This document shows, in pieces, positions 1 through 64,000 of a stretch of 64,000 nucleotides of DNA (positions are counted from its first letter, which is position 1; each line of letters opens with the position of its first letter). The stretch is from positions 1 through 64,000 of the IMG/VR virus record IMGVR_UViG_2706795344_000001; one strand, 5' to 3'. Under the pieces are notes generated by a model. That model ran no database searches. It worked only from the letters and a program-made list of their open reading frames with translations, and had not been told where the DNA came from. The DNA comes from a virus (Duplodnaviria; Caudoviricetes). The translations under genes and the position numbers were made by a program.

Positions 1-3
1 TTT

Positions 4-381
4 CTAGCTGGAATAAAATTCTGGATAATGTTTAGACAACCAATCTTCCATACGCTTCCAGTATTCCAAACCTCCCTCAGCTTCACTCCACAGGAAATCG
101 TAAATCAAATCTCCAGTAAAGTCCTCATCAAGCATCGTCTCACCATACTCATTTCTGTCAATTTCACGACAAGGCATAGTACCTCTAATACGTAAACGAC
201 GCTTTAGAAACCGAGACACATCATCTTCCACAACTGGATTAGACTCAAATATTTTAATAAGCTGATAATACTTATAACTTGGCTGCATATTGATAGATCG
301 TAATCTACAGATCATACGACCACGATGTTTCTTGAGATAACGCTTCTTTAATCGATTGTGTACATGATTATTTAACTTCAT
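4..381 (-). CDS. Hypothetical early protein, paralog family member 1
   Basis: N-terminal NHVHNRLKKR and C-terminal FLWSEAEGGLEYW motifs are shared with the neighbouring ORFs. Confidence 0.8.
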   Translation of the reverse strand: MKLNNHVHNRLKKRYLKKHRGRMICRLRSINMQPSYKYYQLIKIFESNPVVEDDVSRFLKRRLRIRGTMPCREIDRNEYGETMLDEDFTGDLIYDFLWSEAEGGLEYWKRMEDWLSKHYPEFYSS

Positions 382-725
382 TAGTTTCCACCTTTCATTG
401 ATTTACATGCATTGTCATAACGATGTTTTAAAACTTCCTCATCCATTTCAGACCAGTACTTGCCAAGTTGAGGAGTATCAAACCAGATAAAATCTGTCAT
501 CAACATACCTGTGAATGCCTGATTTGAAGTATGCTGCCCAAGAATATGCTTTGTACGTAAGCGATTCTTTAAATGACGATAACCTTCCAAATCAATAGAT
601 TTCACAATATCCATTGTCTGGTAGTAACGATAGTTGCAGTAGCTCCATTCACCACTTCCAATTTTATGTTTCTTTTTTAAGATACGCTTTTTAATCTTAT
701 GTGGTACGTGATTCACCAATTCCAT
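381..725 (-). CDS. Hypothetical early protein, paralog family member 2
   Basis: NHVPHKIKKR...FIWFDTPQLGKYW; AGAGGAG RBS; TAATG overlap with the next gene. Confidence 0.8.
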   Translation of the reverse strand: MELVNHVPHKIKKRILKKKHKIGSGEWSYCNYRYYQTMDIVKSIDLEGYRHLKNRLRTKHILGQHTSNQAFTGMLMTDFIWFDTPQLGKYWSEMDEEVLKHRYDNACKSMKGGN

Positions 726-752
726 ATTTACTCTCCTCTAAAAGATGTAGAA

Positions 753-781
753 AGTATAAAACATCCAATCAAGGGTGTCAA
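753..781 (-). promoter_or_regulatory. sigma70-type promoter
   Basis: TTGACA-17 nt-TATACT on the minus strand, upstream of 381..725. Confidence 0.8.
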
Positions 782-790
782 TACATTTAA

Positions 791-1150
791 TCAAAATAAT
801 TCAAAATCTTCAAAAGCCTTAATGCCATTCTGGTGAATAGTGTGAGCCACATGTGAAAATCTATCATGACCTATGGATGTAGATTTCCAAACAAATAAAC
901 AAGCCATATCTCCACTAAGGTCATTCATATTGCGACCTTTAACTCTTAACCACTTATGTAGATACTTAGCTACCCCAATATCTATTGGGCTAGATTCCTT
1001 CATCAATCGGTGGAACCCAAGAACACGGTCAGGGTCAATACTGACAAATATATTTTTATCGTAGTTTGCCAATATCTTTTTCTTAGCAATACGCTTTTTC
1101 AACTTATGAGGGACATGGTTATGTACCTTCTCATGTTTATGTATTGTCAC
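791..1150 (-). CDS. Hypothetical early protein, paralog family member 3
   Basis: NHVPHKLKKR...FVWKSTSIGHDRF. Confidence 0.75.
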   Translation of the reverse strand: MTIHKHEKVHNHVPHKLKKRIAKKKILANYDKNIFVSIDPDRVLGFHRLMKESSPIDIGVAKYLHKWLRVKGRNMNDLSGDMACLFVWKSTSIGHDRFSHVAHTIHQNGIKAFEDFELF

Positions 1151-1419
1151 TCATAAACTCCTTTCCTTTCCAACTCTGCATCGATTCTCGACCAATGTTT
1201 ACAACCCATTTCCGTTGAAGCCCAACAAAATGCTGTTGTTAGGGTCATTGATGGTGTGAACGTTATCGTATTTAATAAAGGATGTCCAGTCAAACCACAA
1301 TCCTCATATTTTTCCAACAAAAACTCTAAGTATTTTCCTGAACTCAGATCAATCTTCTTAACCTCTGGTATCAGCTTTTCTTTCCAAAAGATTAAAACTT
1401 TCTTATTCCTGTCAACCAT
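1147..1419 (-). CDS. Hypothetical early protein, paralog family member 4 (start revised to MVDRNKK)
   Basis: AFCWASTEMGCKHW motif; ATG at 1419 overlaps the end of 1412..1603. Confidence 0.65.
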   Translation of the reverse strand: MVDRNKKVLIFWKEKLIPEVKKIDLSSGKYLEFLLEKYEDCGLTGHPLLNTITFTPSMTLTTAFCWASTEMGCKHWSRIDAELERKGVYE

Positions 1420-1603
1420 TAATACTCTCCACTTTCTGGAATCTGTTAGTGCTGAATGAGAATCTACGATATTCCTCAATCCACACACGACTCCTGTACC
1501 CAACAACATCCATCTCTTTAACTGTATAGATGTTACCTCTCTTCAGAACTTTCTGATTTGAGTCATCTACACATACTACTTTTGTCCCTATATCAAATTT
1601 CAC
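1412..1603 (-). CDS. Small hypothetical protein, possibly SH3-like
   Basis: GGAGGT RBS; FDIGTKVVCVDD...LKRGNIYTV pattern is common in small phage beta-barrel proteins. Confidence 0.6.
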   Translation of the reverse strand: MKFDIGTKVVCVDDSNQKVLKRGNIYTVKEMDVVGYRSRVWIEEYRRFSFSTNRFQKVESING

Positions 1604-1628
1604 TAACTAATACCTCCACGGCTGCGCC

Positions 1629-1997
1629 TTATAAGGTGACAATTCGAGGTCTTCTAACCATTGTATGATTTCTGACATCAACACCAACACTACCACCTCT
1701 GTTATAAAGGTGCATGAAAATCTTAATTCCACGAGGGTAAATTTCTTTACCTACATGCTCAATATAGTCACCATCTTTAAAATTAAATCCCTGAGCCACA
1801 ACCTTTTGTGTGTAAGGTGTCTGATCATGGAATCCTAGTTCCTTAGCTGCCCTCTGCCAAAGCTTGATTTGTTTATGGCTGCTAACTTGGATAAGCCAAT
1901 CCTCAGAATTTCCTTTATCTCGAAACTCAATAAGTTTCTCTTTAATTTTGTTAATTTTACTTCTTGTGCTACTCATATCATTCTCCACAGAATTCAT
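1629..1997 (-). CDS. Hypothetical protein
   Basis: 122-aa ORF in a tightly packed operon. Confidence 0.65.
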   Translation of the reverse strand: MNSVENDMSSTRSKINKIKEKLIEFRDKGNSEDWLIQVSSHKQIKLWQRAAKELGFHDQTPYTQKVVAQGFNFKDGDYIEHVGKEIYPRGIKIFMHLYNRGGSVGVDVRNHTMVRRPRIVTL

Positions 1998-2280
1998 TAT
2001 ATATTTTGCTATTGCCTACCATAGTTTGAGATGTCATGCCTCCACCAGATGAGGTATACACTATCGATCTAGCCTGACAGTCAATGACACGATACACGTA
2101 TATACCACTGGTAGTTTTAGCATATGCTGGGTAAACAGGTACATTCTCACTAGATTTATTGATATATCCAGTGTATTGTGCTCCAGCTGAATGTGCTGTC
2201 TGATTAGGTTGTGTGCAAGAGATTACACCAAGTGCCAAAGCAGCCAATACTGGTGCAATCCAAATTTTAAATCTCTTCAA
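1978..2280 (-). CDS. Putative lipoprotein (start revised to TTG, MKRFKIW)
   Basis: Basic N-terminus, hydrophobic stretch and lipobox-like GVISC; GGAGG upstream. Confidence 0.55.
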   Translation of the reverse strand: MKRFKIWIAPVLAALALGVISCTQPNQTAHSAGAQYTGYINKSSENVPVYPAYAKTTSGIYVYRVIDCQARSIVYTSSGGGMTSQTMVGNSKIYNEFCGE

Positions 2281-2485
2281 ACTCTTCCTCCAATTCACCA
2301 AAATCACTGTCATCAGGTAATTCAGCCCAGTGAGTTACACTATGTAGGTTAAAGCCAAAACGGTCATAACTCGCCACATCAAAATTTGATATTTGAAATC
2401 CTTTCTTTGATCTGCGAACAAACACGACCTTGTTGTATTCTGGTAGTACGTCACTTACCTGATGCCACTTAAGTTTAGTCTTCAT
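2267..2485 (-). CDS. Hypothetical protein (DUF551-like)
   Basis: WHQVSDVLPE...VTHWAELP pattern. Confidence 0.6.
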   Translation of the reverse strand: MKTKLKWHQVSDVLPEYNKVVFVRRSKKGFQISNFDVASYDRFGFNLHSVTHWAELPDDSDFGELEEEFEEI

Positions 2486-2867
2486 AGAATTTTTCTACCT
2501 TACCATAGGTTCGTGATTGAAGCTCACTAATTTCCACTGATTTAACACCATACACACGCTTCATACCTTCCGCTATCGCTTCAATGATACGACGTACAGG
2601 TAGATTGTCATCATAAGAATATTTCTCTACCTTAAAGATCAAGGTAGTCCATGGATTCTTACCAAATCCTATTTGCCCAATACCACCTACTGGAGTAAAT
2701 CCTGTTAGATATTGAATCTGCTCAAGGCATGTTTGCAAACATAAAGGAGCATTCACGTCCTGATTAAATTCAATCACCATATTGGCTGTAGTCTTATAAC
2801 CAATCGTAATTTTATTCTCTTTAGTGGTTGTTACACTAATAAGTCCAGATTTCAAATTAACCTCCAA
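2475..2867 (-). CDS. Hypothetical protein
   Basis: 130-aa ORF in the operon. Confidence 0.55.
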   Translation of the reverse strand: MEVNLKSGLISVTTTKENKITIGYKTTANMVIEFNQDVNAPLCLQTCLEQIQYLTGFTPVGGIGQIGFGKNPWTTLIFKVEKYSYDDNLPVRRIIEAIAEGMKRVYGVKSVEISELQSRTYGKVEKFYED

Positions 2868-3219
2868 AAATTTTATCTATCTTATGCACACTCAAACCAT
2901 AAATCTCAATATACTCGAATATTGGATACTTTTCAACAATTTCTTTAAATTTATCTGTTATAATCTGTTCATCTGTATCAAGGTCATATTTCTCCATATG
3001 TATCCACACTTCTGGAGCTACATTTTCCAATTCCCACCCTAACTCAAGCATGGCTTTTCTAAATACAGCAATGCCAGTAGGTCCTGAGCTATCTTTCAGT
3101 TTATACCTGATATTACAGTGACATTTCCTGTATTGGTGATGCTCAGTGCCAGTTATTTTGTTTTTACTAATCCAAAAACCACCAACATAGGGTTTTCCTT
3201 CCAAATCTTCTAAACTCAT
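2857..3219 (-). CDS. Hypothetical protein
   Basis: 120-aa ORF in the operon. Confidence 0.6.
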   Translation of the reverse strand: MSLEDLEGKPYVGGFWISKNKITGTEHHQYRKCHCNIRYKLKDSSGPTGIAVFRKAMLELGWELENVAPEVWIHMEKYDLDTDEQIITDKFKEIVEKYPIFEYIEIYGLSVHKIDKIFGG

Positions 3220-3222
3220 ACC

Positions 3223-3432
3223 TTAAAAACCTCCAGAATCCATATCTCTGATATATTTTGAACTAAATAACTCATCATCTCTTGTGACATTCTCACGGGT
3301 ACTGCAAACACAGAAAGAACCATCTGTAAAATAGATGAACGCATCTGGATATTCCTCCCTAACTTCATCAATGATGGAATTTAGGTTATCCACGACACGA
3401 TTCAGACGTCTTTTTAATTTATCGGTTTCCAT
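3223..3432 (-). CDS. Hypothetical protein
   Basis: 69-aa ORF with a GAGGTG RBS. Confidence 0.65.
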   Translation of the reverse strand: METDKLKRRLNRVVDNLNSIIDEVREEYPDAFIYFTDGSFCVCSTRENVTRDDELFSSKYIRDMDSGGF

Positions 3433-3460
3433 ATTATCACCTCTAAGCTAAATTTTCTGC

Positions 3461-3489
3461 ATCGTATCATGATCTTATTTAGTGTGCAA
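3461..3489 (-). promoter_or_regulatory. sigma70-type promoter
   Basis: TTGCAC-17 nt-TACGAT with TG extension. Confidence 0.5.
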
Positions 3490-3496
3490 GAATTTT

Positions 3497-3616
3497 CTAA
3501 AGGAAATCCATGTAACTTATTCCTCTATACTCCATACCACAATGTGTACTACACATACACCAGTCCTTTTGCATCATCCTAATCTGTGGATAGAATTTAA
3601 AACAGTTTGCACACAT
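3497..3616 (-). CDS. Small Cys-rich (TRASH-like zinc-binding) protein, 39 aa
   Basis: MCANC...CSTHC; fills the gap after 3630..4067. Confidence 0.45.
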   Translation of the reverse strand: MCANCFKFYPQIRMMQKDWCMCSTHCGMEYRGISYMDFL

Positions 3617-3629
3617 AAACCATTCTTCT

Positions 3630-4067
3630 TTAATCTTGAAGATTTTCAGGTTGTACTTTTGATAAGCCTCCACATCCTGATAGCACATCTGATACGGTAT
3701 CAGTAACTCCTCCGTTATTACCAGCCACGGATACTTCCCAAGGTTTGTAATTAACGATCTTATCAAATATGGATTTACGTAGCTCAGACTCAATAAAATG
3801 TATAAGGCCCAAAACATTCTTTGCTTCCCCTCTGGTTAGTCCGCTATCAATAACAGCCTTTTTCTTAACTGTATTTATATCATATCTTAATCTACCATCG
3901 TTAGATGGTCGGACTTTCGTTTCGAGCTGATACACGTACTTCCAAACTTCCCAACCCCCACGGCTTCGCCTCATTTTTAACTTAGTGTCCAACCCCATAC
4001 TCCTCTCTAAAATTCCAGAGAACTTCATTGTAATCTCCAACTGATTCAAAATTTCTGTATACATCAA
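3630..4067 (-). CDS. Hypothetical protein (true start probably downstream, near 3998)
   Basis: ORF in the operon. Confidence 0.55.
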   Translation of the reverse strand: MMYTEILNQLEITMKFSGILERSMGLDTKLKMRRSRGGWEVWKYVYQLETKVRPSNDGRLRYDINTVKKKAVIDSGLTRGEAKNVLGLIHFIESELRKSIFDKIVNYKPWEVSVAGNNGGVTDTVSDVLSGCGGLSKVQPENLQD

Positions 4068-4233
4068 CCTGAAAAGGCTCTACACCACCCGTAACGATAC
4101 CATCCTTATAGTAACCTGTCCAACCACCATTGATGATTTCAAATCGTTGCTCAGTACTCTTCCTTGGGTCAATATCTTTATCGGTCAATAGAAGACCTCC
4201 AGTCCTTTTGTCCACTAAAACTGTATAACTCAT
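3982..4233 (-). CDS. Hypothetical protein
   Basis: 83-aa ORF with a GGAG RBS. Confidence 0.65.
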   Translation of the reverse strand: MSYTVLVDKRTGGLLLTDKDIDPRKSTEQRFEIINGGWTGYYKDGIVTGGVEPFQVDVYRNFESVGDYNEVLWNFREEYGVGH

Positions 4234-4367
4234 AAAATAACTCCAAATAATGAATATAGAACAAAAGCTCCCATAGTTGTCTTCAGAAAGAAGTATGCTA
4301 TGCCAATATAAATAATCATAGCAATTATGGCTACCACAACTATAGTTAAATCCTCATCATCCTCCAT
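4230..4367 (-). CDS. Small membrane protein, 45 aa (not in the ORF track)
   Basis: MEDDEDLTIVVVAIIAMIIYIGIAYFFL...; TAATG and ATGA overlaps with both neighbours. Confidence 0.55.
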   Translation of the reverse strand: MEDDEDLTIVVVAIIAMIIYIGIAYFFLKTTMGAFVLYSLFGVIL

Positions 4368-4738
4368 TACCTTTTACCTCCCTTAGTTTGAATAAACTCC
4401 CTAATTACACTACCATGGCACTTATTAGGGTCATGACAATAGCAGAGTAAGTCCAATGGATTATTCTTGCTGTGCAAGATTAGTTCGCCCATGGCCTCAT
4501 ATGCTTCAGGGCTAAGTCTACGACCGTACAGATCGCTCCTAAATCGCTCTACAGCCTCTTCAGAGGTGTCCACGTAGGTAACAGCATATTTACTCGGTTT
4601 CGAGCTGTATGGATTCCCTAGAGGGCTTCCACGGCCTATGTAAGCCTTATTTCCCACCATCCAGTAACTAGCATCATTAAATTGCTTTAAATCGCCATTA
4701 TGAACTTTCCGTACACTGATTGGTAAATCATCAAACAT
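4367..4738 (-). CDS. DUF4326-like protein
   Basis: YIGRGSPLGNPY and LLCYCHDPNKCHG motifs. Confidence 0.75.
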   Translation of the reverse strand: MFDDLPISVRKVHNGDLKQFNDASYWMVGNKAYIGRGSPLGNPYSSKPSKYAVTYVDTSEEAVERFRSDLYGRRLSPEAYEAMGELILHSKNNPLDLLCYCHDPNKCHGSVIREFIQTKGGKR

Positions 4739-4752
4739 TTTTCATCCTCAAA

Positions 4753-4786
4753 TAAAAAGACCCCACGCATATTACTGCATGAGGTT
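4753..4786 (-). terminator. Probable intrinsic terminator
   Basis: Imperfect hairpin followed by a U-tract on the minus strand. Confidence 0.5.
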
Positions 4787-4793
4787 TATACTG

Positions 4794-5282
4794 TCAATCA
4801 TAACTTGATGAAGAACTTCCTGAAGATGATGAACCAGAGTCGCTACAAGAGCTACTTGAACCACTTGAGTATGATGGCGTAGAGTCACAAATACCACTGT
4901 TATTATTAGAATCTACTGCAACCATTGTTGCTAGGGCCACTGTAGTCGTGAAATTGTTATTTGCAATTGTTTGACTATCATCCCTATCTACCTTGGTACG
5001 TGATAAAGGGAGCTTCGAGGCTTCCATATTACTAATCTTTGGTAATGTATTAACCTTAACAGGTTCTGGATTACTATTTTCTAATGTTTTAATTGAGGTC
5101 GCCTGAACTTTAAACTCAGCACCCTTATCTAAAAGGGTTTGAAAGTCTACCTCATTTCCTTTACTATCATAAAACACCAAATCTTTTGCACCTTTCAACT
5201 TACGATTGTGCCTTTTACCTAAAAAGTAGACAACCAAAGCTATAATGAGGATTGATAATCCAATTACAATAACATTTTCCAT
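4794..5282 (-). CDS. Membrane-anchored protein with a Ser-rich tail
   Basis: N-terminal TM helix; C-terminal SSGSSSSCSDSGSSS. Confidence 0.7.
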   Translation of the reverse strand: MENVIVIGLSILIIALVVYFLGKRHNRKLKGAKDLVFYDSKGNEVDFQTLLDKGAEFKVQATSIKTLENSNPEPVKVNTLPKISNMEASKLPLSRTKVDRDDSQTIANNNFTTTVALATMVAVDSNNNSGICDSTPSYSSGSSSSCSDSGSSSSGSSSSSYD

Positions 5283-5564
5283 ATAAACCTCTTGAATTTA
5301 ATAAAATAAAAAACTAAATATACGTGCCAAACTACCAACCATCCATATAAGGACATTAAAACTTACTCCTAATAATTCGAGATTGGATACCAGACTTAAT
5401 CAAACCTGATCGTAAGCTTTGCACAAACTTCTCAACTAACTGAATCACATCATCTCTGCTCCTTCCGTACTCTGATGAAGTTTCCCTTAGCAACTCTTCA
5501 CCTTTAATTGAGACTATGCATTCAAGATGAAGTTTCCCTCCAACAATTCTGCTATCTCTGGATT

Positions 5565-5753
5565 TTACTTCGATGTCAACCATAAGACAACTGCACCTCC
5601 AAGGATGAGAGAGGTGAAGTACAAATACCACACCTCATCTGTTGAGTCTTCGTATAGATAATCTGAGATAGCTTGGTACAGCCAAATTAGGCTTATAACA
5701 AGCAATGTACCCATATTACACTCGACTGTTAACTTTGTATCTGCCTTTACCAA
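5565..5753 (-). CDS. Small membrane protein (true start probably MGTLLV)
   Basis: Two hydrophobic segments. Confidence 0.45.
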   Translation of the reverse strand: MVKADTKLTVECNMGTLLVISLIWLYQAISDYLYEDSTDEVWYLYFTSLILGGAVVLWLTSK

Positions 5754-5997
5754 ACATCACGTCACAAGCATTCTGAGCTGTAACACGACATCCATTTCGA
5801 ACCTTGAAGTAAGTTTTAAATCCCATGGCATTTGTAATCCAGTAGCCACTTGCTGCTTCAACAATATTGAAGTTGCGAGGATTATCAACGAATACTCGTA
5901 CACCTTCGATATATGCAATACCACCATTTTGGATAACTTCCATAATCTCATTTTCAGATGAACTTTTAAGCTTCTTAGTTTTAGTTTGTGATGACAT
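5716..5997 (-). CDS. Hypothetical protein
   Basis: 93-aa ORF with a GGAG RBS. Confidence 0.7.
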   Translation of the reverse strand: MSSQTKTKKLKSSSENEIMEVIQNGGIAYIEGVRVFVDNPRNFNIVEAASGYWITNAMGFKTYFKVRNGCRVTAQNACDVMFGKGRYKVNSRV

Positions 5998-6034
5998 ATT
6001 ACAACTCCAGAATTAAATAAATTTAAAAATTAAA

Positions 6035-6454
6035 TTAGGCTTTCTTACGTGTGCTGGTTCGTTTCGTTTTAGTTTCTACTGGTTTTTCTTCGCCAGCTCC
6101 TTCGTCATCACCGCTATCGTTTCCTGCATCTCCATCATCTGGTTCTTTTGAATCCCCAGCTCCATCTCCAACACTGTCACTCTCTGCTCCAGAGTCTGTG
6201 GCACTTGACCCTGAATCTTCTTTACTGCTGCTCTCGTCAGTGGCTTCAGAACTTCCAGTGCTAATGCTTGTACTAGTGGTTTCAACCTTATCTCCTTCAT
6301 CTTTCTTCATTGTTACAGTAATATTACCAAAGTGTACAACACACTGTGAGTACACAGGTACATATCCTTCTAGTGTAGCCTCATGGATAGCTTTCACGAT
6401 ACTCTGAACAGTTTGACCTGAAACTGGCACACTAATTACTAAAGGGTTATTCAT
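6035..6454 (-). CDS. Hypothetical protein with an acidic low-complexity tail (start revised to MNNPLV)
   Basis: AAGGAG RBS before ATG 6454; promoter at 6486-6514. Confidence 0.7.
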   Translation of the reverse strand: MNNPLVISVPVSGQTVQSIVKAIHEATLEGYVPVYSQCVVHFGNITVTMKKDEGDKVETTSTSISTGSSEATDESSSKEDSGSSATDSGAESDSVGDGAGDSKEPDDGDAGNDSGDDEGAGEEKPVETKTKRTSTRKKA

Positions 6455-6485
6455 ATTAATCTCCTTGTTAACCTTTCGAGACGCT

Positions 6486-6514
6486 ATGGTAATAGTAAAT
6501 ACAAGATAAGTCAA
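6486..6514 (-). promoter_or_regulatory. sigma70-type promoter for the leftward genes
   Basis: TTGACT-17 nt-TACCAT. Confidence 0.6.
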
Positions 6515-6799
6515 CAACTTTATGAAAATAATTTAAGATTTCTTGCACCAATAGATACAAATGATAACAATAATTAGATTGACAAATTAAGATTTCATGA
6601 TAGAGTATTTGTACAATCCATTTTATATACATTAAATTATACAAATTAATTTATATTTCTTAAATTGTTATCTTCTTTATTGTCTTCTTTATATAATATA
6701 ATATGTATAATTTATATTATACAATATAATGACATGATTCAGCGAATTTAATTATATTAAAAATAATATTAAATCATACTTGACAAGTGTGTTTACATT

Positions 6800-6845
6800 A
6801 CTTTACAATAAAAGACTTGACTTTTGAGAAAGTTATGGTAATATA
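6800..6845 (+). promoter_or_regulatory. sigma70-type promoter with upstream ACTTTACAATAAA box
   Basis: TTGACT...TGGTAATAT upstream of the 6906 ORF. Confidence 0.55.
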
Positions 6846-6905
6846 TTCACATAGCTCAGAGAAATTCACAACTTCTCTTCCAATAATCAACCCAAGGAGC
6901 AATAC

Positions 6906-7079
6906 ATGAGATGTATTTGTTGTGATACTCCTTTAACGTCTTTTGATGATAATGATTTGTGCAAGAGATGTATCGAAGCAAGTAAAGATGAGTCTACTAA
7001 ATTTAAAGACCCACAACATGCTTTAATCACTGACAAAGACTTTAGAAGAAAGTATAACCCACATAGACCACAACGATAA
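6906..7079 (+). CDS. Small zinc-finger-like protein, 57 aa (not in the ORF track)
   Basis: AAGGAG RBS; MRCICCDTPL...LCKRCIE. Confidence 0.7.
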   Translation: MRCICCDTPLTSFDDNDLCKRCIEASKDESTKFKDPQHALITDKDFRRKYNPHRPQR

Positions 7080-7087
7080 GTTACATA

Positions 7088-7132
7088 ACTTTACAATAAA
7101 GTTGTTGACAAATCTGGATTTTGTGATATACT
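7088..7132 (+). promoter_or_regulatory. Promoter of the tRNA/ncRNA cluster
   Basis: ACTTTACAATAAA, then TTGACA-16 nt-TATACT with TG extension. Confidence 0.7.
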
Positions 7133-7198
7133 ATTAGTATAGTTTTGATTTTATAGTAAATTTTAATTTACCTCCAACACCCAATAATAACATTATAT

Positions 7199-7287
7199 GG
7201 ATTGTAGCGTCAAGGTGACAAAGCGGACTTGAAATCCGTGCCATTGGTTAGTAGCCGATGGGGGTTCGATTCCTCTACTCTCCTCCA
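7199..7287 (+). tRNA. tRNA-Ser(TGA); two acceptor-stem mismatches
   Basis: Anticodon loop CTTGAAA, long variable arm, TTCGATT T-loop, CCA end. Confidence 0.8.
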
Positions 7288-7345
7288 GATTTTAAATCGA
7301 TTTAATTAAATATTTTAATTAATTAAATCCATTTAGGATTTCAAC

Positions 7346-7433
7346 GGTAGAAGAAATTCATAGGTTGTTTCGCTCCCTGCTAAGGAGATGGACTGCTAAC
7401 GCGGTTGTGTTTCGATTACACCTTCTATCGCCA
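7346..7433 (+). tRNA. tRNA-Ser(GCT)
   Basis: GGTAGAA/TTCTATC acceptor, CTGCTAA loop, long variable arm, GCCA end. Confidence 0.8.
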
Positions 7434-7539
7434 AACATACTTCGGCAATTTCGCTACCGAAGGAGTTGGGATTTGCTGGTATAGACTCTTAGGCAAACCA
7501 GTATTTATTTAAATTTTTAATTTAATTATTTGTGAGGTA

Positions 7540-7779
7540 TTGATGTTTACGAATGTTTGTTCAGACAAAATTGCTGAAAAGGTCGGAAGCGTATTCGACA
7601 AGCAATGTAAAACAATTGAGAAAGGTATTGAAGATATCAAAGCCAATCGAGAAAAACGCCAGATTTTGATTGCTGAGCATAAAGCTGGTTTAGCTAAGCT
7701 CGAAGCTGAAGTGGATAAAGATAATAAAAATATCGATATCCTAAATACAAAATTAAGTACACTTCGAACTTTGGTTTAA
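7540..7779 (+). CDS. Small coiled-coil protein within the tRNA cluster
   Basis: GAGGT RBS; heptad pattern. Confidence 0.7.
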   Translation: MMFTNVCSDKIAEKVGSVFDKQCKTIEKGIEDIKANREKRQILIAEHKAGLAKLEAEVDKDNKNIDILNTKLSTLRTLV

Positions 7780-7850
7780 GTGGTTAATTGGTGACGTGTT
7801 GGATGTTTAAAATAATGGAAGTTATTAGAAGTATTTAACGTCACCTTGTT

Positions 7851-7927
7851 ACGCCATTAGCTCAGATGGATAGAGCATCTGCCTTCTAAGTAGATGGTCA
7901 CGGGTTCGAATCCTGTATGGCGTACCA
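7851..7927 (+). tRNA. tRNA-Arg(TCT)
   Basis: Canonical cloverleaf, CTTCTAA loop, CCA. Confidence 0.95.
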
Positions 7928-7931
7928 ATTT

Positions 7932-8059
7932 TAAATCTATTTTAAATTTGATTCGTGTTGTGTCCCACGTTTGCTGGTACATTGAGACTCCTAAATCACT
8001 ATAAGGGACTCTCGGAAGATTAGTGACTTCTAACAGGGATTAAATTTAAAATAGATTTA
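7932..8059 (+). ncRNA. Putative structured RNA: 23-bp closing stem, three inner hairpins
   Basis: 7932-7954 pairs with 8037-8059; loop TCACTA is complementary to loop TAGTGA. Confidence 0.55.
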
Positions 8060-8060
8060 C

Positions 8061-8135
8061 GGGTTGTTAGCTGAGATGAATTAGCGCTAGCTTGAAAAGC
8101 TTGAGAGGTTGGATTGTTACCAACACTTCCCACCA
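8061..8135 (+). tRNA. tRNA-Phe(GAA), atypical
   Basis: TTGAAAA loop; T-loop ATTGTTA; two T-T mismatches in the acceptor; ACCA end. Confidence 0.7.
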
Positions 8136-8143
8136 AATATTAT

Positions 8144-8220
8144 AGCGAGTCGTGATGCTGGTTTCACAGTAGGTCTCATAAGCCTATGTACAAGAGTTCG
8201 ATTCTCTTACTTCGCTACCA
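8144..8220 (+). tRNA. tRNA-Met/Ile2(CAT); bulged acceptor
   Basis: CTCATAA loop, TTCGATT T-loop, ACCA. Confidence 0.8.
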
Positions 8221-8225
8221 AATAT

Positions 8226-8311
8226 GTATGTGTGACCCGAATTGGTAAGGGAGCGGACTGTAACTCCGTTGTCAAAAGCAATTGTAGGTTCAAGTCCTAC
8301 CACATACACCA
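8226..8311 (+). tRNA. tRNA-Tyr(GTA)
   Basis: Perfect acceptor GTATGTG/CACATAC, CTGTAAC loop, long variable arm. Confidence 0.93.
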
Positions 8312-8317
8312 AACAAT

Positions 8318-8392
8318 GGTCGATTAGCTCAGCGGTAGAGCAGTAGCCCGATAAGCTATTGGTCGCTGGTTCAAATCCAGCATCGACTACCA
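8318..8392 (+). tRNA. tRNA-Ile(GAT)
   Basis: Cloverleaf; loop CCGATAA (C33). Confidence 0.9.
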
Positions 8393-8397
8393 AATAA

Positions 8398-8549
8398 TCT
8401 CCCGATTGGGTTCGATTCCCGATCGTAACACGCTTTGAAAGTTTGAATATTCATGATAAGTTCAAATGAGTAGATGGGTTGTGTAAGTTGAAGTTAAGAG
8501 CGAGGTGGCTTGTTTCTTCAATGAGAAGGTTCGAATCCTTTGGAGACCA
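8398..8549 (+). ncRNA. tRNA-like RNA A (~152 nt, two T-loop hairpins, CCA end)
   Basis: TCTCC/GGAGA terminal stem plus CCA; T-arm GAAGG-TTCGAAT-CCTTT; second T-loop hairpin at 8403-8425. Confidence 0.6.
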
Positions 8550-8556
8550 ATTTTAT

Positions 8557-8635
8557 TGCCACGAATCCGAGCAAGGTGCATGGACCAGACTGTTAATCTG
8601 AGGTTAGATGGGTTCGATTCCCATAGTGGTAGCCA
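8557..8635 (+). tRNA. tRNA-Asn(GTT)
   Basis: CTGTTAA loop, T-arm, GCCA. Confidence 0.88.
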
Positions 8636-8689
8636 AACAAGTAGTGTGTACTTCTTCCCTCCATTTATGGAGTTCTAGTCGGCACACAG

Positions 8690-8960
8690 GCAGTGAGTAT
8701 AGATATTTGAGATAAACATTGGTTCTCTCATTTCATCGTTTCGAAAGATTCTTACTGTAACAGTTTTGATGCAAAGTGGTTTTCTTTAAAACAGGCTTAG
8801 AAAGATACATTGGTAGCAGAAACAGAGATTAAATTCTCAGGACTTTCAGCCATGTGCCTTGTTAGTTGTTGTCTGTTGGTTGATGTCAGGTATACGTGAT
8901 AGCTGAGGCTTGATAGTATCATCAACGGCTTTGAGGGATAGTGATCATAATACTCATTGC
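8690..8960 (+). ncRNA. Putative ~270-nt structured RNA
   Basis: 11-bp closing stem GCAGTGAGTAT/ATACTCATTGC with several inner hairpins; no ORF of 60 aa or more. Confidence 0.45.
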
Positions 8961-8979
8961 TTACAAAAACCTGAGATTA

Positions 8980-9056
8980 CGGTGTGTTTCGAGAAAGGGT
9001 AATCGACTGCCTTTGGAGCGCAGAATATGTAGGTTCGAGTCCTACCGCACCGACCA
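8980..9056 (+). tRNA. tRNA-Pro(TGG)
   Basis: CGGTGTG/CGCACCG acceptor, TTTGGAG loop. Confidence 0.9.
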
Positions 9057-9062
9057 AATTTA

Positions 9063-9224
9063 GAGACGTGGGCTGTGAACTCAAGAGAGATGAAAGCAAA
9101 AGTAGTCTTGCGAGTAGAGTAGCAGTGCAGTGGAAAGGTAATCGCCATGAAGGATTAACTACTCTGGTGAAAATACATGTTAAGTAGCCAGCAAGATTTG
9201 TGTTGTACAGGCGATAAGCGTCTC
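9063..9224 (+). ncRNA. Putative ~160-nt nested-stem RNA
   Basis: Nested stems GAGACGT/GCGTCTC, AGTCTTGC/GCAAGATT, TAGAGTAG/CTACTCTG. Confidence 0.5.
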
Positions 9225-9261
9225 AATGAGAGTGTAAGTTTTGATACAACACACCTAATAT

Positions 9262-9337
9262 GACTCATTAGCTCAATCGGGAGAGCGCCACACTGTCACT
9301 GTGGAGGTAAGGAGATCGAAACTCCTATGGGTCGCCA
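9262..9337 (+). tRNA. tRNA-Asp(GTC)
   Basis: CTGTCAC loop; T-loop ATCGAAA; GCCA. Confidence 0.9.
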
Positions 9338-9341
9338 AACG

Positions 9342-9602
9342 TTCGAAGCGGATTGACGTAAATGAACAGGTAGCTCCTGTGACTGAGAAGTCTATGATAT
9401 GGTAAGCAAGGCGCTTCCCTTCGAAAATAGTGAGTGGTGTACAACACGAGCGAACTGGTGTAAGGACTACCCAGACATTGCATAGAATTTGTGATGTGAA
9501 AGTCCTGACAGAATTTTAAGAATAGGTTAAAGACTTCCAAACACTCTGTTGAGATGTTAGAGAAGCAAACGGAGCTGAGTACCTATCTCACATAATAGCT
9601 CC
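9342..9602 (+). ncRNA. Putative multi-hairpin RNA
   Basis: Stems TTCGAAG/CTTCGAA, AGGACT/AGTCCT, ACATTGCA/TGTGATGT, GGAGCT/AGCTCC. Confidence 0.35.
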
Positions 9603-9607
9603 CTTTT

Positions 9608-9681
9608 GCTGGTATCGTATAGTGGTATTATGCTGGTCTTGTAATCCAGTCACGGTGGTTCGATTCCTCCTACCAGCACCA
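9608..9681 (+). tRNA. tRNA-Thr(TGT)
   Basis: GCTGGTA/TACCAGC acceptor, CTTGTAA loop. Confidence 0.9.
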
Positions 9682-9709
9682 AGATTTGTGGTAACTTTAG
9701 AGGTTTGTA

Positions 9710-10009
9710 ATGCAACATTTAGCACATGGTAATTTTATTTTAGTTGAGGATACAGAAAATGAATCTGTGACTGATGGTGGTATTGTCTTAGCCAAAGGAG
9801 CTAAAGAGCAAGAGTCCACGAAACGTTCAAAGATTATCTCTATCTCTGAGCAACTATTGCAACGATTTGAAAGTATGAATCATAAGTTTCCATTGAAAGA
9901 AGGTGATTTTATTTATCGTCGTTATTTCTCTGGAACTATGGTTATGACAAAAGACGATAAAACGTATTACGCATTACATGTTGATGATGTATTGTCTAAA
10001 GAGATTTAG
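9710..10009 (+). CDS. groES: Co-chaperonin, GroES/Cpn10-like
   Basis: ILVE...TDGGIVL mobile loop, LKEGD, YYALHVDDVL; 99 aa; GAGGT RBS. Confidence 0.85.
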   Translation: MQHLAHGNFILVEDTENESVTDGGIVLAKGAKEQESTKRSKIISISEQLLQRFESMNHKFPLKEGDFIYRRYFSGTMVMTKDDKTYYALHVDDVLSKEI

Positions 10010-10079
10010 GGTTGACCGCTGGGCGGTGACGAGGCTCCAAACCTTGTCTTGCTACGTTCGATTCGTAGTCGATCTGCCA
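10009..10079 (+). tRNA. tRNA-Trp(CCA), reduced D-arm
   Basis: GGGTTGA/TCGATCT acceptor, CTCCAAA loop, T-arm, GCCA; 71 nt. Confidence 0.75.
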
Positions 10080-10200
10080 TTTAAGCGTTGCATCGTTTAA
10101 AAGGTTTTCATAAGTTTTGACCTCAATAAAGCTTAGTGATTACGCCACATTGGGCTGGTTAGATTGAAATCTAATAAATCCATGTCATGTTGGCTGTAAT

Positions 10201-10276
10201 TGGGACGTAGTGTAGTTGGTTAGCACATGAGACTTTGACTCTCATAGATTCAGTTCGAACCTGAACGTCCCTTCCA
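10201..10276 (+). tRNA. tRNA-Gln(TTG)
   Basis: CTTTGAC loop, cloverleaf, CCA. Confidence 0.9.
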
Positions 10277-10280
10277 TTTT

Positions 10281-10366
10281 AAAGATATGTAATCTTGCTT
10301 CCGTAGAAGGTACTGACAATCTCACCTGATGTGTGCCGAGGTAAGTGGTGAGGATTACATATCTTT
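10281..10366 (+). ncRNA. Putative 86-nt structured RNA
   Basis: 15-bp closing stem AAAGATATGTAATCT/GGATTACATATCTTT; inner CTCACC/GGTGAG. Confidence 0.45.
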
Positions 10367-10371
10367 GTGAT

Positions 10372-10448
10372 GGTGATCATGGTGTAATTGGCTAGCACCG
10401 CGATTTGTGATGTCGTTAGTCTGAGTTCGAGCCTCAGTGATCACACCA
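10372..10448 (+). tRNA. tRNA-His(GTG)
   Basis: Encoded G-1, TTGTGAT loop, A73. Confidence 0.9.
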
Positions 10449-10450
10449 AT

Positions 10451-10524
10451 GCGTGATTGGTATAATGGTATTATGTCTGGCTTCCACCCAGAAGACGAGA
10501 GTTCGATTCTCTCATCCAGCGCCA
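10451..10524 (+). tRNA. tRNA-Gly(TCC); two acceptor mismatches
   Basis: CTTCCAC loop; GCGTGAT/ATCCAGC acceptor. Confidence 0.82.
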
Positions 10525-10530
10525 AATTCT

Positions 10531-10605
10531 GTTCCATTCGACTAGCGGTTAGGTCGCTTCCCTTTCAAGGAAGTAGCACGAGTTCAAATCTCGTATGGAA
10601 TACCA
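10531..10605 (+). tRNA. tRNA-Glu(TTC)
   Basis: CTTTCAA loop, cloverleaf, ACCA. Confidence 0.93.
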
Positions 10606-10613
10606 AATTCTAC

Positions 10614-10762
10614 GGTTCATCCTCCGACAATTCTTTTAAGTTGTGCATGACTTACCTGAGTTGGCTGGTGCTGAGAGGATAAATAGGAATGCTGCTTTAA
10701 GTAAAATGCAAATAGCTTAAAGTAAGGTCTTAGTTGGGTTCGATTCCCAAGTGAACTCCCCA
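10614..10762 (+). ncRNA. tRNA-like RNA B (149 nt; acceptor, T-arm and CCA with an expanded interior)
   Basis: GGTTCAT/GTGAACT 7-bp stem, TTGGG-TTCGATT-CCCAA T-arm, CCCCA tail. Confidence 0.65.
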
Positions 10763-10922
10763 AATTATTAAGAGAAGGTAATTCGCTAATATCGACGGGT
10801 ATTTGATGCTGTATTGATAGGCGCGTTATGAGTTCGACCCTCACAGGCAGGTTGGTTGCTATGCTGAAATTCTAGATTTCTCTACAGTGGCATTAATAGT
10901 GAGTTACCCTCTCTTAATAATT
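10763..10922 (+). ncRNA. Putative structured RNA: ~26-bp closing stem with an internal T-loop hairpin
   Basis: AATTATTAAGAGAAGGTAATTCGCTA pairs with TAGTGAGTTACCCTCTCTTAATAATT; TGAG-TTCGACC-CTCA inside. Confidence 0.55.
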
Positions 10923-10932
10923 TGTTTTAGGA

Positions 10933-11007
10933 ATACCATAATCTAAAGGGACGAAGTGCTGGCTTGCAAACCCAGAATAGTGAGTTCGAGTCTCACATGG
11001 TATTCCA
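10933..11007 (+). tRNA. tRNA-Cys(GCA)
   Basis: TTGCAAA loop, U73, CCA. Confidence 0.85.
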
Positions 11008-11021
11008 AAGCAAATAATAAT

Positions 11022-11099
11022 GTACAGGTGACGGGAACTGGCATACCTATCACGCTTAGAACGTGGTGCTTGTGGGTTCGAAGCCCACCCTGTATACCA
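11022..11099 (+). tRNA. tRNA-Leu(TAG), short variable loop
   Basis: CTTAGAA loop, A73, CCA. Confidence 0.88.
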
Positions 11100-11113
11100 A
11101 TTTAGAGGTTCCT

Positions 11114-11344
11114 ATGTTAGAAGATATCTTAGCTGAAGGTGTTGTTAGTGTTGATTTCTTTAGCCTTGGCAACTTGATGTTAAAGACATCTGAGCGTAGC
11201 TACTGCCTCAATCTTCATAAAAAATTCTTAATGCGTTTTGTTTTAAATGACTCACTTGCCTTAACAGATGAGTGGTTTGATAAAACAGAGGTATTAAGTA
11301 AATCAGATTTTGACAAGTTAATTGAGGTTATCGAGTGTATATAA
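11114..11344 (+). CDS. Hypothetical protein (start revised to MLEDIL)
   Basis: GAGGT RBS just after tRNA-Leu. Confidence 0.65.
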   Translation: MLEDILAEGVVSVDFFSLGNLMLKTSERSYCLNLHKKFLMRFVLNDSLALTDEWFDKTEVLSKSDFDKLIEVIECI

Positions 11345-11634
11345 TTCATTTCGCCCATCAAGTAGATGGGCACAAACGGTTTATCGACCCTATCTTTATG
11401 GAAGCATTAGAACCTAATGATTTCTACGAGATGAGAGATTGGTTTACACGTATCACAAATTCACTCTTTGGATATAGTGAAGAGAAGGCTTCTAAAACAC
11501 TTCTTGACATGATGGCCCAAGAGAACATTCAAATTGGCAAATGGATTAGTATTACATCACCAGATGATGTATCGACATTAGTCTACTGTATTCGCCATGT
11601 CCCAGAAAAAGCTTCATTCCCTAGAGGTGCATAA
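11335..11634 (+). CDS. Hypothetical protein
   Basis: GAGGT RBS, GTG start. Confidence 0.65.
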   Translation: MYIIHFAHQVDGHKRFIDPIFMEALEPNDFYEMRDWFTRITNSLFGYSEEKASKTLLDMMAQENIQIGKWISITSPDDVSTLVYCIRHVPEKASFPRGA

Positions 11635-11889
11635 TTGATTAAAAATAAACTTATCAAGTTTGGCGCATCATGGTGCGCTCCATGTAAATCTGCAAGTAAA
11701 TTCCTTTCCCAATTTGATTCTAATAAATACTTAGAAGTTGACATCACTTCCGATGAAGATTTAGCTGCCAAGTTTGGTATTAAAAATATCCCCACATTCG
11801 TTCTCGTGAATGTCAATGGAGATGAGGTTGACCGATTCACAGGATTCAATCCAGCTCTAATCAAAGAAGCCATCCAAAAGATTAAATAG
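11635..11889 (+). CDS. Thioredoxin
   Basis: FGASWCAPC active site; IPT cis-Pro loop. Confidence 0.92.
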   Translation: MIKNKLIKFGASWCAPCKSASKFLSQFDSNKYLEVDITSDEDLAAKFGIKNIPTFVLVNVNGDEVDRFTGFNPALIKEAIQKIK

Positions 11890-11899
11890 TTTTACCTCA

Positions 11900-11923
11900 A
11901 GCCCGTCCAAGGGCTTTCTTTTT
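11900..11923 (+). terminator. Intrinsic terminator
   Basis: AGCCC-GTCCAA-GGGCT followed by a T-tract. Confidence 0.7.
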
Positions 11924-11979
11924 GAATTTTAAATGATGTAAACAATCAAGCTTACATCCTTTAGAATTTAGGAGTAAAT

Positions 11980-12354
11980 ATGCAGAGAAAAGGTAGTAAT
12001 CAGAGTATCTTACGTATTTTCGATGAACAATTAGTTAAGGATGCAGTTGATAAAGTAAAAGGAATTTTGGTTGACCCTAAGTCTAAAAATTCTGAAATTT
12101 TAAATGCTGCTGATAAAATTATCAAATTTAAATTCATGTTCCAAGATGCTGTTAGACGGCAGACTCTCGATAAAATTGAGATTGAGGACAAAGAATTAAG
12201 ATTAGAAGAACGTAGATTAAGACTAGAAGCCATCCGTGGTGTTGCTAATCCAAACACACCGCCTGAGCAAGTTCGTGCTTATTCAAAGGTGTTTGATCGT
12301 TCGTTTAAACCTGAAGGTTATGATGAAGAAGATGATGACTTAAAGGAAGCGTAA
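11980..12354 (+). CDS. Putative terminase small subunit
   Basis: Abuts terL; helical/coiled-coil 124 aa; the call rests on position. Confidence 0.5.
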   Translation: MQRKGSNQSILRIFDEQLVKDAVDKVKGILVDPKSKNSEILNAADKIIKFKFMFQDAVRRQTLDKIEIEDKELRLEERRLRLEAIRGVANPNTPPEQVRAYSKVFDRSFKPEGYDEEDDDLKEA

Positions 12355-13902
12355 ATGAGAACACCAAAGCAGAAAATTACAGCCACAACAACTGATGAGG
12401 GTATGGATTTATGTACACCAAAGAGTAAGAAGCATTATGACTTTATTTGGTCAGATACTGATATTACAGTCTTTGGTGGCGCTGCTGGTTCTGGAAAAAC
12501 ATGGCAAGGATTGTGTCGCTTTCTTAGATTCGCAAATGAGCCGTTATACCGTGGTTACGTAATTCGTAAAACACAGGCTTCTTTGAAACTAGGTGCTTTC
12601 GATACAGCTATCCGATTGTTTTCAGCATGGGACCCACGAGTCAAGATCAACCGAGTTGATATGACAATTAGGTTCCCTTCTGGAGCAATCATTATCTTTA
12701 AAGGATTAGATGGTCAAGCGTCTATCGAATACTTCCAAGGTCAGGAAATTTCTGGAGCCTTGGTCGATGAGGCAACGCATATCAAATATGACGAGATTTC
12801 ATGGCTAATGACTCGTCTACGTACAAACGCTTCAATCAAGCCTACAGTATGGTTCACCTGTAACCCAGACCCAGATCACTTCATTGCTGAGTGGGTAGAA
12901 CCTTATCTATACCCTAAGAATACATACGAGACAATCAACGGACATTTAGTTGATGTTGGTGGTCGTGTTAATCCAAAAGGTAATGGCCGTGTACGTTGGT
13001 ACTACGTTATCGAAGGTCAATGGTACTGGCGTGATTCAAAAGAAGAGCTTATTGAAGCTTATAAACATTTGATCACTGACCCTAACCAAGTTCCAATGTC
13101 GTTTAGATTCATTGGAGCCACATGTGACGATAACCCAATTCTCTTACGAGATCAACCTACATATAAATCGCAACTGCTAAACAAGACCAAAGTTGAAGCA
13201 GAACGCCTTGTATATGGTAACTGGTACATTCGTGAAGAGGGGGCTGGTTATTGGAAACATTCTTGGTGCAAGATTATCGATAGATTCCCACTTGAGGAAG
13301 ACCCTGACGATAAGATTGAGAAGAGGGTACGATGCTGGGATTTGGCCTACACAGAACCACACGATGCAAACCCCGACCCTGACTATACAGCTTCAGTGCT
13401 GATGGCAAGGACCAAAAAAGGTTTTTACATTGTAGAACATGTGTTACGAGCTAGACGACGTGCTGGTTCATTGTACAAGTATATTGTTGAGACAGCTAAG
13501 GACGATTATAAAACTTATGGAATTATTAACCAATACATTCCAGAGGACCCTGCTGCTGGTAAGTTAACATATTCATTTATTAAAGATTATTGTCGTCAAA
13601 GAGGTATCTTTGTCAATAAGGTGAATGGCAATAAGAAGAATAATAAGCTTGAACGCTTTAAAAACTTCGCTGCTGCATCTGAGAACGGGTCAGTAATGAT
13701 CATGGATACCAAACACTTGAAAGGAATTAAAATCCCTGACAGTGATGATGATAGAAACTGGAATGAATATTACTTCAATGAATTAGAGGTATTTGATGGT
13801 ACGAAAAACGTCAGACATGATGATATGGTCGATGCCACAAGTGATGCCTTCAACGTCTTATATAAGCGACGTAATATCAGGAAGAATGTAAGCATGTTTT
13901 AA
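12355..13902 (+). CDS. terL: Terminase large subunit
   Basis: GGAAGSGKT Walker A, LVDEA Walker B, TCNP, WDLA and HDDMVDA nuclease motifs. Confidence 0.97.
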   Translation: MRTPKQKITATTTDEGMDLCTPKSKKHYDFIWSDTDITVFGGAAGSGKTWQGLCRFLRFANEPLYRGYVIRKTQASLKLGAFDTAIRLFSAWDPRVKINRVDMTIRFPSGAIIIFKGLDGQASIEYFQGQEISGALVDEATHIKYDEISWLMTRLRTNASIKPTVWFTCNPDPDHFIAEWVEPYLYPKNTYETINGHLVDVGGRVNPKGNGRVRWYYVIEGQWYWRDSKEELIEAYKHLITDPNQVPMSFRFIGATCDDNPILLRDQPTYKSQLLNKTKVEAERLVYGNWYIREEGAGYWKHSWCKIIDRFPLEEDPDDKIEKRVRCWDLAYTEPHDANPDPDYTASVLMARTKKGFYIVEHVLRARRRAGSLYKYIVETAKDDYKTYGIINQYIPEDPAAGKLTYSFIKDYCRQRGIFVNKVNGNKKNNKLERFKNFAAASENGSVMIMDTKHLKGIKIPDSDDDRNWNEYYFNELEVFDGTKNVRHDDMVDATSDAFNVLYKRRNIRKNVSMF

Positions 13903-13913
13903 AGGAGTCTTTA

Positions 13914-15398
13914 ATGGCTGAAAGTAAACAAAGTGGGGTAGAAAGAACCTCTAAGGTTTCAAAGGCAGTTCAGCCTGAAATTGGTAACTTAGGTGTCTCT
14001 GTTGACTTCCTAGCCATTTCTAATGACGCTATTAAAGACCTAGCCTTTCCTACTTCCATTTATACATTTGAAGAGATGGCCCGTAGTTCAGTAATCGCTG
14101 CTACGTTAAGTGCCATCAACACCATTGCCAGTAAGGTTGAATATAAGATTGAGCCTTACGATGAAACAGCTACTCACAAGCAGAGAGCTGAGTTCTTAGA
14201 GCAATGTCTATTTAAAGATATGGAAACATCTTTTACACACGCTATTCGTGATGCTCTTACGATGACCAAGTATGGCTTCTCTGTGTTGGAGAAAGTGTAC
14301 AGGTTCAGACGTAGAAAATCTGGTAGTAAGTATAACGACGGTAGAGTTGGTATCAAATACCTTCCAATTCGCTCTCAGAAGTCGATCAGGCGATTTAATT
14401 ACGATGACGCTAATAGGACACTACTTAACATAGAACAAATCCCTATAGGCGTTAGAGGGACCGCTGTACGCACTAATCCAATCAAGATTGATGCTGACAG
14501 AGCTTTAGTGTTCCGAGTCAATCCTACTGGTCTACATCCATATGGTCAATGTCCACTTGCTGATGCTTACAAATCTTGGAGAGTTTTAGAACGCTTACAA
14601 GATATTGAGACAACAAGTGCTAACAGGAACTTAAACGGTATTCCACACTTAACTGCACCTTCTGAGATTCTTGAAGAGGACCCAGATGACCCTGATTCAA
14701 TCAGACGTGTAAGAAAGATTAAAGCTGGTTTATCTGCTATCAGTTCTGGTGAGCAAAGTTATATTACTACACCTTCAGATCGATATGATGCTAACGAAGG
14801 TGGTGCAGCTCAATACGAATTTAAACTTGTTTCTGGTTCAAGTTCACACTTATCAGCATTGTCTGGAATTATTACTCGTTATAACAATGAGACATTCCAA
14901 ACTATGTGTGCCGATGTCCTTACATTAGACAACGGACAAGGTGGTGGTTCAACAAGCTTGACATCAAATAAACAAACAATGTTGGAATCATTCGTACAGG
15001 CTCGTATTAGAGAAATCCTTGAAATTTTGAACAAAGATTTAATCCCAGACCTTTGGCGTAGAAATGGTTGGGACGACACGAAATGTCCAGAAATTCGTCA
15101 TGGAAGAATTGAGAAGATTTCACTAGAAGTTCTCGCAAAAGCTGTACAACAAATGATGGCTACAAACTCTGTACCTATCACTGTTGAAAACATCAACTTC
15201 CTAATGGAAATGTTTGGATTCCCTACACGCTTGAAGAAAGATATGACATTGAAAGAACTTAAAGAAGTTTTAGGTTTTGACGATGAAATGCAAAGTAAAT
15301 CAGGGGCAGGGATGGAGCGAGGTACTGTAGGGCAAGGAACTGCCAAGAAAGTATCTGGCGAAGATAAAAACGCAGCCAATAGAAGTAAGGAGAATTAA
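13914..15398 (+). CDS. Portal protein
   Basis: Follows terL; 494 aa; YGFSVLEKVY and PYGQCPL motifs. Confidence 0.9.
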   Translation: MAESKQSGVERTSKVSKAVQPEIGNLGVSVDFLAISNDAIKDLAFPTSIYTFEEMARSSVIAATLSAINTIASKVEYKIEPYDETATHKQRAEFLEQCLFKDMETSFTHAIRDALTMTKYGFSVLEKVYRFRRRKSGSKYNDGRVGIKYLPIRSQKSIRRFNYDDANRTLLNIEQIPIGVRGTAVRTNPIKIDADRALVFRVNPTGLHPYGQCPLADAYKSWRVLERLQDIETTSANRNLNGIPHLTAPSEILEEDPDDPDSIRRVRKIKAGLSAISSGEQSYITTPSDRYDANEGGAAQYEFKLVSGSSSHLSALSGIITRYNNETFQTMCADVLTLDNGQGGGSTSLTSNKQTMLESFVQARIREILEILNKDLIPDLWRRNGWDDTKCPEIRHGRIEKISLEVLAKAVQQMMATNSVPITVENINFLMEMFGFPTRLKKDMTLKELKEVLGFDDEMQSKSGAGMERGTVGQGTAKKVSGEDKNAANRSKEN

Positions 15399-16759
15399 TG
15401 GACTTTTTACAGTTCTCTCAACTACTTTTCGATAATCAACTATTAGCGAGTGAGGGTACGGTTAGAGAGGTATATGAAAAATACCAACTAGCCATCCAAC
15501 ACACTCCAGAATATGTAGGTTTGTCTAAGAAAGTTACCATGGAAACTGAGTATAACACAAAAGTTTTCAAAGGTACTGATGGTACAAAATACGGACTTCT
15601 GCCTGTTAAGGGTGCTTTAGTTTACGAGGAAACAGGTTGGGAAGCTTTATGTGGAATGACCTCATATGAAGGTCTACAAGCTAAAGCTGAAAGGATGATT
15701 AATAAAGATGGCGTAGAGCACATTATCCTTGAGTTGAACTCAGGTGGTGGTATGGCCTACGGATGTTTTGAGACAGCTCAATACGTCAAGAATCTTGCTA
15801 GTCAAAATGATGTCAAGATCACAGCATATGTCGATGGAGTTGCCTTCTCTGGTGGCTACGCTTGGTGCTGTATCGCTGATGAAGTGATTGTAAATCCAAT
15901 GGCTAAAGTTGGTTCTATCGGTGTTGTCCTTCCTTTGGTCAATAGATCAGAGCAAGACAAAAAAGAAGGTATCGAAAGAATTTACATCACTGCTGGTAAA
16001 AGTAAAGTTCCTTTCGATAAGGACGGCAAGTTTACCAAAGAGGCTTTAAGTGACATTCAGAAAGATGTCATGGTCACTTACGATATGTTTGTCGATCATG
16101 TTGCAGACATGAGAGGCATGAGTCGTGATGATGTCATGGATACAGAAGCTAAGACATTCGGAACGAAGGATGCTCTTAAATTAGGTCTTATCGACTATGT
16201 TATGACCAAAGAGCAGTTTTATGAACATTTAGGAAATTTTAATGGAGATACTAGTATGAGTATTACAGCATTACAGAACAAAAGCAAGGAACGAGTTGAA
16301 GGCGCTGACGCTGGTACTCAAGTAGAAGGTGCAGATTCACCTGTAATGATTAATTTGGTTGAACAAATTAAAGGCTTGAAATTAGACGTTCAAAATCGAG
16401 ATACAGAAATCTCAACATTGACGGGTCAGGTAACAACATTAACTACTCGAAATCAAGAGTTAGAGAAACAATTGGCAGAAGCTAAAGTAGCTGCTGACGC
16501 TTCAACTAAAGAAGCACGAGAAGCTAAGATTGCTCAATTTGTTGCTGCTGATGATGTTGCTGAACATATGGAATTCGTAGCTGACTTTGACAAAGATAAG
16601 TTTGACAAGTACGTAGCTCATTTAGAAAAAGAACACGCTAAGATTGAGAGTTCATTTGAAGAACAGGGCCAACAAGCTTCTGCTGATGATGATCAACCAG
16701 AACTGAGTGTTGAAGAAAAGATGCTTGCTCGAATTCAGGCACGTAAGCAAGGTAAGTAA
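15398..16759 (+). CDS. Prohead protease (S49/SppA-like) with C-terminal scaffold
   Basis: LNSGGG, AFSGGY, VGSIGV; coiled-coil C-terminus. Confidence 0.92.
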   Translation: MDFLQFSQLLFDNQLLASEGTVREVYEKYQLAIQHTPEYVGLSKKVTMETEYNTKVFKGTDGTKYGLLPVKGALVYEETGWEALCGMTSYEGLQAKAERMINKDGVEHIILELNSGGGMAYGCFETAQYVKNLASQNDVKITAYVDGVAFSGGYAWCCIADEVIVNPMAKVGSIGVVLPLVNRSEQDKKEGIERIYITAGKSKVPFDKDGKFTKEALSDIQKDVMVTYDMFVDHVADMRGMSRDDVMDTEAKTFGTKDALKLGLIDYVMTKEQFYEHLGNFNGDTSMSITALQNKSKERVEGADAGTQVEGADSPVMINLVEQIKGLKLDVQNRDTEISTLTGQVTTLTTRNQELEKQLAEAKVAADASTKEAREAKIAQFVAADDVAEHMEFVADFDKDKFDKYVAHLEKEHAKIESSFEEQGQQASADDDQPELSVEEKMLARIQARKQGK

Positions 16760-16805
16760 TTAATTTTACTTCCCTACACTAACTTATTTTTAAAAGGATT
16801 GATAT

Positions 16806-17297
16806 ATGGAAATTTTAAAGTTTCAAAAAGTATTCCCAACATTCGGTGATGTTTTCCAACACGAAATTGGTGCTGTAATTGGTTACACACGTGAGACGGT
16901 TAAGGTTACTGGTACTGCTGGGCAAAGACTTGTAATCGGTGATCTATTGGTCATGGATTCTCATACAGCGAAAGTTGCCACTATCCCTGCTGATATCGCT
17001 GCTATGAAAGACGCTGCTGTATTGGGTGTATATGCTGGTAATGAAGCTTATCAGAATATGAATACAGATGACCCTACATACAACCACAACGTAACCGAGT
17101 TTGCTGAAGGTCGTTTGACACAAGATGTTGTTGTTATTCACCGTGGCCCAATTGGTGTAGCTGGTGGTGGTAAAGCTGGTACAACTAAGCACTTCACTGG
17201 TCTTAAGTTCCCTGCTGGTACAGTACGTGCTGATATCGAAGCAGTACACGACAAGCTTCGCTTGCAAGGCTTTAAGATTTTACGTCAAGTACCTTAA
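16806..17297 (+). CDS. Head decoration protein
   Basis: Lies between protease and capsid genes; YTRETVKV...IGDLL pattern. Confidence 0.7.
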   Translation: MEILKFQKVFPTFGDVFQHEIGAVIGYTRETVKVTGTAGQRLVIGDLLVMDSHTAKVATIPADIAAMKDAAVLGVYAGNEAYQNMNTDDPTYNHNVTEFAEGRLTQDVVVIHRGPIGVAGGGKAGTTKHFTGLKFPAGTVRADIEAVHDKLRLQGFKILRQVP

Positions 17298-17352
17298 TTG
17301 GTACTTCGACTAGGATACAGATTTTTCAACAGAATAAAGGAAGTTTATAAAT

Positions 17353-18447
17353 ATGGCTAGAGATATCATCAACCCAAAAGACACTACAGCGATTCTACAA
17401 TTAAATGCTGTAATCAATGAGCTTGACACTAACGTCGGGTTTATCATGAACTCAGGGTTGTTTACAGAGGAATTGACACCACGTGATACGATCGTGGAGC
17501 AGATCAATAAACAGGACAAGCGAGGGATGCTTGGTTTAACGAGTCGTCGTGAACGAAACAAAGTTAAACAGACTCGTCGTGAGACTGAAGCTTGGTCGAT
17601 TCAAATTCCATACCAAGAAACAATCGAAGACGTGACTAAGGAAGACGTATTCCAAGTTGCGAAAGATTGGGAAACAGCGACTGAAGATCAAGTAATGGAT
17701 GTTTACGAACGTAAATTAGTTCCAATGAAAGAATCGATTGAGAATGCTCGTGAGTATATGTACTGGACAGCTGCTCAAGGTCGTACACGTAACCCTAAAA
17801 ACGGTAACGTAATTCTTGATATGTTCGCTAAGACAGGCGTGACTCGTCCAGTGATCAACATTGACTTGACAGACATGTCATTGAACTTGCTTGTGTTAAT
17901 GGGTGAGATTCGTAACCGTGTAATGAGAGATAATAAACGTGGTAGCTCACAAGGCATCATCGAAATCTTCGTTACTCAAGACGTGTTTACTAAGTGGGTT
18001 TCGCATCCTTCTGTAATCGCTGCATACCAAATGGCTTACCAAGGTCGTGGTAAAGAGTTCATTGATACAGTGGCTCGTCCATTCGGTACATTATCTCGTG
18101 GTGCTTATGGCCTTGTGTCAGAGTTCGAACATGATGGTGTACGTTTAATCGTAGCTCCACAAACATTCATCCTTGAAGATGGCGACATCTATGATGATGG
18201 TACATACGATGAAGTTCCAGCTGTTGAAAAAGACTCTGGCTTCGCTGTAGTTCGTGGTGTTCGTGATGCTTTCCGCGCTCAGTTCTCACAAAGTAACGAC
18301 TTGATGGGTGGTGGACTTGCGAAAGTGTACGCTTGGCGTTCAGAGATCAAAGACAATGCGTACTTTGAAATGACTGCAAGCTCAGCTCCAATGGCTTACA
18401 CAACAGCTCCAGAGCTTTGCTACGAGTTCAAATTCAAAACTGCTTAA
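17353..18447 (+). CDS. Major capsid protein (lambda gpE-like)
   Basis: 364 aa, strongly biased codons, position, SAPMAYTTAPE C-terminus. Confidence 0.9.
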   Translation: MARDIINPKDTTAILQLNAVINELDTNVGFIMNSGLFTEELTPRDTIVEQINKQDKRGMLGLTSRRERNKVKQTRRETEAWSIQIPYQETIEDVTKEDVFQVAKDWETATEDQVMDVYERKLVPMKESIENAREYMYWTAAQGRTRNPKNGNVILDMFAKTGVTRPVINIDLTDMSLNLLVLMGEIRNRVMRDNKRGSSQGIIEIFVTQDVFTKWVSHPSVIAAYQMAYQGRGKEFIDTVARPFGTLSRGAYGLVSEFEHDGVRLIVAPQTFILEDGDIYDDGTYDEVPAVEKDSGFAVVRGVRDAFRAQFSQSNDLMGGGLAKVYAWRSEIKDNAYFEMTASSAPMAYTTAPELCYEFKFKTA

Positions 18448-18469
18448 TCTTTGATTGAGTAAATAATGT

Positions 18470-18497
18470 GAGGGGCCGTTTTGGTCCCTCCTATTTG
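18470..18497 (+). terminator. Terminator or attenuator after the capsid gene
   Basis: GAGGGGCC-GTTTT-GGTCCCTC followed by a T-rich tail. Confidence 0.65.
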
Positions 18498-18516
18498 TTT
18501 GGAGTTTTTAATAACT

Positions 18517-21500
18517 ATGGATAATTTAGACAATGGCTTAGAGTTATTATCAGGTAAATTAGTAGTCTTATTCTTGACTTATGCTTTAGCTCTTGAAGCT
18601 TGTGTTAACTTCCCAGCTGGAACCAGAGTTAAGGTAACAAATGACCCTAATCCAGACCTTAATGGTGAATATACTTGGGATGGTACAAAGTTAGTAAAAA
18701 CTACAAATAATACACTTGAGAAAGCTAAGGATGAAGCTGAGAAACTTGTAGATGACAAGCTTGAAACAGTTCTTACTCCAGACAAGATTCTTGATATTAT
18801 CTCTGGTCTTATCACAGAGAGTGAATTAGATCAACATTTAAGACAACGTATTGATAGAATTGAAAGCGTTGCTCCAATCATTGAAGACCTTAAGAGAGAA
18901 GCTGACGCTGTTAAAAAAGATTTAGATGAGCAATTGTTCTTCTTAGAGTCAGACTATAACAATCTTAAGAGTTACGTCACAAGCCTAGAACTTGAAATTA
19001 ACACAGATTTTGCTGGAGTTAAACAACAGATTCAGGACCTCCGAGATCAAGTTAACGCTGATTTCCAAGCTGTACAACAACGTATCGATCAGATTCAAGC
19101 TGAAGTAGAAGCTAAGTGGTTAGAGATTGATGCAGACCTTAAAGCTGCTCAAGACCGTATTGATGCCATTCAAGCTGAAATTGATGCAAAATGGATTGAA
19201 GTTGACCAGATTAAAACTGATTTAAATAAAGAAATCACTGATCGTATTGCTGCTGTAAGAGCTGAAACTGAAGCACGTGTAGCTGATATTCGTTTGCTTA
19301 ATGATGGATTGACTAAAGAAATCAAAGAGCGTAGAGATGGAGATGCTGCATTACTTCTTAACATTGAGAACTACAAAACATCAAATGATGCTGCACTTGC
19401 TAACGTTCGTGAAGAAATCAAAGTTGCTGTAGACACATCAAATGCCACTGCTGAGAAAGTTGTTGCTTTAGATGCTCGTGTCAAGGTTGCTGAAGATAAT
19501 TCAGGGAAAGCTTTAGAGAACTCTGCTGCTGCTGTTAGTAAAGCTCAAACTGCTGTTGACCAATCAACTGCTACTGCATCTCGTGTTGACTCTTTAGAAG
19601 CTGATGTGATTAAAGCTGTTGATGATTCTGGTATTGCTATCAAGAACTCTGCTACAGCATTACAACAATCACAAGCTGCTGTTGATAAAGCAACTGCTAC
19701 AGCTAATCAGGTCACAATCGTTGAAGCCAAGTTAAACACAAAGAATTCAACATACAGACAAAATACAGCTCCTACAAAAACCTCACATCCAAACCTTACT
19801 GAAGGTGATATTTGGATTAACCCAGCTGCTAAGAATGAACAGAAGCGTTGGAATGGTGCTGCTTGGGTTGACATTAATGACGTTCGAGTTGGTGAGAATG
19901 CTACTGCTATCTCTAAACTTGAATCAGCTGTAAAAACTCAAGGTGATACAATTACAGCCGTGTCTACCAAGGTTGATAGCTTAGAAGCATCAATTGGTGA
20001 TATGGCAACATCGGAAGCTTTAGAGCAGTTAAAGACAACTGTTGTTAAACAGGGTACAGACATCGTAGCTAACGCTGATAAGATCGTTGCTCTTGAAACA
20101 ACTGTTGGTAAAAACCAAGAGGCAAACTCTAAAGCTCTACAAGATTTAAACACACGTGTTGACAAGACTGATGAGAAAGTAGCTGCTAATGCTAGTGCTA
20201 TCACATCGTTAAACTCAACTGTGAATGCTTCATTAAATGCTGTCAACATTACAGCTGATTTGGACTTAGATAAAGATGTAACCTACTATTTAAAGAGTGG
20301 TGAAATTGCTAAGGCTCCAGATGATGCTGGTACTACACAACGTGTTATCAAGATTGGTAACAACGCTGGTAATGACACATTATGGATGCACCCAAATACG
20401 TTCTTACCATATGACCCTGACGTTATGTATAAGGTTCGTGCTAAGGTAAGACGTGCTGCTGGTAGCGGTGTTTTCTACATTGGTATTGCTGCAAAGAATG
20501 CTGATAAAACTAAATATGTAACTACTGCCAACGCATTAGTCGATGACATGAATTCATCATCATACTTAGTTCAAGCAAATACAGCAACAATGCCTGTAGG
20601 TCAATGGGTAGAGTTTGAATGGTACATTAAAGGCCGTTCAACTGGTTCAGCTTTATTACCTCCAACATATGGAACGGTAGATAAGCCTGTACAATTACCT
20701 AGACAAGCTGGATACGTCAGCCCAATGCTTATTGCGAATTATGGTAACTTGGCTGGTATCGTTGATGTAGCTTATGTGGTTCTTGAAACTGCTGAAGCAT
20801 ACAAGGCTATCTCTGCTAATGCTAACGCTTTAAGTTCATTGAAAACTGATGTGCAAAAGAATGCTGATGGCATCAAAGCTGTCGGTGAAGCTGTAACAAA
20901 CGTTGAAGCTTCTGTTAAGAATATGGACATTGGTGGACAAAACCTTTGGACTATTTACAACAAACAGTTTGTACAATCTGTCTCAGCTAGTGCCCCTTAC
21001 ATTAACCTTGAATGGTTGAGTGAGAGTGAAGAATGGTATAAAGCAACTCTTACAAAAGATATTGCCAATTACCAACATTACTTCATTAATATCATAGCTG
21101 ACACATCATACCCGATGGTCGTAGGTGAGGATTACACAGTAAGCTTTGAAATGAGAGCTTCTAAGGTTGCTAAGATTTATCAAATCCTAGCCTATTTCGG
21201 TGGTTTATCAACTATCGCAAATACAACTACCTCAACTACTACAGATTGGCAGACAATCACATTGACAGGTAAAGCAAATGGCACTGCTACAAATGGTTCT
21301 TACCAATTGTTTGGTTTCACATTGCTTAAGTCAGAGGGTTGGACTACTAACGATTGGTATGAAGTTAGACGTGTTCAGTTACAGAAAGGGAATAAGGCAA
21401 CCCGTTACCAAAAAGCACAAGCTGGTTTAATTGCTGGCATTAAAGCAAATGCTCAAGCATTCTCAACTTTAAATGCTACAGTGAAGACTCAAGGAGATAC

Positions 21501-24500
21501 CATCTCATCTCAAGGTCAAGCCATTACAGGTCTTGATACTAGAATCAACAATATGGATGGTGTGGTACAAGGTCAAGCTACTGCAATTGATGAATTGAAA
21601 ACTACTGTTAAACAACAGGGTGATTCGATTACAGCAAATAGCCAAGCAATCGTTGGGTTAAAGTCTGATATCGCTGGTAAAGCTGATTCTAAAGCCTTAC
21701 AAGACTTGACAACACGTGTTGAAAAAGATGAAGAAAAGATCGCTTCAAATGCTTCAGCTATTACATCATTGAATTCGACTGTAAATGCATCTGTGAATGC
21801 AATCAACATTACAGCTGATTTAGACTTAACAACAGATGTTCAATTCTGGAGAAATACAGGTGAAGTTGTTAAGGTAGATTCTGGTGTCGGTACTACAGGA
21901 CGTGTCATTAAACTTGGTGACAATAACGGTAACGATAACGTGTGGATGCATCCTAAAGCAATGCTCCCATTTGACCCAGATGTGATGTACAAAGTTAGAG
22001 CTAAGATTCGTCGTGTTTCTGGTGCTGGTACTATCTATGTTGGTGTTTCTGCTAAGAACTCAACTAAGACCAAGTACGTAACAACAGGCAATACATTAGC
22101 TGATGATATGGGTTCATCAATCTACTTACTATCTGGCTCTGCTCCAGCTCTAGGTCAGTGGATGGAGTATGAATGGTATGTTAAAGGTCGCTCTACTGGA
22201 GCTGCTGTCATCCCTGCTACAAATACTCCAGAAAGCCCAGCTCAAATGCCAGCACAAACTGGTTACTTCACCCCTATGGTGATTGGTAACTACCAAAGTG
22301 CAGCTGGTGAGGTTGAAGTTGCATATGTTGTATTAGAGACAGCGGAAGCTTATAAAGCTATTACAGCGAATGCCAATGCTCTTACATCACTTAAGACTGA
22401 TGTACAGAAGAATGCCGATGGTATTAAGGCTGTTGGTGAAGCGATTACTAATGTCGAAGCTGGAATTTCTAACATCGATATTGGTGGACAAAATTTATGG
22501 AGTGTTTATAGAAAGCCTCTTTCACAGTCACAAATTGGTGCTCCTTATTTGAGTATTCAATGGCTTGAGGATGACCCAAATGGTTCTAATGACCCAAATA
22601 TTCGTTGGAACACCGCTAGTGAAGAATGGTACAAGGCTACTCTTACAAAAGATGTAAACTTTTACCAACACTACTTCACAGGTATGATGGGTGACACAAG
22701 ATATCCTATAGCTGTTGGTGAAGAATACACCGTATCGTTCGAAATGAGAGCATCTAAAGCTATCCCAATTGCAGCCGTTTTAGCTTATTTTGGGGCATTG
22801 TCAACAATTGTCAAATCTGGCGAAACTACCTCAACAGATTGGAAGACTTACAGTTTTACAGCCAAAGCGAACGGAACTCAAGTAAGTGGTTCTTACCAAT
22901 TGTTTGGATTTAATCTAAATAAATCTGACGGTTGGACTGTTAATGACTGGTACGAAGTTAGACGTGTTCAGTTACAGAAAGGGAATAAAGCAACTAGATT
23001 CCAAAAAGCTCAGAATGGCTTGATTACTAGCATCGTTGCTAATTCACAGGCTTTCACGAATTTAAGTGCTACTGTTAAAACTCAAGGTGACACGATTACC
23101 TCACAAGGTTTAGCGATCACAGGGTTAAGACAGGATGTTGATGGTAAAGCTTCAGCACAAGCCTTACAAGAGTTGAAAAACACTGTTGTAACACAAGGTG
23201 ATGCGATTGCTTCACAAGGGCAAGCTATTACATCTTTGGATAACACAGTTAAGATTTCAGCTAAGGCTGGAACCAACTTATTGATCAACTCGAATGTTGT
23301 TGGTACTTATGATGGTGTGGGATACCCTCACGTCGTCTACAATCTTGGAGAAGATTTTGAAGTAGGTGTGCAGTACTCATTAATTTGGTGTGCTGAACAT
23401 AAGAGAGGTACAGGAGATACAAACTCATCACTTGCTGTATATGCTGGTGGTGGTTCTCAAACCCTCCAATCTGTGGTGAATACAAATGGTAAGGTTGTTA
23501 ACAGAATCACTTTTGTTAAAAACTCTGCCAACTTATCACCTAAGAACTTAAACTTCTACATGATTAATAGGCCACCAGCTAGTGCTGGCTCTGTGGGTAC
23601 AGTATATTGGGCTGTTCTGGTTAAAGGACCTTCTGTATTAACAGATGTTTGGATTCCAAGCCCTTATGATTATATCCCACAAGCAACGGCTAATGCGAAT
23701 GCTATTACAGGGCTACAAACTGATGTAAAAGCGAATGGAGATAGTATCAAGATTCAGGCTGAGCAGCTTACTGGTGTTAAAGCAACTTTAGGTGCTCATG
23801 ATACAGATAGTTTGGCATTAGACTACAACACAGCTACTCCTTCGGTATGGGAGAGTTATTACAGTTATGATATGAAGCAGTACTTCAAAACTACTACTTC
23901 AGGGAAGATTGGTCCTAACGTATTTAGGAAGGATACAACAAACCCAGCAAACTGCTTTAACTTCAACCTATCGAAAATCCCTAACAATAGACCTTACAAG
24001 GTATCGTTCTGGGCAAGGAGAAGTGCTGATTCTACAGGAAGATTTGAAATTCCTGTTAGATATGTTAGAGCTGATGGTTCTGTAAGTAACGTTGGTGGTG
24101 GTTATGGAGCTTACCCAATTACTCCAGCAATTCCAAACAATGAAGTTTGGACATTTGTTGAGATGGTAATTGATGCTTCTAAAGTAGCTGATGCTCCACA
24201 AATTCAGTTTGGTATCGCTCTTGGTCATACTGGTACTTCTGGTTGGTCAGAGATGCAAGGTTACAAAGTTTCTCCTGTATTAAATGCTGGGGATATGGAT
24301 GCAACTGTTGCTACAGCTGAAGGACTCCAAAATCTTAAGACTACGGTTGATAAGAATGGAGAGGACATCAAGGCACAAGGTCTTGCCATCACTGGACTTG
24401 ACGCTAAGATCGCTGGTAAAGCTGATGCACAAGCCGTTTCAGAATTGAAGGCTACTGTAGATCAACAAGGTAAAGATATCACATCTAACTCACAAGCAAT

Positions 24501-27500
24501 CACTAAGGTTGACTCAAGAGTTGATGGATTAAATACAGGTAATTTAAACCTTATCGCTAAGGGCAAATGGTTGAACCCTGCCATGAGTAGAGTTAACCAG
24601 AAAGATAATTACTCGTTTACCTTGAAAGATGCTACTGCACCATTCACTGATGATTGGGCGAGATTTGGTACATTCCCAGAGTTTAACGTTGGGACAAGAT
24701 ACACATTCTCATTCAAGATTAAAGTGAATGACTCTGTTGTTACAAACGTTGGTGGACACATCAATGGATTTGTAGCTGAGAAAGTACTTCTTGATGGTGT
24801 AGTTGTTGCTGGTTCTACATACACTGCTGGTACACCTATCGTTATTCCAAATGATAGTAAGTTCCATACAGTGACAGTGATTATGAATCGCACTGGTGCT
24901 GATACTGGTATTTACATTCAGCCAAACCGTGTAACTTCATTTGACAAAGCTTATGATGTAACAATCAAAGAAGTGATGTTGACTGAAGGTAACATGCAGA
25001 CTGGATGGACAGCTCCTCCAGATTACTTAGGTGATCAGGTTGAAGCTTCAGCGTCAGCATTGTCTGGATTGACTACTGAAGTTAGCAGAATTGATGGTGT
25101 TGTTAAGACACAAGGTACAGATATTGTCAATATCAAGACAGCTCTTGGTGGCAAAGCTGATGCTAGTGCGCTTCAAACATTACAAGGTACTGTTATCCAG
25201 CAAGGTAAGGATATCACAGCAAATTCTCAAGCTTTAACTGGTTTAGAGTCTAATTTGAATGATGTTCAAGCCTCTACTGGACAGAACTTAATCTGGAATG
25301 GTGACTTCACTGATGGACTTAACAATTGGGCCTTGAATGGTACTACAACTGGTATGTCGGTTTACGATTGGACAGCTAGGGGTACTAAATGGGGTAGATA
25401 TGTAAGTTCCGATACCACTACACAGTTTAAAGGGATTAGACAGGTTGTTGGCCTTGCGAAAGGTTTAAAACCTAATATGACCTACACCTTAAGTTTTTCG
25501 GCTCATGGTAATGCTGGCTCTATCGATAAAAACATCGGTGTGATCATCCATAGAACTGGTTCAACATCTGGTAACAACCAAGTTTCTGGTGGACCATTTG
25601 TTACTCCAGCTGGTGTTACAAGACACTCTATGACTTTCAACACTGATGGTATTACAGATTTAGTTCAGTTAAACGTCATCTTCTATGCTTACACTGGATA
25701 TGCTCCAGACTTCTTTATTACTGAAGTTCAGTTAGAGGAAGGTAAGGTAGCTACTGGATTTAAAAAATCCAATACAGAGATGATTAGTGGTATTAGCGCG
25801 AATGCTCAAGCTGTAACACAATTACAGACTACTACTAAGAATCAAGGTGATGCAATTACAGCACAAGGTAAGCAGATTACTGATATTAGTGTTCGTATCA
25901 ATAACATGGAGAAAGATAACCTTCTTAACCCATTTAAAGATGCAACAAATACAGGAAATCAATACTTGCAATTGTCGATTCCTTTGAAGGAGCCTATCAC
26001 TATTAAAACTGGTGAGAAGATTTCTGTAAGAGGTAAGGTTTCTATTGAGCATCCTAATGCTTTAACAGATTCGCAAGGTGTTGCATTTTATCTTGAAGGT
26101 AGTCCAAGGTTTACATCTATCCCGTTACTTAAACAAGGTCCAGACCAAATGTTTGAAGGTACATTGATTGTACCAGATATCAACAACGGTCGTGTTATTA
26201 GTAACTTGAATGTCTACTTCTACCCATCGGGTACTGCTGTTGCGACAACTAAAGTTACATTACATTGGGCTGAATTGTTTAGAGGTGAGTCAATCATTGG
26301 TGGTACAGCTTCGGCAGTACAATCATTGAGTGCTACAGTGACACAGAATGGTAAGGATATTGTCTCACAAGGGCAAGCAATTACCCAACTTAAATCATCT
26401 GTAAACACCTTAGAAGGGCAGATGGGACAGAAAGCTGATGCTTCAGCTCTGAACAACTACTATACCAAAGCTCAAGCTGATACAGCTATAGCTGGAAGGA
26501 TTACAGAGTTTAGCAGCTCATTAATCATCGGTGGTGATAACGTACTTTATAACTCAGAAGCTCCTAGAAGCTCAACAGCGACATCAAACAGAGAGTATTT
26601 ACTGTACGAGAGAAGTAAAGAGCTTAAAGCTTTCTACGATCAAAATCTTGGACAACAAATCTCTATCTCGTTTGAATTAAGTGTACCTGTTGCTGGTACT
26701 GTTCAAGTTTATTCTTCGAATGGTTCTGCTCATACGTACACAGGTTCTGTTGTAGTAGCTGCTGCTGATGTTGGTAAGTTTAAACGTTATGAACTTCAAG
26801 TTACTCCTGTAGCACATGGTACAACACCAAATGCTCCAGAATCGACTTTAGAGTTCTATGGTGTGTACGGTACTGGACGTATTCCAACAGTTCGTAAAGT
26901 ACAAGTTCAAGCTGGTAACAAGGCTACTGCATGGAGTCCAAGTCCACGAGACAATACAGCACTCCTTGACGGTAAGATCACTGCTAATACAACAGCTATC
27001 GGTAAGGTTGAGACAAGAACAGCTACTCTTGAAGGAACTGTTGAAACTCAAGGTACTGATATTCGTGCTCTTCAAAGTAAAGTCAACGACCCTGTTAAGG
27101 GTATTGATGCTACTGCGATTGCTATGGGTAAATTGGATACAAGAGTCAAAACTACTGAAGACAGCATTGTTGCTCAAGGTAAGTCTATTACTCAAGTTGA
27201 AGCTGACCTTAAGAATATCACTGCTGGTGGTAGCAACTTACTTAAGAATGGTAACTTTGCTTCAACACCTGATCTAGCGAATTGGGGAAATTGGGGTGGT
27301 ACAAATGCTACTCGCTCTGTGACAACTATCTCAGGTAAAAAATGGGTTAGAATCACAGCGAATAACACAGCGACATTCCGTGGTATTTCACAAGCAACAC
27401 CTGTTAACTCGTTTAAACGTGGTGTTCAGTACACAATCACATTTACAGCTCAGTCTGTAGGTGCTACTGGTGGTGTACAACTTGTGATTCACCAAACTGG

Positions 27501-28296
27501 AGATGGTTCTAACGACCCACAAATTACTCCAGCTGTGTTCCCAATTACCAATGTAGCTAAGCGTATTTCACATACGTTTACATCATCTACTGCTGCTAAA
27601 ACATCTTTCAACGTGTTGATTGGCCCACAAAATGGTGTAGCTGGTGATATCTACTTAACAGACATCATGTTCACTGAAGGTAACGTTGCTACGGCATGGA
27701 GTCCTTCTAATGATGAGATCAATGATGGTTTATCTGCTAACGCTAAAGCTGTCAGTGATCTAAGTGTTGAAGTAGGTAAGGTTGACGGCAGAGTCACTAC
27801 TGTAGCTAAATCTGTGACAACCCTTGAGGGTAAGGTTGGTGATAACTCAGCTGCACTTGAAACTCAAGGTCTAGTTATCGATGGATTGAAAGTAAGGTGG
27901 TCTGTTAAAGCTGACGTAAATGGTATGGTGTCTGGTGTTGCAATGAACAACGATGGTAAGACTGCTGATTTCATTATCAGGGCCAACACCTTCGCCATTG
28001 CTCCTCCAACGAATGCCAATGCTGGGGATGTTGGTAAGTACGCTTTTGTGTACAAATCAACACCACAAACCCTACCTAACGGTACAGTTATCCCAGCTGG
28101 TCTTTATGTTGATAGTTTGATGTTAGGTGAGATCAAAGCTGAAAGGATTAATGCTCAAAGTATTAGTGCTATTAGTGCAAACCTTGGAACATTTGAAACG
28201 AGTGTTTCTGGTAAAGGTAAAACAGTGATCTCTGGCACACAGTATCAAGTTTTTGATGCTGCTGGAGTTGAGAGGATTTTTTTAGGAGTTAGATAA
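18517..28296 (+). CDS. Giant fibre-like protein (3259 aa): coiled coils, repeated carbohydrate-binding-like domains and a gpJ/DUF1983-like C-terminus
   Basis: GGAG RBS before ATG 18517; repeated NL(L/W)...VQLQKGNKAT domains; WSVKADVNGMVSGVAM...FIIRANTFAI. Confidence 0.85.
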   Translation: MDNLDNGLELLSGKLVVLFLTYALALEACVNFPAGTRVKVTNDPNPDLNGEYTWDGTKLVKTTNNTLEKAKDEAEKLVDDKLETVLTPDKILDIISGLITESELDQHLRQRIDRIESVAPIIEDLKREADAVKKDLDEQLFFLESDYNNLKSYVTSLELEINTDFAGVKQQIQDLRDQVNADFQAVQQRIDQIQAEVEAKWLEIDADLKAAQDRIDAIQAEIDAKWIEVDQIKTDLNKEITDRIAAVRAETEARVADIRLLNDGLTKEIKERRDGDAALLLNIENYKTSNDAALANVREEIKVAVDTSNATAEKVVALDARVKVAEDNSGKALENSAAAVSKAQTAVDQSTATASRVDSLEADVIKAVDDSGIAIKNSATALQQSQAAVDKATATANQVTIVEAKLNTKNSTYRQNTAPTKTSHPNLTEGDIWINPAAKNEQKRWNGAAWVDINDVRVGENATAISKLESAVKTQGDTITAVSTKVDSLEASIGDMATSEALEQLKTTVVKQGTDIVANADKIVALETTVGKNQEANSKALQDLNTRVDKTDEKVAANASAITSLNSTVNASLNAVNITADLDLDKDVTYYLKSGEIAKAPDDAGTTQRVIKIGNNAGNDTLWMHPNTFLPYDPDVMYKVRAKVRRAAGSGVFYIGIAAKNADKTKYVTTANALVDDMNSSSYLVQANTATMPVGQWVEFEWYIKGRSTGSALLPPTYGTVDKPVQLPRQAGYVSPMLIANYGNLAGIVDVAYVVLETAEAYKAISANANALSSLKTDVQKNADGIKAVGEAVTNVEASVKNMDIGGQNLWTIYNKQFVQSVSASAPYINLEWLSESEEWYKATLTKDIANYQHYFINIIADTSYPMVVGEDYTVSFEMRASKVAKIYQILAYFGGLSTIANTTTSTTTDWQTITLTGKANGTATNGSYQLFGFTLLKSEGWTTNDWYEVRRVQLQKGNKATRYQKAQAGLIAGIKANAQAFSTLNATVKTQGDTISSQGQAITGLDTRINNMDGVVQGQATAIDELKTTVKQQGDSITANSQAIVGLKSDIAGKADSKALQDLTTRVEKDEEKIASNASAITSLNSTVNASVNAINITADLDLTTDVQFWRNTGEVVKVDSGVGTTGRVIKLGDNNGNDNVWMHPKAMLPFDPDVMYKVRAKIRRVSGAGTIYVGVSAKNSTKTKYVTTGNTLADDMGSSIYLLSGSAPALGQWMEYEWYVKGRSTGAAVIPATNTPESPAQMPAQTGYFTPMVIGNYQSAAGEVEVAYVVLETAEAYKAITANANALTSLKTDVQKNADGIKAVGEAITNVEAGISNIDIGGQNLWSVYRKPLSQSQIGAPYLSIQWLEDDPNGSNDPNIRWNTASEEWYKATLTKDVNFYQHYFTGMMGDTRYPIAVGEEYTVSFEMRASKAIPIAAVLAYFGALSTIVKSGETTSTDWKTYSFTAKANGTQVSGSYQLFGFNLNKSDGWTVNDWYEVRRVQLQKGNKATRFQKAQNGLITSIVANSQAFTNLSATVKTQGDTITSQGLAITGLRQDVDGKASAQALQELKNTVVTQGDAIASQGQAITSLDNTVKISAKAGTNLLINSNVVGTYDGVGYPHVVYNLGEDFEVGVQYSLIWCAEHKRGTGDTNSSLAVYAGGGSQTLQSVVNTNGKVVNRITFVKNSANLSPKNLNFYMINRPPASAGSVGTVYWAVLVKGPSVLTDVWIPSPYDYIPQATANANAITGLQTDVKANGDSIKIQAEQLTGVKATLGAHDTDSLALDYNTATPSVWESYYSYDMKQYFKTTTSGKIGPNVFRKDTTNPANCFNFNLSKIPNNRPYKVSFWARRSADSTGRFEIPVRYVRADGSVSNVGGGYGAYPITPAIPNNEVWTFVEMVIDASKVADAPQIQFGIALGHTGTSGWSEMQGYKVSPVLNAGDMDATVATAEGLQNLKTTVDKNGEDIKAQGLAITGLDAKIAGKADAQAVSELKATVDQQGKDITSNSQAITKVDSRVDGLNTGNLNLIAKGKWLNPAMSRVNQKDNYSFTLKDATAPFTDDWARFGTFPEFNVGTRYTFSFKIKVNDSVVTNVGGHINGFVAEKVLLDGVVVAGSTYTAGTPIVIPNDSKFHTVTVIMNRTGADTGIYIQPNRVTSFDKAYDVTIKEVMLTEGNMQTGWTAPPDYLGDQVEASASALSGLTTEVSRIDGVVKTQGTDIVNIKTALGGKADASALQTLQGTVIQQGKDITANSQALTGLESNLNDVQASTGQNLIWNGDFTDGLNNWALNGTTTGMSVYDWTARGTKWGRYVSSDTTTQFKGIRQVVGLAKGLKPNMTYTLSFSAHGNAGSIDKNIGVIIHRTGSTSGNNQVSGGPFVTPAGVTRHSMTFNTDGITDLVQLNVIFYAYTGYAPDFFITEVQLEEGKVATGFKKSNTEMISGISANAQAVTQLQTTTKNQGDAITAQGKQITDISVRINNMEKDNLLNPFKDATNTGNQYLQLSIPLKEPITIKTGEKISVRGKVSIEHPNALTDSQGVAFYLEGSPRFTSIPLLKQGPDQMFEGTLIVPDINNGRVISNLNVYFYPSGTAVATTKVTLHWAELFRGESIIGGTASAVQSLSATVTQNGKDIVSQGQAITQLKSSVNTLEGQMGQKADASALNNYYTKAQADTAIAGRITEFSSSLIIGGDNVLYNSEAPRSSTATSNREYLLYERSKELKAFYDQNLGQQISISFELSVPVAGTVQVYSSNGSAHTYTGSVVVAAADVGKFKRYELQVTPVAHGTTPNAPESTLEFYGVYGTGRIPTVRKVQVQAGNKATAWSPSPRDNTALLDGKITANTTAIGKVETRTATLEGTVETQGTDIRALQSKVNDPVKGIDATAIAMGKLDTRVKTTEDSIVAQGKSITQVEADLKNITAGGSNLLKNGNFASTPDLANWGNWGGTNATRSVTTISGKKWVRITANNTATFRGISQATPVNSFKRGVQYTITFTAQSVGATGGVQLVIHQTGDGSNDPQITPAVFPITNVAKRISHTFTSSTAAKTSFNVLIGPQNGVAGDIYLTDIMFTEGNVATAWSPSNDEINDGLSANAKAVSDLSVEVGKVDGRVTTVAKSVTTLEGKVGDNSAALETQGLVIDGLKVRWSVKADVNGMVSGVAMNNDGKTADFIIRANTFAIAPPTNANAGDVGKYAFVYKSTPQTLPNGTVIPAGLYVDSLMLGEIKAERINAQSISAISANLGTFETSVSGKGKTVISGTQYQVFDAAGVERIFLGVR
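20131..23120 (+). repeat. Intragenic tandem duplication (~1560-nt offset)
   Basis: aaagctctacaagatttaaacacacgtgtt (20131) matches aaagccttacaagacttgacaacacgtgtt (21691); a two-domain unit is repeated. Confidence 0.9.
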
Positions 28297-28712
28297 TGGC
28301 TGCACAATTTATTATTCGTGATGCCAATGGTGTCGTGGTATTAGATTTGTCATATCGAATTACTAGATTAACCATTGACTATAGTCGAACTACAAACCCT
28401 AGTACTGTACCTCAACCTGAACTCATTAAAGTTGGGACCAAAGCTGATAGAGCCAGCATTTGGTTCCTGACTAGATTCAGTAAGACAGCTCGATATTACA
28501 ATGAGAATATAGAAGGTGGGTGTTTTCCTTCCTTTGCCGTTTATTTGATTGATAAAGAAGAGCTTAGAGTATCTGACTTTGGTTCAGGGTTTAAAGACCC
28601 AATTATGGCTAGGATGGATGATGTATCATTATATTTAATGATTGTTGACACACGAAATTCTGCTGCAACAGGATATCAGAATAGTGTGACTATTGATGTG
28701 GGGAGGTATTGA
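28296..28712 (+). CDS. Fibre-tip accessory protein
   Basis: IRDANGVVVLDLSYRITR is typical of small genes following gpJ-like fibres. Confidence 0.6.
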   Translation: MAAQFIIRDANGVVVLDLSYRITRLTIDYSRTTNPSTVPQPELIKVGTKADRASIWFLTRFSKTARYYNENIEGGCFPSFAVYLIDKEELRVSDFGSGFKDPIMARMDDVSLYLMIVDTRNSAATGYQNSVTIDVGRY

Positions 28713-29503
28713 TGGCTGAGTATTTAAAAATTGTTAATGACTCTGGCTTTGTTATGATTGATGACAGTTTTCAAAATTACCATTTTTTGGAAAAAAGGCA
28801 GATAGATACAAAGACCTTACCTCATTATTCCACAGGATATGGTGGGACAACATTGGAAGACTCAAACGGCTTCACATTATGTGAATATGTTTTTAATGTT
28901 ACAAGTATTAAAAAACCTGTTGTAGCTTATAGGTCTGGCATTCTTCCTGCCGAAGATGATGATATCATGGCTATTACTTTCACCGAAACTACACCTAACA
29001 ACTGGAAAATTAAAGTGATGTTCGACAATTACTTTAGCTCTGGTACAGGTGTTTACAAGAAGCCTGTTATTTATATCTTTGGCCTACTACCACCAAATGC
29101 AACACCATCCACAGGTACAGTTTTTCAAGTTAAAAATTCTGCTGGAGAGTTGATCTTTGATAGTGGTAGAAAGCCTATGACTGTTGTAGATTTCAAGTCT
29201 TTTATTACACCAGCTAAGTGGGGTAATGGTTCGGATTTTACACCAAAGAAGTTCCCTATCCCTAATTGGGATGCAAATCGTGTGTATGCGATTATTCCAT
29301 GTACATTCATGTTTAATGTTGTGTACCGAAACCCTAACTTCTATTACTATTACTCAACTTATAGTTATATTAATAGAAATGATGGCACTGTTTACGTGTA
29401 CCCAACACAGTGTGGAATTAACAACATTATGTGGGCACAAGACTACCCATCCATGACTTCTTATTTTCACTCTTACATTCTAATCGATGTCACAGGATAT
29501 TAA
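28712..29503 (+). CDS. Fibre-tip accessory protein
   Basis: LKIVNDSGFVMID, QVKNSAGELIFDSG, LIDVTGY end. Confidence 0.6.
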   Translation: MAEYLKIVNDSGFVMIDDSFQNYHFLEKRQIDTKTLPHYSTGYGGTTLEDSNGFTLCEYVFNVTSIKKPVVAYRSGILPAEDDDIMAITFTETTPNNWKIKVMFDNYFSSGTGVYKKPVIYIFGLLPPNATPSTGTVFQVKNSAGELIFDSGRKPMTVVDFKSFITPAKWGNGSDFTPKKFPIPNWDANRVYAIIPCTFMFNVVYRNPNFYYYYSTYSYINRNDGTVYVYPTQCGINNIMWAQDYPSMTSYFHSYILIDVTGY

Positions 29504-29512
29504 GGAGATCAT

Positions 29513-29992
29513 ATGGCTTTAAGTGAAATTGAAAAGCTTAGGTTAGCTGCTGGTGATACAGACCCAGACTACCCTTGGCTTACAGATGAACAATATCAAT
29601 ATTTTATTGACGAGTTCCCAAATAAACGAAAACGTTCAAAAGCGATTGATTTAGCTCTATTGGCTGTCAAAGCTAATGACGTTCACGAAAGGTCAGGACA
29701 GGAAGAACGTTGGGGCAACCAAGCGTTTGAAGGAAGTCTTGCACTGGTTAAACTGAAATGGAAAGACCCAGCATTCAATGGTGTTCAAGCAATTCCAAGC
29801 TTTGGTGGAACTTCTCGTGAAGAGATGTATGACCTTGCCACTGATTGTGACCGAGTTCCAGATACATTTTATAAGGGTGAGAGTTTTGGCAAGGCTGAGT
29901 GGCAGACACTTAGAGTGTTTAGGTACTTAGGTCGAAATGATGAGCCTTATCCATATTCTTGGCCTTATATGAGGATTCCATATGTCTTTTAA
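29513..29992 (+). CDS. Head-tail adaptor protein
   Basis: LRLAAGDTD...WLTDEQYQYF; position. Confidence 0.65.
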   Translation: MALSEIEKLRLAAGDTDPDYPWLTDEQYQYFIDEFPNKRKRSKAIDLALLAVKANDVHERSGQEERWGNQAFEGSLALVKLKWKDPAFNGVQAIPSFGGTSREEMYDLATDCDRVPDTFYKGESFGKAEWQTLRVFRYLGRNDEPYPYSWPYMRIPYVF

Positions 29993-30509
29993 CTTTAAGA
30001 TGTCTGGCAACATGAAGGGACTTAAGGATTTACAAAGGAGGTTGAATAAAGTTGCGAAGACGGAAGTTGAATGGGGTTGGATTAACGGTAAAGCATATCC
30101 CAGAAGCGATATTAACGGTAGGGGTGGAATCCCTTTCGCTATTGTTGCAATTCATAACGAGTTTGGTTCATATGTTAAAAACATGAAGAACAATGGAAAG
30201 TATCTTTATATTCCACCTAGACCATACTTCCAACAGTCCACACAGAATTCAGCCTCCTATTTAGCCTCAGAAGCTCGTGAGCTTGCAGAATCAGTCTTGA
30301 TCGATGGAACGTACAAGGCGAAGTTAAAAGAGCTAGGAGAAGGAAATGTGGGCATTCTGAAGGGTAGTATTGCTCGACAGAACATGACACCTCTACATCC
30401 AAAGACAATTGGATATAAAGGAGATGACACCCAATGGAAAGACACGGGTCTTATGATTAAAAACATTTCCAGTCAGGTAGTTTACAAACGAGCTGATTAT
30501 AAGGGGTAG
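29982..30509 (+). CDS. Neck or tail completion protein
   Basis: HNEFG, IPPRPYF, DTGLM motifs. Confidence 0.75.
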   Translation: MSFNFKMSGNMKGLKDLQRRLNKVAKTEVEWGWINGKAYPRSDINGRGGIPFAIVAIHNEFGSYVKNMKNNGKYLYIPPRPYFQQSTQNSASYLASEARELAESVLIDGTYKAKLKELGEGNVGILKGSIARQNMTPLHPKTIGYKGDDTQWKDTGLMIKNISSQVVYKRADYKG

Positions 30510-30511
30510 TT

Positions 30512-30907
30512 ATGAGCAGAATGAAATTAGGAAGGAAAGCATATAATGTCCTACGTTACGTTAGTGGTGATTATGATGCTGATGGTGTATGGACAGGAGA
30601 ACGATGGATTTTAGTACCAATCCGAGCTAGTAGACATGGAGGTTTATTTTGGAATGGTATGTCATTCACCTCAGCTGGTGATACATCCAAACAAGCTTTA
30701 TCTGTAAGGAGTGACCAACCTCTATATCAAGCTTCACCAACTGAGAATGGTGGGAACGGTATGTTAGCTGACATTTTCATTGATGACGACGGTTCACAAT
30801 GGGAAGTTAGAGATTGTAGGAAATACGTCAACCTCCGAGCTACCAAACATTGGGAAGCTATGTGTGTGAGGCTTGACCAAAGCGAATTGAAAAGGATTCC
30901 AGAATGA
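30512..30907 (+). CDS. Head closure protein
   Basis: GDYDADGVW...WEV pattern; position. Confidence 0.6.
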   Translation: MSRMKLGRKAYNVLRYVSGDYDADGVWTGERWILVPIRASRHGGLFWNGMSFTSAGDTSKQALSVRSDQPLYQASPTENGGNGMLADIFIDDDGSQWEVRDCRKYVNLRATKHWEAMCVRLDQSELKRIPE

Positions 30908-31437
30908 TTGAGTCAGTTATTGTTCGAGCCATTCGTGACTTGAACCCTACACTAACCCACATCGTTGGCGGTCAGAATGGATATCACCCAAACACAGTAT
31001 TTATTATTGTTGAAGAATTTGATTCTTATTTAGTTGGAACCCCTACCAAAGAGTTATCTTCTCGTACAGGTAAATGGTTGAAACAACAAACTAAGGAATA
31101 TGTAGTCAGAATTGGTGTTCAAGGAAAGAAAAACGAAAATCCACAAGAGATTGCAGAAATGCTTCAGCTTAGGATGGATACACCAAAGATTAGGCAACTG
31201 GTTTTCGACGAAGGGTACTCAATGGTTATTGACAAGCAGTTAACACCTTTAACCATGGTGATTAACACTGATCAATATCCAAGATATTCATTTTCTGTCA
31301 AGTTAAGAACAAGCATCTCATTCGAAGTCGAGCAAGACACAATTCTTGGAGTCGGTGTCGAAGGTACGTTTGTCCAAAAACATGGTGGTGTTATCGAAGA
31401 GTATGAGGAAGTTATCCCGAAGGATAGCTCAACTTAA
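30904..31437 (+). CDS. Tail terminator protein
   Basis: Immediately before the sheath gene. Confidence 0.55.
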   Translation: MIESVIVRAIRDLNPTLTHIVGGQNGYHPNTVFIIVEEFDSYLVGTPTKELSSRTGKWLKQQTKEYVVRIGVQGKKNENPQEIAEMLQLRMDTPKIRQLVFDEGYSMVIDKQLTPLTMVINTDQYPRYSFSVKLRTSISFEVEQDTILGVGVEGTFVQKHGGVIEEYEEVIPKDSST

Positions 31438-31459
31438 CTTCATTTAAAAGGAAGAAATT

Positions 31460-32533
31460 ATGGATTTTATGAAAGATATTATTGATGTACAGGTTACAAA
31501 CGTAACAGGTAACACCAATACGGCAGATTTGAACACACCATTGATCATTGCCAAACATACAGTATTTACAGCACCTGAACGCTATCGTGTCTACACTGAA
31601 GCTGCTGATGCTAAAGCTGATGGATTTGCTGCCACATCATACGTGTACAAATCATTGTTATGTGCATTCTCACAGATTCGACGTCCAACTCGTATCGTGG
31701 TTGCTCAAGGTTTAGCTGCTGCTGCCACTGTTGCTGATTATGTTAGCACATTTGATCAGATGCAAACAATCCCACAAGGATGGTTATGGGTAGTTTCAGA
31801 CTTACGTGTTCCTGCTGACCAGTTGACATTTGCTAAAGCTGTTCAAGCTACTGAGAAATTCTATGTGGCTGCTACAAGCTCTGCTGATGCGATTGACGTT
31901 TCTAAGGCAACTGATATTGGTTCATTGATTGTCAAAGAGCAGCTTACACAAACATATGCTTGGTTCGATGTTCCAGACACTGATCTCGTTTCATACAGTG
32001 CGACAGAGATTGCATTGATTGCCCGTTGTGGTGGAGATACTGCTGGTACAGTTCAATTCTTGATGAAAGAGTTGGTTGGTGTTCCAAGCCCAGATGCAAT
32101 TGTTAAGACAAAAACTCATCAAAATACTTTAACAGCTAAAGGGTACACATTCGCTGCTGTTGGTAATAAGAAAGTCTACTCTTACGGTTCAGGTAAGGTA
32201 GGTAACGGTGAGTGGATTGATATTCGCTTAGCAGTTACATGGATTGTAACAAACATCCGTGAACGAGTGTTCAACTTAATCACTGGTGTTGACAAGCTTC
32301 CAATGGAAAACGATGGTGCTACAGCTATCGAATCGGTGGTTCGTTCAGTACTTATGGAAGGTCGTGATCTTGGTATTATCGCTCGTGATACTCCAATCAC
32401 AGTAACTGTCCCAGACGTTACAGCGTTGACCAAAGCACAACGTGCTTCACGTATCTTGCCAAGAGTTCGCTTCACAGCTCGTCTATCTGGAGCGATCATC
32501 GGTACAGTTATCCGTGGTGAGGTGTACGAGTAA
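31460..32533 (+). CDS. Tail sheath protein (DUF3383-like)
   Basis: GEWIDIRLAVTW...RFTARLSGAI. Confidence 0.88.
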   Translation: MDFMKDIIDVQVTNVTGNTNTADLNTPLIIAKHTVFTAPERYRVYTEAADAKADGFAATSYVYKSLLCAFSQIRRPTRIVVAQGLAAAATVADYVSTFDQMQTIPQGWLWVVSDLRVPADQLTFAKAVQATEKFYVAATSSADAIDVSKATDIGSLIVKEQLTQTYAWFDVPDTDLVSYSATEIALIARCGGDTAGTVQFLMKELVGVPSPDAIVKTKTHQNTLTAKGYTFAAVGNKKVYSYGSGKVGNGEWIDIRLAVTWIVTNIRERVFNLITGVDKLPMENDGATAIESVVRSVLMEGRDLGIIARDTPITVTVPDVTALTKAQRASRILPRVRFTARLSGAIIGTVIRGEVYE

Positions 32534-32582
32534 TCGTACCCTCTCAGGTAATAAATTTTTAGCAATTGCGAGGAAATAATAT

Positions 32583-33113
32583 ATGGCTAGTAAAACTGGT
32601 GTTTATGATTTTAGCAAAACAATCATGACAATTAAGCACCCTCTGTACGATGGTATCGTGTTGATCGACGGTTTCATGACTGGTACGAATATCGTAGTTG
32701 GTCGTAGTGACCCACGATGGAATAACCAATCGTCAGGTGATGCTAAATCTTCAACGTTGATTCGTAACCCTAAGAACAACGGCACGATCACCTTTACGTT
32801 GAACCAATCAACAGACTCTTTGGCTAAGTTAAACGCCATCGTACAACATGCCAATGAGAGTGATGGTCGTGACATCCTGTTCGAAGTAACCTTGGCTGAT
32901 AAATCTTCAGGTTCTATTCACTATAGCCGTGAGGCGATTGTTGGTGAGCCAGAGTCTATCGAGTACGGTGAAGATGAGAATGGTCGTGAGTTCCAGATTC
33001 AATGTGGTGACTTGTTCTCTAACTTGAATGGTGCAGCTCGTGTACCACAAGAAACTATGCGATTCATCAATGCTTTAGGCTTCACACTTGATGAAACACG
33101 TGTAGCTCAATAA
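32583..33113 (+). CDS. Tail tube protein (DUF3277-like)
   Basis: YD...GTITFTLNQST; follows the sheath gene. Confidence 0.75.
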   Translation: MASKTGVYDFSKTIMTIKHPLYDGIVLIDGFMTGTNIVVGRSDPRWNNQSSGDAKSSTLIRNPKNNGTITFTLNQSTDSLAKLNAIVQHANESDGRDILFEVTLADKSSGSIHYSREAIVGEPESIEYGEDENGREFQIQCGDLFSNLNGAARVPQETMRFINALGFTLDETRVAQ

Positions 33114-33123
33114 GGAGTAACAA

Positions 33124-33693
33124 ATGAGTATTTCATTACTAGACCCCAACAAGCTTAGTTTAACTATTCTTGGATGTAAAGTAGAGGGTTTCTCCCAAGG
33201 CTCATTTGTCACGATGGAGAAAGAAACCCCGACGTTCAAAACCAAGAAATCGCTTAAAGGGTCTAAGCTTGTTGAACGTGATATCCATTCGGACTATCAA
33301 TTTGTTTTTAGGTTAGATAACACTGCTGGAGCCAATACATGGCTCCATGCAATCTACAAGCTACAAGAGGCTTATGGAATTATCTTCCCTGTTCCAATTA
33401 TTTACAAAGATATGAATGGTGTGAACTCATTCTTCTGCCCTTCAGCAATTTTACAAGAGCCTAGAGTTGAGCAAGGTGGCGAGGTCTACCCGACTGAATG
33501 GTCTTTAATTTGTCCAAAGGCAGTTACAACAATCGGTGGTAGTGCTATCGACGATAGAGTCGCTAAGACACTCCAGATGATTTCTACATTTGTACAGGCA
33601 GCTAGTTTAATCGATATTGATATGTCTAGTGTTTCAAGTATTGCAGAGTCAATCAAGGAACGTGCCACTTCTGCATGGGGGAACTTATTTTGA
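33124..33693 (+). CDS. Tube-like virion protein
   Basis: LDPNKLSLTILGCKVEGFSQGSFV. Confidence 0.6.
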   Translation: MSISLLDPNKLSLTILGCKVEGFSQGSFVTMEKETPTFKTKKSLKGSKLVERDIHSDYQFVFRLDNTAGANTWLHAIYKLQEAYGIIFPVPIIYKDMNGVNSFFCPSAILQEPRVEQGGEVYPTEWSLICPKAVTTIGGSAIDDRVAKTLQMISTFVQAASLIDIDMSSVSSIAESIKERATSAWGNLF

Positions 33694-34142
33694 ACTTCGA
33701 TATGATTGATAAGATTCTCCAGAAGGTTGGGTTCTATAACTTCAACCCTTCAGACGTGGACTTCACTGTCGCTGGATATCAAATGTCAGACTTCACATCC
33801 TTGACAATCGTTCCTACACAAAGACGTGTGACGATTCAAGGTATTGATCGACTGTACCACACATATGCTGACCTTCCTTCTTATTACAAGATTTCATTCT
33901 CACTCCTAGCAGTATGTAAGGATGTGGAGATGATGGAATTACTCGCTACTACACTAAATGAGAAAGGTGGTGGCTTTGAGATTGTAATTAAGAGTAATGG
34001 TAGGTTTGTTGGTAACTTTAGAGGTTACTTTGAATTAGATTCTGCTGACTCATTCAATGAGGAAGCTAACGATAAAACATACGATATTGTAGCCATCAAA
34101 ACTGAGGCTAATATCATCCAATCAGATTTAGGAGATGAATAA
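33675..34142 (+). CDS. Tube-like virion protein
   Basis: FNPSDVDFTVAGYQMSDF. Confidence 0.55.
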   Translation: MGELILNFDMIDKILQKVGFYNFNPSDVDFTVAGYQMSDFTSLTIVPTQRRVTIQGIDRLYHTYADLPSYYKISFSLLAVCKDVEMMELLATTLNEKGGGFEIVIKSNGRFVGNFRGYFELDSADSFNEEANDKTYDIVAIKTEANIIQSDLGDE

Positions 34143-34615
34143 TGTTAAAGCCAAAGGTTACAGATTTCCAAGGTAAAAACGGACAACGGATTGTAGATTA
34201 TGGTGAAGGCCGTATTTACGTCATTAAGCCATTTAAAGGTAAGAAAGGTACTACCCTAGCGCTTAAGCTTACAAAATATGCCTCTGGCGCATTTGGTGGC
34301 ATTCTGGCAGGTGTTTTAGACCAGATTCAGGGTGGTACAGAGGTTGAGAAGCTTGACACTGTAGGTTTGATGATTTCAGGTGTTTTAGATGGTGCATTCC
34401 AAGAATTGGATGACCCAGACTTCTTAGCATTCTTCTTTGACCTATTCTCAGAAGTATATCGTGATAACTCTCCTATTGATTATGATGAAGAGTTCACACT
34501 TGAGCAAGAGTTACCAATCGATCTTATCCGTCACATTGTTACGTATAACTTCAGATCGGTTTTTCAGCGTCTCGGTATCGCTGCGCTCTTAAAGAAAAAG
34601 GTTCAAGCAGAGTAA
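34142..34615 (+). CDS. Tail assembly chaperone (G-like)
   Basis: Lies before the tape measure gene; an overlapping -1 frame follows. Confidence 0.7.
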   Translation: MLKPKVTDFQGKNGQRIVDYGEGRIYVIKPFKGKKGTTLALKLTKYASGAFGGILAGVLDQIQGGTEVEKLDTVGLMISGVLDGAFQELDDPDFLAFFFDLFSEVYRDNSPIDYDEEFTLEQELPIDLIRHIVTYNFRSVFQRLGIAALLKKKVQAE

Positions 34616-34839
34616 AGGATACGAGGGTAAACAACAAAGAATATGAAAGATTGGAGGCTAATCTTTCATTACCTAAAGAATGGGTACACATCTTAAATGC
34701 TGAAAAACCTTTGCTTTCTTTAGAGTATCTAATCAACGATGCCACACTCGAAGATGTATATGACGCTTTAGAGATGATGGAAGTACAGAAGTATCTGAAA
34801 ATAGAAGCGGAGAAATTCGAGGATGACAACAAAGGTTGA
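34549..34839 (+). CDS. Tail chaperone -1 frameshift extension (T-like)
   Basis: The -1 frame is open from 34549; TLEDVYDALEMME. Confidence 0.6.
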   Translation, partial: LQIGFSASRYRCALKEKGSSRVKDTRVNNKEYERLEANLSLPKEWVHILNAEKPLLSLEYLINDATLEDVYDALEMMEVQKYLKIEAEKFEDDNKG

Positions 34840-36826
34840 AGTCGCTAAGTTTCTCTCTGTATTTGGATTTGATATCGATACTGCTCAATTAGAAAAATTT
34901 GAGAGTATCACAAGAGGTATCAGATTATCTACGGTGAAACTGGCAAGAGATTTAAGAGCTACCAACAAGCAATTAACTGATGTATCAAATAAGATGAAGT
35001 CAGTCAATGGCAAGTTGGACTCTGTAGGTGGAAAGAGGGGAGCAAACAGCTTAGCTAGTAGTTATGCTGGTCTCTCTCGAAACGTCAATGTCTCACAGTC
35101 AGCAATGACAAGACTTTCTACCACATTAACCTCACTTGACCCTAAGTTAGCAACACTTGATGACAAAGTTAAAAAACTTACAAATTCATGGGCTGCATAC
35201 GCTGATAAGGTTAAAGAAGCAAATGGTAGATTAAAAGAGACAAAAGAATTAAGAAACCAGCCAGCTGCACCTAGAAGTGGTGGAGGTTTGGCTTATGGAT
35301 TAGCTGCTGGAGCTGCTGCCTCAAGAGCTTCTAAAGGTTCAGGTGGTGGAGCTGCTGCTGGACTACTTGGTGGGGCAGTTGGAAGGTTCGCTGGTAACTT
35401 TGCTCCTTCTGCTGCTTTAGCTGGTGGTGCAGTGTCAGCTGGATATGCTGCCAAGGAAGTAATTCAGGTAGGCCGTGAATATCGTAAGATGAGACAGGTA
35501 CTCCTTGCTTCTTCAGATTCTCAAGCAGAGTTCAATAGGAACTTAGATTATGCAGAGAAAGTGACAAATAGATTAGGTACTAACATAATCGAATTTGGTT
35601 CTGCTTATGCTAAGACACTCCAAGCTGCTAAAGGTAAGCTGACACTAGACCAGACAGAAAAACTATTCGAACAATTCTCAGAGTTGATGGTAGTTTTAGG
35701 TTCTAGTGATGACGACCAGAAAGGTATCTTCCGAGCAATGTCACAGATGTTCTCGAAAGGTAAAATCCAGATGGAAGAAGTCAACCAGATGGCTGAACGT
35801 AACGTTCCAGCTCTGGCTATGTTGACAAGAGCCTATAAAGAATTAGGCATGACTCAGGATGAGTTTGAGAAAGCACAAAGGGAAGGTAAATTAGACCCTA
35901 CCAAGTTCTTGCCACTATTTGGTAAATATGCTAGTGAATTTGCTAGAAATAACAATGCTTTAAATAAAGCTTTGGAATCTAGTGTGACTCAACAAGGTAT
36001 CTTCATGAACCAAATGAGGAAACTTGCTGACCAGATTATGGAAGCTGGACTAGATAAATTACTTGGTGATATGTTCAAAGGATTAACAAACTTAGGTACA
36101 GCGCTGACACCATTAGTTATGTGGCTTGTTAAAGCTACTCTTGGATTCATTGAATTTACTAAAGCTATGGTTGACTGGTCTAAAGAGCATCCAATTATCG
36201 CTGGTATGTTAGCAGCATTAATCGGTGGATTCTTTGGCTTAGGTAAGATGATGAGAGCTGGTATCCCAATTGCTGGAGCTTTATTCTCTGCCCTTATTAC
36301 AGGGTTAGCTGGATTGAAGATCGCATTGGTTAGGACTGGTATCTTAGCAATCTTTGTAGCGATTGGTGAAGTACTGGCAGCTCTGTATGAGCATATGAAT
36401 GGTGAGAATAACTGGCTTTCTGTGATGATCAATGGTCTTACGATTTTTGGTTATAAAATCCAGAACGTTTATGAGAACTTCTTAACATTACTTACTGCCA
36501 TTCGTCAAGGTTTATCAGATAGCTTTATTGGTCAGTTCTTCTCTAAGATGTTGAACTTCGATTTTAGTAATGCTTTCAATGGGCCATCTAGTCCATTACA
36601 ACCTCAAAGACCAGCACCTCAAGGTTCTACATTAGCTCAGCAAAACCAAGCTGCTCAGCAATTAATGCAGAACAAAGGAAATTATGCGAATCAAATTCCT
36701 GCACCATCTAAACCTCCAATTTTTGGTGGATTCAATGCTCAGTACACGCTGAAGATTGAAAACGGTAAACAGGTATTTACAACTACTCAAGGACAGAAAA
36801 TTAACGTAGGAGGTCTGCAAAAATGA
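34823..36826 (+). CDS. Tape measure protein
   Basis: AMSQMFSKGKIQMEEVNQMAE tape-measure domain; TM segments. Confidence 0.9.
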   Translation: MTTKVEVAKFLSVFGFDIDTAQLEKFESITRGIRLSTVKLARDLRATNKQLTDVSNKMKSVNGKLDSVGGKRGANSLASSYAGLSRNVNVSQSAMTRLSTTLTSLDPKLATLDDKVKKLTNSWAAYADKVKEANGRLKETKELRNQPAAPRSGGGLAYGLAAGAAASRASKGSGGGAAAGLLGGAVGRFAGNFAPSAALAGGAVSAGYAAKEVIQVGREYRKMRQVLLASSDSQAEFNRNLDYAEKVTNRLGTNIIEFGSAYAKTLQAAKGKLTLDQTEKLFEQFSELMVVLGSSDDDQKGIFRAMSQMFSKGKIQMEEVNQMAERNVPALAMLTRAYKELGMTQDEFEKAQREGKLDPTKFLPLFGKYASEFARNNNALNKALESSVTQQGIFMNQMRKLADQIMEAGLDKLLGDMFKGLTNLGTALTPLVMWLVKATLGFIEFTKAMVDWSKEHPIIAGMLAALIGGFFGLGKMMRAGIPIAGALFSALITGLAGLKIALVRTGILAIFVAIGEVLAALYEHMNGENNWLSVMINGLTIFGYKIQNVYENFLTLLTAIRQGLSDSFIGQFFSKMLNFDFSNAFNGPSSPLQPQRPAPQGSTLAQQNQAAQQLMQNKGNYANQIPAPSKPPIFGGFNAQYTLKIENGKQVFTTTQGQKINVGGLQK

Positions 36827-37761
36827 TTTATTCATTAGTCATCTTGAATGACCAAGGAGCAATCCAAGAAACGATCTCCTTCGATGCTGTAACACGAATG
36901 GGTAAATCATACTCAATGACTGTTGCACAAAATGCTGTAGAAGAGGGCTTTAGTGTTTCGGACCATGTATCACGTGGCAACACCAAGTTCTCAATGTCTG
37001 CTGTAGTCTCTGACTCCTTGTTTATGCGTAAGGGTGCAACACTCCACTATGTGAATGGACGCTTTGAAAGGATTTATGAAGATGTAGACCCGATCACTGA
37101 TGAGTCTCCTTCTAAGGCCATGCAAGAGCGTCTTGAAGCCATGGCTGAGAAAGGTGAAATCTTTGGTTTGTTCGAGTCAAGAAGTACAGAGAGTACCAAT
37201 GTCGTAAACCTTATTTATCCATGTATCTTAACTGATTTGAGTTTTGATAACTCTGATGGTTCAGAAGCTGTCTACCCTAACATGTCTTTTGAGAAGATTA
37301 GGGTGGCTAAGGTCGAGACGAGAGTGGTGGAGAATCCCTCTCCAGAACTTATCCCTTATGTTAAAAGTTCAAATGCTGGGAATCAGACTGGTGCTTCTGG
37401 TAGCGCTGCTGTAACTGACCCTAAAGTTGATAATACCGATCTTATTGAACAGGCTAAGAAAGGTAATCAGGATTTGGTACAGAAGATTGTTCCAAAAGAA
37501 AAAACTTGGTCAGATTTAAAAGTGGCTGAACAGAAGAAACGTATTGATGAACTTAGTTACAGTAATCAAGCCGAGAGAGAGTTTAGGAAGAACTTGGAAA
37601 GCGGTAAATCAACATGGAGCCAGAAAGGTGAATTCGTTGATGGATACGTGAACAGGGAAATGACTAAGAAATATGGTGCTGGATGGAAGACATCAAGTAC
37701 ATCTCCTCAAGCTCCTGTTACTTCTACTGTTGCTGGTGGTGGTTCAATGAGGCAGAAATAA
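36823..37761 (+). CDS. Tail tube initiator / Dit-like protein
   Basis: FDAV...AVEEGFSVSDH motif. Confidence 0.7.
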   Translation: MIYSLVILNDQGAIQETISFDAVTRMGKSYSMTVAQNAVEEGFSVSDHVSRGNTKFSMSAVVSDSLFMRKGATLHYVNGRFERIYEDVDPITDESPSKAMQERLEAMAEKGEIFGLFESRSTESTNVVNLIYPCILTDLSFDNSDGSEAVYPNMSFEKIRVAKVETRVVENPSPELIPYVKSSNAGNQTGASGSAAVTDPKVDNTDLIEQAKKGNQDLVQKIVPKEKTWSDLKVAEQKKRIDELSYSNQAEREFRKNLESGKSTWSQKGEFVDGYVNREMTKKYGAGWKTSSTSPQAPVTSTVAGGGSMRQK

Positions 37762-38096
37762 TGAGTTATTTTAATTATGCATGGGTACAGATGGTTGACC
37801 TACCAACGTATAGCTGTACTGCCACATGCTTTGAACAAACACTGAACATTCGGATTACTTGGATTGAGAGAATTAAGCGTAGGGCAATCTCAGTCACAGG
37901 TAGTAATGGTGCTGTCTATCTACAGAACACTGTAATCAATGTAGATGAACCATTACAGTTTAATTCAAACGCTCTTGAAGATGGTTATGACTGTTCAATT
38001 ATCTTGCAGTCTACACCTGACGCACCTAAAGAGGTGGACTATTTAAATTGGTCAAAGAATATGTTTTTGACAGTCTACAGAATCACGGAGAATTAA
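37761..38096 (+). CDS. Small baseplate protein (start MSYFNY)
   Basis: TAATG overlap; position. Confidence 0.6.
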   Translation: MSYFNYAWVQMVDLPTYSCTATCFEQTLNIRITWIERIKRRAISVTGSNGAVYLQNTVINVDEPLQFNSNALEDGYDCSIILQSTPDAPKEVDYLNWSKNMFLTVYRITEN

Positions 38097-38097
38097 T

Positions 38098-39360
38098 ATG
38101 ATTGGTGGTGATATCCAATGGACAAGGTATGCCGAAGTAAGCTTCACAAACTTCAACAGTGGTGTCATCACTACAATCAAAAGCAATCAGATCGACGATA
38201 AAAACGATATTGTTGGTGAAGGATTAAGGATTGCTTTTGAATACTCTAAAAGTGATGACCAAGGTTATAACTCTCCTAATGGTAAAGTTGTTATCTATGG
38301 ACTGACAGAGAAGACTTTCAACACTCTTGGTGAGAGATTGAGATGTGAACTTGAGGTTAAAGCTGGATACCTTGAGTCTAAATTAAATGCTCCAAAGAGA
38401 TTGTTTTATGCAGTCTTGATGGATAAGAAATACGAAATCCAAAATGGTATTAGTGTTAGTACCTTTGATGTCCTTGGCAACTTTATCGAGAAGGTGATTG
38501 CCGAGAAGATGTCTTTAAATTTACCCAAACCTACAATGCGAGACATCATGGTTTCCATTTCTAGTGCCATGGGTAAAGCAATGGATATGTACATCCAAGG
38601 GGACCCAAACGATGCACAGTTAATTGCTGAATATATGATGAAGTGGGTTGTCTCTCCTTTTGGTTATTCTTTTGCTTCTACACCACAACAGGAATTGAAG
38701 AGATTAAAGGATGCCTATGGTATCACATACCGTATCGAAAAGGATGCTGTTGTATTTGGAATTATGGATAAAGCCTACAACTGGCATTTAGAAGGTGCAA
38801 GACAAATTTCTCAGATTGAGAAAAAGAAAGCAGATACAACCTTAGTGGCTCAGAATAAGATTGCCCCTGAAGTTGTTGAAACTAAACCTATCGAGACTCC
38901 AACACAGAAAGTTAACCTCATTAAAACTCATGCTTTAATTCTCTCAGCCGACACTGGACTGATTGGCTCTCCTGTGGTGAGTACACCGATTGAAGATAAG
39001 AACTATGATGAAGGTTTAGCTGAAGGTGAGGAAGTTTGGTCTAAGAAAGAGCAGAGAGCTTTAATTGATAAAAAGACAGGGAAAGCAAGGGTAGACAAGA
39101 AAACTGGCGAAGTCAAGATGACTAAAAAACCTAAGAAATATAAGGTAGCCAGACGGACAGTAACTGCTAAATGTTTTATCAATGCAATGCTCGAATTTAA
39201 CTCTCAAGTAACGATTGTCACTCCTAGTGCTATTGCAGACGGTACATATCGTGTACGTAGCATCAAGATTAATGGTGACACTGATGCCAGTGGTCCTTGG
39301 ACTATGGAACTTGAGTTGAATGGTGATGGTAAGTCGGATATGGAGATTGTAAATGGATGA
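38098..39360 (+). CDS. Baseplate hub protein
   Basis: TGLIGSP; GTYRVRSIKINGDT...W. Confidence 0.75.
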   Translation: MIGGDIQWTRYAEVSFTNFNSGVITTIKSNQIDDKNDIVGEGLRIAFEYSKSDDQGYNSPNGKVVIYGLTEKTFNTLGERLRCELEVKAGYLESKLNAPKRLFYAVLMDKKYEIQNGISVSTFDVLGNFIEKVIAEKMSLNLPKPTMRDIMVSISSAMGKAMDMYIQGDPNDAQLIAEYMMKWVVSPFGYSFASTPQQELKRLKDAYGITYRIEKDAVVFGIMDKAYNWHLEGARQISQIEKKKADTTLVAQNKIAPEVVETKPIETPTQKVNLIKTHALILSADTGLIGSPVVSTPIEDKNYDEGLAEGEEVWSKKEQRALIDKKTGKARVDKKTGEVKMTKKPKKYKVARRTVTAKCFINAMLEFNSQVTIVTPSAIADGTYRVRSIKINGDTDASGPWTMELELNGDGKSDMEIVNG

Positions 39361-40123
39361 TGTGATTACGCTAAAACTTGAGAATGACATCATCAATATG
39401 GGTGGTGAAACAGAAGAAATTGAACTTGAGCCAATCCTGTACAACTTCATGGATGATTACATGAGGGAACTAAAGTTCTGTATGCCAGCTCGTGTTGTTA
39501 ATGTGCAACATGCTGAGGAGCTTAGAATTGATGTTCAGCCATTGAATAAGGTTCGACATAATGATGGTGTGGTCCAAGAACTTCCACTCATTACAAACGT
39601 TCCTATGTATTGTTACGGTACTGATGACAGTGCTGTACTGATCACTCCAAAACAAGGTCAAACAGTATTGATCATGTTCTCGCAATTGAGTTTAGATGAA
39701 TTCAAAGGGGGAAGTATTCAACCTTATGAGTCTCGTACTAATAGGAAGATGGATATTCAGGATGCTATCGCATTTCCAAGTCTATTTCCATTTAACCGTA
39801 GTCCAAACAGAAAGGTTCGTCACTTCACCGATCACTCCCTAGAAGATTTAACTGTAGTTCATAACCTTGGTACTGAAAAGGAAAACAAAGTCATTTTAAA
39901 ACGTGACGGAAAGGTTGGAATTATCAGCCCATCTTCAGTAGATATCGATGCACCACTTACAAACATCTCAAAGGATATGAATGTTAAAGGTTCAATCAAT
40001 GTTGATATCGATGTGAAGATTGCTGGACGTAGTGTTAAGACATTTATGGAAACTCATACACACAACTATACAGACGATGGTAATGCTATGGTTACTGCGC
40101 CACCAAATCCAACAGGAGCTTAA
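39353..40123 (+). CDS. Baseplate spike (gpV/gp138-like)
   Basis: MPARVV...DVQPL OB fold; C-terminal HTH metal-binding pair. Confidence 0.85.
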   Translation: MDDVITLKLENDIINMGGETEEIELEPILYNFMDDYMRELKFCMPARVVNVQHAEELRIDVQPLNKVRHNDGVVQELPLITNVPMYCYGTDDSAVLITPKQGQTVLIMFSQLSLDEFKGGSIQPYESRTNRKMDIQDAIAFPSLFPFNRSPNRKVRHFTDHSLEDLTVVHNLGTEKENKVILKRDGKVGIISPSSVDIDAPLTNISKDMNVKGSINVDIDVKIAGRSVKTFMETHTHNYTDDGNAMVTAPPNPTGA

Positions 40124-40124
40124 T

Positions 40125-40508
40125 ATGGACATTTTGATGACCACTGAGGGGGTTAGCCTATCTAAAGGCAAACTATCCCTTACAAAGAGCCGTGGTGAGT
40201 CCCTAGCACAACGTTTAGTTGTCCACCTGAGAACTTTCTTAGAAAGCTGGTTCTTGGATGTGAATATGGGGATTGACTACTTTAATAAAGTCTTTGAAAA
40301 AACAATTCCAAAGTCTTCTATTGATGCGACATTCCAGACAGCTATCTACAAGGATGTTCGAGTGGAAAAGATCATTGCATTCAATAGCACAATCGAGAGA
40401 AACAAGTATCGATTGTCATTCAAGGTAAAAGCCAAGGAAGGCTTTATTAGTGATGTCGTGAATGTTGACATTTCAAATAACGAAATTAGTATCGGAGTCG
40501 GAGCTTAA
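40125..40508 (+). CDS. Baseplate wedge protein (gp25-like)
   Basis: LRTFLESWFLDVNMGIDY. Confidence 0.75.
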   Translation: MDILMTTEGVSLSKGKLSLTKSRGESLAQRLVVHLRTFLESWFLDVNMGIDYFNKVFEKTIPKSSIDATFQTAIYKDVRVEKIIAFNSTIERNKYRLSFKVKAKEGFISDVVNVDISNNEISIGVGA

Positions 40509-40509
40509 T

Positions 40510-41952
40510 ATGGCAATTTTAAATGATAAAGGTGTTGAAATTCAAAAGCTTGAGGGTATCCTTCAAGACTTACAAACGATTGCCAGACGTAGATTTGCTG
40601 ATTTAATTGGCCCTGACGACGATCTGGACGTGAGTAGTTATTCTGTTCTTGGTCGTATCTTGGGTACAGTTGCTGAACCAGAAGCTCTAAATGAAGAGTT
40701 ACTTTTACTACTATGGCAGTCACTTGACCCTGAACAGGCTGAAGGTATTTTCCTTGACAAGATTCTTGGCCTTCTAGGTATTGTCCGTAAAGGTGAAGTC
40801 AAAGGATTCGCTGGTGTAATTGCTGAAGGTAATATCGGAGTTACAGTGCCAGCTAAGAGTTTAATCTCAAGCACAATCACTGGAGACGTATTCGAGACTA
40901 CAGCTGATGCCACTTTCTCTTTAGATAGTGCATGTGGTGTTGTTCTACAAATCCCAGATACCGTGGCTGACAAGACATATTCTTTAGGATATACAGGTAG
41001 TTATGGTCAAAACAAATACCCAACAATCTCAACAAGAAGTGTTGCTGGTGATACAAAGAATATGATTGCTAGACGTTTCGCTGAAACTGTCAATAGTTCA
41101 TCTACCCTATTGTACGCCACTGTTGATAATGATGACAACGTAATTGTTCGATTTATTAACCTTAACACTGTTGGCTACTTTAGTTTGACTGGAAGTAATT
41201 TTAAGGCGATTAAGTCCTTCATTCCTATTTCAACAATTTCTGTAACCGCTGCTGCTGGTGTACAAGCTGCTGACACATTGACAGTAATGCAAACCCCTGT
41301 AATTGGTTGGGTGAGTGTTACAAACCCATTTGACTCTATCGCAAGTGAGCCAAAGGAAGATGATGCCACTTTCCGTACAAGAGGTCGTATTTCTAAATCA
41401 ATTAAGTCTACAGCAAATAGAGCTGCACTGTACTCTGAATTATATTCATTGAATGGTGTTCGTTACGTGAATATTCAAGAAAACATCTATGACAACGTAA
41501 TTAATAATATCCCACCAAAGGGTATTGCTGTAGTTGTTCTAGGTGGTAGTGACACTGAGATTGCACAAGTGATCAAAGATAATATCGCTATCGGTTGTGG
41601 CACTGTAGGTAACTTAGTAGTCCCAATGGTAGATGCTGCTGGTACAGTGGACATTAAATTTAGTAGACCTGAGTATGTGCCTATTGCTATGAAACTTGGC
41701 TTAGAGACAGACTCATCATTCCCACAAAACGGTAAGGTACTTATCCAAGAAGCAATTGTTAGATACTTCGAGACTCTTGAAGTTGGTGACGATGTTGTTT
41801 GGTCTAAGTTATTCAATCCGATTAACGAGGTACGAGGCCAGAGTGTTAATTCACTTCTTATCGGTAAGAAAGGTGAAGAACTTAGCTTATCAAATGTCGT
41901 ACTTACATACAACCAATTGCCAATCATTTCATTTGAAGATATCGAAATCTAA
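40510..41952 (+). CDS. Baseplate J-like protein
   Basis: AEGIFLD, EDDATFR, IKFSRP motifs. Confidence 0.88.
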   Translation: MAILNDKGVEIQKLEGILQDLQTIARRRFADLIGPDDDLDVSSYSVLGRILGTVAEPEALNEELLLLLWQSLDPEQAEGIFLDKILGLLGIVRKGEVKGFAGVIAEGNIGVTVPAKSLISSTITGDVFETTADATFSLDSACGVVLQIPDTVADKTYSLGYTGSYGQNKYPTISTRSVAGDTKNMIARRFAETVNSSSTLLYATVDNDDNVIVRFINLNTVGYFSLTGSNFKAIKSFIPISTISVTAAAGVQAADTLTVMQTPVIGWVSVTNPFDSIASEPKEDDATFRTRGRISKSIKSTANRAALYSELYSLNGVRYVNIQENIYDNVINNIPPKGIAVVVLGGSDTEIAQVIKDNIAIGCGTVGNLVVPMVDAAGTVDIKFSRPEYVPIAMKLGLETDSSFPQNGKVLIQEAIVRYFETLEVGDDVVWSKLFNPINEVRGQSVNSLLIGKKGEELSLSNVVLTYNQLPIISFEDIEI

Positions 41953-41961
41953 GGAGGGTTC

Positions 41962-43443
41962 ATGGACAAGATTGATTATGCAGCTCTTGCAAGATCAAGA
42001 TACACAAGCCAATTCGAGAATGACAAGGTTTATGATGCCATCATTCAAACAATAATCGAATACAAACTTAAGACTCAGGATTTGTATATCAATTTTGCTG
42101 AAACTCTTCTCGACATTGACAAATCTACAGGACGTAACTTGGACCTGATTGGCAGCATTGTTGGTCAGCCAAGAGTCCTTGTGGACTTCAGTATTGACAA
42201 GTATTTTGGTTTCTTAGGGAATCCAAGAGCTGAGCCATACGATAAGGGTCTGTGGTACTCGACCTTTAGTGCTAAGGGTGCAGACTCAAGAGTACTTTCA
42301 GACGAGGAATACAGACGTATTATTAAGGCGAGAATCATTCGAAATAAGACAAACTGTAGTCGTAGCGACTTCATGAAAATTTTGGAACTTATTTTGAATA
42401 TCGATACAACCAAGAAATATACAAACATCCTTGGTAACAGCAACTTTACAACACCATTAGTCCTTGGCAATTCAACAGCTACTGTAACTAGAGGTGTGAC
42501 AATGAGTGACACAGCTACTGCTCAGATTACGAGTACATGGGTTGCACCTAATTTGATTACAGGTGGTGAAACTGAAGTTGATGGTAGTTTAAAACCTTCT
42601 CAAACAGAATACATCTTATGGCGTAGGTCAGCTGATTTGAATGCTGCATATGCTAAAGGTCAGGTTGTAATTTCCTTTGATATCAAAGTTGGTGTTGCTG
42701 GTAATGTTACGGTCTATTCTACGAATGGTACACCTGACTATTCTTTTACTACCAATGTAAACGTTCCTGTTGCCAATGAGTATGTAAGGATGTCTGTTAC
42801 TGTCACTCCTGCAAGAGTTACAGCAAACAATACTGGTATGTCATGCCTTGAGTTCTTTGGTACATACAGTACTGGAAGATGGGTGGCAGTGAAGAATGTG
42901 GTTGTTCAACAAGCATCTCAAATAAACACAACTATGTCTATGAATACAAATGGTAAATCTACCAAAATTGTTTCAGGGAAAGCATATACATTGTTTATGA
43001 AGGTTGCTACACAGACAGCTTCAAATGCTATCAGTGTGACTTTAAAAGGCCCATCAACAGCTACACAGAACATCGTAACATCGTCGGCTGTTGCTAGTAG
43101 AGACATTAATAACCCAACATTAATTAGGGTTACTTTTAATGCCACTATTTCAAGTGATCAAGCTGACATTGCCATTCTTTCAACAGGAAAACTTGGTGAT
43201 AAGTTCTGGGTTAAGGAGTTGCAGATTACTGAAGGTACATTAGCTACCTCTCCGACAACATGGTCAGCATCTTACTATGACTCGCCTAGATATACATTGA
43301 CATCTCCTAGTCATGGAAACATTGACTTATCAGTGTTCAATTATACAGGTGATCTTGGTATTCATTTCTTGTCTAACTTTGAGAAGACTGGTGATTTAAT
43401 CCCTGTCCCAATGGGATACAAGTTAAGCGTATATATTAATTGA
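41962..43443 (+). CDS. Baseplate wedge protein (DUF2612-like) with inserted beta-sandwich domains
   Basis: GRNLDLIGSIVG, LSDEEYRRIIKARI, IPVPMG; ~280-aa insertion. Confidence 0.8.
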   Translation: MDKIDYAALARSRYTSQFENDKVYDAIIQTIIEYKLKTQDLYINFAETLLDIDKSTGRNLDLIGSIVGQPRVLVDFSIDKYFGFLGNPRAEPYDKGLWYSTFSAKGADSRVLSDEEYRRIIKARIIRNKTNCSRSDFMKILELILNIDTTKKYTNILGNSNFTTPLVLGNSTATVTRGVTMSDTATAQITSTWVAPNLITGGETEVDGSLKPSQTEYILWRRSADLNAAYAKGQVVISFDIKVGVAGNVTVYSTNGTPDYSFTTNVNVPVANEYVRMSVTVTPARVTANNTGMSCLEFFGTYSTGRWVAVKNVVVQQASQINTTMSMNTNGKSTKIVSGKAYTLFMKVATQTASNAISVTLKGPSTATQNIVTSSAVASRDINNPTLIRVTFNATISSDQADIAILSTGKLGDKFWVKELQITEGTLATSPTTWSASYYDSPRYTLTSPSHGNIDLSVFNYTGDLGIHFLSNFEKTGDLIPVPMGYKLSVYIN

Positions 43444-43450
43444 GGATAAT

Positions 43451-44311
43451 ATGAGACTTTTGATTTCTGCCTTCTTTAACGTTGGCACATGGGACCGTAA
43501 ATTCTTATTGAATGGTGAATTTACAGGTTGGTTTAAGGGACACCTTACCAACCAAGGTCTTGACAGATGTGGTGATAGCTACTGGTATTCTGGTACTCAC
43601 ATTGGTTCAGGAACGGCAGATATCAGCGACGGTTCGACCACTCTTGCAAATCCATTCATGTTCTTAAGCGAGGCTGTGAGTGATAACTCTACCTCATACC
43701 TTAAGGATGACTACATTGTTTGGGAAAGGGAAATTGAATACCGTGTTGATGGTAAACAAGCCCCTTCTGTCTCTGAGATTTCAGCATCTTGGGATAACGA
43801 TGTTAAAACTGCTGTAGCTGTGGCAAATCTCCCACTCAATATCAGCTTAGGCGATAATGATGATCTAGTAGTTAAGGTTAAATTGGTTGTAAGACAATCT
43901 GCTACTGAGGTTATGACAGGGACTGTTGATTTTGGTGCATCGATTCATCAATACACAATCAAACCTTGTTTCTATAAGAAATTCGATAACTACTTTATTG
44001 GCAACCCTTTATCACAAAAAGATGGTCGTGTCTATAGTGGTGATATTCCTGCTGATATCGCACTAGAGCCAGAAGGTTCAATTGATTCTAACTTAGCTAT
44101 TTATGAGAGCTACACATTCAATTCCAGAAGTAGAAAGTTCTCTAACTTCTTCACATTGAGTAGCCCAAATGCTTACACACGTACAGCAACATCACACACA
44201 ATTGGAATTCCTAGCGCATATGGTGTCGAGTTTGAACCGCCTATCGATAAGAGTTTCAACAGAGAACTTACACTGAATTATTTATTGAAATGGGAGAGAG
44301 ATAATGGCTAA
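43451..44311 (+). CDS. Baseplate or tail-fibre-associated protein
   Basis: Position; LTNQGLD...IGSG; IDKSFNRELTLNYLLKWER. Confidence 0.6.
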   Translation: MRLLISAFFNVGTWDRKFLLNGEFTGWFKGHLTNQGLDRCGDSYWYSGTHIGSGTADISDGSTTLANPFMFLSEAVSDNSTSYLKDDYIVWEREIEYRVDGKQAPSVSEISASWDNDVKTAVAVANLPLNISLGDNDDLVVKVKLVVRQSATEVMTGTVDFGASIHQYTIKPCFYKKFDNYFIGNPLSQKDGRVYSGDIPADIALEPEGSIDSNLAIYESYTFNSRSRKFSNFFTLSSPNAYTRTATSHTIGIPSAYGVEFEPPIDKSFNRELTLNYLLKWERDNG

Positions 44312-45386
44312 GTCACCAAAACCAGATTTTACAAATGTATGGGCTACACAAGGTAACTTGGTTGCTCCATCACTTAACCAATTGCTTAGTGGCTGGCAAC
44401 AAAACCAGTTCCCACCATCTGGTGTAACTAACTATCAGATGAATAAAGTTGAATCTGCCATCTCTTATATCTTCCAAATGGGTATTGCAGAATGGACTCC
44501 TGAAGTTGAATATCAGGTCAACAGCTTAGCTCTCCACCCAACTAATGGTTTGGTATATCGATCTAAGACAATCAACAAATCTAAGGACCCAATGACGTCT
44601 GGCACAGATTGGGCTGTGGCATTCGACCAATTTGGAGCTTCTAACGATCTTAGAACCGAACTGACAAAGATTATGACACAAGATGGGTACATCCCATACT
44701 ACGTTAAGAAGTCTGACCCTGTAATGACTGGTGTTGCCAAAGCTCCAGCATTTAGAGCTGGTGTTGGTGCTCCAGCTGGTAATACTGGATTCCAATTTGA
44801 AAACTACAATACCACTGGTATGTACAGTCAAGGAGGTGATCTACTATTTTCTGCAAATGGAATTATTAATGGTCGAATCAAGTCTATCGCTCCTACCTTG
44901 GAGATGAATGATAACACCTTAGTAACAACTGCTTTACTTAAGAAGGTTATAGATGAAATCAAGGTTGCTACACAGCTTCCTATTGGTATGTCTATTATCT
45001 CCTCTAACAAAGCAAACCCTTCAACTTATTTAGGATATGGTACATGGATTCAAGACTTGCAAGGTAAGGCCCTTGTAGGTGTCGTGGCAAACGCTGGTAC
45101 TGATATGCCTGATTGGGTTAAGTATGTAGATAGTACATCTGGTGACAGTTACACAACTAAACTTGATATTAAAAACTTGCCATCATTCAGAGCCAACATC
45201 TTACTTAACACATGGGTTGGTGGTGACGATGCTAGTGGTGAGGGTGCTATCCTTACAGCTAACCGAGAATGGAGAACAGGTACACAAATGCCTGATAAAT
45301 CTTACGCTGACTTTAAGGGTGAAAACCTTCCATTCAGCAACGTACAGCCTTCTCAAACTAAATATATTTGGACTAGGACTGCTTAA
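44304..45386 (+). CDS. Tail fibre protein
   Basis: WATQG...PPSG..NY attachment domain; NPSTYLGYGTW...NVQPS..KYIWTRTA C-terminal domain. Confidence 0.85.
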   Translation: MAKSPKPDFTNVWATQGNLVAPSLNQLLSGWQQNQFPPSGVTNYQMNKVESAISYIFQMGIAEWTPEVEYQVNSLALHPTNGLVYRSKTINKSKDPMTSGTDWAVAFDQFGASNDLRTELTKIMTQDGYIPYYVKKSDPVMTGVAKAPAFRAGVGAPAGNTGFQFENYNTTGMYSQGGDLLFSANGIINGRIKSIAPTLEMNDNTLVTTALLKKVIDEIKVATQLPIGMSIISSNKANPSTYLGYGTWIQDLQGKALVGVVANAGTDMPDWVKYVDSTSGDSYTTKLDIKNLPSFRANILLNTWVGGDDASGEGAILTANREWRTGTQMPDKSYADFKGENLPFSNVQPSQTKYIWTRTA

Positions 45387-45388
45387 TT

Positions 45389-45790
45389 ATGGAATTTATT
45401 ACGAGCTTCATAGCTTTTGCCAAAGGCGTTTTCCCAGCTGCTGTTGGCTCGGTAATCGCTGTTTGGAGAAAGAGAAATGAAGTGAACTTTAGAGAGATGG
45501 ATGCTTACCAAAAAGCATCTATTATTCTTGTGGCACTCTTTGCCGTTTTGGTGGGTGTATGTATTGGTAAGTGGATTGGAGGCGCAGTAGCAGTGTATTA
45601 CACCACTTCACCTTTCGTAACAACCTTAATTGAATTCGCAACAGCCCTCAATGGCCTTAAACTTGTAGACAGTTTGATAAAGAGTGTAGAAGCAGCCTTG
45701 GATGTTGTTACAAAAAACGTTCCTGTTTTAATAGGGAATATTGTTGAACTCATTTCCGATAAAATCGAAAAGATTTTCGGTAAGAAGTAA
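45389..45790 (+). CDS. Putative holin or antiholin
   Basis: Hydrophobic helices; upstream of the endolysin. Confidence 0.55.
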   Translation: MEFITSFIAFAKGVFPAAVGSVIAVWRKRNEVNFREMDAYQKASIILVALFAVLVGVCIGKWIGGAVAVYYTTSPFVTTLIEFATALNGLKLVDSLIKSVEAALDVVTKNVPVLIGNIVELISDKIEKIFGKK

Positions 45791-45801
45791 AAGGTGATTA
45801 T

Positions 45802-46134
45802 ATGGTTATTACCCTTATAAAGATTATTTTTATCGTATTCTACTTTATCAATGTGGCTTGTGAGGTTTCAAACAGGTACAGGGATTGTAAGATGCACGTA
45901 GCTGTACGATATACATTCATGGTAGCTTCCGCTATTGCCTACACTAAAATCGGGGTACTTGCTACAGCCCCTTTAGTAGTTCAGATTTCGGCACTTATTA
46001 TTGTCATTTTTCTTGCTAAGTTTTTATACGATCATGTATTGAAACGTCAAATTAGAATCAAGAATTTCAGACTTAAAAAACTCTACCTTTCAGAGTCTGC
46101 ACGAAAACCTTCCCATAAACTAAACAGGAGATAA
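45802..46134 (+). CDS. Putative holin-like membrane protein
   Basis: Three hydrophobic segments and a basic C-terminus. Confidence 0.5.
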   Translation: MVITLIKIIFIVFYFINVACEVSNRYRDCKMHVAVRYTFMVASAIAYTKIGVLATAPLVVQISALIIVIFLAKFLYDHVLKRQIRIKNFRLKKLYLSESARKPSHKLNRR

Positions 46135-46135
46135 T

Positions 46136-46507
46136 ATGGCTGCTTTAAAAGGCTATGAACGAGTTTCAATCATCGGTGACTCAGCTAAGAGCTTTGCTAC
46201 ACTGGACGAGGTGAAGGAATACATGTCTGGTGGTTCTGTAGAAGGAGTCACAAAGGAGTATGTAGATACTCAGCTTGCTACTAAAGCAAGCACAACACAG
46301 TTAGCTGCTAAGGCTGATAAAACATACGTTGACACACAGTTGGCTACTAAGGCCACAACAGCATCTGTTTCAGCTAAGGCTGATAAGACGTATGTAGATG
46401 CAGAATTGGCTAAGAAAATTGGATTGCCAGCGACAGCAAATGAAGGTGATATTCTAACTTTCACAGGAGGGAAGTGGACTGCTGTAGCTGCATCTCAACC
46501 ACTATAA
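46136..46507 (+). CDS. Small repeat protein (KADKTYVD repeats)
   Basis: Three YVDxxLAxK repeats; GDILTFTGGKW end. Confidence 0.7.
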   Translation: MAALKGYERVSIIGDSAKSFATLDEVKEYMSGGSVEGVTKEYVDTQLATKASTTQLAAKADKTYVDTQLATKATTASVSAKADKTYVDAELAKKIGLPATANEGDILTFTGGKWTAVAASQPL

Positions 46508-46517
46508 GGAGTATTAG

Positions 46518-47132
46518 ATGAAGTTGACAAAGGGTGGTTTTGACATCCTTAGAAGTGAGTTATTTAAGTCATTTACTGAAAGTCAAGTCAATGCACTTAA
46601 TTTCTTGGTCATGAAATGTAAGGAAGCTGGCATGACCTACCCTGAGACAGCTTATGCTTTGGCTACAGTATACCACGAAACTGGTGTAGTGAAAGGTGGT
46701 AAGCTTGTAAGGACTATGCTTCCTGTAGAGGAGCAAGGTAGTGACAAATATCTATCTAAATACGATACAGGTAAATTGGCGACATCTCTAGGCAACACTC
46801 AAGCTCTTGATGGTGACGGTCAAAAGTATAAAGGTCGTGGTTATGTTCAGCTTACTGGCACACGTAACTATGCACTCTTTTCCAAACTTTTGGGTGTGGA
46901 CCTGTTAGGGGAACCAGAGCTTGCCATGGACCCAGAGATTGCTGCTAAGATCATGACATATGGAATGTTAAATGGTTCCTTTACAGGTGTTGGGTTCAGA
47001 CGTAAACGTCCTGTATCTAAATACAATAAGGCCCAATACATTGCTGCTAGGAATATTATCAACGGTTCAGATCGTGCCAATGATATTGCTGGATATGCTA
47101 TGATCTTTGAGAGAGCTTTAAGAAGTTATTAA
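46518..47132 (+). CDS. Endolysin, glycoside hydrolase family 19
   Basis: LATVYHET, GRGYVQLTGTRNY, ARNIING. Confidence 0.93.
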   Translation: MKLTKGGFDILRSELFKSFTESQVNALNFLVMKCKEAGMTYPETAYALATVYHETGVVKGGKLVRTMLPVEEQGSDKYLSKYDTGKLATSLGNTQALDGDGQKYKGRGYVQLTGTRNYALFSKLLGVDLLGEPELAMDPEIAAKIMTYGMLNGSFTGVGFRRKRPVSKYNKAQYIAARNIINGSDRANDIAGYAMIFERALRSY

Positions 47133-47133
47133 C

Positions 47134-47166
47134 AAAAAGAAAGGGAGCCTAGTGCTCCCTATTTTT
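47134..47166. terminator. Bidirectional terminator
   Basis: A-tract, AGGGAGC-CTAGT-GCTCCCT, T-tract, between convergent genes. Confidence 0.85.
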
Positions 47167-47488
47167 ATTTCTGGTATTCAACAAACTCTTTTAAAGCATC
47201 CACAAAGAATGGTTGCATAATAAGTTGCACACACAAAGCTTCATCGAAGATTTTTCCGACATTGACATCTGTTTCAAATCCGATTTCTTCGAAATGTTGA
47301 TTGATACGTTTAGCAAAGACGTCACCATCTATATCTGGACAACACTTTTCCATGAACTCCTCAAGCTTTTCAGCGTAGACTGGGTTCTCAAATATATCCA
47401 GCAATGCCGATGGGTCACACCCCTTGAATTCATTAACACGGTCATCAATATATTGCTCAACCCGTTTATTGATCGTATCAAAGTCCAC
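47165..47488 (-). CDS. Hypothetical protein
   Basis: GGAGGTG RBS; acidic 107 aa. Confidence 0.7.
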   Translation of the reverse strand: MDFDTINKRVEQYIDDRVNEFKGCDPSALLDIFENPVYAEKLEEFMEKCCPDIDGDVFAKRINQHFEEIGFETDVNVGKIFDEALCVQLIMQPFFVDALKEFVEYQK

Positions 47489-48113
47489 TGATCACCTCCT
47501 TCATATGGTTATTAATGCTCACAGAATCGCGCAGGAGCGCTTTTAACACATTTAATGGTGAATCATAGCCAAAGCCGAGAAAGTCCCTTAAATAAGCCTC
47601 TGAGAACTCTTTATGATTATGTCGCAACAATCCTCCCCAAGCATACTGCATGGTTAAGCTCTCATCTCTACTCTGTTCTCGACCAAAGCTTTGGTATTTA
47701 ACTTCAGGGTCATGTTTGAGTACGATGTTCAATGTGTTACCTTCGCCCACCATTTCTTCATGATTTTTGTAGAAGCGATCACAATGATCATCCCAATGAG
47801 TCCAAGGCATGTCAGGTTTTACACTCTTATTGGATAGGCCATAGAACTTTCCTGTCAGTACAGGAGAATCTGTGATAACTACATCACAACCAGAATTCAA
47901 ATATAGACCAAGTAGACGTGCTTGCTCACCTGTTATTGTCCATTGGTTTACGCTATTTGTACTTAAACCATTTAGGATAGGTTCCTTAATCCACTCACGA
48001 CAGTATTCAGCATTAATACCTTTTAATTTAAGTGCGTTGGCAAGTGTAGTAGCTAATATAGTTTTTCCTGTACCTGCTGCACCAAAAATGTTTATCAATA
48101 ATGGCTTCTTCAT
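47478..48113 (-). CDS. P-loop kinase (NadR/AAA_28-like)
   Basis: INIFGAAGTGKT, VITDSP, YQSFGREQ. Confidence 0.8.
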   Translation of the reverse strand: MKKPLLINIFGAAGTGKTILATTLANALKLKGINAEYCREWIKEPILNGLSTNSVNQWTITGEQARLLGLYLNSGCDVVITDSPVLTGKFYGLSNKSVKPDMPWTHWDDHCDRFYKNHEEMVGEGNTLNIVLKHDPEVKYQSFGREQSRDESLTMQYAWGGLLRHNHKEFSEAYLRDFLGFGYDSPLNVLKALLRDSVSINNHMKEVISGL

Positions 48114-48256
48114 TTAACCTCCTCAATAGTTGTTCGACGGCTGTCAAAATGCTCTTTCTCAGCAACTTGTTTCCAAGCGTCTGTCTCATCAACAGCTGTG
48201 ATATTATAAATGATATTGTAGTTTAAAAATGCAACGGTAAATCTGAACTTTCGCAT
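48110..48256 (-). CDS. Small hypothetical protein, 48 aa (not in the ORF track)
   Basis: GGAGGT RBS; ATGA overlap with the next gene. Confidence 0.6.
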   Translation of the reverse strand: MRKFRFTVAFLNYNIIYNITAVDETDAWKQVAEKEHFDSRRTTIEEVK

Positions 48257-48267
48257 AATACCTCCAA

Positions 48268-48290
48268 TAAAAAGGAGGGATAAACCCTCC
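48268..48290 (-). terminator. Intrinsic terminator
   Basis: GGAGGG-loop-CCCTCC followed by a U-tract on the minus strand. Confidence 0.75.
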
Positions 48291-48297
48291 CAATTAA

Positions 48298-48432
48298 TTA
48301 AGCTTTAAACAAACCTTGATTAACACTTTTAGCAAACGCTAAGAACATACGTTTTTCATTCTCATTTACACCAACAGGAATTTGGATTTGACGAGTGAAT
48401 TGTCCACGTTTAACGATTGATGTATTCTTCAT
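48298..48432 (-). CDS. Small hypothetical protein, 44 aa (not in the ORF track)
   Basis: GAGGAG RBS; MKNTSIVKRGQF... Confidence 0.6.
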   Translation of the reverse strand: MKNTSIVKRGQFTRQIQIPVGVNENEKRMFLAFAKSVNQGLFKA

Positions 48433-48433
48433 A

Positions 48434-48916
48434 TTACAGCTCCTCTAATGAAATACTTTTAACTCTATTAGTTGCAGTTTCAAACTCAACTGTTGCATGG
48501 TATCCAACAGCGTTAAGTATGTCAACAACTTTTTTCATTCCGATTGAATCTTCAATTAAGACTCTCACAGTTTGCCCATTTGCCTTAACAATATCATGTA
48601 AACCAAAATATTGGACATTATCACGATACCGCCAAGTATTACCATCTTTCTTGATATATTCAACACTACTTCCTTTCCCAGCCAGTTTTAAAAGTTTATC
48701 TCTCATGAAATGGTTTACCCATCGAGATAATAATGTGCTAGGCACATAGGTATTAATTTTATCAAATGTAATGTCCGTTCGACGTGACGTCTTATCATCT
48801 GATATAGAAATTGTGTAGCGCCCCCTTAAATTTTTAAATGTTCTGAATGTAAGATTAATCTTCTCTTTTTTAGGTCGAACCTCAATAATGAAATCGCTCA
48901 ACTTGTCTATCTCCAA
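48434..48916 (-). CDS. Hypothetical protein
   Basis: 160-aa ORF in the operon. Confidence 0.6.
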   Translation of the reverse strand: MEIDKLSDFIIEVRPKKEKINLTFRTFKNLRGRYTISISDDKTSRRTDITFDKINTYVPSTLLSRWVNHFMRDKLLKLAGKGSSVEYIKKDGNTWRYRDNVQYFGLHDIVKANGQTVRVLIEDSIGMKKVVDILNAVGYHATVEFETATNRVKSISLEEL

Positions 48917-48943
48917 AACTAAAACACAAATAATACATTAAAA

Positions 48944-49345
48944 CTAATCAAACGTAAAGGTTGATTTATCATGTATTGTAACTTTTAAATTAAGCTCTCT
49001 GGCATAATTAATCATATGGGTTGTCCCTTTACTCAAGTCAGTCCTAAAAGCTATGACTTCAGATACCATATAATTATGAGATTTCTTTTCAAGGAACTTA
49101 GCCATGCATTCATTTCTGAGTATCCCAGCCTTCTTACCTTGGTTATCCCAATCAGCTTCAAATAGATAACTGTATATCTCATGCTTGAGGCAGAACTCTT
49201 TAGCGAATGTATCAATACCTCTTGCACAACCAAAGATCATAATCCCTATGTCTCTTGGTTGATATGTCTCAAGAATTATCTCTTCAAATTCCTCATAGGT
49301 CCACCCTTCTCGTGAACCTGTAATCAATAAAGCTACATGCTTCAT
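48944..49345 (-). CDS. SLOG-fold protein (YspA/DUF2493-like)
   Basis: ITGSR, GCARGID, ADWDNQGKKAGILRN, SKGTTHMI. Confidence 0.85.
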   Translation of the reverse strand: MKHVALLITGSREGWTYEEFEEIILETYQPRDIGIMIFGCARGIDTFAKEFCLKHEIYSYLFEADWDNQGKKAGILRNECMAKFLEKKSHNYMVSEVIAFRTDLSKGTTHMINYARELNLKVTIHDKSTFTFD

Positions 49346-49560
49346 TTTGACCTCTCTTTTAATGTGTTGTTTAATTTAAGGGCCTCCATGTATAAAGGGT
49401 CATATATAGCTCTTGCATTAACAACAGAGCAAAGTGCTCTTGCCATAGGTGCTGTCAATCTTTTAAAACCACCTTTTTCATTGAACTCATAGAATTCCCT
49501 CTCAACAGTGTGCTGGATATCCAGTGCCTGATGATATCTCTTGTAGGCATCAAAACTCAT
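49342..49560 (-). CDS. Hypothetical protein
   Basis: Translationally coupled at both ends. Confidence 0.65.
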   Translation of the reverse strand: MSFDAYKRYHQALDIQHTVEREFYEFNEKGGFKRLTAPMARALCSVVNARAIYDPLYMEALKLNNTLKERSK

Positions 49561-50225
49561 TAATACTCCTCTTTAAAATATTTGGCATCCTCTTTCATCT
49601 TACGATTACGTTCTAAAATATCAATATTAGGAATACGTTTATAGATATCAGAGAAAGAGCCTTTAGGTTGATAGTCAATATGAGGTGCATTACATTCAGC
49701 CATAGCTGCATCGATAGCTGCAAAATATTCGTCAGCATCTACATCATCTTCCTCTTCTATAGTTTCACAAGGTAAATCTTCTTTCTTACCAACTAAGTGC
49801 TTCAAAGCATCTGGTATACCTTTGATGACATTAGAACGAGGTTTTCCTTGTTTCTGAAATGAGTCTTCCATAGTTGTCTTTGGTTTAATAACCTTAGAAA
49901 CTTTCTTAGTCACTTCTTTAACAACTTTCTTTACGACATTAAGAAGCTTACAAGCTTTCTCAGTAATTGAATAGTGAGTAGTTCTAGTATGACCCATGTC
50001 ATGAGAAATAAGGATAAGTCCAAAATCAACTAACTTTTTCTTAGCTCTTTGAATTTGACTTTCAGATAATGAACCTTCGAAGTCTTCAGACAGTTGTTTA
50101 TTAGTTCGATAGACCTTAGTCACATTCTTAGTCTCAGACCAGAATTTAATGTGATTAAGTAAGAGAGCAGCTTGGATACCAACTAAGTTAGCTACTTCTG
50201 GATTGTAAGATTTAATATACGACAT
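49560..50225 (-). CDS. Winged-HTH replication-initiator-like protein (start revised to MSYIKS)
   Basis: GIQAALLLNHIKFW...YRTNKQLSED...SESQIQRAKKKLVDFGLI; GAGGTG RBS. Confidence 0.7.
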   Translation of the reverse strand: MSYIKSYNPEVANLVGIQAALLLNHIKFWSETKNVTKVYRTNKQLSEDFEGSLSESQIQRAKKKLVDFGLILISHDMGHTRTTHYSITEKACKLLNVVKKVVKEVTKKVSKVIKPKTTMEDSFQKQGKPRSNVIKGIPDALKHLVGKKEDLPCETIEEEDDVDADEYFAAIDAAMAECNAPHIDYQPKGSFSDIYKRIPNIDILERNRKMKEDAKYFKEEY

Positions 50226-50321
50226 GATAACACCTCTTCGATGTAGGCAATCATACACATCTTAAAAACCCATATCAATATTTAATTTTATTTTAAATTT
50301 AATTTTATTCTATTAATAACA

Positions 50322-50409
50322 TTTGGCAGATACGAAGAATGCATTTTTCATAAACGATAAATGGAGATTTTGATAACGAAATATGCATATTGCATTATCG
50401 AAATATGGG
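50322..50409. repeat. Four degenerate 22-bp tandem repeats (iteron-like)
   Basis: CGA core at 50333, 50355, 50377, 50399; shared CGAnnnATG. Confidence 0.7.
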
Positions 50410-50518
50410 AGGGAAATAAAAAAGATTGAAAAACTACTGGACAATACATATATAGTAGTATAGTATGAATATATAAATAGACTGGAATTAATTTGATTAT
50501 AAATAATTGTACATAGTT

Positions 50519-50546
50519 ATAGTACCATAAAAATCCATTTTGTCAA
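50519..50546 (-). promoter_or_regulatory. sigma70-type promoter (leftward)
   Basis: TTGACA-16 nt-TACTAT with TG extension. Confidence 0.65.
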
Positions 50547-50582
50547 GTTCTTTGTTGTTACAGAAATGTAAACAATGAGGTC

Positions 50583-50610
50583 TTGACTATTGTCGTTTTT
50601 ACTGTATAAT
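50583..50610 (+). promoter_or_regulatory. sigma70-type promoter of the replication operon
   Basis: TTGACT-16 nt-TATAAT. Confidence 0.75.
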
Positions 50611-50640
50611 AGTGCGTGAAGATCAATATAGGAGGATAAG

Positions 50641-51111
50641 ATGTCGTGGAATAATCTATCTGATAGATGGAAGGATTACTTTATTAAGGAGCTACATTTA
50701 ATTGCATCAATGTCAAGAGATGTGGATACAAAGGTTGGGGCGATTATTATTGATACAGAGAATAAAGTTGTCATAGCTAAAGGCTACAACGATTTACCAA
50801 GAGGTGTCTATCATCACATTGCTAGAAACTCTAGGCCACTTAAATATAAATACACAACACATGCTGAAATGAATGCACTCTTCAATGCCTTATATCAAGG
50901 TGCTAGTGTTAAGGGTGCAACAATGTTGTGTACGTTATTCTCATGTTCTACATGTTGTGGTGGTGTGATTCAGAGTGGTATCAAAGAGTTTGTTTGCCCT
51001 GAACCTGATTGGGAGTACCCATCTTTAAAAGAAGATTTCCCTGTAACAAGTCAGATGTATGATGAAGCACTTGTACATGTAATATTTGAGGAGAAGTTAT
51101 CGAATGTCTAA
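50641..51111 (+). CDS. dCMP deaminase
   Basis: KVGA, GYN, HAEMNA, CSTC. Confidence 0.92.
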   Translation: MSWNNLSDRWKDYFIKELHLIASMSRDVDTKVGAIIIDTENKVVIAKGYNDLPRGVYHHIARNSRPLKYKYTTHAEMNALFNALYQGASVKGATMLCTLFSCSTCCGGVIQSGIKEFVCPEPDWEYPSLKEDFPVTSQMYDEALVHVIFEEKLSNV

Positions 51112-53185
51112 CATCCCAACAAATATGATCTGGAAGAAGGTTAAGGGTGAATGGACAATTGGTAAGTTCATGGGTGTAGATTGGAGTGGTATAGTTTGGG
51201 AGGATGAAGGTAAACAACCATGCCCACATTGCCAAGCTAATGGAGAGGATAGGTCAGGAAACAACTTCCATGTTTATGGTTTAGACGAGCTTGGACGTCC
51301 ATTAGGTGGGAAATGTTTTAGGGAAGAGCTAGTCATTGTTTCTGTAGAGAAAGCAATTGATGATGCAAATGAAGAAAGTGGTAATGCTGCCAAGGATTAT
51401 GTAAAGAAGTATGACGGAGGTAAGTCGGTAAATATGTCAGCATTTGATGAGAAGAAGTTAAGTAAAGAAAAAGCCAAACTCAAACGTGAGCGTCTGAGTG
51501 GTGAAGAGTTAAGACAAATCCTAGAAGATACTGGTGACGACCCTAGAATGTTACGTGGTATGGATTTGGAAACCTCTAGGAAATATGATATTCGATATCA
51601 GTATGATACGAGTACAGGTAAAGCAAAAGTAATGATGATTCCAGCATTCATTGAAGAGGATGGTGAGTTTGTTATTACAGGTTATAAATGTCGTAACTTC
51701 CGTAAGAAGAAAGATCAGGAAGGTCACTTCTACTCTATTGGTTACGTAGGTAAACTGAACTGTTTCATGGGCCAGAATATTGCTAAGTCAGCTAACCATG
51801 CACTTATTGTTGGTGGTGAGATTGATGTTATTGCAGCCGATACTCTACTTAAGAAACATTCAAAGCTTAAGCAATACAACAAGAACTATGTTGTATTAAG
51901 CTCATTGGTTGGTGAGCCAGCTACATTTGAAGTGTGTAAACAAAACTACGAATTCATGTCTGGTTTCAGCAAAGTGGTAGTTGCACTAGACAATGATAAT
52001 GCTGGTAAAGAAGCTACTGAGCGTGTTAAAGAAGTTCTTCCAAATGAAACACTATTTGTTGCGAAACTCTCTTATAAGGACCCATGGGTTTATTGGGAGG
52101 AATTCAAAAAGAATGGTAATAAAGAAGCACCTAAAGAATTTGAGAATGATGTTCATTGGAACAGTAAAGTTGTCAAGTCGTTTGGTTTAGTTGGTTCACG
52201 ATCTTTACTATCACGAGCAATTGAGCATGTGGTACGTCCTAAGATTCCTTTACCAGCCTTCTTACGTGATTTGGATGATTATTTTACCGATGGTATTGGT
52301 CTCGGTGAAATCTTTAACATCATCTCTAACACTTCTACAGGTAAATCTGTTTATGTGAATGAGATGATCTCTGATTGGGTTGTAAATGCACCATACAAGA
52401 TGTGTATTTTCTCGTTAGAGGATAACTGTGGTTCATATGGTACTAAGATTGCTTCTCGCTTAATTGGTCGCTCCATTCACCGTGTTAAGGGTGCAGAGAA
52501 TCGTCGTAAGATTCTTGAGGACAATGAAGAGAAGATCATGGAGTTCTTAACTGACAAAGAAACTGGTGAAGATGCATTCTACTTAATTGAAGAGGCATTC
52601 AGTGACTTAGAGCAAGTTAAGCAAGCTATTCTTCAGGCTATTAAAGTTCTTGGCTGTAAGATCATTGTAATTGACCCATTAGTCAACTTGATCTCGCATA
52701 AGACAAATGAAGAGCAGATTGCATTCATGGTGTTCGAAGAAGAGTGTCGTCGTATCTATGATGTGACATTCATTAACGTGTGTCATACACGTAAAATTGG
52801 TGGTGGTGGTTCGAAAGCAGCTTCTCAAGGTGGAGACATCACAGAGGAAGATGTGAAGGGTTCAAGCCAGATTACAGGTTCAGCGACTATCAATATGATT
52901 ATTCGTCGTGACAAAGGTAATCCAGACCCAATCATCCGTAACACTACTGAGATCGACTTGATGAAGAATCGTACAGATGGTACTACAGGTAAGAGCGTTG
53001 CAAAAATCTTCTATCATGGAGAATCACATACACTCATTCCTTATAGTATTGCTGAGGAGAATGACTTCTTCCAAGATGGTCAAAAGGTTGACTTCAATCG
53101 TAAGGGTGTCACACCTGTAACTACACAGGAGGATGCAGAAGATGATAATGAAGTTGTAGACCCTAAAGAAATGGATTTTGCTTAA
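51104..53185 (+). CDS. DNA primase-helicase (T7 gp4-like)
   Basis: CPHC zinc domain, GEID and DND TOPRIM motifs, STGKS Walker A, SLED, KGSS, KNR. Confidence 0.93.
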   Translation: MSNIPTNMIWKKVKGEWTIGKFMGVDWSGIVWEDEGKQPCPHCQANGEDRSGNNFHVYGLDELGRPLGGKCFREELVIVSVEKAIDDANEESGNAAKDYVKKYDGGKSVNMSAFDEKKLSKEKAKLKRERLSGEELRQILEDTGDDPRMLRGMDLETSRKYDIRYQYDTSTGKAKVMMIPAFIEEDGEFVITGYKCRNFRKKKDQEGHFYSIGYVGKLNCFMGQNIAKSANHALIVGGEIDVIAADTLLKKHSKLKQYNKNYVVLSSLVGEPATFEVCKQNYEFMSGFSKVVVALDNDNAGKEATERVKEVLPNETLFVAKLSYKDPWVYWEEFKKNGNKEAPKEFENDVHWNSKVVKSFGLVGSRSLLSRAIEHVVRPKIPLPAFLRDLDDYFTDGIGLGEIFNIISNTSTGKSVYVNEMISDWVVNAPYKMCIFSLEDNCGSYGTKIASRLIGRSIHRVKGAENRRKILEDNEEKIMEFLTDKETGEDAFYLIEEAFSDLEQVKQAILQAIKVLGCKIIVIDPLVNLISHKTNEEQIAFMVFEEECRRIYDVTFINVCHTRKIGGGGSKAASQGGDITEEDVKGSSQITGSATINMIIRRDKGNPDPIIRNTTEIDLMKNRTDGTTGKSVAKIFYHGESHTLIPYSIAEENDFFQDGQKVDFNRKGVTPVTTQEDAEDDNEVVDPKEMDFA

Positions 53186-53189
53186 TAAC

Positions 53190-53228
53190 TTGTGAAATCA
53201 AGCAGATGCTGGTATAATGCTGGCATCT
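53190..53228 (+). promoter_or_regulatory. Promoter with its -10 box inside an inverted repeat
   Basis: TTGTGA-17 nt-TATAAT; AGATGCTGG/CTGGCATCT arms. Confidence 0.55.
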
Positions 53229-53245
53229 AAATTTTAGGAGGTAAT

Positions 53246-53611
53246 ATGGAAAAGAATTTTGGTAATTTAATTTTAGATTTATTTAAATTAAACACAGGAG
53301 ATGAGGTAATTCGTTTAGCAGATTTTAGAATGCTGTCTGCTGAAGGTGTTGAATATAATTTTTTCTTTGGCAATGTTTATAACTTTGAGATTAATCTTGC
53401 ACACTACAGTAAAGAGTTTGTGAAAGGTCAAGGGGATGTACATAACTTTGTGTTATCTGTAACACAGGGTGCTATTAAAAAGTCTTCAATAATTTCTCAT
53501 GAAGCTTTAAATATCGTTGGTGAACAAGGTCTCATTAAAACTATTAAACGTATTTGTAATGAAATTATTTCTGAGCGTTTGAATGAAGTGTTAGGGGGTG
53601 ATAGTGTCTAA
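53246..53611 (+). CDS. Hypothetical protein
   Basis: AGGAGGT RBS. Confidence 0.7.
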   Translation: MEKNFGNLILDLFKLNTGDEVIRLADFRMLSAEGVEYNFFFGNVYNFEINLAHYSKEFVKGQGDVHNFVLSVTQGAIKKSSIISHEALNIVGEQGLIKTIKRICNEIISERLNEVLGGDSV

Positions 53612-55667
53612 GGATTTAAAACTACGTTTTTTCGCAAGTGACTTGGAGGCAACTGGTTTAATCTGGCAGATGATACAACAAGGTGATGATAAGAAGCTTC
53701 ATAACTTTTGTGGTATTGAAATCAAGGATAGTAAGTTTCAAGATATCCAGATGCATCATCCACATACAAAGAAAGCAATTCAACGATTGCAAGATTGGAT
53801 TGATGACCCTGAAAATGTTTTCATTATTCATAATGCCTATACATATGATTTACATGCATTAGAATTATTTGGGTTAGATACATCTAAGATGAAGATTATT
53901 GATACTCTACCGTTATCTTGGTACTTGCATCACGATCGTGAACGTCATGGTCTTGAGTGGTGGGGTGAAGAGTTTGGTGTACCTAAACCGAAGATCGACA
54001 ATTGGGAAGACTTAACACAAGAAGAGTATGATCATCGTGTTATAGAGGACTGTAAGATTCAACGATTGTTATGGATGAAGTTGTGTACTGAATTTGGAGA
54101 GATGTATGGAGTTAAGACTCAAACAGAAGTATATAACCATCCAGCATTTAAGTACATTCAATTTAAGTCTAAGCAATTGGCTGAGCAGATGCGTAATAAG
54201 TGGAAATTTAATGTAGAGGGTGGTAAGAAACTCTATGAGGAATTAGAAGCTGAAATTGCGACACGTACAGAAACATTGAAGTCTGTAATGCCAAAAGTAC
54301 CTAAGTATGCTAAACGTAAGCCACCAGCTAAACCTTATAAAGCTAATGGTGAACTTTCGGCTACAGGTGAGAAATGGAAAAAACTTTGTGAAGATAATGG
54401 GTATGATTTTAATACTTATCGAGGTGAGATTCAGGAACTTACTAAGTATGAGGAACCAAACCCTGCATCATCACAACAGAAGAAAGCTTGGTTGACCAGC
54501 TTAGGTTGGGAGCCAATGACCTTTGAATACAAGCGTCAGCCAGATGGTACTACACGTGCTATCCCTCAGATTAATAAGAAAAACTCTGGTGGATTGGTAT
54601 GTGAGTCTGTATCTTTACTTGCTGAAGAAGTTCCAGAGGTTAAAGCTTTAGAAGGTCTGGGAATTGTTAACCATCGATTTAGTATGGTTAAAGGTTGGTT
54701 AGAGAACCATGAAGACGGGTATTTGATTGCACAAGCTGGTGGATTCACAAACACATTACGTTTGAAACACCGTATTCTTGTGAACATGCCTTCTGGTCGT
54801 GTACCTTATGGTTTGGCTATCCGTGGATTGCTTGAGGCACGTGAAGGATGTACATTAACTGGTGCAGACTTAAGTTCCTTGGAGAACCGTTGGAAGTTCC
54901 ACCATCAGTACCCTTTAGACCCTGATTATGTAGAGGCACAGATGTCAGATGACTTTGACCCTCACTTAGCACTAGCTGAGATGGCAGGGTTATTAGATGC
55001 TGACGATGTAAACTTCTATAAATTATTTGAAAGTGGTTACACCATCCCAGAAGAGTGTTATACTGATGAGCTTAAGCGACGTATTGCTAAAGCTGAGAAG
55101 GATGAAGACTGGAAGCACTCAGAGATTAAGCGTATTGCTAAAATCCGTGGTGTTGGTAAAAATGGTAACTATGCTTTACAATATGGTTCTGGTGTTGAGA
55201 CTTTGGCCCGTACTGCTAAGATTACAAGAAAAGAAGCTACAAAGCTTAAGGCTGGTTATGATAAACTTAACTGGACTATTCCTGTTATCGCTAAAGCACA
55301 GCGTGTTAAGGATTTCAAACATGGACGATTCTTGTACAATCGTGAGAATAAGTTCTGGTATCCATTAAAGGCTGAGAAAGATAGATTCTCTACTCTTATT
55401 CAAGGTAGTGGTTCTTACACTCTCGACTTGTGGATTATGAAGTTCTTCCAGATTCGCAAGAAAGCTATTGAATCAGGCCGTATTAAGTTTGCTAGATTGT
55501 TGGGTACATTCCACGATGAATTGATCTTAGAGCACCGTACAGAGGATTCTGAGGCTATTCGTGAGATGTTAAAGGAAGCTATTGACTTAGTTAATAAATC
55601 ATTAAAGCTTTCTGTAGACTTGACATGTGATATCAAACAAGGTAATACTTACTCGGAGATACATTAA
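53598..55667 (+). CDS. polA: DNA polymerase, family A (T7-like)
   Basis: DLEATG exo I, HNAYTYD exo II, DLSSLE motif A, KNGNYALQYG motif B, HDE motif C. Confidence 0.96.
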   Translation: MIVSKDLKLRFFASDLEATGLIWQMIQQGDDKKLHNFCGIEIKDSKFQDIQMHHPHTKKAIQRLQDWIDDPENVFIIHNAYTYDLHALELFGLDTSKMKIIDTLPLSWYLHHDRERHGLEWWGEEFGVPKPKIDNWEDLTQEEYDHRVIEDCKIQRLLWMKLCTEFGEMYGVKTQTEVYNHPAFKYIQFKSKQLAEQMRNKWKFNVEGGKKLYEELEAEIATRTETLKSVMPKVPKYAKRKPPAKPYKANGELSATGEKWKKLCEDNGYDFNTYRGEIQELTKYEEPNPASSQQKKAWLTSLGWEPMTFEYKRQPDGTTRAIPQINKKNSGGLVCESVSLLAEEVPEVKALEGLGIVNHRFSMVKGWLENHEDGYLIAQAGGFTNTLRLKHRILVNMPSGRVPYGLAIRGLLEAREGCTLTGADLSSLENRWKFHHQYPLDPDYVEAQMSDDFDPHLALAEMAGLLDADDVNFYKLFESGYTIPEECYTDELKRRIAKAEKDEDWKHSEIKRIAKIRGVGKNGNYALQYGSGVETLARTAKITRKEATKLKAGYDKLNWTIPVIAKAQRVKDFKHGRFLYNRENKFWYPLKAEKDRFSTLIQGSGSYTLDLWIMKFFQIRKKAIESGRIKFARLLGTFHDELILEHRTEDSEAIREMLKEAIDLVNKSLKLSVDLTCDIKQGNTYSEIH

Positions 55668-55680
55668 TGAGAAAAATTTT

Positions 55681-55881
55681 ATGAAAAAGTTGCAATTACT
55701 TGTTGACATTGCTGAAAGTTCTGATAATATGGTTGCCATGAAGGGGAATGTGGATACAGCGACAAAGCTTCCTAGTTCCCACATAACCCTTCAAGAAGCT
55801 CATCAAATTATGGAAAGGTTTGAGGCGAGTTGGGAAAATTACTTCCCGAAGCCTTCAAATGCAATTTTCAGAGTTGTTTAA
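55681..55881 (+). CDS. Hypothetical protein
   Basis: Fills the gap after the polymerase gene. Confidence 0.5.
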   Translation: MKKLQLLVDIAESSDNMVAMKGNVDTATKLPSSHITLQEAHQIMERFEASWENYFPKPSNAIFRVV

Positions 55882-55896
55882 CAGAAAGGTGGTTCT

Positions 55897-56106
55897 ATGT
55901 TATACTCGTTAGTTTTGGTTGTGTTCTTGAGCAACGGTTCAGAGGATAGAACCACTTTAGTTAAAAATTATCAAGATGATACTTGCATTGAGTCAAGAGA
56001 TATGTTAAGATCACAACTTGATTATTATAACAACTTACCAAAAGGTTCTGGTAAGGATGTTGAATTTGTGGATGCTGAGTGTATAGCTCAGAAAGATTTT
56101 GTTTAG
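55897..56106 (+). CDS. Small hypothetical protein
   Basis: Hydrophobic N-terminus, two Cys. Confidence 0.6.
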   Translation: MLYSLVLVVFLSNGSEDRTTLVKNYQDDTCIESRDMLRSQLDYYNNLPKGSGKDVEFVDAECIAQKDFV

Positions 56107-56127
56107 TTAGTTAGAGGATGTAAATTT

Positions 56128-57336
56128 ATGGGTCTTAAAGCTCGTGGTATCAAACGTAATAATTCAGGCAAACCTAAGATCGACTACGAAGCAATTGCAG
56201 CTCAGGTTGATGAAGGTTCTCACGGTGCTCGAATTAGTCAGATTATTGACTTAGGTATGCACCAAGACTCAACCAAATTAAGTAACAAAGGTTACACTGC
56301 CTTTGAAACGGAAGAAGAAGCTGAGCAGTTTATCGAAGATATGATTGCTAAATACGGTGAACGCCACTCAGCTTTTGAGAATGAAGTTGAAGTAGAAGAT
56401 GCTGATGAAGCTAATTTCGATGACAAGAAAACAAAACTTGTTAAGTTGAAAGGTAAAGGTGACAAAGCCGAGTGGGTTGAAGCTAAAGGTGAGAAAAACT
56501 TTGTAGTTAAGATCAATGAGTATGGTGGTTATGATAAAAAAGGTGAGCCTTTAGAATATCAAGAACTCGCTATCATGGCTGACTTAACTGAGTTGGAAGT
56601 TGATTATGGTGGTGACATTGGTATTAAACCTTACCGTGTACTTTTAAACAAGTTCTTCAAAGGTAATATCAATGGATTCCAGTTGAAGAAATCACCTCCA
56701 GAGAAAGATGGTGGTGTTTGGACAGTTAAAAGCAACACTAAGTTGGCCGAGATTGCAACCGCTACTGGTCTTAAGAGTTTACTTCAGGTTGATCTTGAAG
56801 ATGCTGATTGGGCAGAAATGCTTGGACAAGCAATGAATGTGTCATTAACTAAGAGTGGTGACAAAGAGCAATACGTTAACGTTGGGAAGTGTGTTGCACT
56901 TAAGAAGAAAAAGAATCGTAAAACTGGTGAGATGGAAGTTGAAGAAGTTGAAGAACTTGCAGAAGAACCTCTATTGATCACGTTTGACGATGTAACAGTA
57001 GATATCTTGAAGAAGGCGCATCTACGTTACGACATCATTCAGAAAATTAAGAGTGCATCGGACTATGAAGGTTCACAAATGCAAGAAGCTCTTGAAGAGT
57101 ATGAAGAGTGGTTGGAAGCTCAAAATAAATCTAAGCCTAAGTCAGAAGATGAGGACGTAGATCAAGATGATGATGAAGACGACAATGATGACGATGAAGT
57201 TGTTGAAAAACGTAAAGTTACGAAAGTAACCAAAAAGTCGCCAGCTAAGTCAAAAGGTAAGAAAGAGGTTGAGCCTGATGATGAAGATGAAGACGAACCA
57301 GTCGATGATGAAGACGACGAAACTTGGACTGATTAA
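56128..57336 (+). CDS. Putative single-stranded DNA-binding or recombination protein
   Basis: ARISQIIDLGMHQ; highly acidic tail with a near-terminal Trp; biased codons. Confidence 0.55.
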   Translation: MGLKARGIKRNNSGKPKIDYEAIAAQVDEGSHGARISQIIDLGMHQDSTKLSNKGYTAFETEEEAEQFIEDMIAKYGERHSAFENEVEVEDADEANFDDKKTKLVKLKGKGDKAEWVEAKGEKNFVVKINEYGGYDKKGEPLEYQELAIMADLTELEVDYGGDIGIKPYRVLLNKFFKGNINGFQLKKSPPEKDGGVWTVKSNTKLAEIATATGLKSLLQVDLEDADWAEMLGQAMNVSLTKSGDKEQYVNVGKCVALKKKKNRKTGEMEVEEVEELAEEPLLITFDDVTVDILKKAHLRYDIIQKIKSASDYEGSQMQEALEEYEEWLEAQNKSKPKSEDEDVDQDDDEDDNDDDEVVEKRKVTKVTKKSPAKSKGKKEVEPDDEDEDEPVDDEDDETWTD

Positions 57337-57339
57337 TGT

Positions 57340-57588
57340 ATGAAAGCAAGCGTTTCGATTTCCTCAAATGAGTTGAAGCGCTTATTTCACAAGTCAGTTA
57401 AAGAGGGTGGTTTCTCTGAGAGGATTATCTCGGAGACCATCCAAAAATTATTGGTGAGGGTGGAAAAGGATTATCCAAATCTTTTAAAAGGAATTTACCA
57501 ATCATCATATCGTAAGTATCAGAAGCATCTGGCTGATGAAATTAAGCGTCAACGTGACGAAAATATGAAGACAATTTATGGAGGGTAA
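57340..57588 (+). CDS. Hypothetical protein
   Basis: ORF in the operon. Confidence 0.6.
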   Translation: MKASVSISSNELKRLFHKSVKEGGFSERIISETIQKLLVRVEKDYPNLLKGIYQSSYRKYQKHLADEIKRQRDENMKTIYGG

Positions 57589-57591
57589 TGA

Positions 57592-57987
57592 ATGAGTAGA
57601 CTTACTGACTCAGAAGAAAAACACATCAATGAACTAGCAACAGAAGCTGCAAGCAAACGTGGTGCTGGACGTCCTGAAATTGATAGCGAAGCTATCTTCA
57701 ATGAACTTATCTCAAAACCTGAGACGCGAAAGAAAATTCGAGATCAAATTAAATATCTCGTAGCAGAACGTCGAAAGGCTAATGTAGTAAATGAGCGATA
57801 TAAAGATGATGTAAAAGCTACCAAAGAAGTGTTTGGATTGGCAACGTCATTTATCAATAGCACTGTAGATGCAATCGTAAAAGATAAAGTTGATAAGAAA
57901 AAATCAGAAGCATCACAATTCGCTGATTTCTTGCAAATCCTTATGGAAGATGAAGGAATGGAAGACGAATTCGATGAAGAAGATTGA
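57592..57987 (+). CDS. Putative dsDNA-binding protein (T4 DsbA/GapR-like)
   Basis: IRDQIKYLVAERRKANVVNERYKDDVKATKEVFGL helical pattern. Confidence 0.5.
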   Translation: MSRLTDSEEKHINELATEAASKRGAGRPEIDSEAIFNELISKPETRKKIRDQIKYLVAERRKANVVNERYKDDVKATKEVFGLATSFINSTVDAIVKDKVDKKKSEASQFADFLQILMEDEGMEDEFDEED

Positions 57988-58210
57988 GGTCAAGTACGGA
58001 CCTTATCGATTATTTGACGATGGCGAAGGCCATCGTTTTCTTATTCCAGTAGATGAATATGAAGAGTTTGAAAAGAAACTTAAATTAGTCGAAGAGGTCG
58101 ATGGAGATGAGTGGTATACAGCTTGGAGTGACTTACTAGACGGTTATGATCGTTTAGAAGGGGAATCCTACTTAGTAATTCTGGAGAATGAGGTGATTAG
58201 TGGGATTTAA
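57974..58210 (+). CDS. Hypothetical protein (start MKKIEV)
   Basis: YRLFDDGEGHRFLIPVD pattern. Confidence 0.6.
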   Translation: MKKIEVKYGPYRLFDDGEGHRFLIPVDEYEEFEKKLKLVEEVDGDEWYTAWSDLLDGYDRLEGESYLVILENEVISGI

Positions 58211-59462
58211 GATGAGAAAGCAGGGAGTCAAGGAACATTACGTTCATGAAATTGATTTTCCTAAGTATGAAAAGAAAAGTAAAGTTGTTTTATTCGATGC
58301 CGACATTTTAGCATTTAAAGTTTCTTCAGTTTGTGAATCACGTTTTGAGTTCACACATAAAGATGATGAGGATGAAGTCTACTTAGCAAAATCAATTACA
58401 GAGTTCAAAGGTTTTCTGGAAGACGAACAATCCCGCTTTGCACAAAAAATTGACAAAGCTGCACGTAAACTTATGGAAGTTAGAAAGTCTGGAGATGAGA
58501 AAGCAATTGCTAAAGCTCAGGCTACTCTGAATAAATGGCGTGAAGCGTTTGAAAATGTTCCGAAGTTTGAAGATTTTATTCGAAAGGACGTACAGATTCC
58601 TGACCCATTCGAGTATTGTGCAAAGACTCTTAATGAAGCTTATGATCGTGTTATGAAGTTACTAAAAGCCAAACATAGTGAAATATATGTGGGTGGTAGT
58701 GAAAATTTCCGATCTAAACTCCCATTACCTTTAGAGTATAAGGTTTCTGTCCGTAGTGATGGTATTCGACCTATACACTTAACTGCTGCCAAAGAACATC
58801 TTATTAAGAAGTTTAATGGCATCAAGGTTAAAGGTATTGAAGCTGATGATGTATTACAGATGCGACAATTTCAGTTGGCTAGTCAAGGTATTGATGTCTA
58901 CATGTATTCAAATGATAAAGATAGAATGCAAGGTTGGTACGGTAAATACTACAATCCAGACAATAATGAGATTAAGGCATTAGATTGCTATTTAGGTACT
59001 ATCAATGAGAAGGGTAAAGGTTGTGGACTAAAATGGTTGTTATTCCAAATGTCACAAGGCGACCCAATTGATGGTTATAGCCCTAAAGAGTGGTACGATA
59101 AAACTTATTATAAGCGTGGATATGGGCCAAAAAGTTTTTATGATGACTTTGCCCACATCGACAATGTAAAAGAGCTTCTGGAGCATTACATCGTCGTACA
59201 TCGTGATAGATTGATGTCTAAAGAGTTTTATACATGGGAAACTTGGGATGGACGTCATGTTAAAGCAAATTGGTTAGGTATCCTTGAGCTGATGTTCTCT
59301 TGTGCTTATATGAAATTGGAAGTTGATGATAAACGTACATTCCGATCTTTATGTCAAGAGCATGGTGTTGATGCTGGTGAAATGATCTTTGAAGTTAAAA
59401 ACATTGAAGACTTCCCAACAGAGGAACTTGGCTGTGTTGCTGAGGAGTATAAGAATGTATAA
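58200..59462 (+). CDS. 5'-3' exonuclease (T7 gp6-like)
   Basis: FDAD, NFR, YK..R, EADD, DKD, GDPIDG. Confidence 0.9.
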   Translation: MGFKMRKQGVKEHYVHEIDFPKYEKKSKVVLFDADILAFKVSSVCESRFEFTHKDDEDEVYLAKSITEFKGFLEDEQSRFAQKIDKAARKLMEVRKSGDEKAIAKAQATLNKWREAFENVPKFEDFIRKDVQIPDPFEYCAKTLNEAYDRVMKLLKAKHSEIYVGGSENFRSKLPLPLEYKVSVRSDGIRPIHLTAAKEHLIKKFNGIKVKGIEADDVLQMRQFQLASQGIDVYMYSNDKDRMQGWYGKYYNPDNNEIKALDCYLGTINEKGKGCGLKWLLFQMSQGDPIDGYSPKEWYDKTYYKRGYGPKSFYDDFAHIDNVKELLEHYIVVHRDRLMSKEFYTWETWDGRHVKANWLGILELMFSCAYMKLEVDDKRTFRSLCQEHGVDAGEMIFEVKNIEDFPTEELGCVAEEYKNV

Positions 59463-60057
59463 ACGTGGGTTAATATCTGTACAGGAAGCTGCTCGTGATC
59501 TTGTGAGTAATAAGTTTACTGTAGGGCAGTCAGCATACGTTGCTGATGGTATCTATATGTTGGATTATAACGACTTCGCCAGAGTAGAAAACGGTGTAGT
59601 GGTAGAAAGATGTAGAAATGGAGGAATAGAAATGAATTTAGGTGGACATACACACGAATTTGTTGATTTATCTTTGGATAGAGAAAGAATTAGATCACTT
59701 TCAAATAATTTAACGACCATTAGTGGTAAAATTAGTGGTAGTGGTTTAAAGAGTTTTAGTTTTGATTTGGCACGACGTGAATGCCCTCCAAATAAGGTCG
59801 TTATTTATAATCAACGGGTTTGGAATATTGACAGTTCAGCACGTGATAATCTGGCAATTATGACAGTTAACGATTATTACAAACTGTCAGGTAAGACAGT
59901 CTCTCAAATTTTGGAGAATTCAGTTACAGATCGATTTGATATCGAAGTGTGGTTTGAAGATGACCGTCAATTCCACGTATATAAAAACGACAAACGAATC
60001 TTTGAGAGTAAATCAGCCAAAGCTACAGCTGCATTCATTGAGGGTGGATTGAAGTGA
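59455..60057 (+). CDS. Hypothetical protein (start MYKRG)
   Basis: GAGGAG RBS. Confidence 0.65.
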   Translation: MYKRGLISVQEAARDLVSNKFTVGQSAYVADGIYMLDYNDFARVENGVVVERCRNGGIEMNLGGHTHEFVDLSLDRERIRSLSNNLTTISGKISGSGLKSFSFDLARRECPPNKVVIYNQRVWNIDSSARDNLAIMTVNDYYKLSGKTVSQILENSVTDRFDIEVWFEDDRQFHVYKNDKRIFESKSAKATAAFIEGGLK

Positions 60058-60677
60058 TGGATTTTGGGATTGAAGAAGCTGAGCAAGATATCCCTAAAGA
60101 TTTTTCGAAGATGTCTGATGTAGAGTTGAAGCAATTCCTAACATGTACACGACACGTATTCAAGAATGAAGCATCTTTCTTCACTTGGGTACGTAGTGGA
60201 TTAAGACAAGGTTTGTGGATGAAACACCCTATTAAAATGGAGATGTTAAAGTCACAGCGTCGTAAGATTCCTAACCCTAGACCAAACCCACGTAAAGGTG
60301 CTGAGTTAGTTTGGGGTTTCGATTGTGCATGTTGTGGTGGACAGTTCACTGCATCCAATGTCGAGGTAGACCATAAGGTTGGCGAACATAGCTTAAAGAC
60401 CATTGAAGATTTAGTAACTTTCTTTAAGAAAATCATGTTAGTAACGCCATCTGACCTACAGATACTTTGCAAAGGATGTCATGGTATCAAGACATATGCT
60501 GAACGTTATGGAGTAACAGAGACGAGAGCAAAAGCTATTAAGAAAGCAATTGCAACCATCAAAGAAGGCAATCATCAAGAGGAGCTGAAAAGGTTGGGTG
60601 TTCTTAAACTCGTAACTAAAGCCAAGGCTAGGCCACTACTTGAAGATTTATACGAAAGAGAAATCTTGGAGGAATAG
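60054..60677 (+). CDS. HNH endonuclease
   Basis: CACC...VEVDH...LQILCKGCHGIKT. Confidence 0.88.
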   Translation: MMDFGIEEAEQDIPKDFSKMSDVELKQFLTCTRHVFKNEASFFTWVRSGLRQGLWMKHPIKMEMLKSQRRKIPNPRPNPRKGAELVWGFDCACCGGQFTASNVEVDHKVGEHSLKTIEDLVTFFKKIMLVTPSDLQILCKGCHGIKTYAERYGVTETRAKAIKKAIATIKEGNHQEELKRLGVLKLVTKAKARPLLEDLYEREILEE

Positions 60678-61643
60678 TTGAAAGATTTTAAAGACTTGCG
60701 ATACTGGAAACAGAAAGCATTATACATGAATATGTACGAGGGCAAGTCTGGTGCATCTATTAGTAGGGAATTGAATATTCCTGAACGTACAGTACAAGAC
60801 AACCTTAAAAAACTCAAAGTGAAGATAGATATTAATTCTATTTATGACCCTGACAATATTGGTAAGAGTATTGTGGATGGAGCTAAAATCCTATTCCATG
60901 ATATTGAAACATCACTAGCAGTTTCATATCACTTTGGTCAATGGCAACAAAATTTAGGTATTAAGCAACAAGTTTATGAGAGTCACCTATTATCACACTC
61001 ATGGGCATGGAATGATGGTGAGGTTGAAGGTACAATTCTAACTCCTGAAGAGGTTTTAGCTCGTGATGATAGTCGTTTAGTATTTGAAGTATGGGCCTTA
61101 CTAGATAAGTGTGATATCTATGTTGCACATAATGGTAAGAAGTTCGATGTCAAGAAACTAAATGGTTTCTTCCTTAAACATGGCTTACCGCCACCATCAC
61201 CATACAAGGTAGTTGATACCTTACAAATATCTCGAAACAAGTTTGGTTTACCTTTCCACAATCTTGCATACTTGGCTAAATTCTTGGATGTGACTCGTAA
61301 GATTGAGAACTCAGGTATTGAGCTATGGATTGATTGTGCCCATGGCATTCAATCAGCTTTAGATGAGATGTTGGACTACAACAAAGGTGATATCATTACC
61401 CTACGTGAGATTTACTATAAACTCATTGGTTGGGATAATAACGCTGTCAATATGTCGTTATATGTTCCTGTGGATGGTTTAGTGTGTCCACATTGTGCAA
61501 GCAATAAGATTACTAAGCTTCACAACAAGAGAGCGAGAACGGCACAAAGGACCTACCATGTCTATAGGTGTACTTCATGTACTGCTGTATTACGTGGTGG
61601 TACAGTGACAGGAAATGATACTAAGTTGTATCGTGTGATTTAA
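60678..61643 (+). CDS. RNase H-like (DEDD) 3'-5' exonuclease with N-terminal HTH and C-terminal zinc ribbon
   Basis: DIETS, HNGKKFD, YNKGD, CPHC..CTSC. Confidence 0.85.
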   Translation: MKDFKDLRYWKQKALYMNMYEGKSGASISRELNIPERTVQDNLKKLKVKIDINSIYDPDNIGKSIVDGAKILFHDIETSLAVSYHFGQWQQNLGIKQQVYESHLLSHSWAWNDGEVEGTILTPEEVLARDDSRLVFEVWALLDKCDIYVAHNGKKFDVKKLNGFFLKHGLPPPSPYKVVDTLQISRNKFGLPFHNLAYLAKFLDVTRKIENSGIELWIDCAHGIQSALDEMLDYNKGDIITLREIYYKLIGWDNNAVNMSLYVPVDGLVCPHCASNKITKLHNKRARTAQRTYHVYRCTSCTAVLRGGTVTGNDTKLYRVI

Positions 61644-61668
61644 ATGGTTGTTTAATAGCCGTTTATGT

Positions 61669-61706
61669 TTGAAAATGGTAGGTTTCATTGTTATAATGGC
61701 CTACCA
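61669..61706 (+). promoter_or_regulatory. Promoter with its -10 box inside an inverted repeat
   Basis: TTGAAA-17 nt-TGnTATAAT; TGGTAGG/CCTACCA arms. Confidence 0.6.
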
Positions 61707-61725
61707 ATTAATTGAGGGATAGTTA

Positions 61726-62370
61726 ATGAGTCAGTATATAGAATTTGGTGTAGAGCAATTTAACAAATTTTTAAATGAGGAATTGCAACCAGCCGTTTAT
61801 GAATTTAATGGTGCATGTGGTAAAGACCCACACGTTGTAGATGATATCGATGAAGCAGCATTAATGGTTATTAATGAGTGTAAACGTGTTATTGAAGAAT
61901 GTGATGAAACTATTGCAGCATTTAAGGCTAAAGATTTAAAAGAGCGTTTAGATGGTGTGGTTGATGTTTACTGGACGTTTAGTCAGTTAGACAAATTAAT
62001 GGTTGTGTTTAATGAGAAGTTTGGAGACAAGCTTATTCAACACATGAAAGAAAATTACGAATATGATGAAGTATTGTTATTAACTTATGCAGTTAAGCTT
62101 GCACCATTAGCTATTCAGTTGGGTCAAGGTACAATCATTTCAGGTCATCGTATTTCTATTGCAGCTCGACGTATTATCGAGAACAACAAGCAAAAGTATA
62201 CAACAGATTTAGATACTGCATTGGATTGGGAAAAACATCGACCAGAAGGTGTTGTATTACGTAAGTATGAGTATTTAGGTAAAGAGTATTACTGCTTGAA
62301 ACGTGTGTCAGATGACTACATTGTTAAACCTTATACATTCAAGGATGTAAAGTTAGAGGACTTAGTATGA
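61726..62370 (+). CDS. MazG/PRA-PH-like NTP pyrophosphohydrolase
   Basis: EECDET...LDGVVDVYW; NNKQK; IVKP. Confidence 0.75.
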   Translation: MSQYIEFGVEQFNKFLNEELQPAVYEFNGACGKDPHVVDDIDEAALMVINECKRVIEECDETIAAFKAKDLKERLDGVVDVYWTFSQLDKLMVVFNEKFGDKLIQHMKENYEYDEVLLLTYAVKLAPLAIQLGQGTIISGHRISIAARRIIENNKQKYTTDLDTALDWEKHRPEGVVLRKYEYLGKEYYCLKRVSDDYIVKPYTFKDVKLEDLV

Positions 62371-62750
62371 CAAGAAAAGTGGTGCGTGGTCCAGATCGAA
62401 TTCCACCTCCAGAGCGTTCAGTAAGTTTTAGCGACCTTACTCTTGGAGATAAGGATATTCAAGCAGTTCTGGATAAATGTGGTTTGGAATATGTATTAGT
62501 AAATCTATGGGGTTTCGATAAGAAATTCAATGCTGGTACACCAGAGAAGTTTTATGAAGTTAAAGAATGCCAACATGTCAATCGTGAAGGAAAAAGAGTA
62601 ACTGGAAAATTATATATTGGAGTCGAGAGACTTGATGATGAGTGGATTTTGCATGGTGCTCCGTCTGAACGGGCTAAGTTGGTTGCAAAGCGAGATGTGT
62701 CACTTTTACGAGAACTTTCTAGTATGAGTAGATCAGTAAATTCTTGCTAA
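62367..62750 (+). CDS. Hypothetical protein
   Basis: GAGGA RBS; ATGA overlap. Confidence 0.7.
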   Translation: MTRKVVRGPDRIPPPERSVSFSDLTLGDKDIQAVLDKCGLEYVLVNLWGFDKKFNAGTPEKFYEVKECQHVNREGKRVTGKLYIGVERLDDEWILHGAPSERAKLVAKRDVSLLRELSSMSRSVNSC

Positions 62751-62755
62751 GTGTA

Positions 62756-62780
62756 ATCCAGCCTTAGTGCTGGATTTTTT
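62756..62780 (+). terminator. Intrinsic terminator
   Basis: ATCCAGC-CTTAGT-GCTGGAT followed by a T-tract. Confidence 0.8.
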
Positions 62781-62799
62781 GTTATATAGGAGTAGTAAA

Positions 62800-64000
62800 T
62801 TGTCAGGAAAATATACATCAATCTTAATGCAAGAATCGAACTCATATGTGGATAGATTCCCTCAGTTCGTGGATGCAATTACATTTCAAAAGGAGGATTT
62901 GTTCTGGACAGAGAAAGAGATCAAAGTTGAAAAAGATGAACAGGACTTAAAACATAATATCCTACATTCGCAAGTTCACGCTTTGATGTTCAACCAACGA
63001 CTCTTTACTAAATATGAAGATGTCATTGGTAATGATTACTGGATTGGTGTTGTACATAAGAAGTATAAGTGTCATGAAATTCGAAGACTGGCTATTTGTT
63101 TTGCTGATGTCGAGAATAACATTCACTTCCCATTCTATCGTCGTGTGAACGAAGTTTTAGGGACCCATAACGATGAATTCTATGATGCATTTGAGACAGA
63201 CCCTATTTTAGTGGAACGTGTTAAATTCATGCAGGAATTGGTGGCATCGAAAGATACACTGGCATCTATGGGTGGATTTGCTTTCATGGAAGGTGCAGTA
63301 TTATTTACAGCATTTGCTATGATCAAGTCTCTCGGTGTTAAAGGTCAGTCATTTATGCCTAATTTGATTTCAGGTATTAACATGTCTATCCTTGACGAGA
63401 ACTTTCACATGCAGACGGCTTGTGAGATTTTCCGTACACAGTTAGAACTTGAGAATCGTACAGAGGAGGATGTTCGTAAGCTTAAAGAGGCCATCTATAA
63501 GCATGCTGAGAATGTCTTGGAACATGAATACATTATCATTAATGCTATGTTAGCTGAAGGTGATATTCCTTTTGCTTCTAAGAAGGAGTTGCAAGCATTT
63601 GCTCGTCACCGTGTTAACGTTGTATTAACAACTTTAGGTTTCCCTGAGTTAGCCACATTTGATGAGACAGATGATACTATCTCTGAGTGGTTCTATGAAT
63701 TCATGGGTGGGTATACAAGTAACGATAACTTCTATTCTCGTGGTCGTAACTACAAGAAAGAGTTCTCTGCTGTTGACTATGACATTATCTCAAATGGTGC
63801 TGTAGAGGAAGTACTTGCACAAATCCCTGATGAGTATTTAGACCAAATGGGTATTGACTTGAATCGTAAGTTCGAAAAGACTTTAGAGGAAGAGTTAGAG
63901 GCCAAACGTCCTAAACGTAAGAAGCACAACAATGCGGAAGATGCTTTATATGTTCCAGATTACAGTCGTGAACGTAAAGAGATGCAAGCACGTGGTGAAG
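62800..64000 (+). CDS. nrdB: Class I ribonucleotide reductase beta subunit, open past the window end (possible beta-alpha fusion)
   Basis: TTG start with GGAG RBS; FWTEKEI, ENNIHFPFY, MEGAVLF, DENFH; no stop in 400 codons. Confidence 0.9.
   Translation, partial: MSGKYTSILMQESNSYVDRFPQFVDAITFQKEDLFWTEKEIKVEKDEQDLKHNILHSQVHALMFNQRLFTKYEDVIGNDYWIGVVHKKYKCHEIRRLAICFADVENNIHFPFYRRVNEVLGTHNDEFYDAFETDPILVERVKFMQELVASKDTLASMGGFAFMEGAVLFTAFAMIKSLGVKGQSFMPNLISGINMSILDENFHMQTACEIFRTQLELENRTEEDVRKLKEAIYKHAENVLEHEYIIINAMLAEGDIPFASKKELQAFARHRVNVVLTTLGFPELATFDETDDTISEWFYEFMGGYTSNDNFYSRGRNYKKEFSAVDYDIISNGAVEEVLAQIPDEYLDQMGIDLNRKFEKTLEEELEAKRPKRKKHNNAEDALYVPDYSRERKEMQARGE

Follow-up and report, generated by a model that had tools for sequence, protein, structure and literature searches.

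What occupies the long gaps between the tRNA genes of this phage? The DNA analyzed (the window, 64,000 nucleotides) comes from an Acinetobacter myophage of the genus Saclayvirus, with a whole genome of 105 kb that also encodes an RNA ligase. About half of its tRNA operon is conserved, folded, non-coding RNA. Our reading, to which we give a probability of about 0.55, is that the long "spacers" are non-coding RNA genes, arranged cassette-wise within one tRNA operon. The array is located at a junction of divergent transcription.

The initial annotation had counted 18 tRNA genes, and this number is upheld. ARAGORN identifies 13 tRNAs in the array, and a further four are found by Rfam or by homology. 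These are tRNA-Phe (8061-8132; Rfam, 34.7 bits), tRNA-Met/Ile2(CAT) (8145-8216) and tRNA-Asn (8557-8632), the latter two below the Rfam threshold, and tRNA-Ser(UGA), the first gene of the operon (7198-7287, + strand), which scores 31 bits against the tRNA-Sec model, also below threshold, and is not called by ARAGORN here. The homologues of all four in related phages are called by ARAGORN (the last as Ser(tga)). The eighteenth is a hidden, atypical type II tRNA-Ser(GCU) homologue (7346-7433, + strand), having an anticodon loop CTGCTAA, a T-loop and a GCCA end. Neither ARAGORN nor Rfam gave a call for this gene; it aligns with tRNA-Ser(gct) of phage Acibel004 (L016, 1750-1838), and is 98-100% identical in 13 relatives.

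Six junctions have spacers of just 2-14 nt, as had been described (Phe-Met 9, Met-Tyr 5, Tyr-Ile 6, His-Gly 2, Gly-Glu 6 and Cys-Leu 14 nt). Two further gaps are occupied by real ORFs, encoding a 78-aa coiled-coil protein (7543-7779) and Cpn10/GroES (9710-10009). We find ten long non-coding segments of 71-344 nt, instead of the eight or so of 86-270 nt first reported. No family could be assigned to them by eye, and a search of the long segments against Rfam likewise matched none; nor do they contain HNH remnants or conserved ORFs. The segments are of three kinds: expanded tRNA-like RNAs (S4 and S10a), cassettes lying flush with tRNAs and closed by helices of 17-28 bp (S3, S9 and S10b), and larger multi-helix RNAs (S5, the S6 core, S7 and S8).

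Could these segments encode small proteins? The GenBank records phi1_092033, P1 and Liucustia list "hypothetical proteins" of 34-75 aa over S4, S5, S7 and S10. However, the frames annotated in the relatives are closed in this phage or broken by cassette rearrangements. S7 has indels of 34, 5 and 3 nt, and a minus-strand ORF (10617-10844) crosses the junction between S10a and S10b, which lie apart in P1 and Liucustia. All these frames lack a ribosome-binding context, and the substitutions follow base pairing rather than codon position. A coding role for the segments is scarcely credible.

The initial annotation had also argued that the segments are not filler, and their conservation bears this out. 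Most are 90-100% identical to relatives, compared with 67-79% for the proteins inside the operon. ORFs in or beside the operon are 67-87% identical to those of relatives or cannot be aligned, and the whole genome is 72-77% identical to that of Aci02-2. The hidden tRNA-Ser and segments S2, S4, S5, S8, S9 and S10a lie at 87-100%, which is the level of tRNAs. The elements are conserved far above the neighboring ORFs, and their cassette boundaries are tRNA-like. The comparative set is small, with about four to five independent lineages, and since S4, S9 and S10a have diverged by 0-13%, covariation there is thin.

Folding energies were compared with those of dinucleotide shuffles. There is a clear excess of stability for S3 (z = -6.6), S2 (-4.0), S9 (-3.4) and S10 (-2.8), and a weak one for S8, S4 and S1. 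S5, S6 and S7 exhibit no excess (z = 0 to -1.1), and the evidence for these three is therefore conservation and covariation.

Pairing is preserved on the + strand, and the G.U pairs favor RNA from this strand, as had been noted. The 13 independent closing helices comprise 206 Watson-Crick pairs, 19 G.U pairs and 1 A.C pair, and substitutions within the predicted stems maintain pairing. This bears on whether the AU-rich inverted repeats act as DNA, forming hairpins or cruciforms for cassette exchange, homing-endonuclease targeting or replication initiation. Cassette gain and loss fall exactly at the repeats, the array of one related record is annotated as a "putative replication origin", and the array lies at the divergent junction mentioned above. 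A duplex or cruciform would nevertheless treat G.U and A.C mismatches equally, and one-sided changes that preserve + strand G.U pairs are common. Moreover, neither the rest of the genome nor other phages contain copies. We consider a function at the DNA level very improbable.

The segments S4 and S10a are the expanded tRNA-like RNAs. Both possess an acceptor stem and a T-arm and end in a CCA-type tail, with no anticodon arm; they cannot read codons. S4 (152 nt, 8398-8549, + strand) is closed by a TCTCC/GGAGA stem, includes a true T-arm and ends in CCA; its interior contains a T-loop hairpin at the position of the D-arm, and two further arms. It is 97-100% identical in 11 relatives. All 45 pairs are formed in 100% of cells, with two pairs changed on both sides and none broken, a count of double changes that was also reached in 51 of 500 shuffles. 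In S10a (149 nt, 10614-10762, + strand) the acceptor stem, GGTTCAT/GTGAACT, is 7 bp long, the arms found at the D and anticodon positions are enlarged, the T-arm reads TTGGG-TTCGATT-CCCAA, and the tail is CCCCA. Its 47 pairs are 99.8% paired; three have changed on both sides, a count attained in 1 of 500 shuffles. The unit is conserved from G+1 to CCCCA in three genomic contexts, and a descriptor combining acceptor and T-arm matches here alone in the full 105-kb genome. The T-loops and CCA ends noted initially are thus real: T-loop hairpins are found in S4 (two), S10a, S10b and the hidden tRNA-Ser, and CCA-type ends in S4, S10a and the hidden tRNA-Ser.

The second kind of segment is bounded by long helices. 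S3 (133 nt, 7928-8060, + strand) is flush with tRNA-Arg and tRNA-Phe, and is closed by an AU-rich helix of 23-28 bp (7932-7954 with 8037-8059). Its sequence has no match among 50,697 phage records, and is unique to this phage; the same Arg-Phe slot in relatives contains four other unalignable sequences, every one of which has a closing helix of 19-25 bp. S9 (96 nt, 10277-10372, + strand) lies between tRNA-Gln and tRNA-His, and has a 17-bp helix (10280-10296 with 10351-10367); two of its 31 pairs are compensatory, and the inner stem has been rebuilt in D22. S10b (170 nt, 10763-10932, + strand) is always found directly 5' of tRNA-Cys, and is closed by 25-26 bp (10763-10788 with 10897-10922). A T-loop hairpin lies inside it, and the words GATAGG and GAAATTCTAG are invariant. 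Covariation in related phages had been proposed as a check; of the 51 pairs of S10b, 28 have changed on both sides. The shuffled mean was 8.6, none of 500 shuffles reached the observed value, and slid controls gave 2-10.

The long stems of the initial annotation are therefore present, with closing helices of up to 23-28 bp. The statement that almost all segments have paired ends stands for S3, S9, S10b, S4 (5 bp) and S10a (7 bp), but not for S5, S6, S7 and S8, which contain internal helices only.

Is it sufficient that the spacers pair with themselves? They might act only in cis, preventing neighboring tRNAs from misfolding with one another, offering entry to RNase III or RNase E, determining in which order and with what yield the tRNAs mature, and then being degraded. 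At 17-28 bp the helices have the length that RNase III needs, a requirement established in rRNA operons and T7 early RNA, and they lie 0-10 nt from the tRNA ends. The Arg-Phe slot, where the architecture is constant while the sequence is fully replaced, is what would be expected if pairing alone mattered. An insulator requires only a stem, however, and interiors and loops are highly conserved, as seen in S4, in S10a and in the invariant words of S10b. Six junctions of the same operon manage with the short spacers described above, and the more diverged Acibel004 entirely lacks S4, S5 and S9. PAK_P3 ncRNA2 and T4 RNAC, discussed below, accumulate as abundant stable RNAs. A role purely in cis is unlikely on these grounds. 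In rRNA operons and T7 early RNA the flanks pair into helices of at least about 20 bp around the released RNA, as they do here; the RNAs enclosed in the phage array are small, and their cleavage is putative.

The larger segments are less regular. S5 (344 nt, 8636-8979, + strand) is 89-96% identical in relatives and is composed of two modules, S5a (8636-8761) and S5b (8762-8979). The latter, a multi-helix RNA, shows conserved blocks and covariation in its arms (53 pairs, seven changed on both sides). The S5 closing helix spans both modules, and is missing in two relatives (L010 and L013) in which S5b is present and S5a absent. Within the 205-nt Pro-Asp spacer (9057-9261) only the S6 core, a 71-nt two-hairpin motif (9128-9198, + strand), is retained by all relatives; 4 of its 12 pairs are compensatory with respect to Acibel004. 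S7 (270 nt, 9338-9607, + strand) combines invariant blocks with replaceable hairpins, and its 3' domain (about 9537-9607) is conserved out to Acibel004, with five compensatory pairs. S8 (121 nt, 10080-10200, + strand; 93-96% identity) has three local hairpin domains, the 3' one of which contains a Phe-like anticodon hairpin, AGATTGAAATCT, and is probably a tRNA relic.

Nearer the start of the operon, S1a (7288-7342, + strand) is a long AU-rich hairpin directly 3' of the tRNA-Ser CCA, with 18 Watson-Crick and 3 G.U pairs, one of them compensatory (GC to AT). S1c (7434-7542, + strand) contains two conserved hairpins, and the 78-aa ORF has its AU-rich leader and its ribosome-binding site here; the segment is 86-89% identical in relatives and 79% in Acibel004. 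S2 (7780-7850, + strand) is a 71-nt hairpin running from the stop of this ORF to tRNA-Arg. It is conserved at 94-97%, while the adjoining ORF cannot be aligned at the DNA level.

How much of this is inherited from tRNA genes? A 15-nt T-arm word is common to S4, S10a and tRNA-Asn. From this and the hidden tRNA-Ser(GCU) we propose that part of the set evolved from duplicated tRNA genes. On a more sweeping interpretation all the segments would be decaying tRNA genes and recombination scars, conserved in appearance through recent swaps among co-infecting Saclayviruses, and the array a site of frequent duplication, homing-endonuclease traffic and cassette exchange. The S8 hairpin and the four weakly scoring tRNAs would fit this, as would a tRNA-Gly gene truncated to a 76-nt "spacer" in D22, and the HNH genes at cassette junctions and duplicated 3' half of tRNA-Ile in relatives. 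The identities of the cassettes have a bimodal distribution (about 100% or 78-88%, with no match for others), and cassettes are present or absent at tRNA borders, so that recent exchange between phages accounts for part of the high identity and selection is not fully separable from it. Yet old alleles are structurally intact, including those of S10b (78% identity, and also the Acibel004 allele), S7 (76-81%) and the S6 core (72%). In S4 and S10a 12 of the 13 variable stem pairs are paired in every sequence, and covariation also occurs in helices that have no tRNA counterpart. ORFs flanked by tRNAs of 96-99% identity are themselves only 67-72% identical, and exchange tracts would thus have to skip the ORFs in all 13 relatives. 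We think decay and exchange quite unlikely as the general explanation, somewhat less probable than a role in cis. The initial annotation had named a match of every segment to Rfam families or decayed tRNAs as one result that would count against it; this applies to only a minority of the sequence, which is tRNA or tRNA-derived (the hidden tRNA-Ser(GCU) and the T-arms held in common with tRNA-Asn).

We return to the segments as RNA genes of one operon. A strong sigma-70-type promoter (7105-7132, + strand; TTGACA, 16 nt, TG-n-TATACT; matching at 11 of 12 positions, and with a TG that extends the -10) is the only strong + strand promoter ahead of the array. The first terminator-like hairpin on this strand past the array is at 11899-11916, 3' of three small ORFs that include a thioredoxin; there are no terminator-like sites within the array before it, and the Acibel004 record likewise has no annotated signal within its array. 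These signals are consistent with the single polycistronic transcript that had been suggested.

Host RNA polymerase would start at this promoter, and its transcript of about 4.7 kb would take in two small ORFs besides the 18 tRNAs and tRNA-like genes. RNase P would cleave the 5' end of each tRNA, and also of S4 and S10a; these two units present a minihelix of acceptor and T-arm, the element that RNase P recognizes. RNase E and 3' exonucleases could trim to the encoded CCA, and cleavage and trimming together would release the intervening RNAs with defined ends. The closing helices of S3, S9 and S10b would juxtapose both ends, and either shield them from exonucleases or be cleaved by RNase III. 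The predicted products are non-decoding tRNA mimics (S4, S10a and the T-loop-bearing S10b), closed hairpin RNAs, and the larger multi-helix RNAs S5, S6 core, S7 and S8. What might they do? Our guess, a doubtful one, is that the segments act in trans as tRNA mimics, occupying tRNA-directed enzymes of the host or defense nucleases; this would fit a phage with many tRNAs and an RNA ligase. The decoy role suggested initially is likewise a guess. A search for a partner protein, a target or an antisense match for the segments found none.

Are there precedents? The initial annotation pointed to GOLLD and ROOL. The comparison fails because neither Rfam model matches anywhere in the window; these RNAs occur in the neighborhood of phage tRNA genes, but are much larger, at about 600-800 nt. 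The long terminal helix and internal T-loop hairpin of S10b follow the general layout of YrlA-type Y RNAs, which are bound by Ro60/Rsr. No TROVE/Ro60 gene was found in the phage by a search that matched control genomes, and the Rfam Y-RNA and YrlA models gave no match at E up to 10.

A closer parallel is provided by RNAC (species 1) and RNAD (species 2), stable RNAs from the tRNA cluster of phage T4 whose function is still unknown (PMC3014915; PMC9697503). Neither is a tRNA; they measure 119-139 nt and are encoded head to tail with the tRNAs, and the cluster includes a homing endonuclease gene as well. Next to the 3' end of RNAC is a canonical T-arm (CCGGG-TTCGAAT-CCCGG), and the interior of this RNA is enlarged, as in S4 and S10a. 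There is no sequence similarity beyond the T-arm, and T4 has two such RNAs, without closing helices of 17-28 bp, in contrast to about ten segments of three architectures here. Given the resemblance to these still unexplained T4 RNAs, the segments constitute a new set within a type of phage RNA that is already known but has yet to be explained. By analogy with RNAC and RNAD, and with ncRNA2 of the Pseudomonas phage PAK_P3 (Nankokuvirus), we infer that the segment RNAs are co-transcribed, processed and accumulated.

PAK_P3 ncRNA2 is an abundant RNA, seen on Northern blots and encoded between tRNA-Tyr and tRNA-Gln; it lacks its own transcription start, and is therefore processed (PMC10914365). 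It is a single element rather than an array, and has no sequence homology to the segments. However, its architecture is that of S10a, with a 7-bp acceptor-like stem, a T-arm GAGG-TTCGATT-CCTC, a C-CCA tail and an interior of ~75 nt. The mapped ends (86307-86426) place the 5' terminus exactly at the acceptor-like stem and the 3' terminus in the C-rich tail past the T-arm. Like the array studied here, ncRNA2 lies just 5' of the large terminase gene, and the terminase of this phage is about 40% identical to those of the wider PAK_P3 group.

The tRNA region of the phage is matched by 24 Acinetobacter phage records, and by one Pseudoalteromonas phage record over a tRNA-sized piece only. The near-full-length matches are to myophages of ~100 kb in the genus Saclayvirus, a lineage that is a candidate for therapy against A. 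baumannii. The full record is 104,906 bp, of which the window covers the first 64 kb. The array (~7199-11099, + strand) is located at the junction of leftward early genes and a rightward block that leads to the genes for the terminase and the structural proteins. A conserved ORF of 57 aa, containing Cys pairs (phrog_31214, 6906-7079), lies immediately before the operon promoter.

ARAGORN called 13 tRNAs in the array, and no tmRNA. Rfam added tRNA-Phe above threshold, and Met/Ile2(CAT), Asn and Ser(UGA) below threshold; the homologues of these four in the relatives are all called by ARAGORN. In this phage Ser-UGA (7198-7287), Phe (8061-8135), Met/Ile2-CAT (8145-8220) and Asn (8557-8635) went uncalled by that program, and the acceptor stem of Ser-UGA contains two mismatches. 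A further 88 nt (7346-7433), inside the first long spacer, align with a tRNA-Ser(GCU) of Acibel004 that is called by ARAGORN. This atypical, type II sequence retains the CTGCTAA anticodon loop, the T-loop and a GCCA end, and is 98-100% identical across close relatives; it was missed by both ARAGORN and Rfam here, and current records fail to annotate it in any close relative. The total of 18 tRNAs (13 from ARAGORN, four from Rfam and homology, and the Ser(GCU) homologue) agrees with that of the initial annotation, and six junctions have the length of 2-14 nt stated there for the short spacers. Two of the gaps are occupied by genuine coding sequences, one a 78-aa coiled-coil ORF and the other a homologue of Cpn10/GroES. 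The last base of the GroES stop codon, 10009, is also the first base of the 71-nt tRNA-Trp called by ARAGORN (gene and tRNA together 9710-10079); Rfam gives no call for this tRNA. The non-coding remainder, ~1.9 kb of the 3.9-kb array, was divided into segments numbered 5′ to 3′ as S1a (7288-7342), S1c (7434-7542), S2 (7780-7850), S3 to S9, S10a and S10b.

None of the spacers could be assigned to a known family by eye, and this was borne out by Rfam, where no family except tRNA matched at gathering score and matches at E-values up to 10 were noise only. Apart from the region 7346-7433, recognized by homology, no spacer matched canonical tRNA criteria (Rfam RF00005, ARAGORN) at E up to 10. Covariance models for GOLLD, ROOL, tmRNA, 6S RNA, RNase P RNA, group I introns and self-cleaving ribozymes gave no match, and the comparison with GOLLD and ROOL drawn initially is withdrawn, neither curated model matching.

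From sequence and predicted folding, the non-coding elements appear to be of three kinds: expanded tRNA-like elements, closing-helix cassettes and larger multi-helix RNAs. The tRNA-like elements S4 and S10a have, of the features of a tRNA, the acceptor stem and T-arm only. S10a (10614-10762) is predicted to fold with an acceptor stem of 7 bp and a standard T-arm ahead of a CCCCA tail, with large arms in the positions of the D-arm and anticodon arm and lacking an anticodon loop. The conserved unit extends from the first acceptor base to CCCCA downstream of Glu, of His and of S9 alike, and in these alignments its borders behave as those of a tRNA gene. The alternative that S10a is a tRNA containing an intron was rejected; the extra 73 nt are split across two arms, a group I intron would be longer, and no Rfam intron matched. 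S4 (8398-8549) is closed by a TCTCC/GGAGA stem and ends in CCA; besides a true T-arm, it has a second T-loop hairpin in the D-arm position. Both elements are probably derived from duplicated tRNAs, because a 15-nt T-arm word is common to S4, S10a and tRNA-Asn.

The closing-helix cassettes are S3 (7928-8060), S9 (10277-10372) and S10b (10763-10932). Paired 5′ and 3′ ends had initially been attributed to almost all of the long segments; they are found in S3 (23-28 bp), S9 (17 bp), S10b (25-26 bp), S10a (7 bp) and S4 (5 bp), the other spacers being without end-to-end closure. Across the Saclayviruses the slot between tRNA-Arg and tRNA-Phe contains five mutually unalignable sequences, each with an AU-rich closing helix of 19-28 bp flush with both tRNAs, and in one phage an HNH gene instead. 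Two further closing-helix cassettes occur in the distant A. johnsonii phage vB_AciJM_313. A spacer of that phage upstream of tRNA-Cys, examined as a possible relative of S10b, holds an ORF instead. Its record carries a 'putative replication origin' annotated over part of the tRNA array, and 811 nt without an annotated gene lie between its tRNA-Gln and tRNA-Asn (4573-5383), with a long AU-rich hairpin at the start.

Thirteen independent closing helices, from this phage and its relatives, contain 206 Watson-Crick pairs, 19 G⋅U pairs and a single A⋅C mismatch, upholding the earlier impression that G⋅U pairs favor RNA of the + strand. Since a DNA duplex or cruciform treats G⋅T and A⋅C alike, this asymmetry argues that the pairing is selected at the RNA level, on the tRNA-sense strand. 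Long self-complementary ends might be read as DNA-level repeats, an account that the asymmetry renders very improbable.

The multi-helix class comprises S5 (8636-8979), the S6 core (9128-9198), S7 (9338-9607) and S8 (10080-10200), in which invariant blocks alternate with replaceable hairpins. Folding energies were compared with those of dinucleotide shuffles, giving z = −6.6 for S3, −4.0 for S2, −3.4 for S9 and −2.8 for S10. Values for S8, S4 and S1 were marginal, and those for S5, S6 and S7 no different from the shuffles.

Structured RNA in the spacers, as proposed from this one sequence, has clear support from covariation in S10b. Three old alleles are available, i.e., the type of this phage, that of P1, D22 and HB01 (78%), and that of Acibel004. 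Twenty-eight of the 51 predicted pairs have changed on both sides, compared with a shuffled mean of 8.6 (0 of 500 shuffles reached 28) and with 2-10 pairs in slid controls, and 14 positions of the 25-bp closing helix have been rebuilt among the alleles. Compensatory changes are also found in the S6 core, which retains two hairpins with four such pairs relative to Acibel004, in the 3′ domain of S7 (five pairs relative to Acibel004), and in S5b (8762-8979), where seven pairs have changed on both sides and the tip of the long arm has been rebuilt three ways. For S4 and S10a the test is thin, the sequences of the relatives being very similar. Twelve of their 13 varying stem pairs are paired in every sequence, the thirteenth being unpaired in one of ten S10a sequences; S4 exhibits two double and four single pair changes, and S10a three double and five single, a double count reached by 1 of 500 shuffles.

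Across coding regions the genome is 72-77% identical to that of Aci02-2. Against each of the 13 close relatives GroES is 67-72% identical, identity of the downstream ORF is 72-79%, and the 78-aa ORF is unalignable at the DNA level with close relatives. The corresponding values are 97-100% for S4, 93-100% for S10a, 87-100% for S9, 94-97% for S2, 93-96% for S8 and 89-96% for S5. With identities of 87-100%, against 67-79% for protein genes, the spacers therefore behave like tRNAs and unlike proteins. Current records are blank over the spacers or carry small ORFs there that we consider spurious, and the idea that the spacers are small-protein genes has almost nothing to recommend it.

The identities are bimodal, being either near 100% or 78-88%, or there is no match whatever. 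S3 of this phage has no counterpart in any relative. At blastn level the tRNA-Phe does not resemble that of any of 14 relatives, and its allele has therefore been replaced; for each of tRNA-Asp, Pro, His, Gly and Glu, an alignment is obtained in some relatives only. Gain and loss of cassettes falls precisely at tRNA borders. Judged by these comparisons, phages are plainly exchanging cassettes, which accounts for part of the high spacer identity. Such exchange does not explain the divergence of GroES in 13 of 13 relatives between tRNA-Thr (92-99% where alignable, two relatives giving no blastn match) and tRNA-Trp (96-99% in 13 of 13).

In Aci02-2 (1594-2245) the order is tRNA-Ile, an HNH endonuclease gene, a duplicated 3′ half of tRNA-Ile and S4, an arrangement that has the form of a homing-endonuclease insertion footprint beside a tRNA. 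HNH genes are also located after Thr in Aci05 and Aci01-1, and in the Arg-Phe slot of 14/CRR8. A search of the array for HNH remnants by translated similarity to the cassette-junction HNH proteins of the relatives found none, the best E-value being 0.28. In D22 a 76-nt 'spacer' between Lys and Glu (3816-3891) turns out to be a gene for tRNA-Gly(TCC) in which the D-arm has a short deletion, by its sequence a clear case of tRNA decay within the array. Such remnants and insertion footprints are what would be seen if the spacers in general were decaying tRNAs and recombination scars; set beside helices rebuilt on both sides in S10b, we think this unlikely.

Knowledge of stable RNAs other than tRNAs in the tRNA clusters of phages goes back to the 1970s, with RNAC and RNAD of T4. 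Like T4 RNAC and PAK_P3 ncRNA2, the array spacers lie between same-strand tRNAs in the tRNA cluster of a lytic phage. The build of those RNAs (a 3′-proximal T-arm, an acceptor-like stem, an enlarged interior and no anticodon loop) is shared by S4 and S10a, and unmatched by S3, S5, S6, S7, S8 and S9. The array RNAs have no sequence homology to RNAC, RNAD or ncRNA2, T-arm words being the only matches. The T-arm of RNAC lies near its 3′ end. The gene of the PAK_P3 RNA is flanked by tRNA-Tyr and tRNA-Gln and closely precedes the terminase gene; the RNA lacks a transcription start of its own, and Northern blots show it to be abundant (PMC10914365). We placed its published ends (86307-86426) on the PAK_P3 sequence. 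The 5′ end is the first base of a 7-bp acceptor-like stem and the 3′ end falls within a C-rich tail after the T-arm, a design equal to that of S10a. A strict acceptor-plus-T-arm descriptor finds S10a only, missing S4 and ncRNA2, and is therefore unsuitable for surveying other phages. S10b alone shares the long terminal helix and tRNA-like T-loop domain of Y RNA/YrlA. The Rfam models of Y RNA and YrlA gave no match, no Ro60 (TROVE) gene was matched in the phage at E up to 1 in a search that did match control genomes, and no protein of Ro60 size or type is annotated in Aci02-2. The array RNAs appear to be of a known kind, that of T4 and PAK_P3; what is new is how many and how varied the elements of a single operon are, the architecture of closing-helix cassettes with a hypervariable slot, and comparative evidence that is clear for S10b.

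One strong promoter (7105-7132) lies ahead of the first tRNA, and there is no terminator-like site before 11899; the record of Acibel004 has no signals annotated inside its array. By analogy with PAK_P3 ncRNA2, we infer that a single precursor transcribed from this promoter would cross the array. RNase P would cut it at each tRNA and tRNA-like 5′ end, with 3′ trimming to the encoded CCA, and this cutting would free the intervening RNAs. The closing helices may seal the ends of the freed RNAs or serve RNase III. Helices flush with tRNAs would also suit spacers that act in cis only, as processing or insulator elements; beside the abundance of ncRNA2, whose design is that of S10a, we find this doubtful. 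In three candidate RNA sequencing runs the contigs were DNA-like, ORFs and spacers being covered alike.

The functions of T4 RNAC and RNAD are still unknown (PMC3014915, PMC9697503). For the present array our guess, to which we would give about one chance in four, is tRNA mimicry aimed at host tRNA-binding enzymes or defense nucleases. Just three features suggest it: the elements combine tRNA-like ends with the lack of an anticodon, the phage carries many tRNAs, and an RNA ligase is encoded in its genome. More speculatively, and we think improbably, the array might be a counter-defense battery, in which the tRNA-processing machinery would set free large amounts of the S4, S10a and S10b mimics and of the closed hairpin RNAs. 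These would titrate the components of host immunity directed at tRNA (anticodon nucleases, CCA-end-modifying enzymes or double-stranded RNA sensors), and the Arg-Phe slot would be an arms-race cassette, exchanged among phages as hosts change. If true, this would provide the first function for T4 RNAC and PAK_P3 ncRNA2.

Antisense complementarity to the phage genome (one match of 16 nt, a few of 14-15 nt) is at about chance level. The 16-nt perfect match pairs the long arm of S5b (8890-8905) with genome positions 75824-75839, outside the window (E 0.007), and may be due to chance. A plasmid search for antisense targets returned only tRNA-level matches to phage-plasmids, and neither the S10b pattern nor that of the S6 core was matched in two scans of 185,579 bacterial genomes. 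Further relatives were sought in IMG/VR with the GroES protein, with none found. A terminase search gave one truncated contig and two phages already in the comparison set, the only ones matched by the S6-core and S10b patterns, and a terminase profile gave one unrelated match (23% identity) in a metagenome scan.

About ten elements of three architectures, with clear natural presence/absence variants in sequenced relatives, constitute a ready-made genetic series: among phages that are otherwise alike, a given cassette may be there, missing or exchanged for another. Variants without S4, S9 or S10a occur naturally. The long-standing question of the cluster RNAs is therefore testable here.

The RNA ligase domain (PF09414, 52 bits) is located in a 367-aa ORF, at genome positions 84014-84379, outside the window. 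A profile of the T4 Rnl1-type ligase gave no match in the phage, and none in controls either. The annotations of Aci02-2 include two putative RNA ligases, a nicotinamide phosphoribosyltransferase and a ribose-phosphate pyrophosphokinase.

Follow-up and report, generated by a model that had tools for sequence, protein, structure and literature searches.

A tRNA-like RNA element with two T-loop hairpins in the tRNA array of a phage related to the Acinetobacter baumannii saclayviruses

The tRNA operon of bacteriophage T4 specifies small RNAs that are not themselves tRNAs, and the one that served as the reference for the present analysis is RNA C (species 1 RNA, rnaC; NC_000866 70908-71046, 139 nt), which has RNA D alongside it. 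RNA C folds with a closing stem at its termini and two long arms, and its one T-arm, a canonical GGUUCGAAUCC hairpin, directly precedes the 3′ strand; no CCA is encoded in the record. Expression has been demonstrated for RNA C as well as RNA D, neither of which has a known function (PMC9697503, PMC3014915). Features of tRNAs are also found in other non-coding RNAs, such as the tRNA-like domain of tmRNA, in which the 5′ and 3′ ends pair as an acceptor stem beside a T-arm and terminate in a CCA end. In T-box and RNase P RNAs paired T-loops recognize the tRNA elbow, and the motifs of such a pair interdigitate, their loops being neighbours within a single helical stack. YrlA and other Y RNAs represent a further type of tRNA mimic, being partners of Ro60 that carry a tRNA-like T-arm recognized by tRNA enzymes (PMC4201824).

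The window analysed here, i.e. the whole stretch of 64,000 nucleotides that makes up positions 1 to 64,000 of IMG/VR record IMGVR_UViG_2706795344_000001, is part of a 104.9-kb virus record whose nearest relatives are members of the genus Saclayvirus, myoviruses of Acinetobacter baumannii. TAC1, Liucustia and the B09_Aci phages are examples of these, and as the structural genes (24 kb) are at most ~77-79% identical to those of any relative, this phage represents a distinct species-level lineage. An RNA ligase gene (PF09414, E 3.7e-15) is located at 84014-84379 of the phage record, outside the window and far from the locus described below; RNA ligases of this type often participate in the repair of tRNAs cut by host nucleases. 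Genes for a CCA-adding enzyme, RtcB or TROVE/Ro60 (PF05731) were absent from the 104.9-kb record, the TROVE/Ro60 search having given matches in control genomes. The window contains a + strand tRNA array at ~7200-11100, which comprises ~18 tRNAs over 3.7 kb; ARAGORN called 13 tRNAs and Rfam adds further ones. Strong promoter-like sites are predicted upstream of the array, and the best of these (Table 1) may mark the start of a polycistronic transcript. Between this putative promoter and the element no + strand terminator-like site was found except one located inside tRNA-Glu, and none of the candidate internal terminators appears convincing.

The element that is the subject of this study (8398-8549, 152 nt, + strand) sits in this array between tRNA-Ile and an atypical tRNA-Asn. 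It starts 5 nt past the CCA of tRNA-Ile and ends 7 nt ahead of tRNA-Asn, and its 3′ end carries the signature of NCCA followed by A that is present in all other units of the array. The closing stem consists of 5 bp, or of 4 bp from C8399 if A8546 is taken as the discriminator, in which case U8398 would occupy position -1, in agreement with the U found at -1 in most array units. The element is a discrete module that is phased like the surrounding tRNAs. The neighbouring tRNA-Asn has an enlarged D region and is missed by ARAGORN at its default setting, is 100% identical across saclayviruses and, together with its 5′ leader, exhibits 76-83% identity to loci of T4-like Acinetobacter phages (Lazarusvirus, Zedzedvirus), including loci in KARL-1 (2531-2616) and Henu6 (2519-2612) and a further locus at 3009-3088 of its sequence, a likeness which suggests that tRNA modules may move between unrelated phage families. 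Elsewhere in the array, the 133-nt spacer between tRNA-Arg and tRNA-Phe (7928-8060) is predicted to form a terminal stem of ~23 bp around smaller hairpins (-43.6 kcal/mol, z -6.4), and a BLAST match to it was obtained in none of eight compared Saclayvirus relatives.

Table 1. Coordinates of the element, its parts and its surroundings in the window
Feature	Position	Strand	Basis or remark
Putative promoter	7105..7132	+	Best sigma-70-like match upstream of array: TTGACA, 16 nt, TATACT, with TG; consensus match only
tRNA-Ile(GAU), upstream neighbour, CCA encoded	8318..8392	+	tRNA scan
ACCAA direct repeat, left copy	8389..8393	+	Bounds 157-nt polymorphism
AAUAA spacer (AACAA in some phages), 5 nt, A/U-rich	8393..8397	+	Between tRNA-Ile CCA and element
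Closing (acceptor-like) stem, 5′ strand UCUCC	8398..8402	+	Minimum-energy and consensus fold
Hairpin 1, 8-bp stem, canonical T-loop UUCGAUU, in D-arm place	8403..8425	+	Both folds, motif count
Arm 2, long bulged hairpin	8428..8484	+	Basal helix 8428-8435/8476-8484; distal helix 8441-8448/8460-8467
Arm 3	8487..8522	+	7-bp helix, internal loop, 4-bp GAGC/GCUU helix closing hexaloop GAGGUG
T-arm proper, 5-bp stem GAAGG/CCUUU, loop UUCGAAU, abuts 3′ closing strand	8525..8541	+	Both folds
3′ closing strand GGAGA and encoded CCA	8542..8549	+	GGAGA 8542-8546, CCA 8547-8549
ACCAA direct repeat, right copy	8546..8550	+	Bounds 157-nt polymorphism
tRNA-Asn(GUU), atypical, downstream neighbour	8557..8635	+	Rfam 24.9 bits, below gathering score; ARAGORN at relaxed threshold; relatives' annotations

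The minimum-energy fold of the element and the consensus of the alignment both give a five-way junction in which the closing stem surrounds hairpin 1, arm 2, arm 3 and the T-arm (Table 1). A first-pass annotation, made by a model from the letters alone, had proposed that the 5′ end pairs with the strand ahead of CCA, that a T-arm precedes this 3′ strand and that a second T-loop hairpin occupies the place of a D-arm, and all three features were recovered in our analysis. As regards the two interior stems that it had named, TTTGAA/TTCAAA was found to be the distal helix of arm 2, whereas CGCTTT/AGAGCG is not part of the consensus, in which GAGC (8498-8501) pairs with GCUU (8508-8511), a competing helix that is backed by covariation. 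No anticodon arm is present in tRNA geometry, in agreement with the same annotation, and the element therefore cannot decode. The two T-loop hairpins possess ordinary 7-nt tRNA-type loops with G53:C61-type closing pairs and are separate hairpins located 108 nt apart. The 11-mer GGTTCGAWTCC occurs seven times in the 64 kb as compared to 0.03 expected occurrences, all seven being on the + strand and inside the tRNA cluster, and two of these are in the element. Folding of the + strand yielded -42.6 kcal/mol (z -2.0) as compared to -25.3 kcal/mol (z -0.6) for the - strand, and the fold is specific to the + strand; 9 of 200 shuffled sequences fold as well as the element, so that the thermodynamic support is by itself modest, and 9 of the 45 pairs in the consensus fold are G-U. 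The apical loop of arm 2 (11 nt) includes UUCAUGA (8449-8455), which resembles a CAU anticodon loop and in which the palindromic UCAUGA could allow a kissing dimer, and the hexaloop of arm 3 (GAGGUG, 8502-8507) is complementary to CACCUC at the 3′ end of 16S rRNA; these anticodon-like and Shine-Dalgarno-like resemblances comprise just 6-7 nt each, and each of the two loops varies in one phage (at 8450 and 8507, respectively).

It had been anticipated at first pass that tRNA scanners would miss such a tRNA-like unit, and this was indeed the case. ARAGORN, whether used with default settings, in intron mode, at 70-80% thresholds or in tmRNA mode, made no genuine call over the element, its sole overlapping call being a spurious chimera of part of tRNA-Ile and hairpin 1, and Rfam at E<=10 (7700-11300) gave no family match over it. 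With respect to the tRNA family itself (RF00005; gathering score 29 bits), no overlapping match was obtained at E<=10 and no cloverleaf is formed; the element does contain a canonical T-arm (GGTTCGAATCC at 8528-8538) and an encoded CCA, but these are set apart by a gap of 5 nt between T-stem and CCA rather than the 8 nt of a tRNA. An intron-containing or degenerate tRNA was ruled out by the intron and relaxed ARAGORN runs. The tRNA-like domain of tmRNA has in common with the element the pairing of its ends beside a T-arm and the CCA end; however, the element is too short for a tmRNA, as the earlier annotation had stated, its UCUCC/GGAGA pairing has no G:U at position 3 (the G3:U70 of tmRNA), and a tag reading frame and pseudoknots are missing, in line with zero genes in the relaxed ARAGORN -m run and no Rfam tmRNA match. 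YrlA and Y RNAs resemble the element in being non-coding RNAs with a tRNA-like T-arm, but YrlA possesses a D-arm mimic where the element has a second T-arm, the element is without the long Ro-binding terminal stem, and the Y-RNA models of Rfam gave no match in 7700-11300 at E<=10.

The closest described counterpart is RNA C of T4, as the element likewise represents a small non-tRNA RNA that is encoded in a phage tRNA cluster and on the same strand as the tRNAs, with a terminal stem that closes long arms and with a T-arm adjoining the 3′ strand. It differs from RNA C in its encoded CCA and in two traits that are specific to the element, namely a closing stem shortened to 4-5 bp and an additional T-loop hairpin where a D-arm would be. 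No homology between the two was detected: the covariance model of the element did not match T4 rnaC, and a local alignment with the T-loops masked gave p = 0.81. The resemblance is thus one of kind and not of family. A second unit of the same operon, tRNA-like RNA B (~10614-10762), is similar to the element in length (~150 nt), T-arm and CCA-type end but its acceptor stem comprises 7 bp and its T-arm is the only one, and no similarity was found between RNA B and the element when the T-loops were masked (p = 0.68). RNA B is 99-100% conserved in four of the five compared phages that also carry the element and whose analysed locus extends over this region; the fifth, D22, retains the element but matches just 15% of RNA B, from which it follows that the two units were gained or lost independently.

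Comparison of the element with rnaD, with the other spacers and with the odd units of Acibel004 and KARL-1 revealed no likeness beyond the T-loops. In Acibel004 (2813-2929) tRNA-Phe and tRNA-Met are separated by a unit of 117 nt that is not a tRNA but contains a T-arm (GGUGG/UUCGACU/CCACC), indicating that odd T-arm units recur in Saclayvirus arrays, with unrelated sequences. KARL-1 (2445-2530) harbours an unannotated 85-nt tRNA-Arg(UCU)-like unit that has an acceptor stem, an anticodon arm, a T-arm and CCA but no D-arm, in place of which CCCAC pairs with GUGGG in the variable region.

The element is not present in all relatives. Exactly 157 nt, bounded by ACCAA repeats (Table 1), are missing in P1, HB01 and one wastewater contig: in P1 the CCA of tRNA-Ile is joined straight to the trailer that elsewhere follows the CCA of the element, HB01 gives a two-piece match without the element stretch, and in the wastewater contig the joint from 8388 to 8546 skips the 157 nt with the five letters ACCAA common to both sides. 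The covariance model of the element found no match in the whole P1 genome, and in Acibel004, where the element is absent, tRNA-Ile is joined to tRNA-Asn directly. These absences indicate that the unit is dispensable and is gained or lost as a whole at the microhomology between CCA and trailer. The array itself is a mosaic, since comparison of 7300-11350 with eight relatives showed single tRNAs to be 86-88% or 100% identical depending on the partner and whole units to be missing; for the GroES gene located within it the identity is 67-72%, with 82% along a short stretch in the case of Acibel004. Owing to this strong mosaicism the near-identity of the element among phages is likely due in part to recent exchange of array segments. 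In Aci05 (locus 1019-1507), and likewise in Aci02-2, a 357-nt HNH endonuclease gene follows a variant but complete tRNA-Ile and is itself followed, directly upstream of the element, by an orphan 3′ half, from the anticodon loop to CCA, that remains of the resident tRNA-Ile, a layout that looks like a homing cassette bringing its own replacement tRNA part. Recombination in tRNA arrays is known to be driven in T4 by SegB, which cuts them at a T-loop DNA motif (PMC2330249, PMC13096335), and cutting of this type is a plausible engine of the mosaicism, by analogy with T4.

Such observations lend themselves to an explanation in which the element is recombination debris, i.e. a fused remnant of tRNA genes, consisting of orphan T-arms and filler, that was left by homing-endonuclease gene conversion, is perhaps transcribed yet functionless, and is conserved through recent exchange. 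The HNH gene with its orphan tRNA half just upstream, the mosaic cluster, the T-loop specificity of SegB and the microhomology at the junction of the element-free phages are all in keeping with this explanation, as is the narrow distribution of the element. The only true copy beyond 14 phage records was the IMG/VR copy of Aci02-2, which is itself among the 14. Pattern scans of IMG/VR, JGI metagenomes and GTDB genomes, and the search of a phage collection, returned no homologue of more than 3% divergence, and the covariance model, applied to eight sources and five whole records, together with a search by neighbouring proteins, revealed no more distant homologue. Two candidates from the pattern scans proved to be ordinary adjacent tRNAs, and a Microcoleus MAG candidate had just the hairpin 1 string in common. 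A 71.7-kb provirus-class contig of IMG/VR, preselected by the pattern and not counted as a homologue, has a similar long T-loop hairpin, but outside a separate degenerate tRNA-like unit; on its - strand (2072-2330) this contig displays several T-loop hairpins and the degenerate unit (GGAGUGU...ACACUCC-A), and neither ARAGORN nor Rfam detected a tRNA in the 5.7-kb locus.

What speaks against debris, and leaves it in our view an unlikely origin with some residual weight, is the manner in which the element has changed. It is 96.9-100% identical in the 14 phage records, as compared to ~77% for the core genes (structural-gene module) of these phages, and the alignment comprises seven distinct element sequences; as all homologues are at least 97% identical, covariation amounts to few events. 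Ten columns vary, seven of which are paired, and 100% of the cells still pair, so that covariation among homologues, which had been put forward as a check by the first-pass annotation, yielded no broken pair and two compensatory ones. Pair 8408/8420 changes from G-C to A-U in UOL-KIMZ-24, and at pair 8499/8510 two sequences have A-U, four have G-C and one has the intermediate G-U; sequencing run X12 has G-C at this pair too, as in the four aligned phages, and hence does not add a separate event. A further three changes are one-sided and keep standard pairs, two leading to G-U (U8398-A8546 to U-G in D22; C to U at 8424 in Aci01-1 and sequencing run X12) and one from G-U to G-C (G8441-U8467 in TAC1). 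When the partners were slid by 1-3 columns just 36-59% remained paired, and when the ten substitution patterns were placed at random (100,000 trials) no broken pair was obtained in 6%, at least two compensatory pairs in 0.024%, and both in 0.006% (6 trials). The fold of the element is maintained by selection. Three helices never vary, namely the basal helix of arm 2, the 7-bp helix of arm 3 (8487-8493/8516-8522) and the stem of the T-arm, an arm that is invariant in all sequences. Direct support for selection is therefore confined to the inner arm 3 helix and hairpin 1; the distal arm 2 helix and the closing stem are supported by their compatibility with the observed changes.

The interior of the element, moreover, is as conserved as its ends, including the T-arms, and holds one of the two compensatory pairs, and the outcome that the first-pass annotation had set against its own proposal, two decayed tRNA halves around an unconserved interior, was thus not what the homologues revealed. 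In one and the same block, the divergence amounts to 0.7-2.6% for the element, ~4-10% for the adjacent 344-nt spacer and 0% for tRNA-Asn, indicating that the element evolves about as slowly as the tRNAs and ~3 times more slowly than neighbouring non-tRNA sequence in the same genomes; in sequencing run X8 there are about a dozen differences in the tRNA-Ile immediately upstream and none in the element. Also at variance with debris, the 5′ strand is positioned precisely on the boundary of the unit and has the strand beside the T-arm as its pairing partner, and an orphan 3′ half of a tRNA would have 8 nt, not the observed 5, from T-stem to CCA.

We consider it probable that the element is a tRNA-derived, non-decoding RNA gene of the phage tRNA operon, released together with the tRNAs and analogous to T4 RNA C. 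The weak points of this reading are the closing stem of 4-5 bp, the modest z-score and the dispensability of the unit. Moreover, a search of sequencing runs returned no RNA run containing the stretch, and the runs that were compared with it, including X15, which is labelled RNA-Seq, consist of contigs and are probably DNA. The element would be co-transcribed with the array and released by the same nucleases that free the tRNAs: RNase P would cut at the 5′ end of tRNA-Asn and thereby set the 3′ trailer of the element, and might make a further cut at 8398/8399 or directly beside it, the AAUAA spacer would be cut by an RNase E-type enzyme, and 3′ exonucleases would trim to the encoded CCA. With a CCA-ended minihelix and two T-arms, which could be substrates of TrmA/TruB-type enzymes, the product would be a stable RNA of ~150 nt. 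Such an RNA would most likely serve as a tRNA-end mimic or scaffold that offers its CCA end, its two T-arms and its two exposed arms to tRNA-binding proteins, and we infer that it may be the functional counterpart of RNA C (species 1).

A more specific role may be envisaged. The element could be a counter-defence decoy, in which a stable, uncharged, CCA-ended mimic with two T-arms would soak up host factors that bind the tRNA end or elbow, or enzymes that process or modify tRNAs, thereby protecting the phage tRNA pool, and which would be moved as an accessory module by homing exchange. We hold this to be a speculative idea with a rather slim chance of being correct; tRNA-directed defence nucleases and CCA-modifying toxins would be the candidate targets, and if the element indeed acts against host tRNA factors its interest would rise sharply.

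Improbable, in our judgement, is a purely cis-acting role, whereby the fold would do nothing but keep the flanking tRNA-Ile and tRNA-Asn precursors folding and maturing independently, with the released RNA as a by-product. A processing or insulator module of this kind would be in keeping with the strong hairpins formed by other array spacers, such as the one between tRNA-Arg and tRNA-Phe described above, with the phasing of the unit with the tRNAs, and with selection on structure in the absence of selection on loop sequence, as seen from the variation at loop sites 8450 and 8507. However, P1, HB01 and Acibel004 join tRNA-Ile to tRNA-Asn by a spacer of 6-7 nt and keep both tRNAs, and a simple insulator would have no need of a CCA end or of a pair of canonical T-loops.

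It is highly improbable that the element is a tRNA-binding RNA of the type proposed at first pass, in which the two T-loops would form a platform for the tRNA elbow similar to T-box stem I or the specificity domain of RNase P. In favour of this proposal, recognition of the elbow by paired T-loops in those RNAs is established, and the element, like the double T-loop modules of the T-box stem I distal region and of RNase P J11/12-J12/13, has two T-loop motifs in one RNA. The motifs differ in their context, spacing and surroundings, as the secondary structure places the T-loops of the element on separate arms of a five-way junction rather than interdigitated in one stack; furthermore, no T-box or RNase P model matched at E<=10, neither a terminator nor a regulated gene is found downstream, the next unit being a tRNA, and T-box regulation is to our knowledge not a feature of Acinetobacter. 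The double T-loops are explained more simply by descent from tRNA genes, which leaves the platform proposal without support beyond their co-occurrence. Finally, the element is almost certainly not a small protein gene. Two ORFs do exist, 8479-8601, a frame of 40 aa for which phi1_092033 lists a hypothetical protein, and 8505-8678, and GAGGUG is found 13 nt upstream of an in-frame ATG at 8521. However, both frames extend across T-arm, CCA and tRNA-Asn gene and are unannotated in most records, and the substitutions follow the RNA pairing.

A literature search found no paper on such RNAs in Saclayvirus, and genome annotations leave the element blank or overlay it with a spurious ORF. Phage tRNA arrays are now known to act in conflicts with tRNA-targeting host immune systems, yet we know of no function that has been found in some fifty years for T4 RNA C and RNA D, the non-tRNA RNAs embedded in such arrays. 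The element broadens this class of RNAs by a second, unrelated example, and the combination of an unusual design with two T-arms and of naturally occurring present and absent forms, in TAC1-type and P1-type phages, respectively, makes the element a tractable system in which the function of non-tRNA RNAs in phage tRNA arrays may be approached.

Follow-up and report, generated by a model that had tools for sequence, protein, structure and literature searches.

A probable gene for a non-decoding, tRNA-scaffolded small RNA in the tRNA arrays of Acinetobacter baumannii myophages

The tRNA array and the 10614-10762 locus

The window analyzed here is a stretch of 64,000 nucleotides, positions 1 to 64,000 of the virus record IMGVR_UViG_2706795344_000001, which has a total length of 104,906 bp. 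Its nearest relatives are Acinetobacter baumannii myophages of the genus Saclayvirus. A tRNA array spans positions 7850-11100 of the plus strand and is bracketed by a promoter-like site (7105-7132) and a terminator-like hairpin (11899-11916). Besides the 13 tRNAs that ARAGORN calls in this array, Rfam detects Phe-, Met-, and Asn-like genes. Located between the tRNAs are a GroES-like gene and several structured segments that are closed by a stem and are not tRNAs.

The subject of this work is the segment 10614-10762 (+), which has a tRNA-Glu on one side and another structured segment on the other. The flanking tRNAs have their own processing signals, and elsewhere in the array the tRNAs lie only a few bases apart. 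A promoter and terminator scan of 10614-10762 itself gave neither a strong promoter-like site nor a terminator. In the databases the locus is left blank or carries a short "hypothetical protein" on either strand. The phage encodes an Rnl2-type RNA ligase, but a search of the phage for a CCA-adding enzyme, RtcB, and Ro60 found none of them, and no TROVE domain was found in its 104.9-kb genome.

A tRNA-like top half carrying two long arms

Taking window position 10614 as position 1, the element has a total length of 149 nt. A 7-bp acceptor stem, counting G1.U144 and U7.G138, joins its two ends, in that GGUUCAU (10614-10620, positions 1-7, plus strand) pairs with GUGAACU (10751-10757, positions 138-144); U7.G138 is C7-G138 in phage P1. 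The T-arm (10734-10750, positions 121-137) consists of the canonical loop UUCGAUU on a stem of 5 bp, UUGGG/CCCAA, and the 3' strand of the acceptor stem directly adjoins it. The 3' tail (10758-10762, positions 145-149) consists of C73, CCC, and A, i.e., a C-run with no encoded CCA. These three parts, i.e., GGTTCAT/GTGAACT, a perfect T-arm, and a CCCCA tail, had been recognized by an earlier sequence-only reading of this DNA and are borne out here, but the tail differs from the CCA that tRNA genes of the array encode. All array tRNAs with an inspected 3' end (Arg, the CAT tRNA, Ile, Asn, His, Glu, Cys, and Leu) finish in N73-CCA-A. In relatives the tail of the element is CCCCCA, CCCCU, CCCCG, or CUCCCG; the C-run is found in all copies of the two lineages described below (one U interrupts it in Herod), and the last base is A, U, or G. 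The acceptor pair 3-142 is U-A, and thus G3.U70 is absent. Position -1 is C or U, so that there is no G-1 opposite C73. An RNase P cleavage site is predicted directly 5' of G10614.

At the place of the D-stem, positions 8-13 (10621-10627, which includes the unpaired A14) pair with positions 59-65 (10672-10678, with A61 bulged) to form helix P2. If the numbering of tRNA is applied, the pairing of positions 10-13 resembles a D-stem, with 8-65 and 9-64 as its extension, and A14 is retained. The ATCCTC/GAGGAT domain proposed previously in this region has to be redrawn, since it overlaps acceptor positions 6-7, but the pairing of 8-13 with 59-65 that it contained is supported by the change of C9-G64 to U-A in Liucustia.

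The position of the D-loop is occupied by arm 1, a hairpin of 36 nt (10628-10663, plus strand) that comprises P3 (15-20/45-50), an internal loop UUU/CCU, P4 (24-29/36-41), and the apical loop GUGCAU (10643-10648). After arm 1 comes the mini-hairpin P5, GCUGGUGC (10664-10671), whose loop is UGGU. We propose that this loop may be the equivalent of the G18-G19 of the tRNA D-loop, docking onto the T-loop and forming an elbow. Arm 2 (10684-10732, 49 nt, plus strand) stands where a tRNA has its anticodon arm. It is formed by P6 (71-75/115-119), an internal loop AUGC/AGG, and P7, a 10-bp helix (80-89/102-111) capped by the 12-nt loop AAAAUGCAAAUA (10703-10714); the 10-bp arm with its loop AAAATGCAAATA had also been anticipated from the sequence. 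The variable region is reduced to one base. Neither arm contains a 5-bp stem with a 7-nt loop, i.e., the 7-nt anticodon loop is absent, and since the two long arms replace the D and anticodon arms, the element would not decode.

A different hairpin, ACAAT-TCTTTTAA-GTTGT, had been suggested for the region of arm 1. It can be drawn, with a loop that would be of 8 nt, but it is broken by the U28C change of Liucustia. The helix 24-29/36-41, which belongs to the minimum-free-energy fold, is kept in the same phage by U28C together with A37G. This compensatory change of U28-A37 to C-G supports the helix, and thus CUUUUAA, which had been interpreted as an anticodon-like loop, does not form a loop of 7 nt. 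It extends, in the fold that covariation supports, over the end of P3, the internal loop, and the start of P4.

Conservation of the fold within Saclayvirus

The folding energy of the element is unremarkable when compared with shuffled sequences (z = -0.74, not significant), and therefore the case for its structure rests on comparison. In the alignment of seven copies (A2), the model of 47 pairs in eight helices has 99.7% of its cells paired, while slid controls on the same alignment reach at most 54% and show nearly no double changes. Three pairs have a double-sided change (9-64, 28-37, and 84-107), five have a wobble-compatible one-sided change, and one cell is broken. The pairs of the acceptor stem (1-7/138-144) and T-stem (121-125/133-137) are 100% paired in the seven copies. 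Among the 14 variable columns, 11 fall in pairs, and pairing is kept in all of them except for one cell (U84.U107 in P1).

As for the individual helices, P2 has, besides the change at 9-64, G13.U59 replaced by A-U in P1. In P7 the pair U84-A107 is G.U in Liucustia, and arm 2 has wobble-compatible changes at positions 73, 75, and 102. Seven G.U pairs are valid on the plus strand only, which is the strand of the array tRNAs. All three double-sided changes come from Liucustia, and thus the covariation within Saclayvirus is thin.

The element is a discrete module of the array

A BLAST search found the element in about 15 Saclayvirus records with 93-100% identity. When the flanks are aligned, the conserved block runs from exactly G1 to exactly the C-run, and it is found in three upstream and two downstream contexts. 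The upstream neighbor is tRNA-Glu in the window, tRNA-His in P1, Liucustia, and KIMZ-24, and an unrelated spacer in Aci05, CRR8, and Aci01-1. Contigs of four public sequencing runs, which hold small shares of the stretch, yielded the element, two known variants, and one contig without the module. In this last contig, which comes from a metagenome, position 10602 is joined to position 10760 with a 7-base ambiguity at the junction, and hence this contig lacks exactly this module. We read the ambiguity as the CCAAATT that lies downstream of both tRNA-Glu and the element. At the array locus of Saclayvirus D22, neither BLAST nor the covariance model gave a match to the element. Judging from these comparisons, the element appears to behave as a self-contained cassette, which Acinetobacter myophages acquire, lose, and relocate within their tRNA arrays. 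The arrays of relatives also contain HNH endonuclease genes. Some close relatives do without the element.

A second lineage in AM24-type phages

The covariance model R1 detected a homologue of 127 nt in phage YMC13/03/R2096 with 33 bits and an E-value of about 1e-6, a figure that is rough, as are all E-values of the models built here. This homologue is unannotated and lies between tRNA-Gly and tRNA-Pro; BLAST found the same RNA in P577, Ab15, Herod, AM24, and Bestia. The parts of the AM24 type follow one another as in Saclayvirus, beginning at the 5' end with a 7-bp acceptor and a short P2. Then come a hairpin whose internal loop is 3x3, GCUGGUGC without any change, and the closing strand of P2. 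A linker leads to an arm of 9 bp, after which there are a T-arm whose loop is also unchanged, the 3' strand of the acceptor, and a C-run tail.

In the joint alignment of the two lineages, double-sided changes are found in 21 of the 47 pairs and 97.8% of the cells are paired, although this alignment was fitted to the model and is thus biased in favor of the structure; slid controls gave at most two pairs with a double-sided change. With respect to the AM24 type, the double-sided changes affect four of the seven acceptor pairs, two T-stem pairs (the T-loop is unchanged), four pairs of P3, three of P4, and five of P7; three pairs of P2 show such a change across the two lineages, and P6 is absent from the AM24 type. 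The covariation thus extends to the acceptor and T-stem pairs that are invariably paired in Saclayvirus. The mini-hairpin GCUGGUGC is unchanged in every Saclayvirus and AM24-type copy, whereas the stems next to it differ.

The apical loops of the two AM24-type arms, GUUCGAAA and AUUCGAAG, are wholly different from those of Saclayvirus. The sequence-only reading had attached importance to two anticodon-like strings, CUUUUAA and UGCAA, and both are absent from the AM24 type, i.e., they are not conserved among homologues. Moreover, YMC13/03/R2096, Herod, and Bestia, which carry the homologue, also encode an ordinary tRNA-Lys(UUU).

We have also looked for a third lineage. Searches of IMG/VR and metagenomes with the exact T-arm/acceptor pattern, or with the pattern GCTGGTGC-gap-T-loop-CCC(C), recovered known members only, and the models R1 and R3 did not find a third lineage in the arrays of Acibel004, D22, vB_AciJM_313, phiPsa397, PaP1, and Alf5. 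The other matches of these searches were discarded as ordinary tRNAs of about 20 bits or as 97-nt sequences on large contigs, which by eye look like tRNAs with a long arm, possibly of the Sec type. A generic scan, designed to pick up an orphan T-arm plus acceptor whose 5' strand lies far away, gave too much noise to be useful.

The element does not belong to a known RNA class

No Rfam family matches the element, either at the gathering thresholds or with E-values up to 10 over 7500-11600, and the tRNA model RF00005 gave no match at the element with E-values up to 10. ARAGORN found nothing there by default, with introns allowed, with thresholds of 80-90%, or in tmRNA mode. The possibility of an excised intron or a disrupted tRNA gene, which had been raised together with the earlier reading, found no support, since no tRNA appeared when introns were allowed. 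When one inserted hairpin, or both, had been deleted in silico, ARAGORN still called no tRNA by default, and at the 80% threshold it produced only incoherent calls. From these searches we conclude that the element does not appear to be a disrupted tRNA.

The element resembles a canonical tRNA in its 7-bp acceptor, in G1, in the 5-bp T-stem with the UUCGAUU loop abutting the acceptor, in the A14 that follows a D-stem-like helix, in a GG-containing loop, and in its location in the same array and on the same strand. It differs in its length of 149 nt, in having positions 8-9 paired and a hairpin at the D-loop position, in lacking a 7-nt anticodon loop, in its 1-nt variable region, and in the CCCC that takes the place of an encoded CCA. 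Other RNAs, such as tmRNA and YrlA, also join a tRNA-like acceptor/T-arm or T-loop module to a non-tRNA structure. In contrast to tmRNA, the element lacks both a tag reading frame and G3.U70, and the tmRNA search did not call it. The ends of YrlA form the Ro-binding stem and its tRNA-like part is internal, whereas the termini of the element are the acceptor stem; in addition, it has no Rfam match, and the phage lacks a TROVE/Ro60 gene.

Engineered tRNA scaffolds and the small RNAs from tRNA-operon spacers, such as the 3'ETS-leuZ sponge of E. coli, carry a payload in, or derive it from, a tRNA context. In those systems the tRNA-processing enzymes set the ends and provide stability, and the RNAs have been designed artificially or are spacer fragments that lack structure and work through base pairing. 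Their likeness to the element is one of functional analogy only; the element occurs in nature as a mobile cassette, and its payload consists of two arms that covary. The similarity to the A. baumannii I-F repeat, which we take to be limited to the first six bases, GTTCAT, led us to drop a reading of the element as a CRISPR-repeat mimic.

Comparison with species 1 RNA of phage T4

To our knowledge, no function has been assigned to species 1 RNA of T4 from the 1970s onwards. This RNA (rnaC; NC_000866, 70908-71046, 139 nt) is encoded within the T4 tRNA array on the tRNA strand, and its architecture is similar to that of the element. Both are RNAs of about 140 nt from a phage tRNA array, in which a canonical T-arm directly adjoins a terminal 7-bp acceptor-like stem. 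In both, a long arm lies beside the 5' strand and is followed by an A-rich linker and then by a second arm that includes a 10-bp helix, and an anticodon loop is missing. Only rnaC has a tandem U.U in the acceptor stem, a much longer arm 1, and the end ...CGUA, while the GCUGGUGC hairpin and the C-run tail are features of the element that rnaC lacks.

The alignment of rnaC from T4, IME523, KM16, KaAlpha, and NM4.3 has 46 pairs, 19 of which covary. The rnaC model (R2) scores T4 rnaC with 161 bits and, with default filters, has no match at the element; with the filters off, it gives there a local T-arm match of 5.8 bits, and ordinary tRNAs score higher. Conversely, R1 did not match rnaC in T4. 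Since the models match in neither direction, the element is an analogue of rnaC and not a member of its family, and with no detectable homology the likeness of the two RNAs may be convergent. R2 was also run on RB49, RB43, 44RR2.8t, Acinetobacter phage 133, and KVP40, but a convincing relative of rnaC was not among the matches, and thus the covariation of its loops could not be extended to distant T4-like phages. A 13.5-bit match in RB43 was rejected, having no ARAGORN tRNA gene nearby and a fold unlike that of rnaC.

The stability of rnaC has been shown experimentally, while a stable RNA from the element is a prediction. The T4 molecule is described as a late, stable RNA whose role is not known (PMC3014915, PMC9697503), a status under which it is still listed (PMC12685909), and it is co-transcribed with the tRNAs (PMC2330249). 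Within the literature searched, there was no description of the element, nor any paper that gives T4 RNAC a function or describes its loop complementarity.

Complementary loops at the tips of the two arms

The tip of arm 1 contains UGCAU (10644-10648, positions 31-35, plus strand) and that of arm 2 contains AUGCA (10706-10710, positions 93-97, plus strand), which we propose as kissing partners. They can form five contiguous Watson-Crick pairs, with a shuffle p of about 0.007. Both strings are invariant in the seven copies, the only change in the loops, A90G in Aci05, being outside AUGCA. This complementarity was spotted post hoc; rnaC and the AM24 type were then tested. In T4 rnaC, the tip of arm 1, UUGACG, and the six-base loop of arm 2, CGUCAA, are perfect complements (p about 0.005), and both are invariant in five of five diverse members while the stems covary. 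In the AM24 type, both arm loops carry UUCGAA (p about 0.003), but this case is ambiguous because the palindrome UUCGAA is also the consensus of a T-loop. The same effect is observed between the two T-loops of another RNA of the window, RNA A. Within each lineage, both arm loops are invariant.

The complementarity of the loops is a feature noted here that is absent from the published definition of rnaC. The sequence evidence leads us to lean slightly towards a real loop-loop contact. The arms of T4 rnaC and of the AM24 type differ in length, so that the geometry for a kiss within one molecule is uncertain and a dimer would be favored there. As for the loop of the element that contains UGCA, it is more simply read as a partner in loop-loop pairing than as an anticodon-like loop.

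Proposed function and alternative explanations

Taken together, these comparisons suggest that 10614-10762 (+) is probably a gene for a non-decoding, tRNA-scaffolded small RNA. The name given to it by the earlier reading, a tRNA-scaffolded RNA, is appropriate, since an acceptor/T-arm top half is joined to non-tRNA arms and the whole is conserved as a discrete module. In our model, transcription of the array would start from the promoter-like site near 7105 and include the element, which RNase P would then excise at G10614, and 3' trimming would stall at the C-run. A stable RNA of about 145-149 nt would then accumulate, as happens with T4 species 1 RNA. The UGCAU and AUGCA apical loops may pair within one molecule, giving a ring, or between molecules, giving a dimer, and arms locked in this way would confer stability or offer a second binding surface.

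As to its action, we tentatively propose that the RNA may be a tRNA mimic, whose acceptor, T-arm, and elbow would engage a tRNA-binding factor of the host or the phage outside translation. Candidate partners would be a processing or modification enzyme or a tRNA-directed defense protein. We infer that the element keeps the features read by RNase P, by T-loop modification enzymes, and by other readers of the elbow and the acceptor, and has dispensed with what ribosomal decoding needs. An accessory role would agree with the way in which the cassette is gained and lost. A broader version of the proposal is that the arrays of unrelated myophages, namely T4-like phages of enterobacteria and the Saclayvirus and AM24-like phages of Acinetobacter, might share a device made of a tRNA top half whose two expanded arms are locked by kissing loops into a ring or dimer, acting as a mimic against a host tRNA-directed factor such as a defense nuclease or a modifier that recognizes the elbow or the acceptor end; we regard this general version as speculative and rather doubtful. 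Even so, a mimic would be the most likely action when set against a spacer, a chargeable mimic, a pseudogene, an anticodon decoy, and a DNA cassette.

The element could be a cis-acting spacer for processing or insulation, i.e., a landmark for RNase P or RNase E that prevents the misfolding of neighboring tRNAs and is functionless once excised. The alternation of tRNAs with other structured, stem-closed segments in the array would agree with this, as would the lack of a strong promoter-like site or terminator of its own and its dispensability in some relatives. However, the flanking tRNAs have their own processing signals and tRNAs elsewhere in the array manage with a spacing of a few bases, the identity of the module is kept in different flanks, and a spacer has no need of an invariant GCUGGUGC, complementary loops, and arms that covary across two lineages; we therefore consider it unlikely. 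The intact acceptor/T-arm minihelix, the 5' G1-G2, and the C73 followed by CC could also be those of an aminoacylatable or CCA-tagged mimic, which would be trimmed to C73-CC, receive the A from the host, and be charged for a tmRNA-like or amino-acid-donor role, or else receive a CCACCA turnover mark. The host CCA-adding enzyme would have to act, since the phage does not have one. We find this very unlikely, given that there is no recognizable identity element (neither G3.U70 nor a G-1 opposite C73), no CCA encoded as in the array tRNAs that were checked, no mRNA-like frame, and no tmRNA call. That the locus is a decaying or recently disrupted tRNA, a pseudogene with insertions in the D and anticodon loops, might be argued from the 22.8 bits that R1 assigns to a Felix-O1-type tRNA-Met (GGUUCAG.../...CUGAACC, with the same T-loop) and from the BLAST matches to 3' halves of phage tRNA-Met. 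This resemblance, which concerns the acceptor and the T-arm only, may be a hint of ancestry, but neither RF00005 nor ARAGORN detects a tRNA, the latter also after introns were allowed or the hairpins removed (default), and the supposedly inserted arms covary, are kept in two lineages, and vary in a manner that spares their pairs, all of which makes a pseudogene highly improbable.

The decoy for PrrC-type anticodon nucleases imagined by the sequence-only reading, which would display a Lys-like CUUUUAA and an Ala- or Cys-like UGCAA loop, starts from true observations. Both strings are present, and tRNA-Lys and tRNA-Ala are absent from the array, as had been pointed out; this absence is real among the called tRNAs, but it is not specific, since at least Val is absent too. 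The Rnl2-type RNA ligase indicates that RNA damage and repair matter to the phage. However, CUUUUAA is distributed over P3, the internal loop, and P4 and is not a loop, the hairpin needed to expose it is disrupted by the Liucustia sequence, both motifs are missing from the AM24-type homologue, and some carriers have a normal tRNA-Lys. The PrrC decoy is thus not supported, and we give it very little credit, although a putative decoy role exerted through the tRNA top half is possible. Finally, a feature acting at the level of DNA, such as a recombination cassette or a homing-endonuclease target with no RNA function, would explain the presence or absence of the module with its 7-nt ambiguous junction, and the HNH genes of relatives' arrays speak in its favor. 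This seems the least credible of the alternatives, because compensatory and G.U-compatible changes are strand-specific signatures of RNA, and because the shared junction accounts for the mobility of the module and not for its internal conservation.

Biological significance

Phage tRNA arrays are now viewed as counter-measures against host attacks on tRNA. The non-tRNA RNAs that lie in these arrays are, as far as we know, almost never annotated. The evidence gathered here indicates that the element represents a real, previously unannotated family of structured tRNA-scaffold RNAs, and it can be regarded as a second, independent family of the rnaC design, found in phages of the clinically relevant A. 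baumannii. Close relatives with and without the element provide a natural comparison for genetics, and the complementary arm loops constitute a specific structural hypothesis that spans T4 and the Acinetobacter phages. If the shared kissing-loop device is true, it would be the first structural and functional rationale for T4 species 1 RNA. If these RNAs are tRNA mimics that engage host factors, phage counter-defense would extend to tRNA-scaffolded RNAs; if the mimic idea is false, the annotation of these arrays is still corrected and a new family of structured RNAs is defined.

Structured RNAs of the tRNA array

The tRNA array of the phage contains other structured segments besides the 149-nt element (window 10614-10762, plus strand). 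A second RNA with tRNA-like features, RNA A, spans about 152 nt (window 8396-8549, plus strand), and its ends pair as UCUCC with GGAGA, followed by CCA. Its T-arm is canonical, and the position of the D-arm is occupied by a second T-loop hairpin, CGAUUGGG-UUCGAUU-CCCGAUCG. The complementarity between its two T-loops is restricted to the palindromic UCGA, and its folding z-score is -2.2. The strongest folding of the array (z = -6.4) corresponds to a 133-nt segment (window 7928-8060, plus strand) flanked by tRNA-Arg and a Phe-like tRNA. This segment matches no Rfam family, and its closing stem runs for about 23 bp without interruption. Immediately 3' of the element there is also a segment of about 165 nt (window 10763-10932, plus strand; z = -3.2), closed by the long stem AUUAUUAAGAGA.../...UCUCUUAAUAAU and enclosing a T-loop-like hairpin, GAGUUCGACCCUC. 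This segment accompanies the element in most Saclayviruses, P1 and Liucustia being the exceptions. The phage carries no Ro60/TROVE gene.

A gene located beyond the window (positions 83924-85027 of the whole record, plus strand) encodes an Rnl2-type RNA ligase of 367 aa, which contains the domains RNA_ligase (PF09414) and T4_Rnl2_C (PF18043). Neither a CCA-adding enzyme nor RtcB was found in the phage genome.

tRNA-like sequences in other phages

Phage YMC13/03/R2096 carries two unannotated tRNA-like sequences between tRNA-Thr and tRNA-Met, of 91 nt (L003:5624-5714; 13.7 bits with R1, the covariance model of the Saclayvirus copies) and 71 nt (L003:5716-5786; 24.1 bits with R1), both having good T-arms, CCA ends, and aberrant interiors. 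An array of 20 tRNAs in Acinetobacter phage vB_AciJM_313 is interrupted by about 985 nt (L105:5155-6139) that carry no gene annotation and are labeled in the record as 'putative replication origin'. Within this gap, the annotation misses at least one tRNA-like sequence (5965-6044; 19.3 bits with R3, another model of the element family). ARAGORN also detected in Escherichia phage Alf5 a tRNA-Met(CAT) (L104:9332-9408) missing from the annotation of the record. This tRNA is closely similar to the top half of the element in its acceptor stem (GGUUCAG/CUGAACC) and T-arm.

Three 97-nt sequences from large metagenome contigs (L067:5717-5813, L052:704-800, and L060:3148-3244) contain GCUGGUGC and a long extra arm, and end in ...CCCCCCA. 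On visual inspection they resemble tRNAs with a long arm, possibly of the selenocysteine type. They do not belong to the element family.

In T4 species 1 RNA (rnaC; L008:2909-3047, minus strand), the tip of arm 1, UUGACG, is the exact complement of the 6-nt loop of arm 2, CGUCAA. Both motifs are invariant and the stems covary in an alignment of five diverse members from Tequatro-, Kanagawa-, Moon-, and Karamviruses. We found no mention of this complementarity in the papers searched.

Proposed exchange of array cassettes

A metagenome contig from a relative lacks exactly the element, with a junction at window 10602/10760 that is ambiguous over 7 nt. We read these 7 nt as CCAAATT, which is present both after tRNA-Glu and after the element, suggesting that the cassettes of such arrays are swapped by recombination at the short 'CCA + spacer' repeat.
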